Below, in pieces: positions 1-64,000 of a stretch of 64,000 bases of DNA (positions within the stretch are counted from its first letter, which is position 1; the number at the start of each line of letters is the position of its first letter). The translations under genes and the position numbers were made by a program. Under the pieces are notes generated by a model. That model made no database searches. It had not been told where the DNA came from and saw only the letters and a list, made by a program, of their open reading frames with translations. Source of the DNA: Asterias rubens (taxonomy: Eukaryota); NCBI RefSeq assembly GCF_902459465.1, contig NC_047072.1, positions 16,988,001 to 17,052,000 on the forward strand, given 5' to 3'.

Positions 1-208
1 TGTGCTTTCAGATAGGAATAAAAGACTTCTAGCTAACAGTCTTTTATTCTTTTAGTGAGAAATTACCTCTTTCTCAAAAACTACGTCATTTCAGAGGAAG
101 TCGTTTCCCACACTGTTTTACGCTATCAACAGCTCTCCAATGCTCGTTACCAAGTCAGTTTTTAAGTTAATATTTGTTTTGAGTAATTACCAAACGTGTA
201 CCTTCCCT
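1..208 (+). mobile_element. Kolobok-like MITE, 3' part (subfamily with GGTACACGTTTGG termini)
   Basis: Nearly identical to 41240-41449; ends AATTACCAAACGTGTACCTTCCCT. Confidence 0.8.
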
Positions 209-743
209 CTAAGTTTATTAAAAGAGACCTCAAAATTAGATTTTGAATTTGAGGTCTAAAAATCAAGTAGTCCGGTTCCCAGACCCCAAAATCTCCGACC
301 AGGCTCTGTCGAATTTAGGGTCCGGTATCACCCAAAATCACGTGACCAAAATGAGGAATTCCTTCTTTTTCGAAGTTATCCGAAATTATCCGAATGTGTT
401 GTCGTCAACATTCGGACAGTATCGTTGATGGTCGGTATGGAATCATAATGTCAGTCCTGTCGGCCGTAGATCCAGGAGTTTTTATGCAAGCTTTTGTTAT
501 TTAAAGCCAATGCAGGCGTTGTGCCTAAATAAAGCGTTTGCAAAGCGATGCGACAAGTTCAAAATATAAACCTGGGAAAACGCTCCGGGATTTGGTAAGT
601 TTTTGTCCTTTTTCTTCAAAAATATTTTCTCATCATGAGTCAATGGTGTTTTTTGGCTTGAGTGTTCATTAGAGTTAGACATTGAGGATTAAGTGTCTTG
701 ATTTTTAAAGTGGTAAAAATGGGGCATATCTGGTGACTAGCCG

Positions 744-805
744 TCGAAATTATACGTGTTGAACCAGATTGTCATCGAAATTATACGTGTTGAACCAGAT
801 TGTCA
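744..805. repeat. 31-bp exact tandem duplication
   Basis: TCGAAATTATACGTGTTGAACCAGATTGTCA x2. Confidence 0.9.
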
Positions 806-1631
806 TTTGCCGATCAAAAGAATCTCGTAACCTTCCGGCCTGGCGGCCATCGGGAGGAAGGTTACGTTATCGCAACTAGTGCAGACATGGTTTCCCTGGA
901 GATGACCCCCGACCCTGACAAAATGCGTCATGCTCTATTTTTAACCGTGGGCGATACCTGACCTAAGATTTTTAACAAGAGACGTCAAGGAATCTTTAGT
1001 CAGGGGACCAGACTGGAAATCAAGGATCAAATCACACATCTCTGTGTGACAATGGTGTTTTTTCTTTCATAGTTGTCTCGCAACTCCGACGACCAATCGA
1101 ACTCAAATTGAAATAGGTTTGTTATTTTATGCATATGTTGAGATACACCAAGTGAGAAGACTGGTCTTTGACTGGTCTTCTGGGTCAGTTTAGATGCCGA
1201 ACAGAGCGCTATAGAAAGAGCCCTCTCCCTCACCTCACACGCCTTTTTAATAACTGATTTGCAGTAGAATGCAGCTTTTTATGCGCCCTTTGACTGTGAC
1301 AGCAATATTTTTTATCCAGGTTTTTTTTTCCCGCAACTTTCAGAACAATTTATTTTATACTTTGTAAATATTTGTCTCTCCTTAATCAATTATTTCTTAA
1401 ATAATGTGAAATAGTGTGATTTTTTCTTATTTTTTAATCTCTGTATATTTTCCTGCAATTCGACATACGGTCGCCATGGAAATTTGTTTTTAAAACAATA
1501 AACCAATTATGAATTAAATGAATGAATGGATGAATGAATGAATTACCAATAGTGTCCAGTGTCTTTAAATAAATTGTTAGAGTAAAAATCGATGCATGGT
1601 GTAAAAGTGTCCATCAGTGCACAACGAAGCA

Positions 1632-1959
1632 CAAGGCAGTCGCATTATTCGCTCCAAAAAGACGCCGCTGTAAACCCACCCGTATACCCTGTGCGTGGTG
1701 CGTGCGATCACACCGCATGACCCACCCGTATACACACTGTCACCTCACTCGTACCACTAACCGCATGCGTAGGCCATCGGGCATTATGTTAATGAGCTGA
1801 CCGTGTGAACTCTTCGCCTATTATAGTAATGAGGTCAGTGGCTTCAACACAGACCCTACCTCCGCATGCGGATAGTTACGGGGGCATCGTGTCGTGCGAT
1901 ACGGGTGGGTTTTTATACAGCGGCGGTCTTTTTTCGGAGTGAATAATTCGACTGCCTTG
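1632..1959. mobile_element. Foldback MITE with inverted termini of about 55 bp
   Basis: CAAGGCAGTCGCATTATTCGCTCC..CCCACCCGTAT versus ATACGGGTGGG..GGAGTGAATAATTCGACTGCCTTG. Confidence 0.7.
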
Positions 1960-3000
1960 AGCAAGGCTATAAGCGCAACAAATAGTAAGTTGTCGGAATT
2001 TTAGACCGTAGCAACAGACATGAACATGTCACAAATTTCCATTTGTTGCATTTGCTTTTTACTGGTAAACAGCTGTTGTTTGCCTATCTTGACAATCAAA
2101 TAGAAGTAGGGAAATCCCTTCTTTATCAATGCAAATTTTTCATGCTAAGCAAATTGTTGTGCACCTATATTTGTTGCGATCCCGGCACGGATCGAGCTAA
2201 TCGAACGCACCTATATTTGTTGCGATCCCAACAGTAGAAATCACCGAATAAAAATCATGAAAACTCGTATTTTGTTGACAACTTGAATTTTATTACAACT
2301 TAATCTCAAATATACAGAATAACAATATTTACAAAAAATACAAAAACACCGGAGAAAACAGCGATGTTGTGAAGGCAAACTTGTTTAACAGTGTTTTCTA
2401 TAATACCATAACTGTTTATTCTTGTTGAAATTTCGATAAGTAGTTTGCAGACATTTAAAGAAAGTGAATAGACCTACTACGTCGTTTTATATTTATAAAA
2501 GAAATGACAATCGAAGCCTTCCATGAATTGGTAAATTGTACTGTAAACTTGGCCTTTTAAATATAGCCGAAAGGAAACAAATAATGAAATAATATGAATA
2601 AATACCAGATAATATATTTATTTAAAAAAACTGAAATATTGTTACAATGAAGCAACATGGACTATTTTGTAATGTTAAGGATCATTCGCCGATAAAATCA
2701 ACAACTATTTTGTTTACCGAAACATGTGAAATAATTTAAAATGATTAAAAAAAAATGTTCTAAATAAAAGTGCCACTGAAATGATTTGTGTGGATATTTG
2801 AAATTTATACAATTCCAAGTTGTGGCAACATTTGCATTTATGTACCAGTTAACTATGACTAAGTTCTATACATGTTTACATTTTGTTTGGAAATTTTAGT
2901 CTCATTTTAATTCAAACATCAACCTAATGTGATAGCCAGCTATCTTTTTTCGGGAAATTTGAAACCTACTCATCAAACAAAATTAAGAGAAAGTATGAAC

Positions 3001-3148
3001 ATGGGAGACTTTTGGGGCCCTTGGTGGCAGCAGACTTACCAGGTAAAATCCATTGTTCTCGGTCATGTGCGCACGCTCAGAACTACGTAAACAATAACAA
3101 AATTACCTGGTAAGTCTGCTGCCACCTAGCGTCCCAAAGTCTCCCATT
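3001..3148. mobile_element. Short palindromic MITE
   Basis: ATGGGAGACTTTTGGG..GGTGGCAGCAGACTTACCAGGTAA versus TTACCTGGTAAGTCTGCTGCCACC..CCCAAAGTCTCCCAT. Fragment at about 48958. Confidence 0.75.
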
Positions 3149-3470
3149 GATTCAAAGTCATAAGCAAAGACAGTGAGCATAGATGGTGTCCAAGATGTTA
3201 CCTGAATATCTGTGACAAATAACACAGACGACACAGACCTATCCAAAGAGAGGCTTTCCTGTTAGCCTCGTTATGGTTTCTAGAATCTGAATTGAAGATA
3301 GACTACATTTTTGTGGTGTGATTAAAGAACATTCTGGTGTTTGACAAACCGAGTCATTTTTATTCGTCAATTTGGTCAGTATTCACTTTACTTCAAACCT
3401 CTTGGTTTATACTTCGAGTCAATACACTTCATACAAAGTTTAAGGCTTTTATCCAATCTAGTTCACTCAT

Positions 3471-3800
3471 GGCGCAAGTCCGAGTGTATACCCTGGTCGT
3501 TGACTAAAGGTTGACTAATTTGACTCGAACCCAGGTTGGTCTACTATTTGTCGACTATTGTGGTCGACCATTTGGAACCAGCCTCACGGTTCCTTCCGTG
3601 GTCCCGATAGCCTGTTCCATGCAAACATGTGTAAAGCACAGAAGGGAACCAGTGACACTATAGCAACAAGGAATGGAGTGTTGAATATACCGTGGCACCT
3701 ATGGTTGAATGGGCTTCCAAACGAGTTGTCGGGTGAGTGTGTGTCACTGCACACTGTTGCTGGCCAATAGTCGACTAATGTGTGCACTTGAACTTGCTCT
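3471..3800. mobile_element. Probable Harbinger-like MITE in the proximal Brachyury 3' UTR
   Basis: Right end GTGCACTTGAACTTGCTCT matches the TIR of 26504-26634. The left end at 3471 matches at about 14/20 positions. Confidence 0.5.
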
Positions 3801-3816
3801 TGATTTGTCTACGTTT

Positions 3817-6800
3817 TTACAAGCCCGGAGAGGGTGGGGTCAGTGGGCTCCACGAACCACCCTTGCCGTGGTACAACTGATTTGACACGGACGAGTAGCC
3901 TCCCACATTCTCGGTCGAAATCGGAACTCCGTTCCCTTCAGACAGATGATTGTAATTCTGGTATCCTCCACACGAAGACAGCGCCGCTGACGGGCGTGGC
4001 ACCCCCGTAATCGAGGAAGTGCTGTGTTGATTGTAATTGGCGTACGTTGCTCGAAGTAGTGACGTATGAACCGGGGAAGCCACAGCGCAGCTTGATGCGG
4101 GCGGGACTGATGAGGTTGTTGCAGTTGGCCATACGCTGCCGTACTGGGAACATGATGTAGCTGTGCTGTGATGGGCGGAGTTACCAAGGGGAGACCAAGC
4201 CTCGGGAGTTGATAGAAGTGGGAGGGATGACGTTGATGATTCACTAACATATGCACCTGCAAACAATAGTATATAAACACATGATTCGGTTGTAAACCGA
4301 ATTCCGATAATAATTACCAGTTTTAATATTATGTATTGATTTTATACAACGATTTGGGGGGATGAACACAGAATTGACTAGAGTGGGATTCGAACCAACC
4401 CTTTCCGGATTAACGTGCCGGCGATATGCCAACTGAGCTATCTAGCCCGTTAATCCGGAGGTCGTTGGTTAGAATCCCACTCTAGTCAATTCTTTGTTCA
4501 TCCCCAAAAATCATTTCAAAATTTACCCGGTCAGTTTCCCTTGTGGTTTATATTGATTTTATACATCGTATACTTTGCCCATTCCATAAAACACTAGCGC
4601 ATAGCAAAAATAAACAATTAAACAAACAACAACAGCAAAAAGACATTTGTTAATGGTAGCAGCAGCAATCACAAAATAGAATTGAAATACCACAATCCAT
4701 AAATGCGAACACAAGACCCTTTGGAGAACTTCTCGTACAATTAATGTTTAAAAGGCAAAAGTCGGTAGATTGAGTGTGGCTCTGAAAACAGCTGGGATGG
4801 CCTCGACGTTTCGAGTACACTCTACTCGTATTCGAGAGTCGAACAGGCGAGCATTCAAATTAAGATGAGCAGGGTAATAATGATAACAATATATCGAAGT
4901 CTTATAATACACAGAAGGCGCTGAGTAAACACAAACTTTCAGAAAGATATGTCATTGAAGTGATGAATATCTCTAAAACATATTTATTCTACTGGTATTA
5001 AGTTTACCCCAGTCTTGACGACTTTAAGGGTATAAAGCGTATGTCTTCCACATAGATGTGCCACTTGATACATCTTTCAGAATCACAACTTAAGTTATTC
5101 AGCGGCCCACTGCTGTTTCGAGGTATTTCTTATCGTTAAACGGAACGACAAGTCTTTCAAAAATAAGATACAAACAAACAACAAGCAAAAAACAACTTCC
5201 AACCTCGCAGCAAAAGTCAAAACTAAACAGAACTAATCAAAGGCAACCATAATGTCAAGTGATACATCTTCGTAAAGCAATGTTTGCTCACTTGTTGGCT
5301 CAGAATAGTGCAGATTAGAAATTCCGGTTTATTTTCTGGCCTCGGTTTGCCTACGTGACTTCTGACCGTAAACGGGGGCTTACAGTCCCCGGGACTCCGT
5401 GTCTGCGTCCCCGTCAAGACAATCCCGTGCCACCCGCTAATGTTTGCTGTTCGGAAAACCTCCGACATTACTAGATTGTGTACTTTATTTGCAACCTCAT
5501 CTCGTATTTGCAGTAATGACGCAATCAATGAGTTTTAATTATTCCATGTCAATTGTAATTAAAGTAAAATGAGGTTTGCTTAGAATTCTGGAATTGTTTT
5601 GATCGACGGAGAAACATAGACGGGGCTGAAATAACAAAGCATAGCTATAGGAAATGACTGGGCCCTGAGTGACAGGGTGTTGGGTTGATGTGTGGAGAAA
5701 GGGAATTATAACAGTAGGCCTACTACTCTATGTCTACTTTGGAAACAAATTGAAAGAAGAAGAAAACATACAGAAAGACAGAGCAAATAACAATAATATG
5801 AAGCAACTCATTCTTCGCGTATGCCCCACGCCTTTGGAACTGTCTTCCTCATCAAACTCGTTGCGCGGAGTTGCTTAAAGTTTTTAAAGGCTCATCTCAA
5901 AATCTTCCTCTTTCTAAAATTTCTTGTAAAAGCGCCAGGAATTCCCAGTGACATGTTAGCGAGCTCTAAAAATGCCGATTATTATTGGGTTTTTATTTTT
6001 ATTTTGTATACACTGAGATACAAATTGATTTTATACTTCTTAACTTCAGATAAAAAGAAGGTGAAAAGGAAAAACAACTTGGGTAAAAACAAGTCATTAT
6101 CGAGCATGGGCCGTTTTAACACATTCAACACCTTATCCCTTAAAGGTTTTTAGTTTACCGTCTTGATGCCCCAGGACATTAAGATACCTCAACGGAAGCC
6201 AAAAGGTAGAACCGAAAACTTACAAATCCTTGTGGCCACCCGCCCGTCGTCTCATACTTGTGTCTAAATAAATACCATCCATACAGGAAGTGAATTTAGA
6301 ATCTCTAAAAATTCCATTGAAATCCCGTGTTTAAACATGGAAGTCAACACACAAAACACCGCAAACTTGCACCAATAAACTAACACAGGTGTGCGTCGGG
6401 GGACAGAAGCCTAAAACACGGCGTGACACCTTGACAAACCGTCCGGTGAGAACGCCCCTTTAGAACACATTGTGTGGGCTTGGTGTTTAATAACAATGCA
6501 TTTCGCACTCTTGAGTTGACTGTTCGGGAGTCGATATTAAGATGTCAAATAAGGAGACAAACATTGGAAGAATAGAGTTAAGAAGTTAAACAGAGAGGAG
6601 GAACACCGATGGTGGTAAAGGGTGCACCCAACCCACCAAAATAGGAGAAAATAGAGCGTCGGAGTCATTTGTTTTTTTGAAGGCCCTCAAAATATTTTAT
6701 TCCAGACAGATTTGAGCACCCAAGATAAGCGACACAGTGTATGAAATGTTCCCAAATTGATCCGTGTGGATTGTTGACTTCCAACTTGAGGTTTTGTAAA

Positions 6801-9800
6801 TGTCATGCCGGGAAATGCCTAAGAACAAACAATACACAGACCCTACCCATAAAATATGGAAAAATCCCCTTTTTTGAAATTATTTCAATCTCAAGACAAC
6901 ACGGTGCTGGAGCGTCACTGAATTGGACTGCGCAAAAAGCAAACCAAAAAACAACGCAACGAAATCAATAAAAACAACATCAACGACACTAATTTCATAC
7001 AACCACCATAATTTCAAAGTAAAAACTATTCTGTTCAGTGTAATGAACTAATTGTTAATAATCTTAAATCAGTTGTTCAAAATCATACTCGAAGCCATTC
7101 GATTGCACAGTCAAGCCAAGTCATTGCACAATGATCCAATTAAAGACACTGGACACTATTGGTAGTTGTTAAAGACCAGTCCTCTCACTTGGTGTATCTC
7201 AACATAATATGCATAAACGAACAAACCTGTGAAAATTTGAGCTCAATCGGTTATCGAAGTTGCGAGATAATAATGAAAGAAAAAAAACACCCTTGTCACA
7301 CAAAGTTGTGTGCTTTCAGATGCTTAATTTCGAAACCTCAAGTTCTAAATCTGAGGTCTCGAAATCAAATTCGTGGAAAATGACTTCTTTTCCGAAAACT
7401 ACGTCACTTCAGACTCTGAGGGAGCCATTTCTCACAATGTTTTATACTATCAACCTTTCCCCATTACTCATTACCAAGTAAGGTTTTATGCTAACAATTA
7501 TTTTGAGTAATTACCGATAGTGTGCACTGCCTTTAAACCAGGTCACGAATTACATTTTTGAGAAGCCGATTTCCTTTTGAAAAGGACACATCGTAACATC
7601 AAGAAATATTGAAAGCGCACCAAGGCCAGAGCATCATAAGCCTGGACCAATGTTCGTGCTAAAACAGTTGATAATTATCTTACTATTTCGTTCCGTTTGG
7701 TCAAGTTTTACTCTTTGCATAATATCAAAATATTTTGTATTTGTTGTCTGGCATTTTCAGTTTACATAGCCTTTTGATTGACGGGTAAGCCAGGTAATGA
7801 TTATTTTTTGAGAAATTTCAAAAAAGGATCTCCCTGGGTTCGGGATACTTTATACATGTTACGGAAATAGTGTGAACCATAACAACTCATTCAAATAAGT
7901 CGTCACACTTTTGGCATGATGATATAGGTGACAAACAACTCAAACAGTAAGACCCCAAACAACACGATTGGTGTCAGTGCAGGTAATTATTTCCATTTGT
8001 GATTTCTCTCCAATTGTTGGCGAACCACCCACACTGTGTTCAGCTGAGATGTACATAAATCCCAGGCTTCATCGGAAAAATACAGAGAACAAATTAATGA
8101 TAAATCCATCGGCAATAAAGATAAGGAACGAGCGGGGATAAAACCGAGGTAGGTGCGGGGGCTATTGAATCGTTTGACGGTACCAGTGAGTCACCCTATT
8201 CATTGGTAGGTCGTATTCGGTGATAAAACACCCCCGGAATACAAAGATGTTTACTGGGGTAACCACACTAGTTTGGAGGTCTACCTTTTGTCGGTGTCGA
8301 ACTAGCATTGATGCAAACCGGTTTGTTTTCCGAGGACAATTGGTGACAATGCAAATTTGGTTAAAATAAAAAGTGGGATTACATTTCATGAACACATTTT
8401 GGTCCAATTGCTCGCCTCTGATCAAAGGCACCGACACGTATTATGTATACCCAGCAACAAAAGAATTTTTACTGGAGGTTGAGTTTTATTTAAACTTTTA
8501 GGGTTTTGGAATCTGACAAGAGTTGGAAGTTTGTTTATTACAGAACGTGGGATCGACACCTGCAAGTTGTTGGTTTTATGATTGGTTTTTATTTAACACC
8601 CACAACAGTAAATAAAATTAGTGACATAAAAAGGTCCCTTTTCGTTTTGCTGTTCCAGTACGCCTAACACCTACTTTTGAAAATAAATCTGTTACAAGAT
8701 TAAAGTTGCATTTTTGTCTCATTTTTTCCCCGAATAAAGTTTGACTGATGAGACTGTTGTTGTTTCAAAGTTAAAAGACTGAAGCGAGGACTTTCACGGA
8801 TGTCGCAGACGATGCACTAAATACACGTTACTTGCAAACCGACCAATCATTTAGTTCTTTATTAACTACCACTTATCACAAGATTTTTCAAATCTGTATA
8901 AGAAGAACATCCGCCTCAAATTTAAATTTAAATAAGTAGGGTCAAATTTCAGATCAGATCAAGTATCTTTAAATCTCTAACGAAAAAGGACTGACAGACT
9001 TTCAGAACTAATGTGAAAGTGAGATAATTTTAAGAAGAACCTTTAACCATAGAGGAAGGTAATATTATTTCCTTCCCTCCATGCTTTAACCTTGCACAAG
9101 ATTGAACACTTTATTACAGTTTTTCAGAACCAACACTACTCCAAAAAACAAATTACAATTGGTGCTACATCAAACCTCACTTAATTTTACACCTATCGTG
9201 CAAAGTTTCCTATCATATTAAAAATTGACTAGGACAAAAAAACTAAAAAACTAAATCGACAACAAAGTTAATGACCTACCAGAGTCTTTCTAGAAAGCAA
9301 ACGTGAAATAAAATTTGAAACTAAACCAAGTGTGTGTTTGTGAAAAGGATGAAATGAATCAAATAGTTTCCAACTTACTTGTAGGTGAGTACTTTTGTTC
9401 ATAGGGTGGTGGTGGGTAGGGTGTGGAACGGTGACTCCGTAGACTGCCATACCTCTCCATTGCACAGTTATGTGAAGCGGGTGAAGGGAGGCTGAGAGAC
9501 GGGGCGAACTGATGGGGATTCGGGGCCGAACACAGACCCCCGGCGCTAGGTAGAAACCAACTACCCACTGTTGGAGAAAGTAGGATTTTAGTTTGTAGAG
9601 TCAATAAATGATCGTTCCAAAATATCGCGGACAATTTCGCCTACTTTTAAAGACACTGGACACTATTGGTAGTTGTCAAAGACTAGTCTTCTCACTTGGT
9701 GTATCTCAACATAATATGCATAGAATAACAAACCTTTGAAAATTTGAGCTCAATTGGTCCGTCGTAGATGCGAGATAATAATGAAAGAAAAAACACCCTT

Positions 9801-12800
9801 CTCACACGAATTTGTGTGCTTTCAGATGCTTGATTTCGAGACCTCAAATTCTTTATCTGAGGTCTCGAAATCAAATTCGTGGAAAATTACTTCTTTCTCG
9901 AAAGTCACTTCAGAGGGAGCCGTTTCTCACAATGTTTTATACTATACTATCAACCTCTCCAAATTACTCGTTACCAAGTAAGGTTTTATGCTAACAATTA
10001 TTTTGAGTAATTACCAATAGTGTCCACTGTCTTTAGGCATTCCAACGAATAGTTGGTTCTCTCAGTGTTAGCATGATGGAAACATATCATAGATTTATAA
10101 GCTATCCAGCCAGTTAAAAACAATGTTGCTGTTTTTTTATGAAAGCAAACCACAAACGAACTGAAAATCAAACTGTGGGAAGAGTGTCAGCTTTTGTAAA
10201 ATATGAGGTTATCAAGTATAACGTATTTAAAAAAAAATAATAATAATAATGACTTTAAAGGAGCACGTTGCCTTGGACCGGTCGAGTCGGTCTTTGAAAA
10301 GCGTTTTTAACCGTTTGATATAAAATGCATATGGTTGAAAAGATGTTGTAAAAGTAGAATACAATGATCCACACAAATATGCCTCGAAATTGCGTGGTTT
10401 TCCTTTTACCACGTCGACGAACATGGTCGGCCATTAATTATGGGAGTCAAATTTTTGACCCCCATAAATGGCCGACCGTGTTAGTTCGCAAAGCAAAAGA
10501 AAAACCACGCACTACTTAGGCATATTTGTGTGGATCATTGTATTCTACTTTTAAAACATCTTTCCAACCATATGCATTTTATAACAAACGGTTACAAAAT
10601 GCTTTTTATAGACCAACTCGTCCGATCCAAGGCAACGTGTCCCTGTAATGTGTTTTTTGTTGTTGTCCAAGAGCAAAAGCTTAATTTTTAATAGATCAAT
10701 ATTATTTGAATAAGCCATAAAATGCTTCATTACTTTATATCTCCTAACTATCTAAATGCAGTGAGAGAAAAACTGACTTAATAGTTTAAATTTTATAATT
10801 TATATAAATTTATATGTATATTTGGTTTGCTGTGACACCATGTGTGTTTTGTTCTTAGAGAACTGTCTTGCTTTATTCTACTATACCGCTAAGTAGATTG
10901 TTCGGGTGTTCGGGAGATGCCTCAAATCCTATATACATGTGTTTTTAATTTAATTTGCATGTTTGATTTGACTTACGTTGTGGATATCTTGGTTGCTGTA
11001 AATCGTGATAGTCATCTTGCTCATGGTCTCCCCTGAAACAATAATTGAAAGAAATAAAAATGCATATGAAAACAAAGACTTCCAGGAGAAACCCTTTTTT
11101 TCTCCAGAAACTCTCTTGCCGGTGTTATCAATTTTAAGTTATGGTACATCACCACAAGGAGTTGTCTCGGTTGACAAACATTCAGTTCTTGATGACAATG
11201 TTGCCTTTACAGGAGGGACAATCCCCCAAAACAACAGTCAATTATTGTTCAATGGGAAGAGGTGAATTTAAAGGCAGTGGACAATATTGGGAACTACTCA
11301 AAACATTGTGAAAAACGGCTCCCTCTGAAGTGGAGTAGTGTTCGAGAAAGAAGTAATTTTCCACGAATTTGATTGCGAGACCTCAGATTTAGAACTTGAG
11401 GTTTCGAAATCAAGCATCTGAAAAGCACACAACTCCGTGTGACAACGGTGTTTTTCTTTCATTATTATCTAGCAACTTCAAAGACCAATTGAGCTCAAAT
11501 TTTCACAGGTTTGTTTTTGTATGCATTATGTTGAGACCCACCAAGAAGACTGGTCTTCCACTGTCTTTAAGTTAGACTTGAAGCTTTGTATAACGGTTGT
11601 GGAAACCGGAAAAAAAGGGCAGAGAAACAGAAGAAGCCGGAGATCAACGATAAAGAACATAAAAGGGCCATTGCTGACAACAGAGAGCTCGGGATAGAAA
11701 GGAATGAAGAATTGGTGAAGAGGTTTTCCTCCTGCAGTATAGAGTGAAATAGGCTAGACAGAAGCATTGGATTTTATACCATCAGAGTAAAGGTCAAACT
11801 TTGCTACTGAATGATTACGAGTAACCGATTTTGACTTGGAAAGCCAAAGCCGAGCCTAAATTTTACTCACTTTTCTTTGATATCCAAGAAGGCCTTGGCG
11901 AAGGGGTTGAACTTGATTTTAAGCTGTGTTATCTGTTGAGAGGTTCAAGAGCTTAGCTTAGTACTGAATTCAAATGAAATTAAAATGTCATTATAATAAA
12001 ATTACTAATTTGAAGACTTTTCACTTGCAGCTGAGAAGATGATTTACGAAGAATGCGGCAACAATTATGTTCGTGCTGCTGAAGTGTAATGGCGCCTACA
12101 CGACAGCCAGCTATCAACTTAAAATGACCACAAGGCACAGCCAGAGATTGAAAGTTTGGATTTTCCAGAGGGAGGAAAACCAGAGGGGCCGGAGAAAACC
12201 ATCAGTGTAAAGACAAGACCCAACGCACACTCTATTCACAAATTAATGGTCTTAGTCTGAAATCGAACCAGTGCCGAATAGCAAGTGCTTTACACACTTC
12301 GCCACCTCTCTTACTGGAAGAGGTGATGGTTTTGAGAGAAATTCCGACAAATTTAGTCCGGTTTTATCGTACTACAAATGAACCCTTTTTTGTGAATACA
12401 CACTTCACACGGTTGGAATTCTGCAAGTTGGTTACTTCTAACACTCTGAAACTCCCGATTATAAAATAATTTATCCCGGCTTCTGGTGACAAGGACCCTA
12501 TAAGTGAGGAGGCTCGGAAACTAATTGACAATGAACATTTTCGGCCAGATTGACACAGACTTCGTGCCATTCTGACTCACATAAGGGTCAGTCCCCTTCG
12601 ACCCGAATCTTGGTGAATTTCGGTTCAACTATGATCGAGGAGTTATTGGAGTGTGCATAAGTTATTGTTCTGGATATAATTTGCGAGAATTTCGAACTTT
12701 AATTAAGATATTACAGATGGTACAACTTAAAGACTTACGTCTTCGTTCTGATAAGCCGTAACTGCAATGAACCTTGTCTCTGGGAAGGCGAAGCTCCTTA

Positions 12801-14468
12801 GAAGACGCTGCTTCTCAGGTCCTCCAACCCGTATGACATGGATACGAGGCTCGTACTTATGAAGAGAGTTCAACATGATCTACATAAATAGAGGGCACAA
12901 ATAAAAATGTATCAAGTTGATAACTTTTTTCATCGTAGTTAGAAAAACACTTTCTGTGATTTTGTATCTTCAATCAGATCTTAGAGTTCGAACATGTTAA
13001 CTTATAATCATATATACAACTTTCTAATTGCCCCCAAAAAAGGAAATGGCGATCACACTTTAACAGTGTTTTTCAAAAGAAAATGAAGAAACCAGCTGAT
13101 CGGCTGAAAAGTCGCATGCCTGTTATGTATAGGTTATTAGCTTGGTTTGCAAATAGATTATTCCAAAATGTATGCAGTCATAACCCAAATAATATTTAAG
13201 ACTTTTATAGAAAAACGATGGAAACACTATAGATGGATTTTGAATAGTTTGCTCGTTTTTTGTTTTTGTTTTCACGGCTATTAAAAACAAAGTTTGTCTT
13301 TTGTTTAATACACTTTCCTGAGTTAACATTATTTTTTGTGTATCCTATATTATAGGCATTCACTTTTTTTAATCTGAGTTTGAAGTCAACATAAGTACCG
13401 AAATAAAAGAGGATTCCCTTTGAGATTGTTAAATAAAATAATATGTGTATGTACCTGTCCAGTTCCGTTGAGTTTATTGGAGAGTTTGACTTTACTGAAT
13501 GATACACATTGCTTCATCCAGTGCGCTCCGAAGTTAGGTGAATCAGGGTGGATGTAGGCCGTACTTGGAGGGGGTGAATCGGGCTTACCTCCCGGTACCC
13601 ATTCACCGTTCACGTACTTCCAACGATTCTCGTCTGCCGGGGAGAAGTCTAGCAGGACGGAGTACATGGCGTTGGGGTTTAGACCGGAGATTGAGGCAGA
13701 CAGCACTGGGAACATCCTTCTAAAATGGATTTGAAATGGGGGGGATCAAATTCGACTTTTTAATTTGTTTATCAACTTTCAACTGTTTGGACTCTCGCTG
13801 ACAAAATGACAGTAGATTCCAGCTTTTTATTAAAACATAGCTAAACATTATTAAGTTCTGATAGGATGGCGGCTTGGTTAGAAGATGAAGGAATAACGGT
13901 CCAATGTTTATGGAAGGAATTTATGTTCATATATAAGGCAAAAGTGAGTTATGAACAGAAGTTCCTTCATAAGGCAAAAGTCAAACATAAATACAATTGG
14001 AAACGTTTGGTTTTTAATAGTATAAAGTTTACAGAAGAGTAAATCTACCAAAAAGTATCAATTTGTATATCAATCTCAAAATTAATAGCAAAAAATAGCA
14101 TGGCAAAATATGATCTTAAGATGGAATTCAGTTTCTGTGAAATTAAACCTTATAATAATTTACAGAAAGAAAAATAAAGTCTGGCAACAAGTGTTATTCA
14201 CTTAAGAAAAGGACCGCCAAGATGAAAATGCTTTTCTCCAGATATACATATTCAGGCAAACTCATAAAACTTACCTTCCAGTCTTAGTGACAATCATCTC
14301 ATTTGTAAGTTTACTAAATCTCCGCCATAGATCCCGATCTTCCAGCGTAACTTTCAGTCCCTTCTCGCTGGGGTCACCCTTCTCGCTCCCCCGTGTCATC
14401 TCGCTCTGCACGGCGCTCAGAAGATGCGCTACGTTGTACGAAGGCGGGCGCATTGTATCTGTACTCAT
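3817..14468 (-). CDS. bra: Brachyury (T) T-box transcription factor, 7 coding exons, 448 aa
   Basis: Exons (minus): 14468-14275, 13719-13455, 12879-12739, 11932-11871, 11032-10977, 9567-9379, 4256-3817. All have GT/AG boundaries with compatible phases (1347 nt). Brachyury-type T-box motifs: [81 protein letters not shown]-terminal WSPLTPPS motif. A small extra exon in the 5-kb last intron cannot be excluded. Confidence 0.97.
4352..4513. mobile_element. Head-to-head pair of tRNA-derived SINE heads
   Basis: Minus copy GGGCTAGATAGCTCAGTTGG..CACGTTAATCCGGA..GGTTCGAATCCCACTCTAGTCAATTC (4371-4448) directly abuts a 5'-truncated plus copy (from 4449). Confidence 0.75.
4770..4840 (-). repeat. Second copy of the hammerhead-containing repeat, with mutated core
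   Basis: Reverse complement reads CTC-TCGAATA-C-GAGTA-GAGTG-TACTC-GAAAC-GTC-GAG, followed by ..TCAGAGCCACACTCA, which is shared with 31580-31597 and 58120-58150. Confidence 0.55.
7144..7532 (+). mobile_element. Kolobok-like MITE (about 390 bp), Brachyury intron 6
   Basis: TTAA flanks; TIR AG(G/A)CA(G/C)TGGACACTATTGGT ... ACCAATAGTGTCCACTGCCT. AG..CT termini with a TTAA target are typical of the Kolobok superfamily. Confidence 0.85.
9651..10032 (+). mobile_element. Kolobok-like MITE, Brachyury intron 5
   Basis: Same TIRs and interior as 7144-7532. Confidence 0.85.
10259..10644. mobile_element. Foldback (fully palindromic) Kolobok-like MITE, Brachyury intron 5
   Basis: TTAA-AGGAGCACGTTGCCTTGG ... 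CCAAGGCAACGTGTCCCT-GTAA. The two arms of about 190 bp are reverse complements. Confidence 0.85.
11272..11566 (-). mobile_element. Kolobok-like MITE, internally deleted, reverse orientation, Brachyury intron 4
   Basis: TTAA on both sides; interior is the reverse complement of 9651-10032. Confidence 0.85.
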
Positions 14469-14584
14469 TTCTCAAATCAGTCCAAAACGACAAGGAATGA
14501 AATTGCGTATGTGTCAGTTACTGGTATGTGTTCTTGATAATCTGTTCTCATATAGCCTTTAACTCAAGTTGCAGAGAGGTTCAA

Positions 14585-14900
14585 CTTTGAAGCGGGCAAC
14601 TTTTCATGTAGTTGAAAATATCTATTCCATTCGGTCAAGATGCTTTAGTTTTGGAAGTTCTTCAGTTTTGACGGCTTGGTCAGCACCCCGCACTTACGGA
14701 AGAAAGGGGTGTCTAAGAAATGATGTTGAACTATCGAGAGCACGGGCTTCACTGACTCGATTCTGAAGATGCTCCAAAGACTTCAATCCCTCCCACTTCT
14801 CTTCCTCTACAATTACCCACCAATCGGTTAACTGAACTTGGGTTGTGTAGCTCTGATACAACGCTCAATCATACAGTGGCACAGCGGCTCCACATCAAAG
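14585..14900. promoter_or_regulatory. Candidate TCF/LEF sites upstream of Brachyury
   Basis: CTTTGAAG at 14585-14592 and ACATCAAAG(GG) at 14892-14900, within about 430 bp of the ATG. Motif match only. Confidence 0.45.
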
Positions 14901-16964
14901 GGGGTACAATTTGAAGTTAAAAAGTCTGCCAACACTGCACCTCTACTGTTCAAACACAACTCCACGTAGTGGAGCTTAAAACGTCAACCAACAAAACAGG
15001 TGATTTTTCCCGAGTCACATCAATCCCTATTGGCTATCATAACATGAATATCCATTAAACTCATGCATATTCAAATTCCTGATGATGCAATTGGGTTATC
15101 TTGGTTTACTTATTCATGACGTGAAGGTTTAGCGGCAGCTTATTGGTCCAAATGCAATTAGGAAGTCTGACAGTTTTGATGCGGTGTCAGTTACATAGAG
15201 CTGTCATCGACATCTTCTTAATAGCTGGCCCGACGAAGGTTGCGTTGTGATGCAAAGGCAGTTCACACTCCAAGCACACACAGCTTGAGCTTTTGTTATC
15301 ACTTTAATGGGATATAAAGTTTTTGTTTGTTTACGGGGGGGGGGGTCGGTAGTGCAAGGGGTTTCTTGCTGGTCTTAGGTCTTCCAGAGTTGAAGAAGAG
15401 AATTGTACAACCAAATTGTACAACAAAACAAAGTCTGACACCTGTACTTGATACAAAAAGTCGTATTTGTTTTAAAAAGGTTTCCCTGGTCTGCTCTTTT
15501 AAGTTTTAAAGGGATGGGTCACATCATAGAGCAAGGGGGAAATCTAGCGCTGCTTAACGGTGAGCAAATTTTCGTGCTAGCTATAGCAGAACAGAAGAGC
15601 TCCGTGCTCAGGACTGGTTAGCAAGGAAAAGAAACGAACAAAATCACCTGAAGATTTAGCTCTTGCAAACTCAAATTAATTATTAATAAATTTACTATAA
15701 TGACACATTGCAGATGTGGCGTACAGGGTCGATGTGTTAAGAGCACCGGACTCATGCTCTTGTGTTTACTACCAGAGTGGGTTACGGTTTCAGTGACAGA
15801 AATATTTAATAATAATAAATAAACAGTTACAATGCACAACTTGTGTCTTTCAGAAAGACGCAGCTGAGGTCATAACGTGAGGACGATTAGTTGAACATTA
15901 TTTAGAAGGCAGAATGTAGATATTAATAAAAACAAACAAGAGTTTCATGCAACGCGTCGTGCAAACGTGTTTGACCAGCACTGTAGGAAAGTACAGATAT
16001 AGATGCAGGCAAGCTATTTCTCACAAATCGACTTCAATTTATGGGAGGAATATTAAGCAAATCCTTCCTTATCAGACCAGGGGAAAATATTTACAACGAA
16101 GTTCCTTCCCGGTCCTTGAAGGCGTTTCAAAACTGCATCCTCTTGCTGACTCTGTTCAAAGTTCATAAAGAATTCACTCTTAACCAAAGCTTGAAAGGGA
16201 CTGACGCAAAAACACTTGAACTGAAAGAAGTATATTGACCACTACAATGCAGCACCAGGGAAACTTGAGAGACTGTGGTTTTTATGGCACTTGGCGGCAT
16301 CTTTAATGTTCCACTTGGGTTGACCATCCCATAGGCCCCACTTTGGAACCTCTTATGACCTGGGATTAATTAGTTTTCAAGGAGTCCTTGGCTTTCTTAA
16401 GACGAACATCTATTGTAAGGAGGAGTGTTTTGTGGTGTTGTTGGTGGTTTTTCTTTTACAAAAGATTGTGTTAAGTTAGCAGACGACAACATTGGAGTAT
16501 TTTGATCGTATGTGCTTGAATGGTCAAAACGAAATTCTCCGAACCTTTGATTGTTTGAGTTTTAATTTGTAATGTTGGTCTTCTTTTCGATGCAGATGCC
16601 CAGTCCGAACTCGCTTGACCCAGGAAGTTCATCCCAAAATGACCGCTAAACCGCGCTCTCTGTCACTGTCAGCCACAAACCGGCGGCATAAAATTGTACG
16701 TGAACCGACATGTCACGACATCGTACTCAAAACAACTAATAATTCCGTATAGCATTGCGTCACAACTAGTGGGAGGCCATGGGGGTATAGCGTATCGGAG
16801 ATGCCCTACTCGGACATGTATTGATTGCCTTATTAAATACATGTTAAATGAAAAAAAACATACAACGTTTTCAGGGTTAAAAGAATGTTTCATACAGCTT
16901 TTGTAAAACCAATAATTCTGATACAAAAAACTGTTCGAAGGATGAAATGGTAACGTTATGTTAA

Positions 16965-17316
16965 AGGCAGTGGACACTATTGGTAATTACTCAAAATAAT
17001 TATTAGCATATACCTTTCTTGATTACGAGTAATGGGGAGAGGTTGATAATATAAAACATTGTGAGAAACAGCTCCCTCTGAAGTGCCATAGTTTTTGAGA
17101 AAGAAGTGATTTTCCACGAATTTGATTTCGAGACCTCAGATTTAGAATTTGAGGTCTCGAAATCAACTATCTGGTTTTTGTCTTTCATTATTATCTCGCA
17201 ACTTCGATGACCGATTGAGCTCAAATTTTCACAGGTTTGTTATTTTATGAATTTGTTGAGATATACCAACTGTGAAGGCTAGTCTTTGACATAATCACCA
17301 ATAGTGTCCACTGGCT
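16965..17316 (-). mobile_element. Kolobok-like MITE, reverse orientation
   Basis: TTAA-AGGCAGTGGACACTATTGG ... CCAATAGTGTCCACTGGCT-TTAA. Confidence 0.85.
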
Positions 17317-18099
17317 TTAAGTGCATGTATTGCCGAAATGGACATGTCGGTGTATGCATCATCATGATCCAAGTAGATACAAACATGGTGTGACCGCAAA
17401 CCAAATATATAATACAATTCTTGTAAACAAAAAAAAAAGTAGTAAACGAATTTACCTTTAGCCTATACGTGCTTATAGTTGTTTAATTTATACCCTACAA
17501 TACTTTTAAAGCCATTGGACACTTTCTGAAAAGAACAAAAATTTAAAGTTCACAGATTTACAAATAACATACAGGGTTTAAGGTAATGGTGAAAGACTTC
17601 CCTTGAAATATTATTCCAAGAAATTCTTTATTGAGAAAACATTGAAACAAATATCAATTCTCGATATCGAGAATAACGGATTTATTACACATGTCATGAC
17701 ACGGCGAACGTGCGGAAACATGCGTGGATTTCCCCGTTATTTTTTCCCGACTCCGATGACCGATTGAGCCTAAATTTTCACAGGTTGATATAATTTGTGG
17801 TACCCGATGTTGTGCGATTGCTTTAAAATCACAACAAATGGTGCAACTTAAATAATATTTCATCTGTATGAAGATATATTTCATTGTGTTGATCATCGGT
17901 CTAGTTCGAATCCCGGTCATGAAACAGTGTGCCCTCGAGCAAGGCACTTAAACCACAATGCAACACCCAAACTAATAAAATACACATAGGGCATTGTTGT
18001 GTGAAGAGTTGCGAAATGTTTCTATACTTTTGTTGACTAAAAGCACAACTCAAAATTCAGTCGGTCCTATTTCATTTACTCTGAAGTGGAAAAAGCAAG

Positions 18100-18260
18100 G
18101 CCCTTTTGTGACGAGGGATTATTTGGGCTGGCTGGTTTTGATGTACGAGGTGTCATCCCGTGTTTTATGATCCACATCTTGATTCGTGATTCAAAGAATT
18201 CAGATGTAAAGTGTCATAAAGTAGGTTCAGCAAGATTTATTAGGTCATAGTTTTTAGAAA
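18100..18260. promoter_or_regulatory. Candidate Brachyury distal enhancer (Otx/TCF/T-box/Cdx-Hox13 motif cluster)
   Basis: GGATTA 18116, TTTTGATGT 18136, AGGTGTCA 18148, TTTTATGA 18163, ATTCAAAG 18189, GTCATAAA 18213, TTTATTA 18236, all in about 130 bp of non-repetitive DNA. Confidence 0.4.
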
Positions 18261-19033
18261 GAGGCAGTAGAATTGCCGAGTCGGTCAGCCATGTGTTGTG
18301 GGGGCGATCGGGCCCGACGCACGGCGGAGATAATGGACATCGGGCCGCTGGGCAGTACCCGCTAAAACCCTCTTTCCACAATGTCATTCATTGTTGTGAT
18401 CATAAATATGAATAATCTCTTTGTTATACTTGTCATCTGTCTTAAATTTATATTACCATGGTGTTCGTGGAAACCGATCAAGAAAATGAGAGAGACAAAA
18501 CTGAAGCGTGTGTTACTGACCATAGAGGAATAATGTATTCCTCCATGAACTGACCAACGTCCAAACAGAGGGAAAGTTCACTGAACAAACGATACGTGAA
18601 TGCACAATATAAAAATGTCAAAAATAGAAATCATAACATTCGATGCACAAACCCATGTGAATATCCAATTTAAAAAAATAATAGCAGTGAACATCCAGGG
18701 TTGTTAAGATCCAAAATCAGAGATGAATACCGTCATTTCGATCAGCAAATAAATAAAAACGAAATGGCGTCCACGCAGGTAGCTCGTGTCAACAATTTAC
18801 CGTGAGGGAACATAAATCTTGTACCGTCAAAAGCCTTCGGAATACGGTAGCTGACTCAGGTCCGTGTACAATGTTTACGTAATGATGATAGGGGTGGTTT
18901 GGGAATGTTGCGACCGGCACCCATTTCCGTATACGGCAGGTAGAGCTTGACAGTACGTCAAAACGGACACATTTTGAAACTGGGAACTGAAAACCTAATT
19001 TAAGCGTAAACAAGAGCATAATAACTTTGTTTG

Positions 19034-19659
19034 TTAAAGAACTGGAAGCCTTTGGTTAATGTCAACGACCAGTATTCTTACTTGGTGTATCCCAACAAGT
19101 TGCAAGAGAAAAATGAAAGAATAATTATTAAAACCGACGAGCTGTTGCACAATAATGTTTGTAATTGCATATGCCGAAAAAGGGCTTACGTCTTTTAAAA
19201 CTTTCAGAGGAAGCCGTTTCTCATAATGTTTTATACTATCAACAGCTCTCCGTTGCTCATTAATTTTTTGGGGGGTGCTAATTATCAAACGTATCCAGTG
19301 CATTTCAAGACACTGGACACTATTGGTAATAATTGTCAAAGACCAGTCTTCTCACTGTGTGTATTTCAACAGCAAACCTGTGCAATTTTGTGCTCAGTTG
19401 GTCGTCGAATTTGCGAGATAATAATGCAAGAAAAAAACACCCTTGTCACACGATGTGTGCTTGATTTCGAGACCTCAATATCCAATTCCGTGGTCTCGAA
19501 ATCAAACTCGTGGAAAATTACTTCTCTCTCGAAAACCATGTTACTTCAGAGGGAGCCATTTCTCACACTGTTTTATACTATCAACAGCCATTACTCGTTC
19601 TCAAGTAAGGTTTTATGCTAATGATCGTTTTGAGTAATAACCAATAGTGTCCACTGCCT
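19034..19659 (+). mobile_element. Two adjacent Kolobok-like MITE copies (degenerate 19034-19305; 19308-19659)
   Basis: Family TIR and interior motifs (gaaatcaaactcgtggaaaattactt; cagagggagcc). Confidence 0.75.
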
Positions 19660-20447
19660 TTAACCAATACAACGTATATATATATTTACCGATTCTCTAT
19701 CTGAGATAAATCAATTGAAGATCCCATCCTAGTCAGAAGTATGTATTTTATATTTGTTCTTTCTCCACCAAAACTGCTCATAAACAGGCGGCTACGCCCA
19801 ACACCCGTCTGTAGAAGACTATTGCATGTATGTGAGAGCAAATACAAACCTCAAAGGGTGGTGATTTAGAACAAATATTTCATCCACATCTGTAATTTTC
19901 TCGTTCTTTATTCCACAGACTCTGTTAAAGAATGGGTTGTTTTCAAGTATTGTGCTCTGGGAATGTTTTAGATTGTTTAAATTGTTGGATGTATAGTGTA
20001 CTCTGTTATTAGAAATAAACCACGGACAATTTGATTTCCAGTGACATACCGGTGTTTGAGCTCGCGTCCCTTGTAAGTTGTATACTTCATTGTGTAAAAG
20101 CGAACCAGCATATTTCCTTTTCAATCTTGGACCGTCTTTAACAGAGCAGATGTATTCCCCCTTCCCCATTGTTCACAGACTTTCCATTTCAACTCGAGCC
20201 TATGTATAATCGGTGATCGATGCAACACATAAAATGAAATCGAAAATGGCCATATTTGCAGGGACTGAAAACTCATCCACATTTTATTTAGAGTGCCAAG
20301 TGGGATTTGAACTGGGGTCCTACAAGTGAAAGGCGAGGAAACAATATTACTAGTAAATACAAAATAATATGTCAACGCACCAACCATCCAATTTCATTCG
20401 TGCATACACAACTCGTTCTTTTTATAAAGGTTATTTCGAAATGCAAA

Positions 20448-21143
20448 AGGCAGTTTTTTAATTACCCACAATAATTATCTGCATAAAACGTTACTTGGTA
20501 ACGAGTATGGGGAGCTGTTGATAATTAAAACACCGTGAGAAACGGCTCCCTCTGAATTTCCATAGTTTTCGTGAAAGAAGTAATTTTCCACGAATTTGAT
20601 TTCAAGACATCGGAATTAGATTTTGAGGTCCCGAAATCAAGCATCTGAAAGCACACAGCTTCGTGTGACAAGACTGGTTTTCTTTCATTATTATCTCGCA
20701 ACTTCGACGACCAATATTGAGCTCAAACTGTCTTTGACAATTACCAATAGTGTTGTCTTTAAAGGCAGTGGACACTATTGGTAATTGTCGGAGACCAACC
20801 TTCACAGTTGGTGTATCTCAACATGTGCATAAAATAAAAAACCTGTGGAAATTTGAGCTCAATCGGTCATCGAACTTGCGAGATAATAATGAAAGAAAAA
20901 ACATCCCTGTCACACGAAGTTGTGTGTGTTTAGATTGATTTCGAGACCTCAAGTTCTAAACCTGAAGTCTCGAAATCAAATTCGTGGAAAATTACTTCTT
21001 TCTCGAAAACTATGGCACTTCAGAGGGAGCCGTTTCTCACAATGTTTTATACCATCTACCTCTCCCCATTACTCATAGTCATAATCAAGAAAGGTTTTAT
21101 GATGATAATTATTTTGAGTAATTACCAATAGTGTCCACTGCCT
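20448..21143. mobile_element. Head-to-head pair of Kolobok-like MITEs sharing one TTAA
   Basis: Reverse copy 20448-20758, TTAA at 20759-20762, forward copy 20763-21143. Confidence 0.85.
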
Positions 21144-21529
21144 TTAAGCTGAGTGTCAGGAAAATAAAGATGTTTTGAAAGTGGACTTGAACAGAACCAC
21201 AAGGCGCACTTTTAAAGGATCTGTCAGTGACCTTTTTACGCTTTGTACGTTATGGTTTTCAAAGTTTGGCTGGGAGAATATTATGACACATGTGTGGGAT
21301 GGGTACAAATTTACTCATTCAAGTGTTCGGAATATACATAAAAATAGAATTTACCCAATGATACAATTAGTTCTACAAATTGCGAAGCCTCAACACAAAT
21401 TTGAAAGGAAGTACTTTTGCCATGGGTCAGATAATTTGTTTTTGTTTATAATCTCCATGGTTGTGGGCGAACAGTTGTGGTTTTCTGTTTGTTATAACTT
21501 GAAACGCACCTATTGTTAATACAACCTGT

Positions 21530-21600
21530 GAATGACGTCACGAAAACTACAACCAATCAGGATCCCCGTATGTTTCATCATTAAAAATTACCAATCAAGG
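21530..21600. promoter_or_regulatory. CRE + CCAAT promoter-like element with no assigned gene
   Basis: TGACGTCA at about 21534 followed by two CCAATC motifs. A CpG-richer tract follows at 21760-22070. Confidence 0.25.
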
Positions 21601-24341
21601 TCTTCCTTTATCTGGTTGTGCTTGTCTTCGTCATAGATTCGTGAATAATTATAGAATGATTTCCTCAATATACATAACTCAAACATTCATGTGTTGTCTG
21701 TAACTAAAGCTGTGCCACACCCACACAAATATTTTACTTTCAGAGCTTCATCTCCCACTGAGACAACACGAGCAGACTGGGGGAAACGTCGCCACATTTC
21801 GGCGCGTTGGATTGTCGAGTTGTTAATGCGTCGGACAAAAATTTCACCACGTAGAACTCCAGAGGAGAGCGGGAAATTGTACCTTACCCGTTTACCGAGC
21901 GTGGGGTCTGGCTTCGCCCATAGAAATTTCCCATACTCGGGGGGTAAATCGGGAGGAAAACTGTGATATTTGAAGCAGTACCAAAAACCTTTTGGCTATG
22001 GCGACCAACCGAACGTCCCAGGCATTCGACGGGGTCACACCCGCCGAGTAACGGCATATTGAGCCGTAGGATCTAGTTTACTGATTGCACAATGTTCATT
22101 TTATTATGTATGAGTTGTAGCATTGAAAGTTTATCTAAAGTCAAAGAAAAAATTATCACAGAACAATCGAGAGGGAACCTTTTTTTTTTTACAGACGGAA
22201 TGATTATCTATTTTGGTATTTTAATTCTGACAACGTTTTTCTTGAGAGACCCACGGTCGTGACCCATAAATTTACAGACAATATTTTGCTGGCTCAGGCT
22301 GACTTGAGATGGTTCGCCGGAAAAGGAAAGACGTAATTTTATTTTGATATTGAGACGTCAGTAGCTTGAATACAGATTGAGTGCCGATCAATAATTTTAT
22401 AACCACACATCAAAGAGTCACATTTCTAAATCTTTCAATAACTAATCCGTTATTCATAGCCCATCATACGGTCTGAATTATACGCGAAGCCATCTGAAGT
22501 CAACGCTTAGTGAGTAAGCACGAGCACTTGACAAGTACTTGTGGCCATCACCTACCGTCCAAAGTACAATAATCACCCGCTGAATTGAAATCACTCGCCG
22601 AGTCCCGCTCACTCTGCGAGAAGGAGGTTTTGAGCAAACCGGCCCAACACTTTTACCTTCCCACACCAAAGCCAATCTTCTCAGAAAAAAATGAACCCTG
22701 TTTGTTCATCGGACATTCTGAAACAAAACAAAATCGATTAGAATGGATATCCTAGTGAGAGGGTTAAGACCATTTTGTGTACCTCCTCTCACCTTGTTTT
22801 TGTCCTCCCGGGGATCGGTTTAATTGTTGGGGTGGGTCAGGAACCCTCACTGTGGCCCGGCCTCGGGGACCGGTCTTATTCGTTAATTACAGAGCATACA
22901 AATGAACAATGTATGTGGACAAACATTAATTACTGGGTGGTGTTTGGGGATGGAATTGGATGAATAGTCGGTGGGTTGAGTGGCATGTCCGGACAAGGTG
23001 TAGTAGACACACCCGGGTACCCTTTTGCTATCTGCTTACACAGGTGTCTTCATAGTCATAATAACCTTCGGCTGTTGCATGAAGCTTTATTGTAGGTAAA
23101 AGTAATCATTCCCTGAAAGACTTGAAAGGTCTTTAGTAGGTGTTTTACAGATACACCTCTAAATGGGGCAAGGTACTGATACGGTTTAACATAATTGGTA
23201 TATTTTTAGTAAATTGTATTCAATAATGAATGTTTGAAATGCTTCTTTACGTTTAATATATCTTTAGTGTGGTTTTATTAAAGCATTGTGCATTTTAAAC
23301 TTTTTAATTGTATTGCTTGGGTGGAGCTCTTTTATTATTAGGTGTTCGGCTAACAGCCGAACAACTATTGTTATTGTTATGTTTTTGTTGTTTTTCCGCG
23401 CGTTCTTCTTTCTCTCCGAAACTTCTCCAGCAAGTTTAAACAAAAGTAAAGCTTGTACAAACATAATTATTATTATTACTTTCGATTATAAGGGTTTATA
23501 ATTATTTTTTGCATTGCACCTCTAGAAACGTTTTCTTTGAACAAAAAGAACGCAGACAGCTATGAACATCAAATCATAGAACCGTTATTTAGAAATTGAG
23601 CGGCGCGAACTTAAAGTTTTTCCAGAATAATAATATCAAAGAGCACCAAACAGCCGTCTGTAGCAAGTAGGCCGATTGGTTGATGACCACCCTGCTCTAC
23701 ACCAACAATAATACAGGAAACAATAAGACTTCGAAGACTCTGTGTGAGCTCAAACAAAACGTGATAGGGCATAGACTCTCTGTGATTAAGGGTGGACCAT
23801 GGCAGGAACTGAACAGCCCACACAAACTCAATTCACATACCCTCTAATCAAATAATAATTAAACAGACACAATTCACTGATTTTTGTTTATCATTATGGG
23901 TCATCATAGGCAAGGCCAAGACGATTGGCGGTGGGGATGGGGCGAGACTGAATACTCGGGAGGGGGGGGGGGGGGGCTGGTTGGTGGGGGTGTTAATTCT
24001 CGCTCTGAATGAGAATGTGCCGTTCGGACCACGGTCTGGTCATAGAGCAAGGGTCTAGCTAATTGATTGGGCGGAACTTCGGTTTGATTGACTCAGGTGA
24101 TTTCAGAAAGTGGTTGGTGGTGATAATGAGGACGTGTGAGGGCGTATAGAGAAATCTGACCCCCCCCCCCACCCCAGAGATTGGCCCTTTTCGAAACCAC
24201 GGCTTCGACTTTGGATACGGCACAACATGTGCAATATTGTCACAAAGCAACCGCGGAGCCAAGCTAGCCTGAGCCAAATCCACAGGAGAACCGTGGCTTT
24301 GCCCCCCCCCCCCCCCCCCCCCCCCCATAATGGGAAATAAA

Positions 24342-24494
24342 GGGTGCGTTCGTTAAGCTTCCCTGGGTCGACCCTGGTGTATGGCGGTTTTTTTTTTCTA
24401 GGACGAACGTAGGTAATTATCTGCACACGTTCGTCCTGGAAAAAAAAAACGCCACACACCGGGGTCGACCCGGGGAAGGTAAACGAAAGCACCC
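24342..24494. mobile_element. Palindromic MITE (GGTGCGTTCG termini)
   Basis: GGGTGCGTTCGTTAAGCTTCCCTGGGTCGACCC ... GGGTCGACCCGGGGAAGGTAAACGAAAGCACCC; same termini as 52403-52935. Confidence 0.8.
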
Positions 24495-25774
24495 CAACAT
24501 GTACTGAATGAGGATGATTCAAAAGAGGGCGCTATCAGAGTTCGCCCTATTGGGGGTGGGGACATGCACGTAAATTTTAGGGGAACATAACCTCCTGCCG
24601 CATCGGCATTGATATTGCATCCCGAGTTTATTTAGTATTCTGTAGATCTACTTTTTTTGCTGATTTTTAGGCAACTTGATGTCTTCATAAAGAGATGCAC
24701 ATAATTATTGCTAGAGTATTTATTGAAGTTAATAAAAACACCGATCTCAACTATTCATTCACAATATTATTTTGCATTTATTGCTGGCAATTACTTATTA
24801 CTAGAAGTTGATTGACGTACATGCATAATAAGTAGTATCTCTGGAACATCATGTAAACGAACACTTCCTAATTAAGCAGCTATCGTAAAAAGAAAACCAC
24901 CGAGATTTGAAGGATGTTTTTAAATATCTACAAAAGTGACAACTTTGTCATGAAACTAATGCTATTTAAAATTAATACAGTATTTTGAAATACATGGTGG
25001 GATGCACTGGTAAAAAGGTGAACCAACTAAAGATTGTGTTTATTCAACACTGTTTACTTTTAAAATATATTGCCATAAAACCATGAGACAGAATCGCTCT
25101 AAAAGATTTTGTGTCAACTAATAAAAAAAGCTTTTAGTTTTGAAAATGTCACGAAATTGTTTTTAACAATTGTAGAAAGTTGTATTTCCATACAAATAAC
25201 AAGGATTCCTTCAAAAACAAACTGACAAATAAATAATGTAAGCGTTTATTTTGAAAACTAGTAAAAATGGTAAAACGCATATTGTTGTACAATAAACACT
25301 GTTGTTGACTAGTCAAACATTCATGGACTAAAGTTTGATAGTTCTTTCAATGGGTTGAAATTAAAAAAAAAACAGCATTGGAAACTGCAGTAAAATAAAC
25401 AATAACATTAATCAAAGCAAAGCACCAAACCGATAAAAACAGTACCTAGAAATAATATCCGCTCTCTTAACACATTTAAGTTAGAAGAAATGTAATATGT
25501 GTTTCAACATAAAAGCAAGTAAAAACAGCAAATTAAAAAAGTAAATAAAACCGAAACATGTCAAACACTACCACTAATTGCACCGTATTTTTAAAACATA
25601 ACATTAGCGGTCGACATATTTAAAAAAGCAAAGCAGGAACTGTATGAAAAAAAACACTCACGGTGGAATATTGAAATTGATCAGAAGTGGACATTTTTAA
25701 GAAAATGCAATCCATGTTTTTTATTTACTTATTTAAAACATGTGCTCAAAACGCGGCTAATCATTTTTGTTTTA

Positions 25775-25930
25775 CCCAGTTGTACACCGATGCTTTTTTG
25801 CACTGTATTCTCAGCATTTTCCCGAGCTCTGTGAAAACATTCACAAGCATTACTCGGGTGGGATTCAAACCCACGACCTTTGCAATTCTAGAGCAGTGTC
25901 TTACCAACTAGACCACCAGGATTGCTCGGT
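25775..25930 (-). mobile_element. tRNA-derived SINE
   Basis: Reverse complement has A-box TGGTCTAGTTGG and B-box-like GGTTTGAATCC. Same family as 33757-33885, about 32300-32400 and about 33560-33665. Confidence 0.75.
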
Positions 25931-26272
25931 AGCTATAGAGGCAAGACGAGGCCGCTCCAAAAGGTATCCCTAATGTTGGCCACAGTTGTCATGATTTTTT
26001 GTTTCATCTGTTCAGTTTTTGTTAGGCGAACTTGCATGCGGTGTCAAGGATTGGAGGCCAAATCGCGGTTTGGATTATTGTCGTGTGTTCAAATCGTCGC
26101 TCTTACCACTTCTGTCGACAAATTGCAAATCGTACATAATATTATGTATTTTGTTTTATACTCATTACTGTTGACATTTTTCAGTAAGTTTCCGTACCTA
26201 GTAGTTTGTTTCGTAATTGCGAAAAATATATAATTACGTTTGTGTTCAGGATTGAAAAACACTAAACAGTTC

Positions 26273-26452
26273 CTGGGGTCGATTTCACAAAAAGTTAGGA
26301 CTCTCGTCTTATCTCAAGTTAGGACGAGTAACTCGTCCTAATTTACGATTAATCTTAATGTCTGCATGCTGCAGTGCAGGGTTGGGACTCGTCCTAAGTC
26401 CGAAGATTAGTCTTAAGTTTAGAAGAGTTTTGTGAAATCGACGGCTGTACAA
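26273..26452. mobile_element. Harbinger-like MITE (GGGGTCGATTTCACAAA termini)
   Basis: Inverted termini with internal TTAGGAC/GTCCTAA motifs. Relatives at about 34245-34385 and 61275-61436. Confidence 0.7.
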
Positions 26453-26503
26453 ATAAAATACATGTAGTCAGTTTGGTCAGATTTAGCATCTTTGAACAAT
26501 TTA

Positions 26504-26634
26504 GAGCAAGTTTGAGTGAGGCACCATAGGCGACCATTGGTTGATTTTGCCTGGTTACCTATGCATTCAATACATCCTGGGTACCAGGCAAAATCAACCA
26601 ATGGTCGACTATAGTGCCTCACTCGAACTTGCTC
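26504..26634. mobile_element. PIF/Harbinger-like MITE with TTA target duplication, just after the Ig-gene stop
   Basis: TTA-GAGCAAGTTTGAGTGAGGCAC ... GTGCCTCACTCGAACTTGCTC-TTA; the interior is also palindromic. Confidence 0.8.
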
Positions 26635-26661
26635 TTATACTTTGAATTCAACAGTTATTAT

Positions 26662-28572
26662 TTACATCGGTGGTAGTTCAACCGAGCGAGCACGGTGCAT
26701 ACCGTGTTCAGGCACTTCGAGTGTCGAACGGTGGTTAGATGTTGAGCTTGTAGGTAGTGGGTTGCCAGCAGCAGAGGGCGCACCGGGAGACGGTGGTCCT
26801 TGCCTGGACGGCGCCTCACGCGACTCGTCCCCTCTATTCCGCACTATTTGAGCGTACACCAGTCGTTCTCCTCGTGGGGTCGGACTTCGGGAGTCCATCG
26901 ATGACGACGCGGCAAAGTCCAAACCCGAATCAGAAAGTCCAGAGTTCCGAGTAGGAGTTTGAACCTCCGAGTATTCGGCGTGGCTGTTGCTTCGATTCAT
27001 ACCGGCACTTGGCGGGCTTCCACCTCGCCGGAAATGGTCTCTGTTGCGCGTTCGACGCTGTTGGTACTGCTGGTGTCCGGTTGTTTCCTCTGGCCTTATC
27101 CTATCCGTTTCTAGCCTACCGTTGGGCGTGGATTGGTAAAAGTTAGGGGAAGTTGTACGGTAGTTCGACGATGGAGTGCGATAGTTTGGCGAGGGGGTGT
27201 GCTTAGAGTGCGGACGGCTCTCACCGCTCGAGTTATGATGAGAGGTGTTCAGAGTTTGGTCAACAGGGGGCGGCGTTCGTATCGCTCTCGTGACGTAGAA
27301 GTCCGTAGAGTCAGGTTCACTGAGACGACGTGATCTGGTAGGGGAGGGGGACATGCCGTAGTTTTCGGCCGCTGACCAGGTGCTGTTCAAACTATTAGGG
27401 GATAAAACGCGTCGCCGCCCTCCTTTCTTGTTGCAACATGTCCGGCAACACGGGCAGAGGTCAAGGGTCATGATTGCAATAAAGAGGAGTAAGAGAACAA
27501 GGGTGACTATCACAGAGCAAGGAATTAACCACAGTAAAAGTTCCTCCTGTGTTATATACACTAACGCTGCGTCCTCTTGTCTGATAAGACTTACCGCTCT
27601 GCTGGAACCAACGGTATTTGTGACCTCACATATCACGGATACTTCACCCGTTGGAACGACCAAGTTACTGATGAGAATTTCTGGGTCTCCTTCTGCATTC
27701 TCTAACAAGTCAATACCGTCGGATAGTGCGTTCACTGCGTTGCCGCGGTAGTACCACTGGTAGGAAACAGGGGAGGGGTTAGCAGCGCTTGTACGGCAGG
27801 AGAAGCGAGCATTGTCTCCTGTCTTTGCTAATAAGACGGTTGGGGTGATTGAGACAATGGGACGATGCTGTACATCTAAGACACCCGTTGTGCATGAGCG
27901 TGTATCCCTACCGGGTGTGGATGCTATACACTGATAATTAGACATGTCATCCCCGTAAGTTAGTGTTATGGTATGCCGCCTTATGAAGTATCCGTCTCGG
28001 TAAACTTGCTTGGTGTTAGACAACAAAGCTGGTGTGTCCAGTCGCTCCCAGCTCAAAGCAGGCCGAGTGGTCGAGTTATTGAGGTACGCACAAGTCAACT
28101 CGACCACGTCTCCTTCCGTTAGAGCGTCGTGGATACTCAGCACACATACGGGAAACTCCTCCACTGGAAAGTCTACGACGTTGAGCAGGGCTGGCTGAGA
28201 TGTTAAGTTCGATTGTGCACCGACAGATGAAGTTACTTTGCACTCGTACCTCCCTTGGTCTTTCTTAGCTACCCCAGTCAGTTGTAAATTATACTCTCCG
28301 AGGGTAGTGTTCCCGAAGATAGCCCGGGGTGCCTCACCCTCTGAAGACCCGAGCTGGGGTTGATTTTCACGGGCGAAAATATGAGAGTCCTTCAACCAAA
28401 ATACTAGCCCACTCTTATCCGCGATGCGGCAGTAGAACGTCGCACTCTCCCCTAACAGGGCGAAAGTGTTTCGAGGCTGGGTGATAAAAGATTGTTCTTG
28501 GCTCAGAGCTAGTTGTGATAACTGTAGAACGAGGAGCCCAATCAAGATCATACTGACATTATCACCAATCAT
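26662..28572 (-). CDS. Single-coding-exon Kirrel/nephrin-like Ig-superfamily type I membrane receptor (signal peptide, 3 Ig domains, TM, long disordered tail), about 636 aa
   Basis: Uninterrupted 1.9-kb ORF; first ATG at 28572 (the track starts at an upstream TTG). Hydrophobic leader MILIGLLVLQLSQLALS. Ig1 QPRN..ATFYC..GLVFWLKD..GNTTLGEYNL..DQGRYEC resembles Kirrel Ig1. Ig2 ELTC..SW..YQC; Ig3 RFSC..YQWY..ICEVTNTVG. TM LLLWLIPCSVIVTLVLLLLFIAIM is followed by CPCCRTCC. Confidence 0.92.
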   Translation of the reverse strand: MIGDNVSMILIGLLVLQLSQLALSQEQSFITQPRNTFALLGESATFYCRIADKSGLVFWLKDSHIFARENQPQLGSSEGEAPRAIFGNTTLGEYNLQLTGVAKKDQGRYECKVTSSVGAQSNLTSQPALLNVVDFPVEEFPVCVLSIHDALTEGDVVELTCAYLNNSTTRPALSWERLDTPALLSNTKQVYRDGYFIRRHTITLTYGDDMSNYQCIASTPGRDTRSCTTGVLDVQHRPIVSITPTVLLAKTGDNARFSCRTSAANPSPVSYQWYYRGNAVNALSDGIDLLENAEGDPEILISNLVVPTGEVSVICEVTNTVGSSRAVSLIRQEDAALVYITQEELLLWLIPCSVIVTLVLLLLFIAIMTLDLCPCCRTCCNKKGGRRRVLSPNSLNSTWSAAENYGMSPSPTRSRRLSEPDSTDFYVTRAIRTPPPVDQTLNTSHHNSSGESRPHSKHTPSPNYRTPSSNYRTTSPNFYQSTPNGRLETDRIRPEETTGHQQYQQRRTRNRDHFRRGGSPPSAGMNRSNSHAEYSEVQTPTRNSGLSDSGLDFAASSSMDSRSPTPRGERLVYAQIVRNRGDESREAPSRQGPPSPGAPSAAGNPLPTSSTSNHRSTLEVPEHGMHRARSVELPPM

Positions 28573-29917
28573 TTTGACCAAGTATGATGTATAATTTCAT
28601 GAGTACGATTTGATGTTTGGATCACAGAAACCAAAGATGTCCGACTGGAGTGCAGATGTTGATTGCAAGGACGGATGCACAATACACGGCCATTTTGACG
28701 AGAACAATGCCGGCTATGATAAAGCACTCCAACACCTGTCGTCACTACACGGCTAAATACAGTCCAAATATCCAATATTATAAAGGCACAATCAACAGCT
28801 ACATTCGATGAAACAAACTTCTCCTGAAATTTCCTCGGAAGATGTTAATAATATCATTATCTTCATCCACAAATTTGAAACTGGGTGGTTTAAAGGATCA
28901 CCGGTAATTCTAATAGGATTTCCATGGTATACATAATAAATTACTGCTAACATAATACATTATTGACAATGCAACAGTTAAGGTCAGTCGCTGGTACACC
29001 GCGTCGTTAGCGACGACAGCTTTCACTATGCGTTGCTAGCGTTGTATCGCTTCATTGCACACCACGGACCCTACCTGTAGAATCAACGGCTGTTTTATGT
29101 ATTGCTGTGCCAACTGTGATTGCTGCAGTAAAAGTTGAGCCTTGTATGGTACAAAAACCCTTGCAATTTTCCTTAACAATGAACAATGAAGAATGACTAG
29201 ATTTCAAGCATCATTTTTAGTTAGTGTTCGTGTTCGAGGTGAACACCTCGTATTGTTATACCTTTTCTAAAATTAAAATATTACATAGAACAGCCGTTTT
29301 TATTTGATCAATATTGGTATAACGGCGGTTTTTTTTGTAAGCGTATTCATTTGCTAATATCCATTTCTGTAGAATAAAAATGCATACCAAATAAACCACT
29401 CGCTAAATGGACGACATCGTTCTACGAAATACACAGGATGTGTGATCAAGCAACCGTAGCTGTTAGTGGTCTTTATTAATTCATATTAATAATAGTGCCG
29501 CGAAACATTGTATGTCAGCTGTTTACACCATCATGGAATTCTACCTCCATGTTTAAACCGAGTATTAATAATTGAACGTGGCCATAGGGACTCATTGGTT
29601 TATATGGCTGATGGGGGGGGGGGATTTGTCTGGATTCTTCAGATAACAACAACCCATTTTAACCCTGGGTATTTTTTCTTCTTCTTTTTATCATACTATC
29701 TGTGTTCGTTATACTGTGCCAGTTTTCCCCTGACTTGTTGCCCAAATTGGGAGAGCGTTTCCCCCTTTCTACCCCTGGATCGCATCATGCCTCTGGATTT
29801 TGTTTGTATGTTTCCACGGTTTTTCCATGGTCTTATCTTCGCCACTGCGTATTTTTTACTCTCTTTTTAATGGAAGGATTACAAAAACAGCAATAAACAA
29901 CCTAATAACTACATTAA

Positions 29918-30292
29918 CGGCAGTGGACACTATTGGTAGTTACTCAAAATAATATTTAGCATAAATCCTTTCTTGTGACGAGTAATGGAGAGCTGTTGAA
30001 AGTATAAAACATTGTGAGAAACGGCTCCCTCTGAAGTGCAATAGTTCTCGAGGAAAGAAGTAATTTTCCACAAATTTGATTTCGAGACCTCAGATTTAGA
30101 ACTTGAGGTCTCGAAATCAACCATCTAAACGCGCACAACTTCGTGCGGCAAGGGTGTTTCTTCTTCCATTGTTATCTCGCAAGTTCGATGACCGATTGAG
30201 CTCAAATTTTCACACGTTTATTTTATGCATATTTTAAGATACACCAACTGTGAAGGCTAGTTTTTGACAATTACCAATAGTGCCCACTGCCT
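29918..30292 (-). mobile_element. Kolobok-like MITE, reverse orientation
   Basis: TTAA flanks, family TIRs and interior. Confidence 0.85.
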
Positions 30293-31260
30293 TTAAACAC
30301 AAGTACTCATCCCGAACCAACAAGGGAAGCTTGGGGAGGCTCCAGAACTTGTCTATCATCTGTCTAAAACTGTAAAATGGGTTGGGCTGGGGCGGCACGT
30401 ACGTACACACCAAATGGGTCTGTTTCTAAACTAATTGAAGTAAAATGTTACAGGATTCGTAAGGTTACATTTTGACGAAACATGTGTATTTCATCCAATA
30501 GCCACATATTTTTCGGAGATGGGCACTTAATCGCATGCCACACCAGTCGGGTGCCGGAAAAAGACCGCTCCGAGTCCATTGGGCTCGCTCTCCTTTCACA
30601 GGCATACTGACTATAACAACCTCACAACTTCTATGAACTTATATAAAAATACGAACTCGTCTGTTTAAAAGGAAGTCAATTTCCTTTCGTTTTCGAAGAA
30701 CTGTTTTTGTTGTCAATGAGTTACACGACTGCGATACGCTGAAGTACTCTCAAATTATCCAATAGAGCGCCCTCTTCTGACTTTCACTTTCGCTTTAGGC
30801 TCTCCTGGAACAAAACACAAAATTATAAAGTAAATGTTAGTTGGAAATATTAACACTAGATTTGATTAACTATTATTATTAGTCGTATTCTTTTATCATT
30901 TTTGTGTGAAATTCAGCAAATCAAGAGCAAAAAACGAAGCACAAAACAAAGAATTTCTGAAGGACTACTCAAGGGTTTATTATAATTAATTGGGTGCAAT
31001 CTAGTGTCCAAAAGTATTGTTTTTTGTATGTTGGTGTTTCATCAAGATTCTTTTGGAAAAATTATAAAATAATTTTAAAAGTTAAAACTTTAACACCCGA
31101 CATTTAGATCCCAATGATAATTAAAATGACAAAGTGGTGGACTGAGTCCACCACTTGGTAAGAAAATCAAGTCACGTGATACCAACACCGACCCTTTCGA
31201 CAACGAGTATATTAAAATAGAAGTTATAATTAATAATCACACCTGGCAATCATGACGTCA

Positions 31261-31464
31261 TCATCCATTATTATTCACTATGGTGCCGTTCTGGTCCTTG
31301 ACTGTCGACAGCTCCATGACGTCATTATGACGTGAGTTCCTCTCCAAGTCAATGCAGCATTCAGTTGAGCAGAACCTCCGTAGAATTAAATTTAAAATTA
31401 GTCCAATAACTACAACCAAACCGAGAAACACCAAATCTATCACCAGAATAAACATGTACTTCAT
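31261..31464 (-). CDS. Putative 67-aa single-pass membrane microprotein (or terminal TM exon of an unresolved gene)
   Basis: MKYMFILVIDLVFLGLVVVIGLILNLILRRFCSTECC...: a hydrophobic stretch of about 24 aa, then RR and a Cys cluster. In-frame stop 8 codons upstream of the ATG. Candidate donor CAG|GTGTGA at 31243 and acceptor TTCCAG at 30805 in the 3' UTR. No recognised homologue. Confidence 0.4.
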   Translation of the reverse strand: MKYMFILVIDLVFLGLVVVIGLILNLILRRFCSTECCIDLERNSRHNDVMELSTVKDQNGTIVNNNG

Positions 31465-31524
31465 GTCGATGGCGTCCGTCGCTGAGTCTGGTTAATTCAC
31501 GATGATTCTCAACTACCTGATGTC

Positions 31525-31563
31525 TTCCTGAAGACAAGCAGAGTATACTGTTCGAAACGTCGA
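31525..31563 (+). ncRNA. Degenerate minimal type I hammerhead-ribozyme motif (Penelope/retrozyme-like repeat)
   Basis: TTC-CTGAAGA-C-AAGCAG-AGTATA-CTGTTC-GAAAC-GTC-GA. Core CUGANGA at 31528-31534, stem II, GAAA at 31554, GUC site at 31559-31561. Stem I is only about 2 bp here. Related copies at 4801-4838 (minus) and possibly 31766-31794. Confidence 0.55.
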
Positions 31564-33290
31564 TACAACACCGGCTCTTCTCAGAGCCAACACTCACACA
31601 AAAGAGATTTACACATGGTTGTATTCGCAAGTTTACTATTAATTATAGTCTCTTCCTATTTATCCACACCATGCGAAGCATCAACCAATACTTAATACAT
31701 GTTATAGTCTTCTAGTACAATGTCCAGCTGATCGTAGATTTCACTGTGCGGACTTCCTGTTCACCCTCCTCAAGACGAGTATGCATGTACTTCGTTTCAA
31801 AACTTCACAATGTCAATCCGTGGAAGAATGGTGGAACGAATTAGACTCATGTTTTTATAACCAGTAATGTGAGTTCAAAAATGTCCTTTAGCAATGTGTT
31901 TGAGAGGGAAATTCCACTTTGTAATCTCCGAGGAAATCAAGGTAAAAAACACAACTCACACAAAGGACCAAGCACCATGTTCACCGTTTTGTTGTGTCAA
32001 GCATGCATGGATGATCACACAAAACATGGTTTGTGGGCATGGTTTGAAAAGAAATTTCCTCTTTCTATCTTCGAGGAAATACATTTTGCTGTATACCTCT
32101 GATAAAAATAACAAGTGTATATATTACTAAATAAACCGGATATGGAAAGTGAAAGCAATCGGTTTAATTATCACGGAATGTACTTTAATATGTAATGGGA
32201 TGATGTCTGTGATAACACAAGCATGACATTTTGACACACACATTCTTAGCATGACCAAATGCATTTTGGTTATTATAAGCAGAATTTACTTTTTGGTTTT
32301 TACCCATATACACCGATGTGTGTAGCACTGTATACTCAGTACTTTCCCGAGTCCTGTGAAAAAAATCACAGGCATTTTACTCGGGTGGGAATCGAATATT
32401 TTGCGATGGGCCCTTGTAGTTTTTTTCAAAATCTTTTTTCATGAAAAAATTTGACAGTGTGCCAAATGCTTGTTTTATCAAAGGTTATACATCCCGCAAT
32501 GTCAGAAAGTGTTAATGAAAGAAACGAAATAATCATACATACATGCCGACTACAATATACTTCTCAGATTGCTGAAAAGTCTGTTTCTTTAATGTCAATC
32601 CGGCTAATGGCTGTAGCCATAGCAAAAGTCGCTTGCCTCTCACACGGATCTATCTTGGCCGAAGTAAGAATTTGAGGTTTGGTAATCCCTCTTAAAACTA
32701 ATGCCAATACAATTGTACTTGGTTAGAAACCTCATTAACTTCTCACTCAAATATTTGAATCTGATTAAGATTTTCAGGCTTGACGTCTTTCTCAGGCATC
32801 ATCAAGCAGGCAAATTTGTGCAGCAAGAGTGTTTTTTCTTTCAATATATAAGTCTGGCAACTTCGATTGAGCTCAAATTTTCACAAGTTAGTTGTTTCAC
32901 GCATTTATAAGTTGGGAAACCCCAAGTTAGAATACTGGTCGTTGACAATGGACCCTTTTTATGAAATATGCTAATTACATTCACGCATGTGAACAGACCC
33001 TGTTGGTTTGGCAAACGCAATAGAGTTGTGCACTGAGCAGACGCACAATTTACATATTTCATGAAAAGGGCCCATTACCAATCGTGTCCAGTTCCTTTAA
33101 AATCTGAAAGTTAGGCCGTGCCCGAAACGTCTAGATCAGCGCGTCTACCAGTGTTGAAGAATAGGCAGACGCGCGCGATCTAGCCGTAGCTGTAGCCGAA
33201 GTCGCCGTTTCGGACACGGCCTTAGAAACTTGTATATGATTTAGTCGGGTTCCCTCCTTTGGTATCATTAATAAATTTGTCATTCTACAG

Positions 33291-34127
33291 TCAAACGTAG
33301 TGAAGATTTTGTGAATATCAAGCTGGACCGCAAAGTACCAGACCGAGAGACAAACTCTGAGGGACTGGGTTTGACTATGATCGAGGCAGGAAATGAACTC
33401 GGACCTGGAACCCAGTATGGTAAGTTCGTTCACCCTTTCATACACTGTATATCTGTACACAGTTGTGCCACAGTTTAATTTAAAATTTGTCGTGACAAGT
33501 ATCGTGGACGGGACTATTTGAGGCGTGACTAGAGGAGTGGTAATCTTAGGTTGTGTTTTTGAATCCCACCCGATTAACATGCCTACTGTGATTCTTTTCA
33601 CAGAACTCGTGAAAGTACTTAGTATACAATGCTAACACACATCACTGTATAATATGGCTAAAACCAATTCTTCATCTCCGATGCAAATTTAACATCTTTT
33701 AAATCGTTGCAGTACCCGCTGTTAAAACATAGGATTCGAACTGCCTCTTGCTACCGGCCATTCTCGGTGGTCTAGTTGGTAAGACACTGCTCTAGAATTG
33801 CAAAGGTCTTGGGTTCAAATCCCTCCTCTCACAGAACTCGGGAAAGGACTGAGTATACAGTGCTAACTTACATCAGTGTATCTGGGGAAAAAAAACAAAT
33901 TGAAATTTCACTAGTCGCCCAGGCCTATAGCCTTTAATGCTTCAATGTAAGATCTTTGTTAAATCGAGCACTTGGTGTTTTTTTTTCCTACAGGTGCAGC
34001 CCTGGTTCTGGTGGGCACCACCCAGAAGAAGCTCGGCCAGTTCGAGAAGGAATTTCTGCAGACGGCCGTCACCAGCTTCAATAATCCGCTGCATAATTTC
34101 CTGGACAATGATATGAAAACTATCACT
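33291..34127 (+). CDS. SH3GLB1: Endophilin-B (SH3GLB1/2-like) BAR-domain exons, two exons only
   Basis: Exon 33291-33419 (129 nt; ttctacag / gtaagt) encodes KRSEDFVNIKLDRKVPDRETNSEGLGLTMIEAGNELGPGTQYG. Exon 33994-34127 (134 nt; cctacag / gtaaga) encodes AALVLVGTTQKKLGQFEKEFLQTAVTSFNNPLHNFLDNDMKTIT. The two splice in frame and resemble the endophilin B1 segment KLDRK..MIDAGTEFGPGTAYGNAL..PLRNF.EGD.KTI. Other exons were not found by eye. Confidence 0.85.
33757..33885 (+). mobile_element. tRNA-derived SINE between the two endophilin exons
   Basis: A-box at 33768-33779 and B-box GGTTCAAATCC at 33812-33822, followed by a non-tRNA body. Confidence 0.75.
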
Positions 34128-34534
34128 GTAAGAAGCCTTGGATCTTGCCTTTGTTAGAGTGTAGCTATCATGTTTGTTTATCTTTCTCCCTCTCTACCCT
34201 CTAGCCTCCCCCCACCCCTTTTTCCTGCCTGTCTAAAAGGCCTGCGGCCGATTTCACGAAACGCTAGGATTAGTCCTATCTCGAGTTAGGACGAGCAACC
34301 CGTCCTTAGGATGGGTTCAATTCTTCCTATGTATTTGGATACGGAACTGAACCCGTCCTAAGTCCAAAGATGAGAAAAGAGTTTGGCAGTAGACACTATT
34401 GGTAATTACTCAAAAGAATTTTTAGCACAAAACCTTACTTGGTGAACGAGTAGTGGGGAGCTGTTGATAGTAAAATACATTTTGAAAAACGGCTCCCTTT
34501 GTAATTATTTTCTTAAGTTAAACTTGCTGCTTAA

Positions 34535-34913
34535 AGGCAGTGGACACTACTGGTGATTACTCAAAATAGTCATTAGCATAAAACCTTACTTGGTGACGAG
34601 TAATGGGGAGAGGTTGATGGTATAAAACATTGTGAGAAACGGCTCCCTCTGAAGTGCCAAAGTTTTCGAGAAATAAAGCATTTTCCACGAATTTGATTTC
34701 AAATCCCTCAAATTTAGAACTTGAGGTCTCAAAATCAACCATCTAAACGCACACAACTTTGTGTGACAAGGGTGTTTTTTCTTTCATTATTATCTCGCAA
34801 CTTCGATGGATGATTGAGCTCAAATTTTCACAGCTTAGTTATTTTATGCATATGTTGAGATACACCAACTGTACAGGCTAGTCTTTGACAATTACCAAAA
34901 GTGTCCACTGCCT
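34535..34913 (-). mobile_element. Kolobok-like MITE, reverse orientation (partial copy also at about 34385-34500)
   Basis: TTAA flanks, family TIRs. Lies 75 bp beyond the stop of the PAN-F5/8 gene. Confidence 0.85.
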
Positions 34914-34987
34914 TTAAGTAGGTATTATGACATTGTGGCTTGGTTCTTATTATTTTGCCAAGGTGACGTCTTAAAGGTGCGTGGAAC

Positions 34988-36921
34988 TTATTTACAACCG
35001 AGCAGCTCAAAACGCAGACACATATAACCATACCACTCAACGGGCACGATGCGAATCTTCAAGACGGGCTTGAAGAAGCGCCTCTCCACGATGCTGTTTC
35101 TGTCGGTGTTGCCATTGAATATCTAGAAGGAGGACAAATAAGATCCTATTATTAGTTGTTTATCAGGGGTTTTCATTCTAAAATGGGTGAAATCAAAGGA
35201 GGCTCTTTAATATAAAAACATACCTGAGTTTGACCAAGTTGGTCCTTCACACCAACAAGACATGCCGGTGAGGGCGGTTCGAACTGCACCCTGTACTTCG
35301 TCACCCACTGGGCATCTCCACCGTTACGCCCCTGTGTGAGTACCCCAGTGACGTAGGTCGGGTTGCCTAAATCAACCTGTATCCACTGGTTGGTATCCGC
35401 AGCATAAGGATGCCATCCTCCTATGATATTTGGATAAGGGGGTATCTTGTTGAGACGGCCACCAGCCGGTGTACCTACGTATAAGCCTTCAGTCCTGATG
35501 CTTGATGCGGTGATGCTTTCGTCAGGGATCGAACCATCTTCGAGACCGAGTTTCTCTGGATTTTTGAGCGGAAAAAGAAGAAGAAGTTTCTAAAACTATC
35601 CATATTATTTTAACATATATTTGTCAACAGTTAAAGGCAGTGGAAACTATTGGTAACTCAAAATAATTGTTAGCATAAAAACTTACTTGGTAATGAGTAG
35701 GCCTAATGGAGAGCTGCAACTATTGAATTTTGTAGTAAAATAATAATTTAATTAGAAAGGCATTTTTATCGCGCTCTTACAAAGAACACATCACTCACAA
35801 TCAAAACAATTTAATATATGACTGACCTGATGTACTGCATGTCTTCCATGGGGTGCATTTCCCCTTTCTTGAATCGAAATTAATCTGTAAGAAATACAAA
35901 AGTTACTCTTAAAATTTGACATTACAAAATAAAACATCATTTAGACTTCTTCTGCCGTTAATAGTGTATGCCCTGCCATTTATAGACTGATTATTCTCCC
36001 ACCATGCAAAGTTTGAAATCCTACGAAGCAGACTGATGAATGGCATTGAATGGTAAACTATGTTGCAATGGCCCATAAAATATGTAACATTTGGTACATA
36101 ACAGTTCTCATTCATTTCGTTTAAAGACAGTGGACACTATTGGTAATTGCCAAAGACCAGTCTTCTCACTTGGTGTATCTCAACATATGCAAAAGATAAC
36201 AAACCTGTTAAAAATTTAGCTCAATCGGTTGCAGAAGTTGCTATGATAATAATGAAACAAACAAAAAACACTTGTCACACGAAGTTGTGTGCTTTCTGAT
36301 GCTTGATTTCGAGACCTCAAGTTCTAAACTTGAGGTATCGAATTCAAATTCGTGGAAAATTACTTCTTTCTCGAAAACTACTTCACTTCAGAGGGAGCTG
36401 TTTCTCACAATGTTTCATACTATCAACCTCTCCCCATTACTGGTAATAAAGAAAGGTTTGTGATCATTATTATTTTGAGTAATTACCAAAAGTGTCCACT
36501 GCCTTTAACTTGTATACGATACATTAGTGACAAACGCCAATTATTTTGGTTAAACAATTAAAATGAACCATCTGTTTTACTATACCTGGCAAGTCATTGG
36601 TTTTGCAGTTGCGTCGTAATACGAAAAATACGGCTTTCCTTGAAAGTTGTCACAGACATGCTCAGCACTGGCGTTGTTCATCTGACAGACTTGATTGATG
36701 TGATCGTAGTTGAAAGAAAAACATCCATGATGGCTGAGACACCGAACTGAACATCTGACGGCAGAGATGCCCGAGATATTCATGAAGGAATGGCCTAGTA
36801 GGGCGTGGTGCTCTACCGGGTGATACCAGACCCCTTGGTAAAGACCACTCACACTATAAGACGCTGAAACCTCAATAAACATCTCAAGCAAGAGGAATAC
36901 GAAACTGCGAATGGTATCCAT
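34988..36921 (-). CDS. Secreted PAN/apple-domain + F5/8 type C (discoidin) domain protein, 4 exons, 286 aa
   Basis: Exons 36921-36586, 35884-35827, 35555-35224, 35122-34988; phases are compatible (861 nt). Signal-like MDTIRSFVFLLLEMFIEVSA. PAN-like HALLGH..RCSVRCLSHHGCFSFNY..CQMN. F5/8-C motifs LGLEDGSIPDESITASS, GGW, NQWIQVDLG..VTGVLTQGR, QWVTKYRV, IFNGNTDRNSIV, IRIVPVEW..LRFELLGC. Confidence 0.9.
36125..36504 (+). mobile_element. Kolobok-like MITE in PAN-F5/8 gene intron 1
   Basis: TTAA flanks, family TIRs. A terminal fragment is also present at about 35636-35720. Confidence 0.85.
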
Positions 36922-38502
36922 GTTCCTACTCTGGCAGAATAAATTGTTAGCAGGTTTACCAATATATCTACCTCGAATTAAACGCCCTAAATCACAATTA
37001 ATTCTCCAAACTACCCAAGGGAACAATATTAATAATTTTAGGCCATTAATGTGATGTTACCATGGCAAGAGTAATTTCACCATATGCTAATCGTTCCGCC
37101 GTACCACGGACACGGTCATTAGTCTATGGTTAGAGACTCTCCTGTTATAGACTGGTTCCCCCGTCTCATTAGTCTTGAAGTCAAGGATACACACACCCTC
37201 GATCCCAGACGATCCACACACCCTCGATCCCAGTATGTGTGTGTGAGTCAGTCGCAATTACTGCCTCGCGCTACCTACGACTGTTGCATATGTAACATCG
37301 CACTGGACAGTGACTGTTGCATGAAAGGCAGACAAATAGGCAGCGCCTAACGACTTGTCATCAAGTCTACCGTCTCATAGGCGTTGGTGTTACAGTCTAA
37401 ATGATTTCATTTGACAAACTTGCAGTGACGTCATAGAAGCTCATAGCGCTGATAAGTCCTGTGTTTTTTTTTTTTATTTTTTTTTTAGCTCGCACTTCCG
37501 GTTTCAATCGCCTGCTACATTGTGCATAAGGTTGTATGTTTTTATTTTATTTGTATAATTTGCAATGTAGGCTAATAATTATCCTTGTGAATGGGATGTG
37601 AGGTCAAAGGTTATTATGATAGGATCCTGCCAGAGGCGCAAGGCCGATATCTGGAGTTATTCACGGAAATCAAGGAAACTTACAATCAATCAAATTAATA
37701 ATGACAAGCGTGAATGAGAGACACTTGGTATACATAAATGGATATTTTTGGCCAAATTAAAATCACATTTTGACTGCAATTAACACTAATAATTCACAGA
37801 AATTAATTTTTTTCAAAACATGAACTTTATTTAGCAACGACTTGCTGATGAACAATTCTTAGTTTAACTACAGATACAAAAAGAACACAAGTGTCTTTAG
37901 AAGATAAATGTAAGATGTAACCATTTTATAAACTGTAACCCTTTTACATTTGATACTGTGGAAATAAACCGATTGACTGATTGATAAAAAAATAGTTCAT
38001 AACCTGTGCAGAATGAATACCATCCAAGGCCCAAGCTTTGGCTTCCGTTAGTATAATTGGACTAGTAATAAACCAGACATGATTAGTCCTTGGGGAAAAA
38101 AAGGTATGAACCTTTTTGTGAGTGCAAGGTTTGACTAACTTGTTCATGCAGGCTTTAAAAGACTGGTCAGGCTGTTTAGTCACAGTTTTTACCAAGGGCA
38201 AAAATTAATCAGATTTAAAGAAACTGGATACCTTTGGCAATTTATTGTAAGACCAGTATTCAGTTGAACATTTTGTTTGTTTGCATTTCTTAAAATTAAT
38301 CTGTGCACCAAATGGTTAAGAAACATATGAAACTACTCTCTAAGAGAACAATAACAGATTTCTGCAAAATGGAATGTTATTCCTCAATACGTTTTCCAGG
38401 GCGACTTGTTTAAACAGATGATGGCTAAACACTACAAAAAAAACTCAACTTTAAAAAAAGTAATAAACCGAGACGTGTGAATGCATGATGCGATGTGACG
38501 CG

Positions 38503-41500
38503 CTAGATTGGTTTGATCTTAAAATGAAGACCAATCAGTGAGAAGACGAGACACTTAAGATCCTGTACGAGGTAGTAGAAGATACGAAGACCCTCAGCGT
38601 CCCTGACAGGCAAGAAGACAGAGAAGAAAAGAGAAGAAACAAAATACAATTAAGATTAACAATTAAATGGAGTGACGTGGCGGAGGGCACACTAAAGGCA
38701 GTGGACACTATTGGTAATTACTCAAAATAATTATTATCATAAAACCTTTTTTGATTTCGAGTAATGGGGAGAGGTTGATAGTATAAAACATTGTGAGAAA
38801 TGGCTCCCTCTAAAGTAATGTAGTTTTCGAGAACGAAGTAATTTTCCACGAACTTGATTTTGAGACCTCATATTTAGAATTTGAGGTCTCGAAATCAAGC
38901 ATCTGAAAGCACACATCTTTGTGTGACAAGGGTGTTTTTTTCTTTAATTTTTATCTCGCAACTCCGACGATCGATTGAGCTCAAATTTTCACAGATTTGT
39001 TATTTTAGCATATGTTGAGATACACCAACTGAGAAGACTGGTCTTTGACAATAACCAATAGTGTCCACTGTCTTTAAGGTTATTCAAGTTCTTGTTCACA
39101 GAGTTTGGGGTATAATCGTGACCCCTCTGGTCATTATGCTTGTAAGTTAAGACGTGTCAGCAAAAAGACACTGTAGGCCTACCATAATTACTTTGGTGTT
39201 TGGATGGGATGTAAAGCAGTAGGTGTTGAGTGTTTTATAATCACTGAGACGTAGAATTATTGTGACTGTTTTTCTCATTTCTCAAAAACTACAGCACCTA
39301 AATATTATTTGAAGAGAAGCTTTCTACTATCATTATCTTCAAACCGTGTAAGTTTAAAGGCAGTGGACACTATTGGTAATTGGTAAAGACTAGCCTTCAT
39401 GGTTGCTGTATCTCAACATAATGCATAAAATAACAAACTGTGAAAATTTGAGCTCTATCGGTCATCGAACTTGCAAGATAATAATGAAAGAAAAAACATC
39501 CTTGTCACACGAAGTTGTGTGCGTTTAGATGGTTGATTTCGAGGCCTCAAAATCTGAGGTCTCGAAATCAAATTCGTGGAAAATAACTTCTTTCTCGAAA
39601 ACTATGGCACTTCAGAGGGAGCCATTTCTCCCACTGTTTTATACCATCAACCTCTCCCCATTACTCGTCACCAAGAAAGGTTTTATGCTAATAATTATTT
39701 TGAGTAATTACCAATAGTTTCCACTGCCTTTAATGTAAATTTATGGACATTTTGAAAAAGAACATCAATGTTGATGAACTACTTGTGGAGACCTAAAAAA
39801 TTTTGAAAAGTTTAGACATTACTTTAAGCCTGTTTATGAATAAACTCACTTGCTGCTGTTGACGTCAATCAGCGATCCAATCTTGCTGGTTGTAAAGGAG
39901 ATATGTTCATTGCCCATGACAATCTCAAGCTCTTGTCTTCCAACCCTGTCTGGTTCCGGCCATATCTCATCGTTTTCTTGCATGAGTTCACTGTCCTGGA
40001 CGATTCGCTTCAGTTCTTCGATTGCGGCTCTATGAACGTAAGCCTGGGGCGTAGGATCACACAAAAAAGGAATCAGGTTAAAGGGTTTTCTTAGGCTCAA
40101 ATTTGGGCGGAAAAAACCCACACAAGACTGCATGGGCTTGTCAGGCCTGGAATTAAAAAACCCACACAAGACTGCATGGGCTTGTCAGGCCTGGAATTAA
40201 AAAACCCACACAAGACTGCATGGGCTTGTCAGGCCTGGAATTAAAAAACCCACACAAGACTGCACGGGCTTGTCAGGCCTGGAATTAAAAAACCCACACA
40301 AGACTGCATGGGCTTGTCAGGCCTGGAATTAAAAAACCCACACAAGACTGCATGGGCTTGTCAGGCCTGGAATTAAAAAACCCACAGTAGACTGCATGGG
40401 CTTGTCAGGCCTGGAATTAAAAAACCCACACAAGACTGCATGGGCTTGTCAGGCCTGGAATTAAAAAACCCACACAAGACTGCATGGGCTTGTCAGGCCT
40501 GGAATTAAAAAACCCACACAAGACTGCATGGGCTTGTCAGGCCTGGAATTAAAAGACCCACACAAGACTGCATGGGCTTGTCAGGCCTGGAATTAAAAAA
40601 CCCACACAAGACTGCATGGGCTTGCCAGGCCTGGAATTAAAAAACCCACACAAGACTGCATGGGCTTGTCAGGCCTGGAATTAAAAAACCCACACAAGAC
40701 TGCATGGGCTTGTCAGGCCTGGAATTAAAAAAAACCACACAAGACTGCATGGGCTTGTCAGGCCTGGAATTTTACTTTTGAAAGACCAAGGCCATTTTCA
40801 TTTTGAAAAGGGCACTTCCATTGGAAAATGGGAATTATTTTAACGGCACCAAGGCCAAAACCAGGGGCGATGGGGGCCATGGACTCTGTGGCATGCGAGT
40901 TATTCCAGGCCTGGCTAGCGCAAAATACATGTAGCTCAAAATATTTAAAAATTTATTCTACAGGACCAGAAATGAAACGAGTTGAACAAGAACAATAAAA
41001 GAGAAGACCTAGATAGAACTCATTTGCCTCATGTGTATAACATGTATAAAACCTACTTTGATTCTCAAGAAAATTTAAAGGGAAGGTACACGTTTGGTAA
41101 TTTTCAAAGACGGGTCTTCTCACTTGTTGTATCCCATCATATGCATAGAATAACAAGCCTAGTGAAAATTTGGGCTCAATCTGTCATCGACGTTGCGAGA
41201 AAATGATGGAAGAAAAAACACTCTGGTTGGACGAATTCGTGTGCTTTCAGATAGGAATAAAAGACTTAGTAGCTAGAAGTCTTTTATTATTTTAGTGAGA
41301 AATTACCTCTTTCTCAAAAACTACATAACATCAGAGGGAGGCTTTTTCACACAATGTTTTACACTATCAACAGCTCTCCAATGCTCGTTACCGAGTCAGT
41401 TTTTAAGTGAATATTAGTTTTGAGTAATTACCAAACGTGTACCTTTCCTTTAAAGATATTTTTTTATTTGTTTGTTTGAACGAAGATAATTAATACACAG

Positions 41501-42959
41501 TGAGATACAATTATTGAACTGACAAACACAAGACCACAGGGTTTACAACCTCGATGCTAACATTACTGGCCTCATCCTGCGGTTCAAAGTTAATTTCGGC
41601 CCCTGTTTAACCCTTTTTTTTTTACCTGGGGGCATTCGAGACCCAAATTTGTTGCAGCAAGGGGCCTCAAAATGTTGTTTTTTTGTACTTTGTGTTATCA
41701 TTGGCCCTAAAAAAAAATGCTACTGTTGCTTCTGTGATATTCTAATAAATACATTACATTTCTACAACTCACTGACTCACCTCTTTTCTGATCATGACAT
41801 CATTCTTGTAATTTGAATTGTTGGCGTATCTCAGCTTGCCTGGGGGGGAAAAACACCTTAGGCTCAATATAAGTTTTTAAATATATTTGTTTCTCGAATA
41901 ATGAGTAAACTGTATCGACTAGAGATATCTGGCTACAACGTGCAGCGCGCTGCTTTGTGCTGAGGCTCCACAGTGCTGTGAGTATGACTCCGTGAGTGAT
42001 GAATCTTGACCAAAGCGTTAGATTACTTGCTTCAGTGCTTTCGTACTTGCACATCAGCAACATCATGACCCCAACAATATCAAGTGGTAAGGTTTCTTGC
42101 GATTTAGAATCGCAATGAATTTTGGGTAGGCATTCGACAACCGCGGTGTATGTTGTCATGCACGACTTGCGCACGCATGGCCTATATCTCTGTGTGGGTT
42201 CTTCAACAACACCCTCAAATATTTTGCTATTTGCGATAAACCTTATTGCCAGCTCTTTCTGAGCTTTTTCATAAAATTTCACCATGGCAATGATTACACC
42301 AATACGCATTCCTCATTTTTCATGTTGATGACAATTTAAAAATGAGCTACCAGGGAAGTGACAACTTGGGCGAACATATCTAATAAGATTTTATGCTTTA
42401 ATGGCACAACTGCACTCTTTGTATGTCTGGAAGAAAATCTTGGACCTTGGCTTTGGCAAAAATATAACAACGTTAAACGTGAGTTTCTATACTATTCTGT
42501 ATTCAGTTTTCTATCTTCGCCGAAGACAAGTCAAGAAGACAAGAGCGGGTCCATCGTATTCGTATTTGCTCGACCTCTATTTTATTTATTATTATGGAGA
42601 TTTTCAGAGTACGTGTATTACTGTTTTGTTACTGTCTTGTTACACTTGGACCATAGAGTAGGACAGACAGTACCACAGCAAGCTACGTGCATCCCAAAAC
42701 GCCACCAACGGTAACACTGACTGAACCAGTCCACATGTCTATTTTGCGTGCGAATACAAAACAGTTCGTTGTGATTATGTGAAGAAATAAATGGTTTATA
42801 AGTTCGTGACTGTTCATTAATACACCCCCTTGATTATCTAAGTGGGAAGTGTTTCTTGGAATACTTACCATCTGGTCTAAACTCAAACTCGAGGAACTCG
42901 TGACCGAATTTGCCTTTATGGCCAACGTAGTATCGCAAGTAGAACTCTTCGTCCGCCAT
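38503..42959 (-). CDS. MAGOH: Mago nashi homolog (exon junction complex core), 4 exons, 147 aa
   Basis: Exons 42959-42869 ([31 protein letters not shown]), 41839-41781 ([19 protein letters not shown]), 40043-39850 ([42 protein letters not shown]), 38602-38503 ([32 protein letters not shown]). Total 444 nt. Confidence 0.98.
38696..39073 (-). mobile_element. Kolobok-like MITE, reverse orientation, MAGOH intron 3
   Basis: Family TIRs and interior. Confidence 0.85.
39358..39729 (+). mobile_element. Kolobok-like MITE, MAGOH intron 3
   Basis: TTAA flanks, family TIRs. Confidence 0.85.
40112..40771. repeat. 44-bp minisatellite, about 15 near-identical copies, MAGOH intron 2
   Basis: Unit AAAAAACCCACACAAGACTGCATGGGCTTGTCAGGCCTGGAATT; no spacers. 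Confidence 0.97.
40759..40913. mobile_element. MITE with CAGGCCTGGAAT termini (hAT-like)
   Basis: CAGGCCTGGAAT (40759) ... ATTCCAGGCCTG (40913). No target-site duplication is visible. Confidence 0.65.
41079..41449 (+). mobile_element. Kolobok-like MITE, second subfamily, MAGOH intron 2
   Basis: TTAA-AGGGAAGGTACACGTTTGGTAATT ... AATTACCAAACGTGTACCTTTCCT-TTAA. Confidence 0.85.
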
Positions 42960-42990
42960 TATTATTTCATCGATTTGTGCGTGTGAAAAA

Positions 42991-43111
42991 TGCTGCATTA
43001 TCAAGACGATTGGTGGCGCCCTTCACAAATAACGGTCAATAATTATTTAACCCTGCTGTATTATCAAGACGGTTGGTGGCGTCCTTCACAAATAACCGTC
43101 AATAATTATTT
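42991..43111. repeat. Direct duplication (63-bp period) just upstream of the MAGOH ATG
   Basis: TGCTG(C/T)ATTATCAAGACG(A/G)TTGGTGGCG(C/T)CCTTCACAAATAAC(G/C)GTCAATAATTATTT at 42991 and 43054. Confidence 0.9.
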
Positions 43112-44640
43112 CACCCCCCCCCCCCCCCATCTCAGTTTCCTGAAACCACATGGAGAAAGAAAATAGAATCTATTTTCTTCCTCAATGCTGAAATTGTTTG
43201 TGGATTACCTCCAAACCACAGGGTGCCTCTCCTATTTGCAACCCCCCCCCCCGCCCCAATTCTAAGGAATCCGAGTAATTTTTTTTTTGTATGCACATTA
43301 TCCTCAAAAAAATATGAACGATAGGCATTGCTTGATGAGGGAGCAAGGTGCAAGGGGGGGGGGGGGGTAAACAAAATCTCACACTGTCTACAGAATTAGA
43401 GTTAAATTAAAAATTGTAATTTAATTTTGCTCTCAATGCAAAGAATTATAAATAAAAAGAAAACCGTCACAATCAAATCAAATGTTACTTTTCCTTGAAG
43501 AGTAAATAATAAGACCACAAGTTTAACAGGCAAACATTATTAACCCTTATTCTTTATGCAAATAATACTCCAATGCTCCTCCTCTTTATCACTCCACTCG
43601 GACTTGGATTAAAGTTGTATACCTGGGGCCTTTCTTAAACCCAGGCTTGACTGCTCCAGCTTAGGAGGCTCCACAAGATGGGTACGCAGTGGAAACGCAA
43701 CCCTGCATTCGGGCCTATACTTTTTGGATCAACGGTTATTTTGCACGCGGTGTGGTTTAAACATCGAAGGTCGTCTAGAGCCAGAGCCCAAGCCGAGGTT
43801 TGAGAAAGGCCCTTGATTTAGTTATTCTTTTCAGCACAGTAGAGGATATTAAGAAGTATTAAGTAGGGTAAGGGTTAAGCCAAAAGCCAAAATTGTTTTG
43901 ACACTTGTCATCAAATAAAAACAATAACAAAGAATGACATCTTAACACAACTCTTTACACTATAAATAGAACTCTATTTGAATCTACACACACACAACGG
44001 GGACAGCTCTATATTTTGACACCCCTACACCATGGAGGTAGGTTCTGACGTCCAGGTGTTTCGGAAACACCCTTGTGATCCGGGTTTAGGAAAACACATT
44101 TGGAGCAAGTCAAACATGTCATAAAGGTGTCAACACACAGGGGTCACTGTGTTTACTTCGACCTGGATCTAAGCCAAACCACAGTGATAGGATTGCTGCA
44201 CGATATGCATAAGGAGCAACAAGAAACATCTTGAACACAAGACTAAATTTTGGTTGATAAACGATATTCCAGTCTTACTTACTCCTTTTTTTTTTTTTTC
44301 AAAAAGGAAATATATTTCAAACCATCGATTAACACTTAAATCAACATGGAATATACATAACTAAAATGCTCGAAATGTGGCTGGAAGCAAAAACAGATTG
44401 GCCCCTTTTTCTGTGAGAGTCGGTGCGTATATTTACATTGCTAAGACTGGGTACCTGACATATAAATATACCCACTACAAGGCAACCACAAATAAAGATC
44501 TACACATTTACAGTCAACACTCGTTGTAAAGAGGGTCTGCTTATAAAGAGTACTTTCTAAAGTCCCAAATCTCTTTTCTACTTGTGTGTTTTTTTGCTGT
44601 CCTCTAATACAAGTACAGTGTAACAATGTTATAAAGAGGT

Positions 44641-45145
44641 ATTTTGGCTAGCCCAGTGTTCGTGTTATTAAAAGCTGTCCACTACTATCACTGTTTTTAC
44701 AAACATGTACACATTTCAATTCATTCCAAATTACGATCATGCTTTATACACACATTTCAAATAAACCCAAGTCCAGACCTAAAACTCTATGGGTTAGGAA
44801 GCGAAGGCAAAATATCTCCATGCCCCTGGGGCCTGGTGACTGAAAATCTTCCAGCAAACTTGACGTTCAACAGTGCAATACGTTGAGTAGGCATTTTGGC
44901 TAGCCCAGTGTTCGTGTTATTACAAGCTGTCCACTACTATCACTGTTTTTACAAACATGTACACATTTCAATTCATTCCAAGTTACGATCATGCTTTATA
45001 CACACATTTAAAATAAACCCAAGTCCAGACCTAAAACTCTATGGGTTAGGAAGCGAAGGCAAAATATCTCCATGCCCCCATGGGGCCTGGTGACTGAAAA
45101 TCTTCCAGCAAACTTGACGTTCAACAGTGCAATACGTCGAGTAGG
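44641..45145. repeat. Direct tandem duplication of about 252 bp
   Basis: 44641-44892 and 44893-45145 differ only by a few substitutions and a 2-nt indel. Confidence 0.95.
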
Positions 45146-45665
45146 AATAGGTGTTTGATATGGGACATGAAAACTTGTATGGAATGTCACAAACACAATG
45201 AACACAAAAATGTGTACAATGACTGAGTGCACTTGCTGTACAAGTCTTTGCTTTTAAAGTTAACAATGGTTAATGGGAAAAACAAAAGTAAGGAAAAACG
45301 TTTTTTAAATGTCAACTTAAAATCTGCAAGCGGACGGAGAGGCGCAAAATGTGTTCATAAACCCAGAAAGACAGATATAAAATATCAAAATGAAAAAATA
45401 ATAATAATAAAACAAATATTTTGCCCCGCGGAAAAATGAAGTCTGATGAAACCCACAAACCCTTGAATCTTAAATCTGCACTTTATCTTTAAAATGAGCC
45501 GCCAAAACACCTCAACCCTGTGTTGAGATTGTAGCGATTTTTGCAAATTGAATTTTAAACCCGTCAGCTTACGGGGACCCCATTAACATGCATTCAAGCT
45601 ATGCATTCCCCGTTGAACTTTAACCTCTGACCCCATCATGACTATTTACAAATTGGCGAACGATC

Positions 45666-47483
45666 TCAGATGCTTAGGCCGAAGACACTGACGATGCAGT
45701 ACATTGTCTTGTTCTCCCATCTGACGGTGCAGCTTCCATCGGTCATGTTATCCCAGAAACAGGAGCTCGCTGTGTGGAGACCAGCGCCGTTCTTCTGCAT
45801 GATGACACAGGTGACTGTGAACACAAGAGAAGAGGAAATATCTAAGCCGTTAGATAGAGTATGCCACAATTTAGGCCTTGAATTTACCCAAGGGCACCCA
45901 TAGCCATGGCGTGTGCTTTTGCTGTGGTGCCCTTTACAAAGTTCCTAATTAAACTTACATTTTCCCCATAGAAGAGCCCCTTACCAGAGGGAAATTGATG
46001 TGACGCTTCAAGAGTGAAGTTTAAGGCCTGTTTTTATATCGGTGTAGCGCATAATGCAGGATCAGGAGCCTCTAGTGCAACACATAACATACAACACTGA
46101 AATGATTTACATAAAGCTACAGTTACAAAAATAAAGATTCAAACAAGTTGTTCTCTAAAAGTCCCTTGAAAGAATCTAAAGAGAGTCAGCTTGGGGAATG
46201 ACGAGGTAAGTCGTTCCATATTCCATTGAGTCAGTAGGGATTGGCCAGAGAGGAAGGGCAGTGCTAGGCCAACATGAGCAGCTGAACATGAGGGATAAAT
46301 TGGCCTACTTGCGTACACAGACAACGCAACTTTCTAATTGCAAAAAAAGAGGACATTTTGTCCAGTGTTTTCTATGGCACTGTTTTGAAAAGAAAAAGAG
46401 GAAATCAGCTAATCAACTGAAAAGTTGCATGTGGTGTATGAAATATTAAAGAAACTTTCTTGTTCTTACCAATATATTTGAAGGGTTTGCCCAGTTTTGT
46501 CAGCTGATTGAGGCATTGTTCAACGACGTTGGATGTCCACTGATTGATTTTGTTGTGTTGGTATGCGTTGCCTCCTATCGTCCCTTCAACAGCTTCTTTG
46601 ATGATGTTGCTGACTTCATCAACCACGAACGAAGTCTGAAATTAAGAGATACATTGTTTTACTTCATAACATTAACACTTCAATCCCATCTATGATCTAA
46701 TTGAACTTTGAAGGTGAAAAAAGTGTACTTTTGGTACCTGACAATAAATCATGACAATAATTTAAAATAAACTATTGTCTTGTCTTTACTGCACAAACCG
46801 CCACCACTGGGCTATAACCGTACAGACCCTCATGCATGCATGCTCCCTACTCAAACTTTATATTAACAAGGAGGGACTTAAAATTATTAGCGTCAGGGGC
46901 TGATTTAACTTGCCTAAACACAACTTATGCTTACTTAGTTAGGGATATTTTTTTATTTTTTGTTAAATTCATGCTGTTGTTTTGAGTGTGTTGATCAACT
47001 CACTCACTGTCATATATATATAAGTGTCCAACTAACTCGCTGTGCTGTGTAGTCGAGCACATACAAAGGAAATGATTATTTTGTGCATCTTTTTTGGGAT
47101 AACTTTCCGTATACTATGGCGCCACCACTTTTTCACTCATTTTTACAAAAAGGGATATATCAATCAGGTAAATTAGATACTATATTATTTTATTTCGAAT
47201 GAAAAAGTGGTGGCGCCATACTGAAACTTTTCCCTTTTTTGACACAGGCGTGATATGTGCCACCTTTTTATTGTGAAATATGCACAACTTTTTCGAACAG
47301 AGTCTGCCACTGGCTGTGTCACTCTGTCTGCGTTGTGAAGCCGGAATCATCCGGTCCCATCAAAATTAATTGACTCGATGACCAAGTCGACTTTTTAAAA
47401 TTTGACGCATATAACAACAATTAAGAAACTGAAAACAATCCTGTGTAATACTTTACCTCTTCTGCTGTCTGATATTCTTCCAT
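45666..47483 (-). CDS. DYNLT1: Dynein light chain Tctex-type 1, 3 exons, 113 aa
   Basis: Exons 47483-47457 (MEEYQTAEE), 46635-46470 ([41 protein letters not shown]), 45814-45666 ([49 protein letters not shown]). Total 342 nt, canonical splice sites. Confidence 0.97.
47103..47232. mobile_element. Short MITE (TATGGCGCCACCACT termini), DYNLT1 intron 1
   Basis: Near-identical inverted copy at about 59732-59852 in SLC16-like intron 1. Confidence 0.75.
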
Positions 47484-48084
47484 TTTACTTGAATCCTTCA
47501 GCAAAACAGTGTAAAAAAAGAGGTTTTGATCACGCTTTCCGTCACTCCGTGTGTTTTTAACTGCTCAGTCGAGATCGTTGGCAACAAGCAAAGCATCATG
47601 GGTATTTTTCATTCACACCTATGCCCGACGACTGTTGCGTGTTTTAAATTGCTATTCATGAAACAGCCACTACTTTTTATTAGTTGGGGCAACTTCGATA
47701 TGTTTGTTTTGGGGAGGGAAATTGGCAATTATAACAGTGATTAATTAAGATTATAGATTTAAATTAAGTTATACATTGGGACAATCGGCACTTGGACTTC
47801 TCAATGGGGGTTCTATCCGCTTCTTTGTTGAAAAATCAGTCCGATTTGGCCCTATATTGTAATCTCAATAGGCCTCGCTATGTGGTCTTTACTTTCTTGT
47901 TCTTCTTCTTTAGAAGTAGTGTTCGATATTACAATTGTGGTCATTGAGGATGAGAAGCCAATAATAATGATAGGTGTAATAATAATTTGTTTATTATTAA
48001 AAGAGCAGAACAGTGAGTATAGGCCTAACTGAATTTGTACCCCGACTGCGCCACTTTTTTGAATGGCGACGTTTGACGTTTGTT

Positions 48085-48130
48085 AGTCGACTACCAATCA
48101 CAAAATAATTGCGCGTGTGACGTCACAACA
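48085..48130. promoter_or_regulatory. CCAAT + CRE promoter element upstream of DYNLT1 (possibly bidirectional)
   Basis: ACCAATCA and TGACGTCA about 620 bp upstream of the DYNLT1 ATG. Motif match only. Confidence 0.3.
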
Positions 48131-49714
48131 GTGCATATTTTTTTGTAAGCAGGGATTCATAAAAAAAGGCTCATACAAAAAGTGGGTTTTCGACTATCGG
48201 TTTGGGGAAAAGTAAAAAAATCACCTGTTACAAAAAATAAAAATTCCCATAGAGAAAAATGATAAGATATCATGTTGTCGCAGATTATTGTTTTTCGAGA
48301 CAACAAGTAAACAGGTTGTACAACAAAGTCATACATTGGGACGAGAAAAAAAAAATTTCAGATAGAAATGAAAGTAGGCCTACCACAGCCATCTGTTTAC
48401 GTGCGAAAAGTTACAGAGAGGTTAGTTTGAGGGTAAACATTTGGACCCAATCATGAGGCAAGTGTAGGGAAAACTGAAACATGAGCTAAAATATTTGACG
48501 TGAAGGTGTTTTGTTAAAGTTTTTATTTTGAAGAGCAAAACCACACTAATGTGCCCCCTTTTTCATCAGACTGAGTTTGCAAGTATAGGGTGAGTTGATG
48601 TTTTCTTCCAAATGGATGACACTGTTTGTGCCTGCAGGAAGTCCATGATCAAAAGGAGGCGCGGCGTCATCATTCTGAGTGAGGGACTCTGGTTTTGATC
48701 CAGTGTTGAAACATTATTTTGATACATCATATCTTGTCCAGTAATTCGTGTTGCGATAATGGAAGACTTTGTATGGCAGCATATACTTCAGGTATAACTT
48801 CATTGTTTACATAATTCTGTGGTAAATACTTGACTACCGTTTTTATTTTATTTTTTACATACATTGAAACATCTTGAGTTTGGGCTTTTTGTTGCATCTT
48901 CTGTAAGAGCGTCTTAACCTTTAGGGAATAGGCACTTGATATAAATGCTGATATAATGTAAGTCTGCTGCCACCTAGCGTTGGCGACTATACTTTGCCCC
49001 TAAAAATGAACGTTCGAGACTAACAAAATGAGTGCGTGGAATAAATTCCACCTGTTGGTTACAAACAACATGAGCGATTATCAACGTCATCAGTTCAAAA
49101 TGAACAACACATGATTGGGAAGAACAAAGTCTACTAAAAGACAATACAATAATTATTAAAAGTGTTGTCTGGGGATGGGGGTCCCAATCTAAACCAGATT
49201 AATTGAGTCTTATCAGTATAACCTGAAGTATATAAGAATGTTGAAAACAGTCATTTTTAGCCCATCTCAACAAAGATACAAGAGGTAAGTTTTGTCTTTA
49301 GAAGTTAAAAATGGTATGTTAAAGGCAGGGTTTACTTTTGAATTGTCAAAGTATCCTCACTGATGTAGTGTATCCCAAAATGCCTAAAAAATAACAGTCA
49401 AGTTAATGATAAAGTTGCAGTTGGTTTTTAATGAATACAAGAAAAAGTTCAATAATGCCTGAGAAAGGTTTTATTTTATGCCTTCAACTTTTCTAAGAAT
49501 AATGTTTTTGGTGAGAAATAATTATCACTTTCTCACTTCTAAGTGTGCCGTCTCTAACAATGTTTTGTAACATCTCAATACCTCGATCTAGTGCTCTTAA
49601 TCAAAACATTGTGTCGTAAAAGAAAATTATGTGATGTTCTGAAACAAATTTAAAGTTGATTTTAATACAACTAAAGTGTTTTATTTGAAAGCCTCCCAAC
49701 TCCGACCGACCACC

Positions 49715-52700
49715 ATGAAGCTCCTCATTCTGTGCCTGTTTTTGGCCGTAGCTTACGGCGGACTAGCCCCACTCCATCTCGCCAAGACGCGGGGCGTTCC
49801 CAATAGATATATCGTAAAGATAAAGGTAAACCCATTATTTGAGAATATTCTTATAAAATGCATATTACATGTATTATGACATAGAGGCTTGAGCATCGGC
49901 TCTGAAAAGAGCAAGTTTGGTATCGACTCGAATAGTATATTCACTGCTCGTATTCTTAATATGGAAGCTAGCTAGCTTTGGCCAATGTGGCTTGGACAAC
50001 ATTGAATGCGTGTCAATTAAATTAAATGAATGTTTGCTGAAATTGGCCGGGAAAACCTACAATATGCATCCAGTGTATAGTTTCAATTCAGAGAAGCTTT
50101 TAAAACTTTCAGTTTGTTTTCAGGATGCATCGTTGCTGGATCAAGTAGAGAGTGAAATATTGAGCAAATTCAATACAATGCGAACGCCGGCTCCGAAAAT
50201 GACGAAGATTCGAGAATTGCTACCTCTTCTTACATTGCGTATTCCTCCACACCTTGTGAATTATGTAAGTTTAAGAGTAAACCTTTTATGTCTTGCTTTA
50301 ATGACGATTATTATTAAAACCCTTCAAAATCTATGCATATATACGCTTACACAATCGTTCTGTTTCGAACAGCACGTCTTAGATCATGTACTTCGGGAGA
50401 GGGGGGGGGGTGAGGGTGAACAGAGTCCTTTTCAAAATGGTCTGAACCATCCGCTACCCGAAACCGTAGGAGTGGCCAATAGTTTCTGCGACTTTCGTCG
50501 ATTTGTGTAGTCAAAGAATCAACCCAGGACAGTTTGAAGGTTTCCATGCTACTTTGACGACATGTCTCCATAATAATATGGAACATGGAATAATTGTCGA
50601 GCTGTATAAAATGAACTGTGTTTTACATGTGACATATTTGGTATAGGTACGTTCCATTGATGGTGTGGAGTACATTGAGCAAGACGGCGTCGGTGAACTC
50701 CTGACGAAATATTGGGCCCCATCTTGGGGGATCGACCGGATTGATCAACGCTCCGGAACAGACGGAACCTTCACGATCAATATAAATAGTAAGTCAGGAC
50801 ATTGCCGCTAACACTGGAGGTGTTCAAATCTAAATTGGAAACCAGTCACCTCGCCCCCGCAAGGTCACCCACTGCAAAGTCGCCCCAGCAAAGCCGCCCA
50901 CTACAAAGTCGCGCCCTCACTTACAAAGTTGCCCCTGTTTCAAAGTCGCCCCTCACAAAGTCGCCCCCTTACAGAGTCGCCCACAACTAAGTCCCCTCCC
51001 CCCTCCCCTCGACAGTTGCCCCCCCCCCCCTATAACAAAGTCATCCATTATTATGGATAGCCAAGAAGAGGGAATCAAAGTAAACATCATGGTGGTAAAA
51101 TAGCAACAGTGTAAACGCGTTGGCATAAAAGCAAGTGTTGTTTTAAAAACTTAATATAAATGTTATTGTTGGTATCTATATGAGATGTGAGTCTTGACAG
51201 CATGTCTATCAAGTAGGTTAGCAGTTTTTTGCAGTGCATATTTTAGGCCCTCTTGTGTTTGTTTTGTTTATCTAAACAAAGCCTGAAGAAACAAAACAAA
51301 CACCCTTGAGTTTCTAGAAAGAAGTTACCCAACATTATTTATTTTTGAATAAAATACTTCAAGTTGCATTTACAGTTTTTGGTCGATGTTGTTGTTGTTG
51401 TTTATGTTGTTGTAACGTTGTTGTTGTTGTTGTCACACTCCAGATCCAGGCAAGGGGGTGAAAATCTATGCAGTTGGCACCGGTCTCCAGATAACCCACT
51501 CCGTATTCACTCATCGGGCCAGGCTACTGTACGGAAAGAGCGATGCCTCCGGTCACGGAACCCACTGTGCAGGCATTGCTGGTGGGGCGACTTACGGCGT
51601 AGCTCGAGACGCTCTGCTGAGAAGTGTACGGATTTGCGACTCGGTTGGACAATGTTACATTTCAAGACTCTTTGAAGGTATTATCTTAACGGGGTTGAAT
51701 ACTTTTTTTCAGCACAGAAAAAACACTATCCCAAAAATTTACGTTAAACTTACACGGTTTGAAGATAATAATAGTAGAGAGCTTTCCCAAGATATGGCCG
51801 AGGTGTTTTCCTTTACTTGAAAATGTCAAGTGGTTACTACTTTCCCGTATAAATGAAAGGAAGTTAAGCTTTTACTGGAAAGTTTTTACTAATACTAAAT
51901 GTATCTACTTTTAGATGCTAGCACGTTCTTTAACTTCCATATGAATAAAACGAAGAAAGTACCACCAAATGCAAGTAAGTAATACTGGTTATATTGCAAA
52001 GTAACCCCAGACATGTGTTGACATTCTTAAACACTGTTTTTTACACACTGTTCCTTTCTTCACTTAATTGCTGTCTGTCAGGTTTGGACGCTGTGAGCAA
52101 AGACGGTTCGCTGGTAACCAACAAGGGAGTTGTAATGATACCACTAGCCTTCGGCTCGTCATCGTCCATCAACACCATTGTACAAAAGTTATGGGATGAA
52201 GGTTTCGTAGTTACCACCGCAGCTGGTAATGCATTCTCAAGTGCTTGTGATACATCACCACAATCTCTTTCAGATGTAAGTATTATTATAGACTGGTCCC
52301 CTGTTCTTACTTGGTACACCACACGGTATTCAGCACTCCATTGCCTTCCGCGTTATTATGTGTCCCTGGTTCCCCTCTACGCTTTACTCAGTGACTATAT
52401 AGGGTGCGTTCGTTTAGCTTCCCTGGGTCGACCCCGGTCTGTCCCGCGGTGCGTTCGAATAGCTTTGACGTCATTCCATGGGCTCACCCCGGTCTGCCCC
52501 TATAGTGCCCTGCTTGTGGAGTGGGTCACTTGGGGGCTGCCCCCAGGTAAACGACGTCACTACGAGAGCGGTGAGTGGTCGTTCGTTAAGCTCTTGTCAG
52601 GGGCTCACCCGAGTGAGCACCGCGGGGTCGACCCAGGGAAGCTAAACGAACACACCCAGTATGCGTCCCTGGTTCCCCTCTGCGCTTTCAGTGACATTAT

Positions 52701-53766
52701 AGGTGCGTTCGATTAGCTTCCACGGGTGAGTCCCTGACAAGAGCTAAACGAACGATCACTCTCGTCCACCGCTCTCGTAGTGACGTCATGCACCTCAGGC
52801 CAGCCCCCCTTGTGATCCACTCCACAAGCAGGACACAGGGGGCTGACCCGGGTTGAGCCCCTGGAATTACGTCAAAGCTATTCGAACGTACCGGGGGCAG
52901 ATCGGGGTCGACCCGGGGAAGCTAATCGAACGCACCAATAGGTAGTTAACCATTGCGCACACTCAAACTTGCTCCTTGAGGTGCAAACAAACTGCAAGAA
53001 CTTATGTATTGAAATTGACGATATTGGTGTTGACACAATGAGAGACAAATCAAAATTAATATCATTACTAAAATTCATATTTTTGTTCAAGATAATTACA
53101 GTTGCCGGGACGGATAAAGACGACAGACGTTTAAGTTATTCAAGCTACGGTTCGTGTGTTGACATCTTTGCTCCTTGCAAGGATATTCTAAGTGCTACAT
53201 TTAGTTCTTCAAGCAACAGTGCTACAGCGACTGCGTCTGGGACGTCTTTTGCGTGCGCACACATGGCAGGTAGGTTTAAAAGCACTGGCCACTAAAAAAA
53301 CAACTCAAAATAATTATTAGCATACGAACTTTGGTAACGAGCAATGGATAACTGTTGATAGTATAAAAAACATTATGAGAAACAGTTCCCTCTAAAATAG
53401 TGTACTGATGAGACCAACGTTTTGATTGTATCCATATTATTTGTATCCCTTTTTTGCAGGAGCTGCTGCTATGTATTTGGGTGAAAATACAGGATCTTCG
53501 CCTTCTGATGTGAAGAATGCCTTTTTAGATAATGCCACTAAAGACGTTGTCTTAGACCCGCACGGTAGCCCCAACAAACTTCTTTATGTCAACGTAAGTT
53601 TTGTGAAAAATCAACAACTTTGTAAGCATTTTCTTAAGTTTGTTCCTATGTTAAGATTTATAAACACAAAAATGCTAAATTATTTTCCATTATTGTGTAA
53701 ACAAAATAATCAACACACTTTTACTTGATTTATTGATGTTTGTTTGTATTACAGTTTATTAATTAA
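49715..53766 (+). CDS. Proteinase K/aqualysin-type subtilase (S8A) with signal peptide and I9 prodomain; catalytic Asp replaced by Gly
   Basis: Exons 49715-49825, 50124-50264, 50647-50788, 51444-51677, 52082-52275, 53092-53269, 53460-53593 and probably 53755-53766 (1146 nt, about 381 aa). Motifs MKLLILCLFLAVAYG, RYIVKIK, VEYIEQDG, WGIDRIDQR, GHGTHCAG, AAGN, YGSCVDIFAP, SGTSFACAHMAG, GSPNKLLY. The last mini-exon is less certain. Confidence 0.93.
50850..51000. repeat. Degenerate CAAAGTCGCCCC minisatellite in subtilase intron 3
   Basis: About 8 imperfect copies with variable spacing. Confidence 0.7.
51386..51432. repeat. (GTT)n microsatellite at the subtilase exon 4 acceptor
   Basis: Interrupted GTT run ending about 10 nt before the AG at 51442-51443. 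Confidence 0.85.
52403..52935. mobile_element. Two oppositely oriented GGTGCGTTCG-terminal MITEs in subtilase intron 5
   Basis: Copy A about 52403-52658 and copy B about 52703-52935 are diverged reverse complements. Each is preceded by a related segment of about 43 bp ending in TATA. Confidence 0.8.
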
Positions 53767-54969
53767 TGCGTCATAGTGGAGTACAAGTCAACCTTAAGCA
53801 CCCCTCGTCAGAAGTGGAATAATCTGAAATCAACCCCGGATAATGACGTCATTGGATACGCTCATAAGAAAATCACTGACATATAAAAGTTACCTTTTTC
53901 TCTATGAGACTAGAATGACTTAAACTGAGAAAATACAAAATGGTGAAAAATTACTGCAAAAGCAATTGATAAAACGGACGAGGGGAGAGATGAAGGGGGG
54001 AGGGCTGGTAGGGGGAGGGTGAGGGGACTGGGTCAAACTATGAACAAACGTAATCTACATGAATCAAATACAAGTTCTGTGTTCAGCACTATAGTTGAAC
54101 ATTATATTGCAGTATTACAACACTATTGAAGTATTAATAAAGAAAAGAGAGAAACTGTGGTGTTGCTTTTCGGAGGCGTCACTCATTGAGTGTAGAGTAC
54201 GATAGTGTAACAACTCATATAGTTGGATGATTGTTGTATTCCGCCCTTCGCGGATATTAATGGTGTGGGTTACAAGACTGGAAGATATACCACGCGGCAA
54301 AAAAAATGAATGTCCACACAGTGACAGGTTGACACAGTTTCATCAACTGAAAAGACTCATGTCTTCGGTCATATTTGTGCTGGATTCTGCAGTGATTACG
54401 GACCGGGGGAAATACCTGAATTCGTCAACGATGCCGAAGCCGTAGCAAACGCTTCTAGATTCGGACATCTTCAGTTAGTGTTCATTAGTGATAGCTCCCT
54501 CATCGGACGGAGTGGTTCAATCAGCAAGTAACGTCTTGTATCAAGTCTGGATATTATTATTACGTCTACTGCTCGGTAACTTACGGGTCACTATTTCATT
54601 TGAAAACAATCGTAAAGGTATAGAAACTAGGTGAATAATTTAGTTCCGATGTAGCCTGAACATCTGACGTCACACTTCGAAGCTCGTGAGTTGCGCCCGA
54701 GTGGCATCAAGCCTAGGTCAACCATCGTCCATCTTCACCTTTCACCTACATGTATATGCAGACGACCCGCAAGTGCAGCTGCCAAACGTCGCCTCGGACC
54801 AATCAAAACACAGGTATAGAAAGCTTACGTCACTGCGCGTTTATCCAATGAAATAATAAGTATCCAATGAAGTCGCTGGTTCTGAAAAGCAAGTAGGGCC
54901 TACCTGTCTTTTTCCTTGATAATAAAGACAGGGTATACCAGTCTAGTTCCGATTATACTTCTAGGTAGG

Positions 54970-57900
54970 TTATAGCTCACACACTACGGTGTCATATTGC
55001 ACTTGGTTGGTTGTAACTTGAATGTTTGAGTGTCTTTCTTGTCGACGTTTCGTGAGTGCTATCACAAAGGTCAGCAGGAACGCAACGAGGAACATAGCAC
55101 CCCCTGCCAGGAATGGCACCACATAGTTTCCCGTAGCATCGTAAATTCTCCCTGTGAAATATTGAAAATGAAAATGGTTTTGTTAGCGTTGATGTGATGA
55201 TGCTCAAAATCCACGGTTTGGCACTAGCTTTGGGTTTGGCACTTGCTTTGGGTTTGGCACTAGCTTTGGGTTTGGCACTAGCTTTGGGTTTGGGTTAGCA
55301 AAGGCAGTGGACACTATTGGTAATTGTCAAAGACTAGCCTTCACAGTTGGTGTATCTCAACATATGCATAAAATAACAAACCTGTGAAAATTTGAGCTTA
55401 CTCGGTCATCGAACTTGCGATATAACAATGAAAGAAAAAAACACCCTTGTCACACGAAGTTGTGTGTGTTTACATGGTTGATTTCGAGACCTCAAGTTCT
55501 AAATCTGAGGTCTCGAAATCAAATTCGTGGAAAATTACGTCTTTCTCTAAAACTATGGCACTTCAGAGGGAGCTGTTTCTCACAATGTTTTATACCATCA
55601 ACCTCTTCCCCATTACTCGCCACCAAGTAAGGTTTTATGCCAATAATTATTTTGAGTAATTACCAATAGTGTCCACTGCCTTTAAAATGTTTCACGAGAT
55701 TTTGCCTAACATTCAGTGCCAAGGACAGCCATTATGGTGAGGGGTATTGGGGCCTACACTTTGGGATCATGAGACAATGTTCGATGTGGTGTCAAAAGTG
55801 TATATTGCCTGAAGTTGGCTGCCTCCTGCTCCACCTGGGCACAATTTCATAGCGCTGTTAAGTATAAAAGTTTGCTTAGCATGAAATTTCTTCCTTGATA
55901 AAAACAGGATTACCAACCAAATTTTCATTTGTTGCATATTGCTTGTTGCTGGTATTTAGCTGTTTTTTGTTTATCCTGAAAATCACGTGGAAATTTTGAT
56001 GGTAATCTTGTTTTTATCAAGGAAGAAATGTCATGCTAAGCAAATTTTTGTGCTTAGCAGCTCTATAATTGGGCCCTTGGATTCAGAGAGCTAGTTGACC
56101 ACACATGGTGGGGCAGCTATAGTTGCCTCCAAATTGCCAGTACAAGTTGCCTCGAGTGACAAGGCCTTTTAAACTTACTGGATTCAGTGAACCATAAAGA
56201 CGCTTAGATAAACGATCAAAATCATCTCCTAAAGCCATTGGACCCTTTCGGTAAACAGTATTGTCCAAGGCCCACACTTTGTGTACCACAACCTCTATAT
56301 CAAATAACAAACCCTGTGAAAATTTTGTCTCAATCGGTCATCGGAGTCGGGAGAAAATAACGGGAAAATCCACTCTTGTTTCCGCGCGTTCCGCACTTAT
56401 CTTATGTCACAGGTTTTCTGACTAATTTTGTTGTGTCTGATTTTCTTTGTGTTGTGTTTTGTTTTGTTTTTGTTTTGTTTTTGGTTTTACTGCGCCTTGA
56501 ACACCCAGCAGGGTGGATATGTGCGCATTACAAGGTTTGTTATTATTATTTATTATTATTATGTCATGACGTGTGTTTAGAATAAATCCGTAATTCTCGC
56601 TATCGAGAATTGATATTGTTTTAATGTTTTCTCAATAAGTAAAGAATTTCATGGAACAATATTTCAAGAGAAGTCTTTCACCATTACCTTCTGTAAACCC
56701 TGTAAATTATTTGTAACTCTGTGAACTTTTTTCTTTCTTTCTGTACCGAAAGTGTATAATGGCTTTAAGAATAATATTTCAAGAGAAGTCTTTCACCAGT
56801 GCCTTCTGTAAACCCTGTAAGTTATTTGTAAATCTGTGATTATTTTTTTTCTGAACCGAAAGGGTCCAATGGCTTTAAAAAGATTGAGAGAACATTATAT
56901 TTACCTGCAACTACTGATCCGATCCCGTTGAATATAAACGCCGTCGCCCAGATCAGACTCAGTGCAACCGGCACATGTGAAGGATCCACCAATTTCCTCA
57001 TATTAGTAACAAAGAGAGGACTAGCAACCCCAGTAAACGCTCCGTACACCACCACGTATCCGACCAAGAATACATAACTATCAGAGACCGGGTTCAATGC
57101 AGTTGTAACTGCACTCCCGAGTAGAGTAACGAGATGAAGTTTGTAGCAACTTATGTAGTCCCTGTCGACGAACCAACCGTGTCCTAGCCTAGTCACCATG
57201 GAAACGATAGCATAAACAAAGAGGAGCATGCTGCTATGGTAGTCAGACCATCCCGCATCCTTGGCGCGTGCTGGTAGATGAGAGAGGTTGATAAATAAAC
57301 CAATTGAATATGCGCAGCATGCTAGTAATAACAATACAGCATGGATGTTTGTGAAGACGCATAAGAATCTCAGTGATGGTGGTAGGATGCTGTCTTCTCC
57401 ACCAGACGTCTTAACATCACTGTTTGCTTTGTTGGTTTTCATCTTCATCGCCCTAGTCTTGAGAGGACGAAAGAGGGCGCAAGCAGCGACGCCATTTAAC
57501 TGCAGTGCCCCTGTGACGAACATAGCACTCCTCCAACCGTAGTTGTCAATCAGGATGCGAAACAGGGGTGGAAAGACCATCTGTCCATTACTAATTCCCA
57601 AGAAAGCTATGCCATTTGCGAGTGCATATCTTTTGTTGAAGTACTGAGCAAGTATAACAGATCCAGGAGTCAACATCATAACGACACCAAAACCTAGAAA
57701 CCGGGAAGAATATTATTCAAACAATTAGCTGTTAGGTGAGGTTTGCGGTACGACCATGTGTTAAAGCCATTTGACCCTTTCGGTAAACAGTATTGTCCAA
57801 GGCCCACACTTCGTGTATTACAACTTATATATAAAATAACAAACCTGTGAAAATTTGGGCTTAATCGGTCATCGGAGTCGGGAGAAAATAACAGGAAAAC

Positions 57901-60430
57901 CCACCCTTGTATCCGCACGTTTCGCCGTTTCATGACATGTGTTTAAAACAAATCCGTAATTCTCGTTAACGAGAATTGATATTGTTTTACTGTTTTCTCA
58001 AAAAGTAAAACATTTCATGGAATAATATTTCAAGAGAAGTATTTCACCAGTACCTTCTGTAAACCCTGTAAGTTATGTGTAAATTAAAGGGTCCAATGGC
58101 TTTAACCTAATTTTTGTGGGTAGTGTCGGCTCTAAAAGAACCGGTGGTTAACTCTTTCTTGATTGGGTAATAGTATAATAGTGATTTGGTTCGCTTCTCT
58201 AAAAGGTGTCATTGGCTTCACAACCAAATGATATGAAATGAAACCCTTTGAAAAGAGGGACCATTTAATACGACTTACTAGTCTTGATTTTATGTTAAAT
58301 CTACCCTGGCCCTAATAGAGCATTTATCATGAATCAACTTACCAGACAAGGCGTTACACATGTACAACTGCCACATGTCTTTAGTAAGCGAGCCGAGTAT
58401 AGTTGCGGACCCGTTGATTAAAGCTCCAGTCACGGCGACTCGTCTGATGCCAATACGAGACGCAATAACACCAATGAAAACACCTGCCAAAAATGTTGAA
58501 CAAAAATGAATTTCGAAACAGAAACTGGTCCGTCCTTTATAAATTTTACTTGGGAAAGATGAGGCCACCCATACTTCGGCTAAACAAAAAAACAATCCGA
58601 CAGAATTTCATCCCAATGAACTACAAGCAGCTAACACAAGGAAGGAATTGATGTATCACTTCAAAATCTAACTGATTGTTGTGTTTCTTAAAAACCATCC
58701 GATCGCAAACTTTGCAGCCAGCAGACCGAAAACAAAACTTGGTACTCGTTCATTTTCCGCAAAAGCAGGTGAAACCCTTTAAATTCGATTAATTGAAATG
58801 ACCTATGACCCTTAATAGGCAGTTTGACTCATGGACTCTGAATCTCCACTTTAGAAAACACTTCAGCCCCCAAAAATACTGCAGCCGTTTACAGTGTAAT
58901 GCAATTAAATTAAAATAGAATAAAATACACACATAATAGTATTTATTTATTTATTTTATTTTATTTTTTTATATTTTTTGTTGGGGGGGGGGTCAAACTG
59001 TCTCTTTAACATCTGAAAAAGTTATTAGCTTTGCAACAAAACATGAAATCAACATTACACACGTTTCCCGACGGTCTCTACTGGCTGCAGTAACCAAGGT
59101 ATTCGTGTAAATCTGACAGGGGCGGGGCATCGCAGGGTAAAACGAGGGTTGTTCGGGTATCAACTGTACCAAAGGCGCCGAATATAATTGACACAAACAA
59201 TAATACATGTATGTTTATAGAACAACACAAAATGCAGGAAAAATTAGGTGCATTTTTTCTTATTTCAATGTTTTTCGTATCACATACATAGACATCCAGA
59301 TCTGATTTGTTATCATCATGCAAACAAAACTTTGTTAAGCTGCTATCAGACGTTAATACAAGGTCTTTAAGTTATTTATAGCTGGCTTTCTGATACTGGT
59401 AGACTTGATCCACGTCCCGTTCTCACGCGAGAGGTTCCTAATCATCCGCCGTCACAATGCAGCTATTGTGATGGTCCCGCGACACAGCCCAGGTTGGGGG
59501 ATTAAATAAAAGGACTTGAGTCAAGTCTAAATACCGGGACCGTCGCGATGGCCCGTGTGACCTACACGTCACTGGAATTGTTCGGTGGGTTTATTGTACA
59601 GGCTGAAAGAGAACCCCGTCATACAAGCTGCTAGTGTAGTGTGACAGCTCACTTATTGGCACAAAAGTCTCACACGGGCGGCTAGTCATTGCGACATTAT
59701 TGTTGAACATTTTATTTAGAATTTTGGAAAAGTTTCCGTATGGCGCCACCACTTTTTCATTCGAAATAAAAAAATATAGTATCTAATTTACCTGATTGAT
59801 ATATCCCTTTTTGTAAAAATGAGTGAACAAGTGGTGGCGCCATACGGAAAGTTATCCAGAATGGTATTAGTTAGGCCGTAAGTGTTTGATTACAACCATC
59901 AATGGGTGACACATAATAATGTAATTGGACTACACAACTAATGTTTTTAAACCCCTCTCTCGAGTAATACCCACGTTTCTCAGAATGCAATTCACCACAG
60001 GGCAGCTGCAGTACTTTTTATCAACAATTAGTGTTTATAATTATAATGGTCATTGACATTAATTGGATCGTAATGCAAAGAGCAACTTTGCCGATGAGGA
60101 AACCAACTGTACAATGTATGCTACAGGGCCGGCGAAGCACTTTGGTAGCACATGAATAATTTTTTTAACAATTATGTCTTTCGATCCCCAGTAACAATGT
60201 GTACAAATAATGTGAATGGCTTCTCTCCTGTACTTACAAAATGGACTTGCAACCATCCATGGCATACTGAGCATCCAACTTGTGGCTGTTGCAGTTGAAT
60301 CATAATATTCCTTCCACTCAATGTAGAAGATACCTAACGTTGTTAGATATCCATAACCGAGCATGTTACCAAAGTGGGTACCGATCAGGACCATCCATGC
60401 CCAGCCGTGATCCGGAGCTCTAACACCCAT
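54970..60430 (-). CDS. Monocarboxylate-transporter-like (SLC16 family) MFS transporter, 4 exons, 434 aa
   Basis: Exons 60430-60238, 58483-58343, 57693-56905, 55151-54970 (1305 nt, phases consistent). SLC16-type N-terminus PDHGWAWMV; YFNKRYALANGIA; YGWRSAMFV..LQLN..C.ALFRP; GRIYDATGNY. The specific paralogue cannot be assigned. Confidence 0.93.
55215..55286. repeat. 18-bp minisatellite x4
   Basis: GGTTTGGCACTAGCTTTG repeated directly before a MITE. Confidence 0.9.
55302..55681 (+). mobile_element. Kolobok-like MITE, SLC16-like gene intron 3
   Basis: Family TIRs, right-hand TTAA. Confidence 0.85.
55838..56075. mobile_element. Harbinger-like palindromic MITE
   Basis: GGGCACAATTTCATAG..TTTGCTTAGCATGAAATTTCTTCCTTGATAAAAACAGGATTACC mirrored by GGTAATCTTG..CATGCTAAGCAAA..AATTGGGCCC. 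Fragment at about 2030-2160. Confidence 0.7.
56233..56874 (+). mobile_element. Kolobok-like MITE, third subfamily (AGCCATTGGACCC termini), with a duplicated right end
   Basis: 56233-56764 plus a repeated terminal segment 56766-56874 ending GGGTCCAATGGCT-TTAA. Confidence 0.8.
57765..58101 (+). mobile_element. Kolobok-like MITE, third subfamily
   Basis: TTAA-AGCCATTTGACCCTTTCGG ... GGGTCCAATGGCT-TTAA; similar to 56233-56764 and to the partial copy at about 17510-17790. Confidence 0.8.
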
Positions 60431-60569
60431 GGTGTTGACGGCAAAAGCTGTGGTCTAGTCCGGTATATTTAGAACAACTTTGTCATGTCTCACCCACATA
60501 CAAGAGTCTTTGTTGGCGAACCTGTTTTTGTATTCGTCGCCGATAGAGGGCGCAACATGCACCAGAACA

Positions 60570-60723
60570 ATAGACCTTTTCGCAAATACTGGGGCGCGCG
60601 CGTAAAGCTTGGAATTAGGTGCATTGTGGTCTTGCTGGTATCCAAATTTGATCCATATATATCCCACAATGCACCTCATTCAACAGTCTGCGCTTGCGCA
60701 TTGGTATTTGCGAAAAGGTCTAT
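60570..60723. mobile_element. Short MITE upstream of the SLC16-like ATG
   Basis: ATAGACCTTTTCGCAAATAC ... GTATTTGCGAAAAGGTCTAT. Confidence 0.7.
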
Positions 60724-61274
60724 GGGACACGAGTCGAGTCTCTGAAACGCGCTGTTTTCTTTGTTACAATTCCAGCCATACATACGTACACAAAATTGCA
60801 TGCAACTAGTATACTGGAATTGCAGAAAAGGAAAGCGCGATTGGTGGCGAGTATGTAGTCCTCAATTAATATGGATACATTTCTATACTAGCGCTTATAT
60901 TACTTACGCACGCGCTGTACCAAACGAGTTGCCTCATAAAAAGTGCCATATTATCGTAGGTTCCTGCTGCGTTGCATCATTTCACACATTGCAAACTAAA
61001 ACGGAACGTTGTCGACGAAGGTCAAACCACCATTTCCGATTTCAATGGCGGTTTTGCTATGAACCGGTCGGTCTTCTTTGGCGGAGCTATATGTTACGTG
61101 TAATTTGACACTAAACTTGAAACATAATGAAACCACTGAAACACACCATTTTATTGTTTTATTGATTCTTGGGGGTCTCATGAAACCCTAGAAAATAAAG
61201 CATACTAATTATGTGAAGCTCAACTTCCAACTTGCACAAACGTCCACACCCAGCATTTCTCCCATATCTGTGAC

Positions 61275-61436
61275 CCGGGGTGGATTTCACAAAGGTAGTC
61301 CTAACCTAGGCAGTGCTAAAGAGATAGTCCTATAAGTTAGGACCAGTAACTCATCCTAACTTAGGACTGGTCCTATCTCTTAGCGTTGCCTAGGACTAGT
61401 CCTAAGTTAGGACTACCTTTGTGAAATCCACCCCGG
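61275..61436. mobile_element. Harbinger-like MITE with near-perfect TIRs
   Basis: CCGGGGTGGATTTCACAAAGGTAGTCCTAAC ... GTTAGGACTACCTTTGTGAAATCCACCCCGG. Confidence 0.8.
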
Positions 61437-61879
61437 AATGAGGAATATCAAGTTACGTCTAATGTTTACACCAAACTAGAGAGAGATACAATGGAATAAT
61501 TGGAAACCCACATTCTTTTACTTTTGTTACACCACCATTGTCTTTGCGAAACTTGCAGGGCCGGTTACGACAAACGGAATTGATTGAACACACGAGAGGT
61601 ACACACCATCGTGCGACGGCGGAGACGTGTCGAGCGGGTTGGGGTGCGCCATAACTTGTTTGCACCGACTGGACCCGTCGGAGCGCACAGTGAACCTCAG
61701 ATATGGGTCATTTCTTTGCTGAGCCTCCCGCGTCGCGCACTCAGTGACGACTCGTCCGCAATGTTGAATGAATCAAGATTGCTGACTTGTTGTTAGTGTG
61801 TGCACGCACCACACATACATAGGTGTGCACGCACCGCTTTAGGGACATTGAATATGACACTTTTTTTATGAGGAAACTT

Positions 61880-63110
61880 CCCCTATACAGCGCGTGCTGA
61901 AGTGTTAGTAAAAATATCTCCATATTCAAAGACAACACTCACCCAAACACGCGAGACTACACGCCGTGTGTGATAATGGGACTAGCTGTGGAGGAAATTA
62001 TGACGTTGAACCTCAAGTATGACTCTTTTTCTAGGGGTGCTATTTATTTAACACCGCTTAGAAAACGAGCGAATTGTGGGCAGGAATATGCTCATTATGC
62101 AGCTACAGTATTGTGCACAGCGTAACAACCTTCACTGCACAAGATCAATGCAATGCACTGGGACACGAAAACCGTCAGTGGTTATCTGAAATGCGCTGTT
62201 TTGCAGTTTTCAAGTAATACATTTTATAACGTAATGAATGCTGGCTGATCTGAGCAAACTGAGGCGGGAAGATTCTCGATTTGTTGTTGGTGGTAAACAC
62301 CACTGCACTAAAAAAAATGCGTCGTTTTCGTTGGTACAAAATACTATGAAACTATATAATAAATAAATTAACTATTTATTAGAATGCACGCGCTGCAAGG
62401 GCGAGTTGTCTAATAATAATAAAAAATATCGTAGGTTCACTAAAAAGTAAGTAGTGTGTGCAAGCCGCACACATTGCCAACTCCAACTTCCTCTAACCAT
62501 GATGAAATATCATTGAACTTCTGCGATAACTTTTGTACTGATGGCACAGAACCACAGATATGGCTGATTTGTTCTGCCCGTCTTGCACTATACAGCGCGT
62601 GCAGTAGTGCTTCATAGAAATAGCTCCATATTCGAGGACAACACTCACCCAAACACGCGAGATTACACGCCGTGTGTGATAATGGGACTAGCTGTCGAGG
62701 AAATTTTGACGTTGAACCTATACAGTATGTCATATTTTCTAGGGATGCATTAAACAGCAAAATAACATAATAATTACAGCAAATTGGAGCAGGAATATTC
62801 TCAAATTGTAGCTTCAGTATGGTAAACGGTGTAACAAACTTCACTGCGCCAGAACAATGACTCGCACTGGGACACGAAAACTGCCAGTGAATCGCAAAAA
62901 ATGCGCTGTTTTGTAATTTTCAAGGAATAGATTTTATACCGTACTGCTCTGAGCAAATTGTAGCAGGAATATTCTTAATTTTGAAGCTTCAGTGTGGTAT
63001 ACTGCGTAACAAACTTCACTGCACCAGCACAATGACTCGCACTGGGACACGAACACTGCCAGTGAATCTCTAAAATGCGCTGTTTTCCTTGGCACAACCT
63101 TGCCATATAC
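61880..63110. repeat. Complex diverged tandem repeat (period of about 709 bp plus a 175-bp sub-repeat)
   Basis: ACAACACTCACCCAAACACGCGAG..GACGTTGAACCT at about 61932 and 62640; CACTGGGACACGAA at 62156, 62865 and 63040. Confidence 0.8.
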
Positions 63111-64000
63111 ACTACGTACAAAAAATGTAAGCACATTGTTTCTATAATACCGGCACGGCACAATGACGAATCGGGACGAAAGTTGCAGATGTCAAAATTT
63201 CGCAACTTTGGAGGGAAAGTTGTAAAATTAAATGTCCAACGTATTTTGTCTACAATAAAAAAATTGTTCAGGTAGTGTGAGTCTCTCCAGGGCAACTGTG
63301 TAGACGGGAAGTTAAACAAATAACATGCACTTTCCAATGTTCTTTGAAGGCTATTTCTCGCTCTTTTCAAGAAGAGCAAGAAAGTGCGCCCTCAATCTTT
63401 ATAATACCCGATGCTAGATAAAATATTCTCTCCACTAATTAGGTCTTTTCTTTTTCCGTTTAGCTTTTAGCAGGGAAAGAGCTTCTTCTATTTTATGAAA
63501 GATAGGGTCATAGACTTTAATGACGTCAGAGACTTAACGTATTGTTCTCATGCAAACAGTATCAAGTGTCCACTCATTAGCATACTGTGATCTGATTGGT
63601 CATGCCAGTCTATGAAGTAACATTTTTTTCAAAAAGCTTTTAGCTGCCAAAATAATGTTGTTCGCTCCTACTTCAATATTGAGCATAGTATGTATAATTG
63701 TATACATTTTATTATTCGCAGTTAGTCTTCGCAATTTGGTTAACACTTTCTTTATTTTATTGGTGATTACAAGGATTCGTATTAATTATCGTTTTATTTT
63801 ATTACTTCCTCATTGGTTCATTGTTGAAAAACGTCTGCTTTGAAGACCAATGTCTTGATAATTCATGTGTCTAATGTGGTTTTCAGAATTCTGCGGTTTT
63901 ACCCAATCATTTTAGGCGTCAGTAAACAATAATGTTTATTGGTGTGAAAAGTGTACAGTAGTTTTTTTTTTTGCTGCCAGTTGTAAACAAAATTGACTTC

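What the first reader, a model, noticed from the sequence alone, without database searches (positions are those of the whole stretch)
49715..53766. Intact subtilase gene lacking its catalytic Asp: candidate secreted pseudoprotease
Seen: the S8 Asp motif, normally V(I/L)DTG, reads IYAVGTG (GGC at 51476-51478). His (GHGTHCAG), oxyanion Asn (AAGN) and Ser (GTS, TCT at 53245-53247) remain. Other conserved positions are also changed: the S1 strand N(M/L)SLG reads MIPLAF, FAPG reads FAPC, and GTSMxxP reads GTSFACA. Yet the signal peptide, I9 prodomain, reading frame and all splice sites are intact. Known: the Asp-His-Ser triad is required for subtilase catalysis and prodomain autocleavage, and the proteinase-K-type subtilase PCSK9 acts on receptors non-catalytically. 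Inference: this may be a catalytically dead or strongly impaired binding/decoy protein that stays attached to its prodomain, or a recently relaxed paralogue.
Basis: partly seen in the sequence, partly recalled or inferred. Interest (0 to 1): 0.75.

Follow-up and report, generated by a model that had tools for sequence, protein, structure and literature searches.

The report
Conserved starfish subtilase lacking catalytic Asp
The common starfish has an intact gene for a secreted proteinase-K-like protein whose catalytic aspartate is a glycine; its sister species has the same change, and the gene is as strongly conserved as its active relatives, so it is most likely a working "dead enzyme", not a decaying copy.

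Summary
Window 49715-53766 (+) in Asterias rubens carries an 8-exon, 381-aa ORF. It has a signal peptide, a prodomain and an S8 (proteinase-K-type) domain. All 7 introns are GT..AG.

Codon 143 (GGC, 51476-78) is Gly where proteinase K and 203 of 204 homologues have Asp. His169, Asn259 and Ser326 remain.

- **Not an artefact.** Contigs from two DNA runs show no other letter. The independent A. amurensis genome has the same Gly at the syntenic locus.
- **Not decaying.** The two orthologues differ by 31 synonymous and 8 replacement changes. dN/dS is 0.077 (P about 6e-13 against neutrality). There are no coding indels, against 792 gap columns in the introns, and all splice sites are kept. Two catalytically intact paralogue pairs both give 0.081.
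- **Changes cluster at the active site.** Of 57 near-invariant family columns, 8 are changed, all in active-site motifs.

Best reading: a secreted, selectively maintained pseudoprotease, or at least a severely impaired one, with a remodelled cleft. The "recently relaxed paralogue" alternative is rejected.

Not shown: expression, because the RNA-labelled runs held only unspliced low-depth pieces. Also not shown: lack of activity, prodomain fate and binding partner. I found no paper describing it. It is a new member of a known kind.

The parts
49715..49825 (+). Exon 1: start codon, signal peptide (MKLLILCLFLAVAYG) and start of the prodomain
   Evidence: The N-terminus is collinear with asteroid paralogues. 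The A. rubens record starts its gene at the same ATG.
50124..50264 (+). Exon 2: core of the I9-like prodomain (47 codons)
   Evidence: There are 0 differences in 141 nt against A. amurensis.
50647..50788 (+). Exon 3: end of the prodomain, the pro/mature junction (GELLTKYWAPSWGIDRID) and start of the catalytic domain
51444..51677 (+). Exon 4: Asp-motif strand (IYAVGTG) and His motif (GHGTHCAG)
   Evidence: Pfam PF00082. Proteinase K match, E 4.8e-12. 14 synonymous and 0 replacement differences against A. amurensis.
51476..51478 (+). Codon 143, GGC = Gly at the catalytic Asp position
   Evidence: X1 and X3 contigs show no other letter listed here. The A. amurensis orthologue also has GGC.
51554..51556 (+). 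Codon 169, CAC = catalytic His, retained
52082..52275 (+). Exon 5: altered substrate-binding strand (VVMIPLAFG; S228M, S230P, G232A) and oxyanion motif AAGN (Asn259, AAT at 52228-30)
53092..53269 (+). Exon 6: FAPC (G303C, TGC at 53176-78) and Ser motif SGTSFACAHM (Ser326 TCT at 53245-47; M327F, P330A, V332M)
   Evidence: Pfam PF00082. 5 synonymous and 0 replacement differences against A. amurensis.
53460..53593 (+). Exon 7: C-terminal helix region ending in GSPNKLLYVN
53755..53766 (+). Inferred 12-nt last exon (FIN plus TAA stop). The alternative is read-through of the exon-7 donor.
   Evidence: Donor, acceptor and all 12 nt are identical in A. amurensis. The read-through tails differ between species, 45 aa against 11 aa. 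No RNA evidence.

Best explanation
This is a functional Asterias gene for a secreted, proteinase-K-type subtilase homologue. It lost the catalytic Asp (D143G) before A. rubens and A. amurensis diverged. Since then it has been kept by purifying selection as strong as that on its active paralogues.

**Shown:**
- an intact 381-aa ORF in both species;
- the same Gly in both species;
- dN/dS of about 0.08;
- fold-defining conserved residues all kept, with the 8 changed near-invariant residues all lying in the Asp motif, the substrate-binding strand, the APG motif and the residues flanking the Ser.

**Inferred from established subtilase enzymology:**
- Without the Asp, the charge relay is broken. 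Replacing Asp32 in subtilisin BPN' lowers kcat by about four orders of magnitude (recalled, not checked here).
- The protein should therefore not work as a normal protease.
- It should not cut off its own prodomain efficiently.

**Proposed mechanism.** It most likely acts through binding, using the subtilase fold and a remodelled cleft. It would exist as an uncleaved proprotein, or as one cut in trans by active paralogues. It could act as a regulator or decoy for the expanded family of active starfish subtilases, or for their inhibitors or substrates.
For: - **Asp position is Gly.** Searches show Gly at the Asp column, against Asp in 203 of 204 homologues.
- **Independent DNA support.** Contigs of X1 (50967-51766, 0 differences) and X3 (51255-51773, 1 synonymous difference) agree with the window.
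- **Species and synteny.** Searches identify the window as A. rubens. They show the syntenic A. amurensis gene between the same MCT13-like and Tctex-1 neighbours.
- **Orthologue intact.** Searches show all 8 exons, 0 coding gap columns against 792 in introns, and all 14 splice sites kept. The Gly, VVMIPLAFG, FAPC and SGTSFACAH are all shared.
- **Selection.** One search gives Sd 31, Nd 8, dS 0.121, dN 0.0093 and omega 0.077 (bootstrap 0.026-0.157, P 6e-13).
- **Per exon.** One search shows exon 4, which holds the Gly and His motifs, has 14 synonymous and 0 replacement changes.
- **Controls.** One search gives omega 0.081 for both intact paralogue pairs.
- **Where the changes lie.** Searches show 5 unique changes at columns invariant in 39 homologues, where every other sequence has 0-1. 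All 8 changed columns among 57 near-invariant ones lie in active-site motifs. Fisher P is 0.005 with the unchanged His and Asn motifs counted as active site.
- **No obvious rescue.** One search finds no lineage-specific acidic residue near the motif, and finds an extra Cys (C303).
- **Neutral drift unlikely.** In the simulation, a neutrally drifting copy stays intact with probability of about 2e-4 per lineage.
Against: - **No expression evidence.** The two RNA-labelled runs held only low-depth pieces that run into introns, and no exon-exon joint was listed.
- **Short public models.** Public gene models are shorter than mine: 294 aa in A. rubens and 309 aa in A. amurensis. The A. rubens model's range starts at the start codon and ends at a stop codon. 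That is, it shows no UTRs, which may mean little transcript support.
- **Possible residual chemistry.** His, Ser and the oxyanion Asn are all retained, so some activity cannot be excluded.
- **Narrow comparison.** dN/dS comes from only two closely related species.
Confidence: 0.7

Rival explanations
1. It is still an enzyme. Either a Ser-His dyad with the oxyanion Asn gives low but biologically useful hydrolytic activity, or an acidic group is supplied by another residue, the prodomain or a partner. Selection would then be preserving catalysis with a changed specificity.
For: - His169, Asn259 and Ser326, and the motifs GHGTHC, AAGN and SGTS, all survive a stem branch of 0.64 changes per site.
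- Exons 4 and 6, which carry them, have no replacement changes between the two species.
- From general knowledge, Asp32 mutants of subtilisin keep measurable residual activity.
Against: - No window-specific acidic residue lies near the motif in sequence.
- The substrate-binding strand is altered (S228M, S230P, G232A).
- G303C and the residues flanking the Ser (M327F, P330A, V332M) are also changed at positions invariant in 39 homologues. This looks like loss of constraint on the catalytic cleft.
- The retained motifs also have structural roles.
Confidence: 0.2
2. It is a recently relaxed or decaying paralogue, an unprocessed pseudogene that has not yet acquired a disabling mutation.
For: - There is a long stem branch and several hits at otherwise invariant positions.
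- No spliced RNA was seen.
- Public gene models are truncated.
Against: - omega is 0.077, with P 6e-13 against neutrality, equal to intact paralogues at 0.081.
- There are no coding indels, against 792 intron gap columns, and all splice sites are kept in both species.
- The chance of staying intact under neutral drift is about 2e-4 per lineage.
- Root-to-tip length is within the range of the paralogues.
Confidence: 0.04
3. The Gly is an assembly error or a rare allele of one individual.
For: None found.
Against: - GGC is present in contigs of two runs under different organism labels, with no alternative letter listed.
- GGC is also present in an independent genome assembly of another species, flanked by three synonymous differences.
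Confidence: 0.01

Closest known systems
Asteroid 'aqualysin-1-like / proteinase T-like' S8A paralogues (e.g. P0154 Patiria miniata, P0153/P0155 Asterias amurensis, P0157-P0163 Acanthaster planci)
   Same: - Same family and architecture: signal peptide, prodomain and proteinase-K-type catalytic domain, about 375 aa.
- 47-51% identity over the full length.
- Same asteroid-specific clade, supported 100/100.
- Same cysteine pattern.
   Different: - They all keep Asp-His-Asn-Ser and the motifs VVSMSLGG, FAPG and SGTSMACPHV.
- This gene alone has Gly143 plus 7 further changes at near-invariant positions.
- P0153, P0155 and P0156 share one A. amurensis chromosome, and a second S8 gene lies next to the A. 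rubens copy of P0155's gene. This gene is a singleton on another chromosome.
Proteinase K / aqualysin-1 (PDB 1ic6, 4dzt)
   Same: Closest solved structures by sequence. Exon 4 alone gives E 4.8e-12 and 9.5e-12. The motif order and oxyanion Asn are the same.
   Different: They are active enzymes with Asp39 in VIDTG. Here that residue is Gly, and the substrate-binding strand is altered.
CspC and CspA pseudoproteases of Clostridioides difficile
   Same: They are subtilisin-family proteins with incomplete triads that are nevertheless required. They act as sensors or regulators of an active paralogue, CspB (PMC7200643). This is the best precedent for a selectively maintained S8 pseudoprotease that works alongside active relatives.
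   Different: They are bacterial spore proteins of a different S8 subgroup, with different residues lost and no secretion signal. Homology to this gene is only at family level.
PCSK9
   Same: An animal proteinase-K-type subtilase whose physiological action is binding, with its prodomain retained. There is a weak sequence match around the His motif (E 2e-4).
   Different: PCSK9 keeps a full triad, must autocleave to be secreted and has a C-terminal Cys/His-rich domain (general knowledge). This protein lacks the Asp and ends just after the catalytic domain.

Membership tests
Peptidase family S8, subfamily S8A (proteinase K type) | Sequence homology to the subtilase catalytic domain | tested here: met
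   PF00082 on exon 4 (23.0 bits, cut-off 21.8) and exon 6 (31.9 bits). Proteinase K E 4.8e-12. 47-51% full-length identity to echinoderm S8A proteins.
Peptidase family S8, subfamily S8A (proteinase K type) | Catalytic Asp in the D(T/S)G motif | tested here: not met
   Gly143 (GGC at 51476-78). 203 of 204 homologues have Asp.
Peptidase family S8, subfamily S8A (proteinase K type) | Catalytic His, catalytic Ser and oxyanion Asn | tested here: met
   His169, Ser326 and Asn259 align with the family columns.
Peptidase family S8, subfamily S8A (proteinase K type) | N-terminal I9-type propeptide | tested here: inconclusive
   No Pfam hit on the prodomain exons searched singly. Relatives P0165 and P0167 carry PF05922, and the N-terminal region aligns collinearly with them.
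Peptidase family S8, subfamily S8A (proteinase K type) | Proteolytic activity and autoprocessing | not testable with these tools
   Needs recombinant protein.
Pseudoprotease (non-peptidase homologue kept by selection) | At least one essential catalytic residue missing | tested here: met
   D143G.
Pseudoprotease (non-peptidase homologue kept by selection) | Conserved across species under purifying selection, with an intact ORF | tested here: met
   omega 0.077, P 6e-13. No coding indels and all splice sites kept in A. rubens and A. amurensis. Controls give 0.081.
Pseudoprotease (non-peptidase homologue kept by selection) | Expressed as RNA and protein | tested here: inconclusive
   Only unspliced, low-depth contigs in the two RNA-labelled runs, and no exon-exon joints listed.
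Pseudoprotease (non-peptidase homologue kept by selection) | Lack of catalytic activity shown | not testable with these tools
   Inferred only from the missing Asp and the altered cleft residues.
PCSK9-like non-catalytic convertase | Intact triad used once for autocleavage | tested here: not met
   Asp is absent.
PCSK9-like non-catalytic convertase | C-terminal Cys/His-rich domain | tested here: not met
   The protein ends 3 residues after LLYVN, as its paralogues do.

The most novel reading that the evidence does not exclude
The Asp-less protein is a dedicated partner of the active starfish subtilases, a secreted counterpart of the CspC/CspA-CspB arrangement. It might be an uncleavable proprotein that regulates, escorts or decoys active paralogues or their inhibitors. 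Alternatively, its triad might be completed in trans by an acidic group from a partner or from its own prodomain. The extra cleft cysteine (C303) might give a covalent link.
Probability: 0.15. Interest if true: 0.7.

Novelty: new member of a known kind. Interest (0 to 1): 0.5.

Why it matters
Pseudoenzymes are common but rarely backed by evidence of function. Here a single missing catalytic residue comes with a clean evolutionary test.

- The constraint on this gene equals that on its active paralogues.
- Changes are confined to the catalytic cleft.

This makes it a well-founded candidate for a secreted animal subtilase-fold protein with a non-catalytic role. It sits inside a large, unstudied echinoderm expansion of proteinase-K-like genes. 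My literature searches found no paper on that expansion or on this gene.

The work also shows that the public gene models for this locus (294 and 309 aa) miss parts of a 381-aa ORF conserved in both species.

Tried and rejected
- **Protein search with the exon-4 ORF.** No candidates scored, so no exon-sized orthologue fragments are in the collection.
- **Metagenome scan with exon 4.** It returned only distant relatives, at most 68% identity over short segments on metagenome contigs, and no orthologue of this gene.
- **Representative search with exon 4.** It found family members at no more than 58% identity, but not the gene itself.
- **Full-length search with P0008.** It did not list the window's own annotated product or its A. 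amurensis orthologue. I reached that orthologue only through synteny, via the MCT13-like neighbour.
- **RNA evidence.** The single read-laying run showed only unspliced pieces. Depth rises downstream of the gene, which may belong to the neighbouring MCT13-like gene's 3' end on the other strand. I could not repeat the call.
- **Patiria synteny.** The PAN/F5_F8C and MCT neighbours are conserved, but there is no S8 gene or remnant there. The gene is therefore absent at that position in a valvatid starfish.
- **AU test.** A clade joining this gene with the intact Asterias paralogues is not rejected (p 0.07), so the gene's origin within asteroids stays open.
- **Structure prediction and fold search: not run.** The spliced 381-aa protein has no reference, and I did not type it.
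- **Pfam on single prodomain exons.** No hit.
- **Literature searches.** They found nothing on echinoderm proteinase-K-like genes and no open paper on Asp32 subtilisin mutants. Those statements rest on general knowledge.
Full report
**1. What is there**

Reading window 49400-54100 and assembling the exons gives a + strand gene of eight exons. They are 49715-49825, 50124-50264, 50647-50788, 51444-51677, 52082-52275, 53092-53269, 53460-53593 and 53755-53766. Every intron is GT..AG. The CDS is 1146 nt and encodes 381 residues with no internal stop. A tblastn of the model against the whole window finds no second copy.

Pfam finds Peptidase_S8 on exons 4 and 6. Exon 4 alone matches proteinase K at E 4.8e-12. 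In that alignment, IYAVGTG lies on VYVIDTG, so the catalytic Asp is Gly143 here (GGC at 51476-78).

**2. Organism and family**

I checked this. The neighbouring ORF at 56840-57679 (-) is 100% identical to Asterias rubens 'monocarboxylate transporter 13-like' XP_033635514.1. That protein lies on the 18.07-Mb record LR699102.1.

The gene belongs to a large echinoderm and hemichordate expansion of proteinase-K-type S8 genes. Databases label these 'aqualysin-1-like' or 'proteinase T-like'. Its best relatives, from Patiria, A. amurensis and Acanthaster, are only 47-51% identical.

In a maximum-likelihood tree the gene sits inside an asteroid-specific clade (100/100). It lies on a stem of 0.64-0.66 changes per site. 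Its root-to-tip length falls within the range of its paralogues, roughly 0.4-0.9.

**3. How unusual is the Gly?**

Of 204 homologues of 300-700 aa, 203 have Asp at this column. The exception is a misaligned repeat protein. The other sequences that deviate at triad positions are truncated or mis-modelled.

Against 39 full-length ambulacrarian homologues, this gene has 5 unique changes at otherwise invariant columns: D143G, S228M, G303C, M327F and V332M. Every other sequence has 0 or 1.

Of 57 near-invariant columns, 8 are changed. All 8 lie in the Asp motif, the substrate-binding strand, the APG motif or beside the Ser. None of the columns outside active-site motifs is changed. Fisher P is 7.6e-5 with motif windows chosen after seeing the data. 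It is 0.005 when the unchanged His and Asn motifs are also counted as active site.

No lineage-specific acidic residue lies near the motif in the sequence. G303C adds a seventh cysteine to the mature part, where most asteroid paralogues have six.

**4. Is it an artefact?**

No. Logan contigs of run X1 cover 50967-51766 with no differences. Contigs of X3, which carries a different organism label, cover 51255-51773 with one synonymous difference (51517 G>A).

The independent A. amurensis assembly has GGC at the same codon. Three synonymous differences lie within the seven surrounding codons.

**5. Is it decaying?**

No. I found the orthologue by synteny. In both Asterias species the S8 gene lies between the MCT13-like gene and a Tctex-1 gene. 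Mapping the model onto the A. amurensis locus recovers the following:

- all eight exons;
- 0 gap columns in 1146 coding nt, against 792 gap columns in the introns;
- all 14 splice dinucleotides;
- an open 381-aa frame;
- the same Gly143, VVMIPLAFG, FAPC and SGTSFACAH.

Exons differ at 3.4% of sites and introns at 7.8%. There are 8 amino-acid differences.

Nei-Gojobori counts are Sd 31 and Nd 8. This gives dS 0.121, dN 0.0093 and omega 0.077. The bootstrap interval is 0.026-0.157, and the binomial P against neutrality is 6e-13. Exon 4, which holds the Gly and the His motif, has 14 synonymous and 0 replacement changes. Exon 6, which holds the Ser motif, has 5 and 0.

As controls I compared two catalytically intact paralogues between the same two species. 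P0208/P0209 over 376 codons gives omega 0.081. P0155/P0169 over 298 codons also gives 0.081.

A simple simulation of neutral drift at half the observed dS used an assumed indel-to-substitution ratio of 0.1. It leaves the ORF and splice sites intact in about 2 of 10,000 trials per lineage.

The loss of Asp therefore predates the species split. The protein has been under ordinary purifying selection since then.

**6. Expression**

Expression is not shown. The two runs labelled as probable RNA hold only low-depth pieces that run into introns.

- X19 is identical in sequence to the window.
- X20 carries the 52251 T>G change, which matches the D266E difference of A. amurensis.
- No exon-exon joint was listed for either run.
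- Depth in X19 rises downstream of the gene, towards the 3' end of the MCT13-like gene on the other strand.

The public records call shorter products.

- **A. rubens, 294 aa (window 49715-53295).** The length fits exon 2 being skipped and the exon-6 donor being read through.
- **A. amurensis, 309 aa.** By its coordinates in L082, this model starts inside my intron 2. It ends 36 nt past exon 7, which matches the 11-aa read-through tail plus stop seen.

Because selection acts on the protein sequence across all exons, the 381-aa product is the better model. The last 12-nt exon remains an inference. It is identical in both species, while the read-through tails differ (45 aa against 11 aa).

**7. 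Mechanism**

- **Established knowledge, recalled and not checked here.** The Asp orients and polarises the His in subtilases. Replacing Asp32 in subtilisin BPN' lowers kcat by about four orders of magnitude. Asp32 mutants of pro-subtilisin do not mature on their own.
- **Inference.** This protein is secreted as a proprotein that cannot efficiently remove its prodomain and is not a normal protease. Its cleft has been remodelled, while the fold-determining residues stayed fixed. It is therefore kept for a role that uses the fold, most plausibly binding.
- **Precedent.** The closest example of an S8 pseudoprotease working with an active paralogue is CspC/CspA with CspB in C. difficile (PMC7200643).
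- **Main rival.** Residual or complemented catalysis cannot be excluded. His, Ser and Asn are retained, and I could make no structural model.

**8. Comparison with the known, and novelty**

By homology the gene is a member of S8A, but it fails that family's defining Asp. It meets the two testable criteria for a maintained pseudoprotease. It is not PCSK9-like in architecture or in triad.

I found no paper on echinoderm proteinase-K-like genes or on this protein. I rate it a new member of a known kind, of moderate interest.

The syntenic region in Patiria keeps the neighbouring genes but has no S8 gene there. The gene may therefore be specific to the Asterias side of the asteroid tree. Dating the loss needs other forcipulatid genomes.

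Noticed in passing
window 50124-50788 (exons 2 and 3): A. rubens and A. amurensis show no synonymous difference across 94 codons (about 66 synonymous sites), where about 8 would be expected at the gene's dS. Intron 2, between these exons, differs at 8.5%. Exon 4 has dS 0.28. This may reflect nucleotide-level constraint on the prodomain exons, uneven coalescence, or chance (P about 3e-4 by Poisson).
   Followed up: partly
window 52397-52940 (intron 5): Two adjacent copies of a foldback, MITE-like element of about 250 nt, at 52397-52662 and 52698-52940. Their terminal inverted repeats begin GGTGCGTTCG. The element is extremely abundant in all four runs, with summed contig depth of 1e4-1e6.
   Followed up: partly
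window 50851-50982 and 51387-51433 (intron 3): A degenerate 15-16-nt tandem array (CAAAGTCGCCCC...) and a (TGT)15 microsatellite that ends 10 nt before the exon-4 acceptor. Other high-copy repeats lie in intron 4 (about 51614-51915) and intron 6 (about 53275-53425).
   Followed up: no
window 49715-53295; L082:15402-19260: The public gene models for this locus are 294 aa (A. rubens) and 309 aa (A. amurensis). Both are shorter than the 381-aa ORF conserved in both species. The A. rubens range has no UTRs.
   Followed up: partly
window 54970-60430 (-) and 45666-47483 (-): The neighbours are an MCT13-like MFS transporter (XP_033635514.1; last coding exon 56840-57679) and a Tctex-1 family gene. PAN/F5_F8_type_C genes lie beyond the transporter. 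The PAN/F5_F8C and MCT block is syntenic in Patiria miniata, where two MCT genes are followed by a 299-aa gene with no Pfam domain and then FOXO, with no S8 gene.
   Followed up: partly
P0166 (Patiria miniata aqualysin-1-like): This paralogue keeps the triad but has several unusual residues in conserved motifs: SGSSMACAH, VSVVAGN and VVSMAL. It may be another family member with an altered active site.
   Followed up: no
window 53416-54000: An RNA-labelled run (X19) holds unspliced contigs whose depth rises downstream of the S8 stop codon. These may be a longer 3' UTR of the antisense MCT13-like gene that overlaps the last S8 exons.
   Followed up: no
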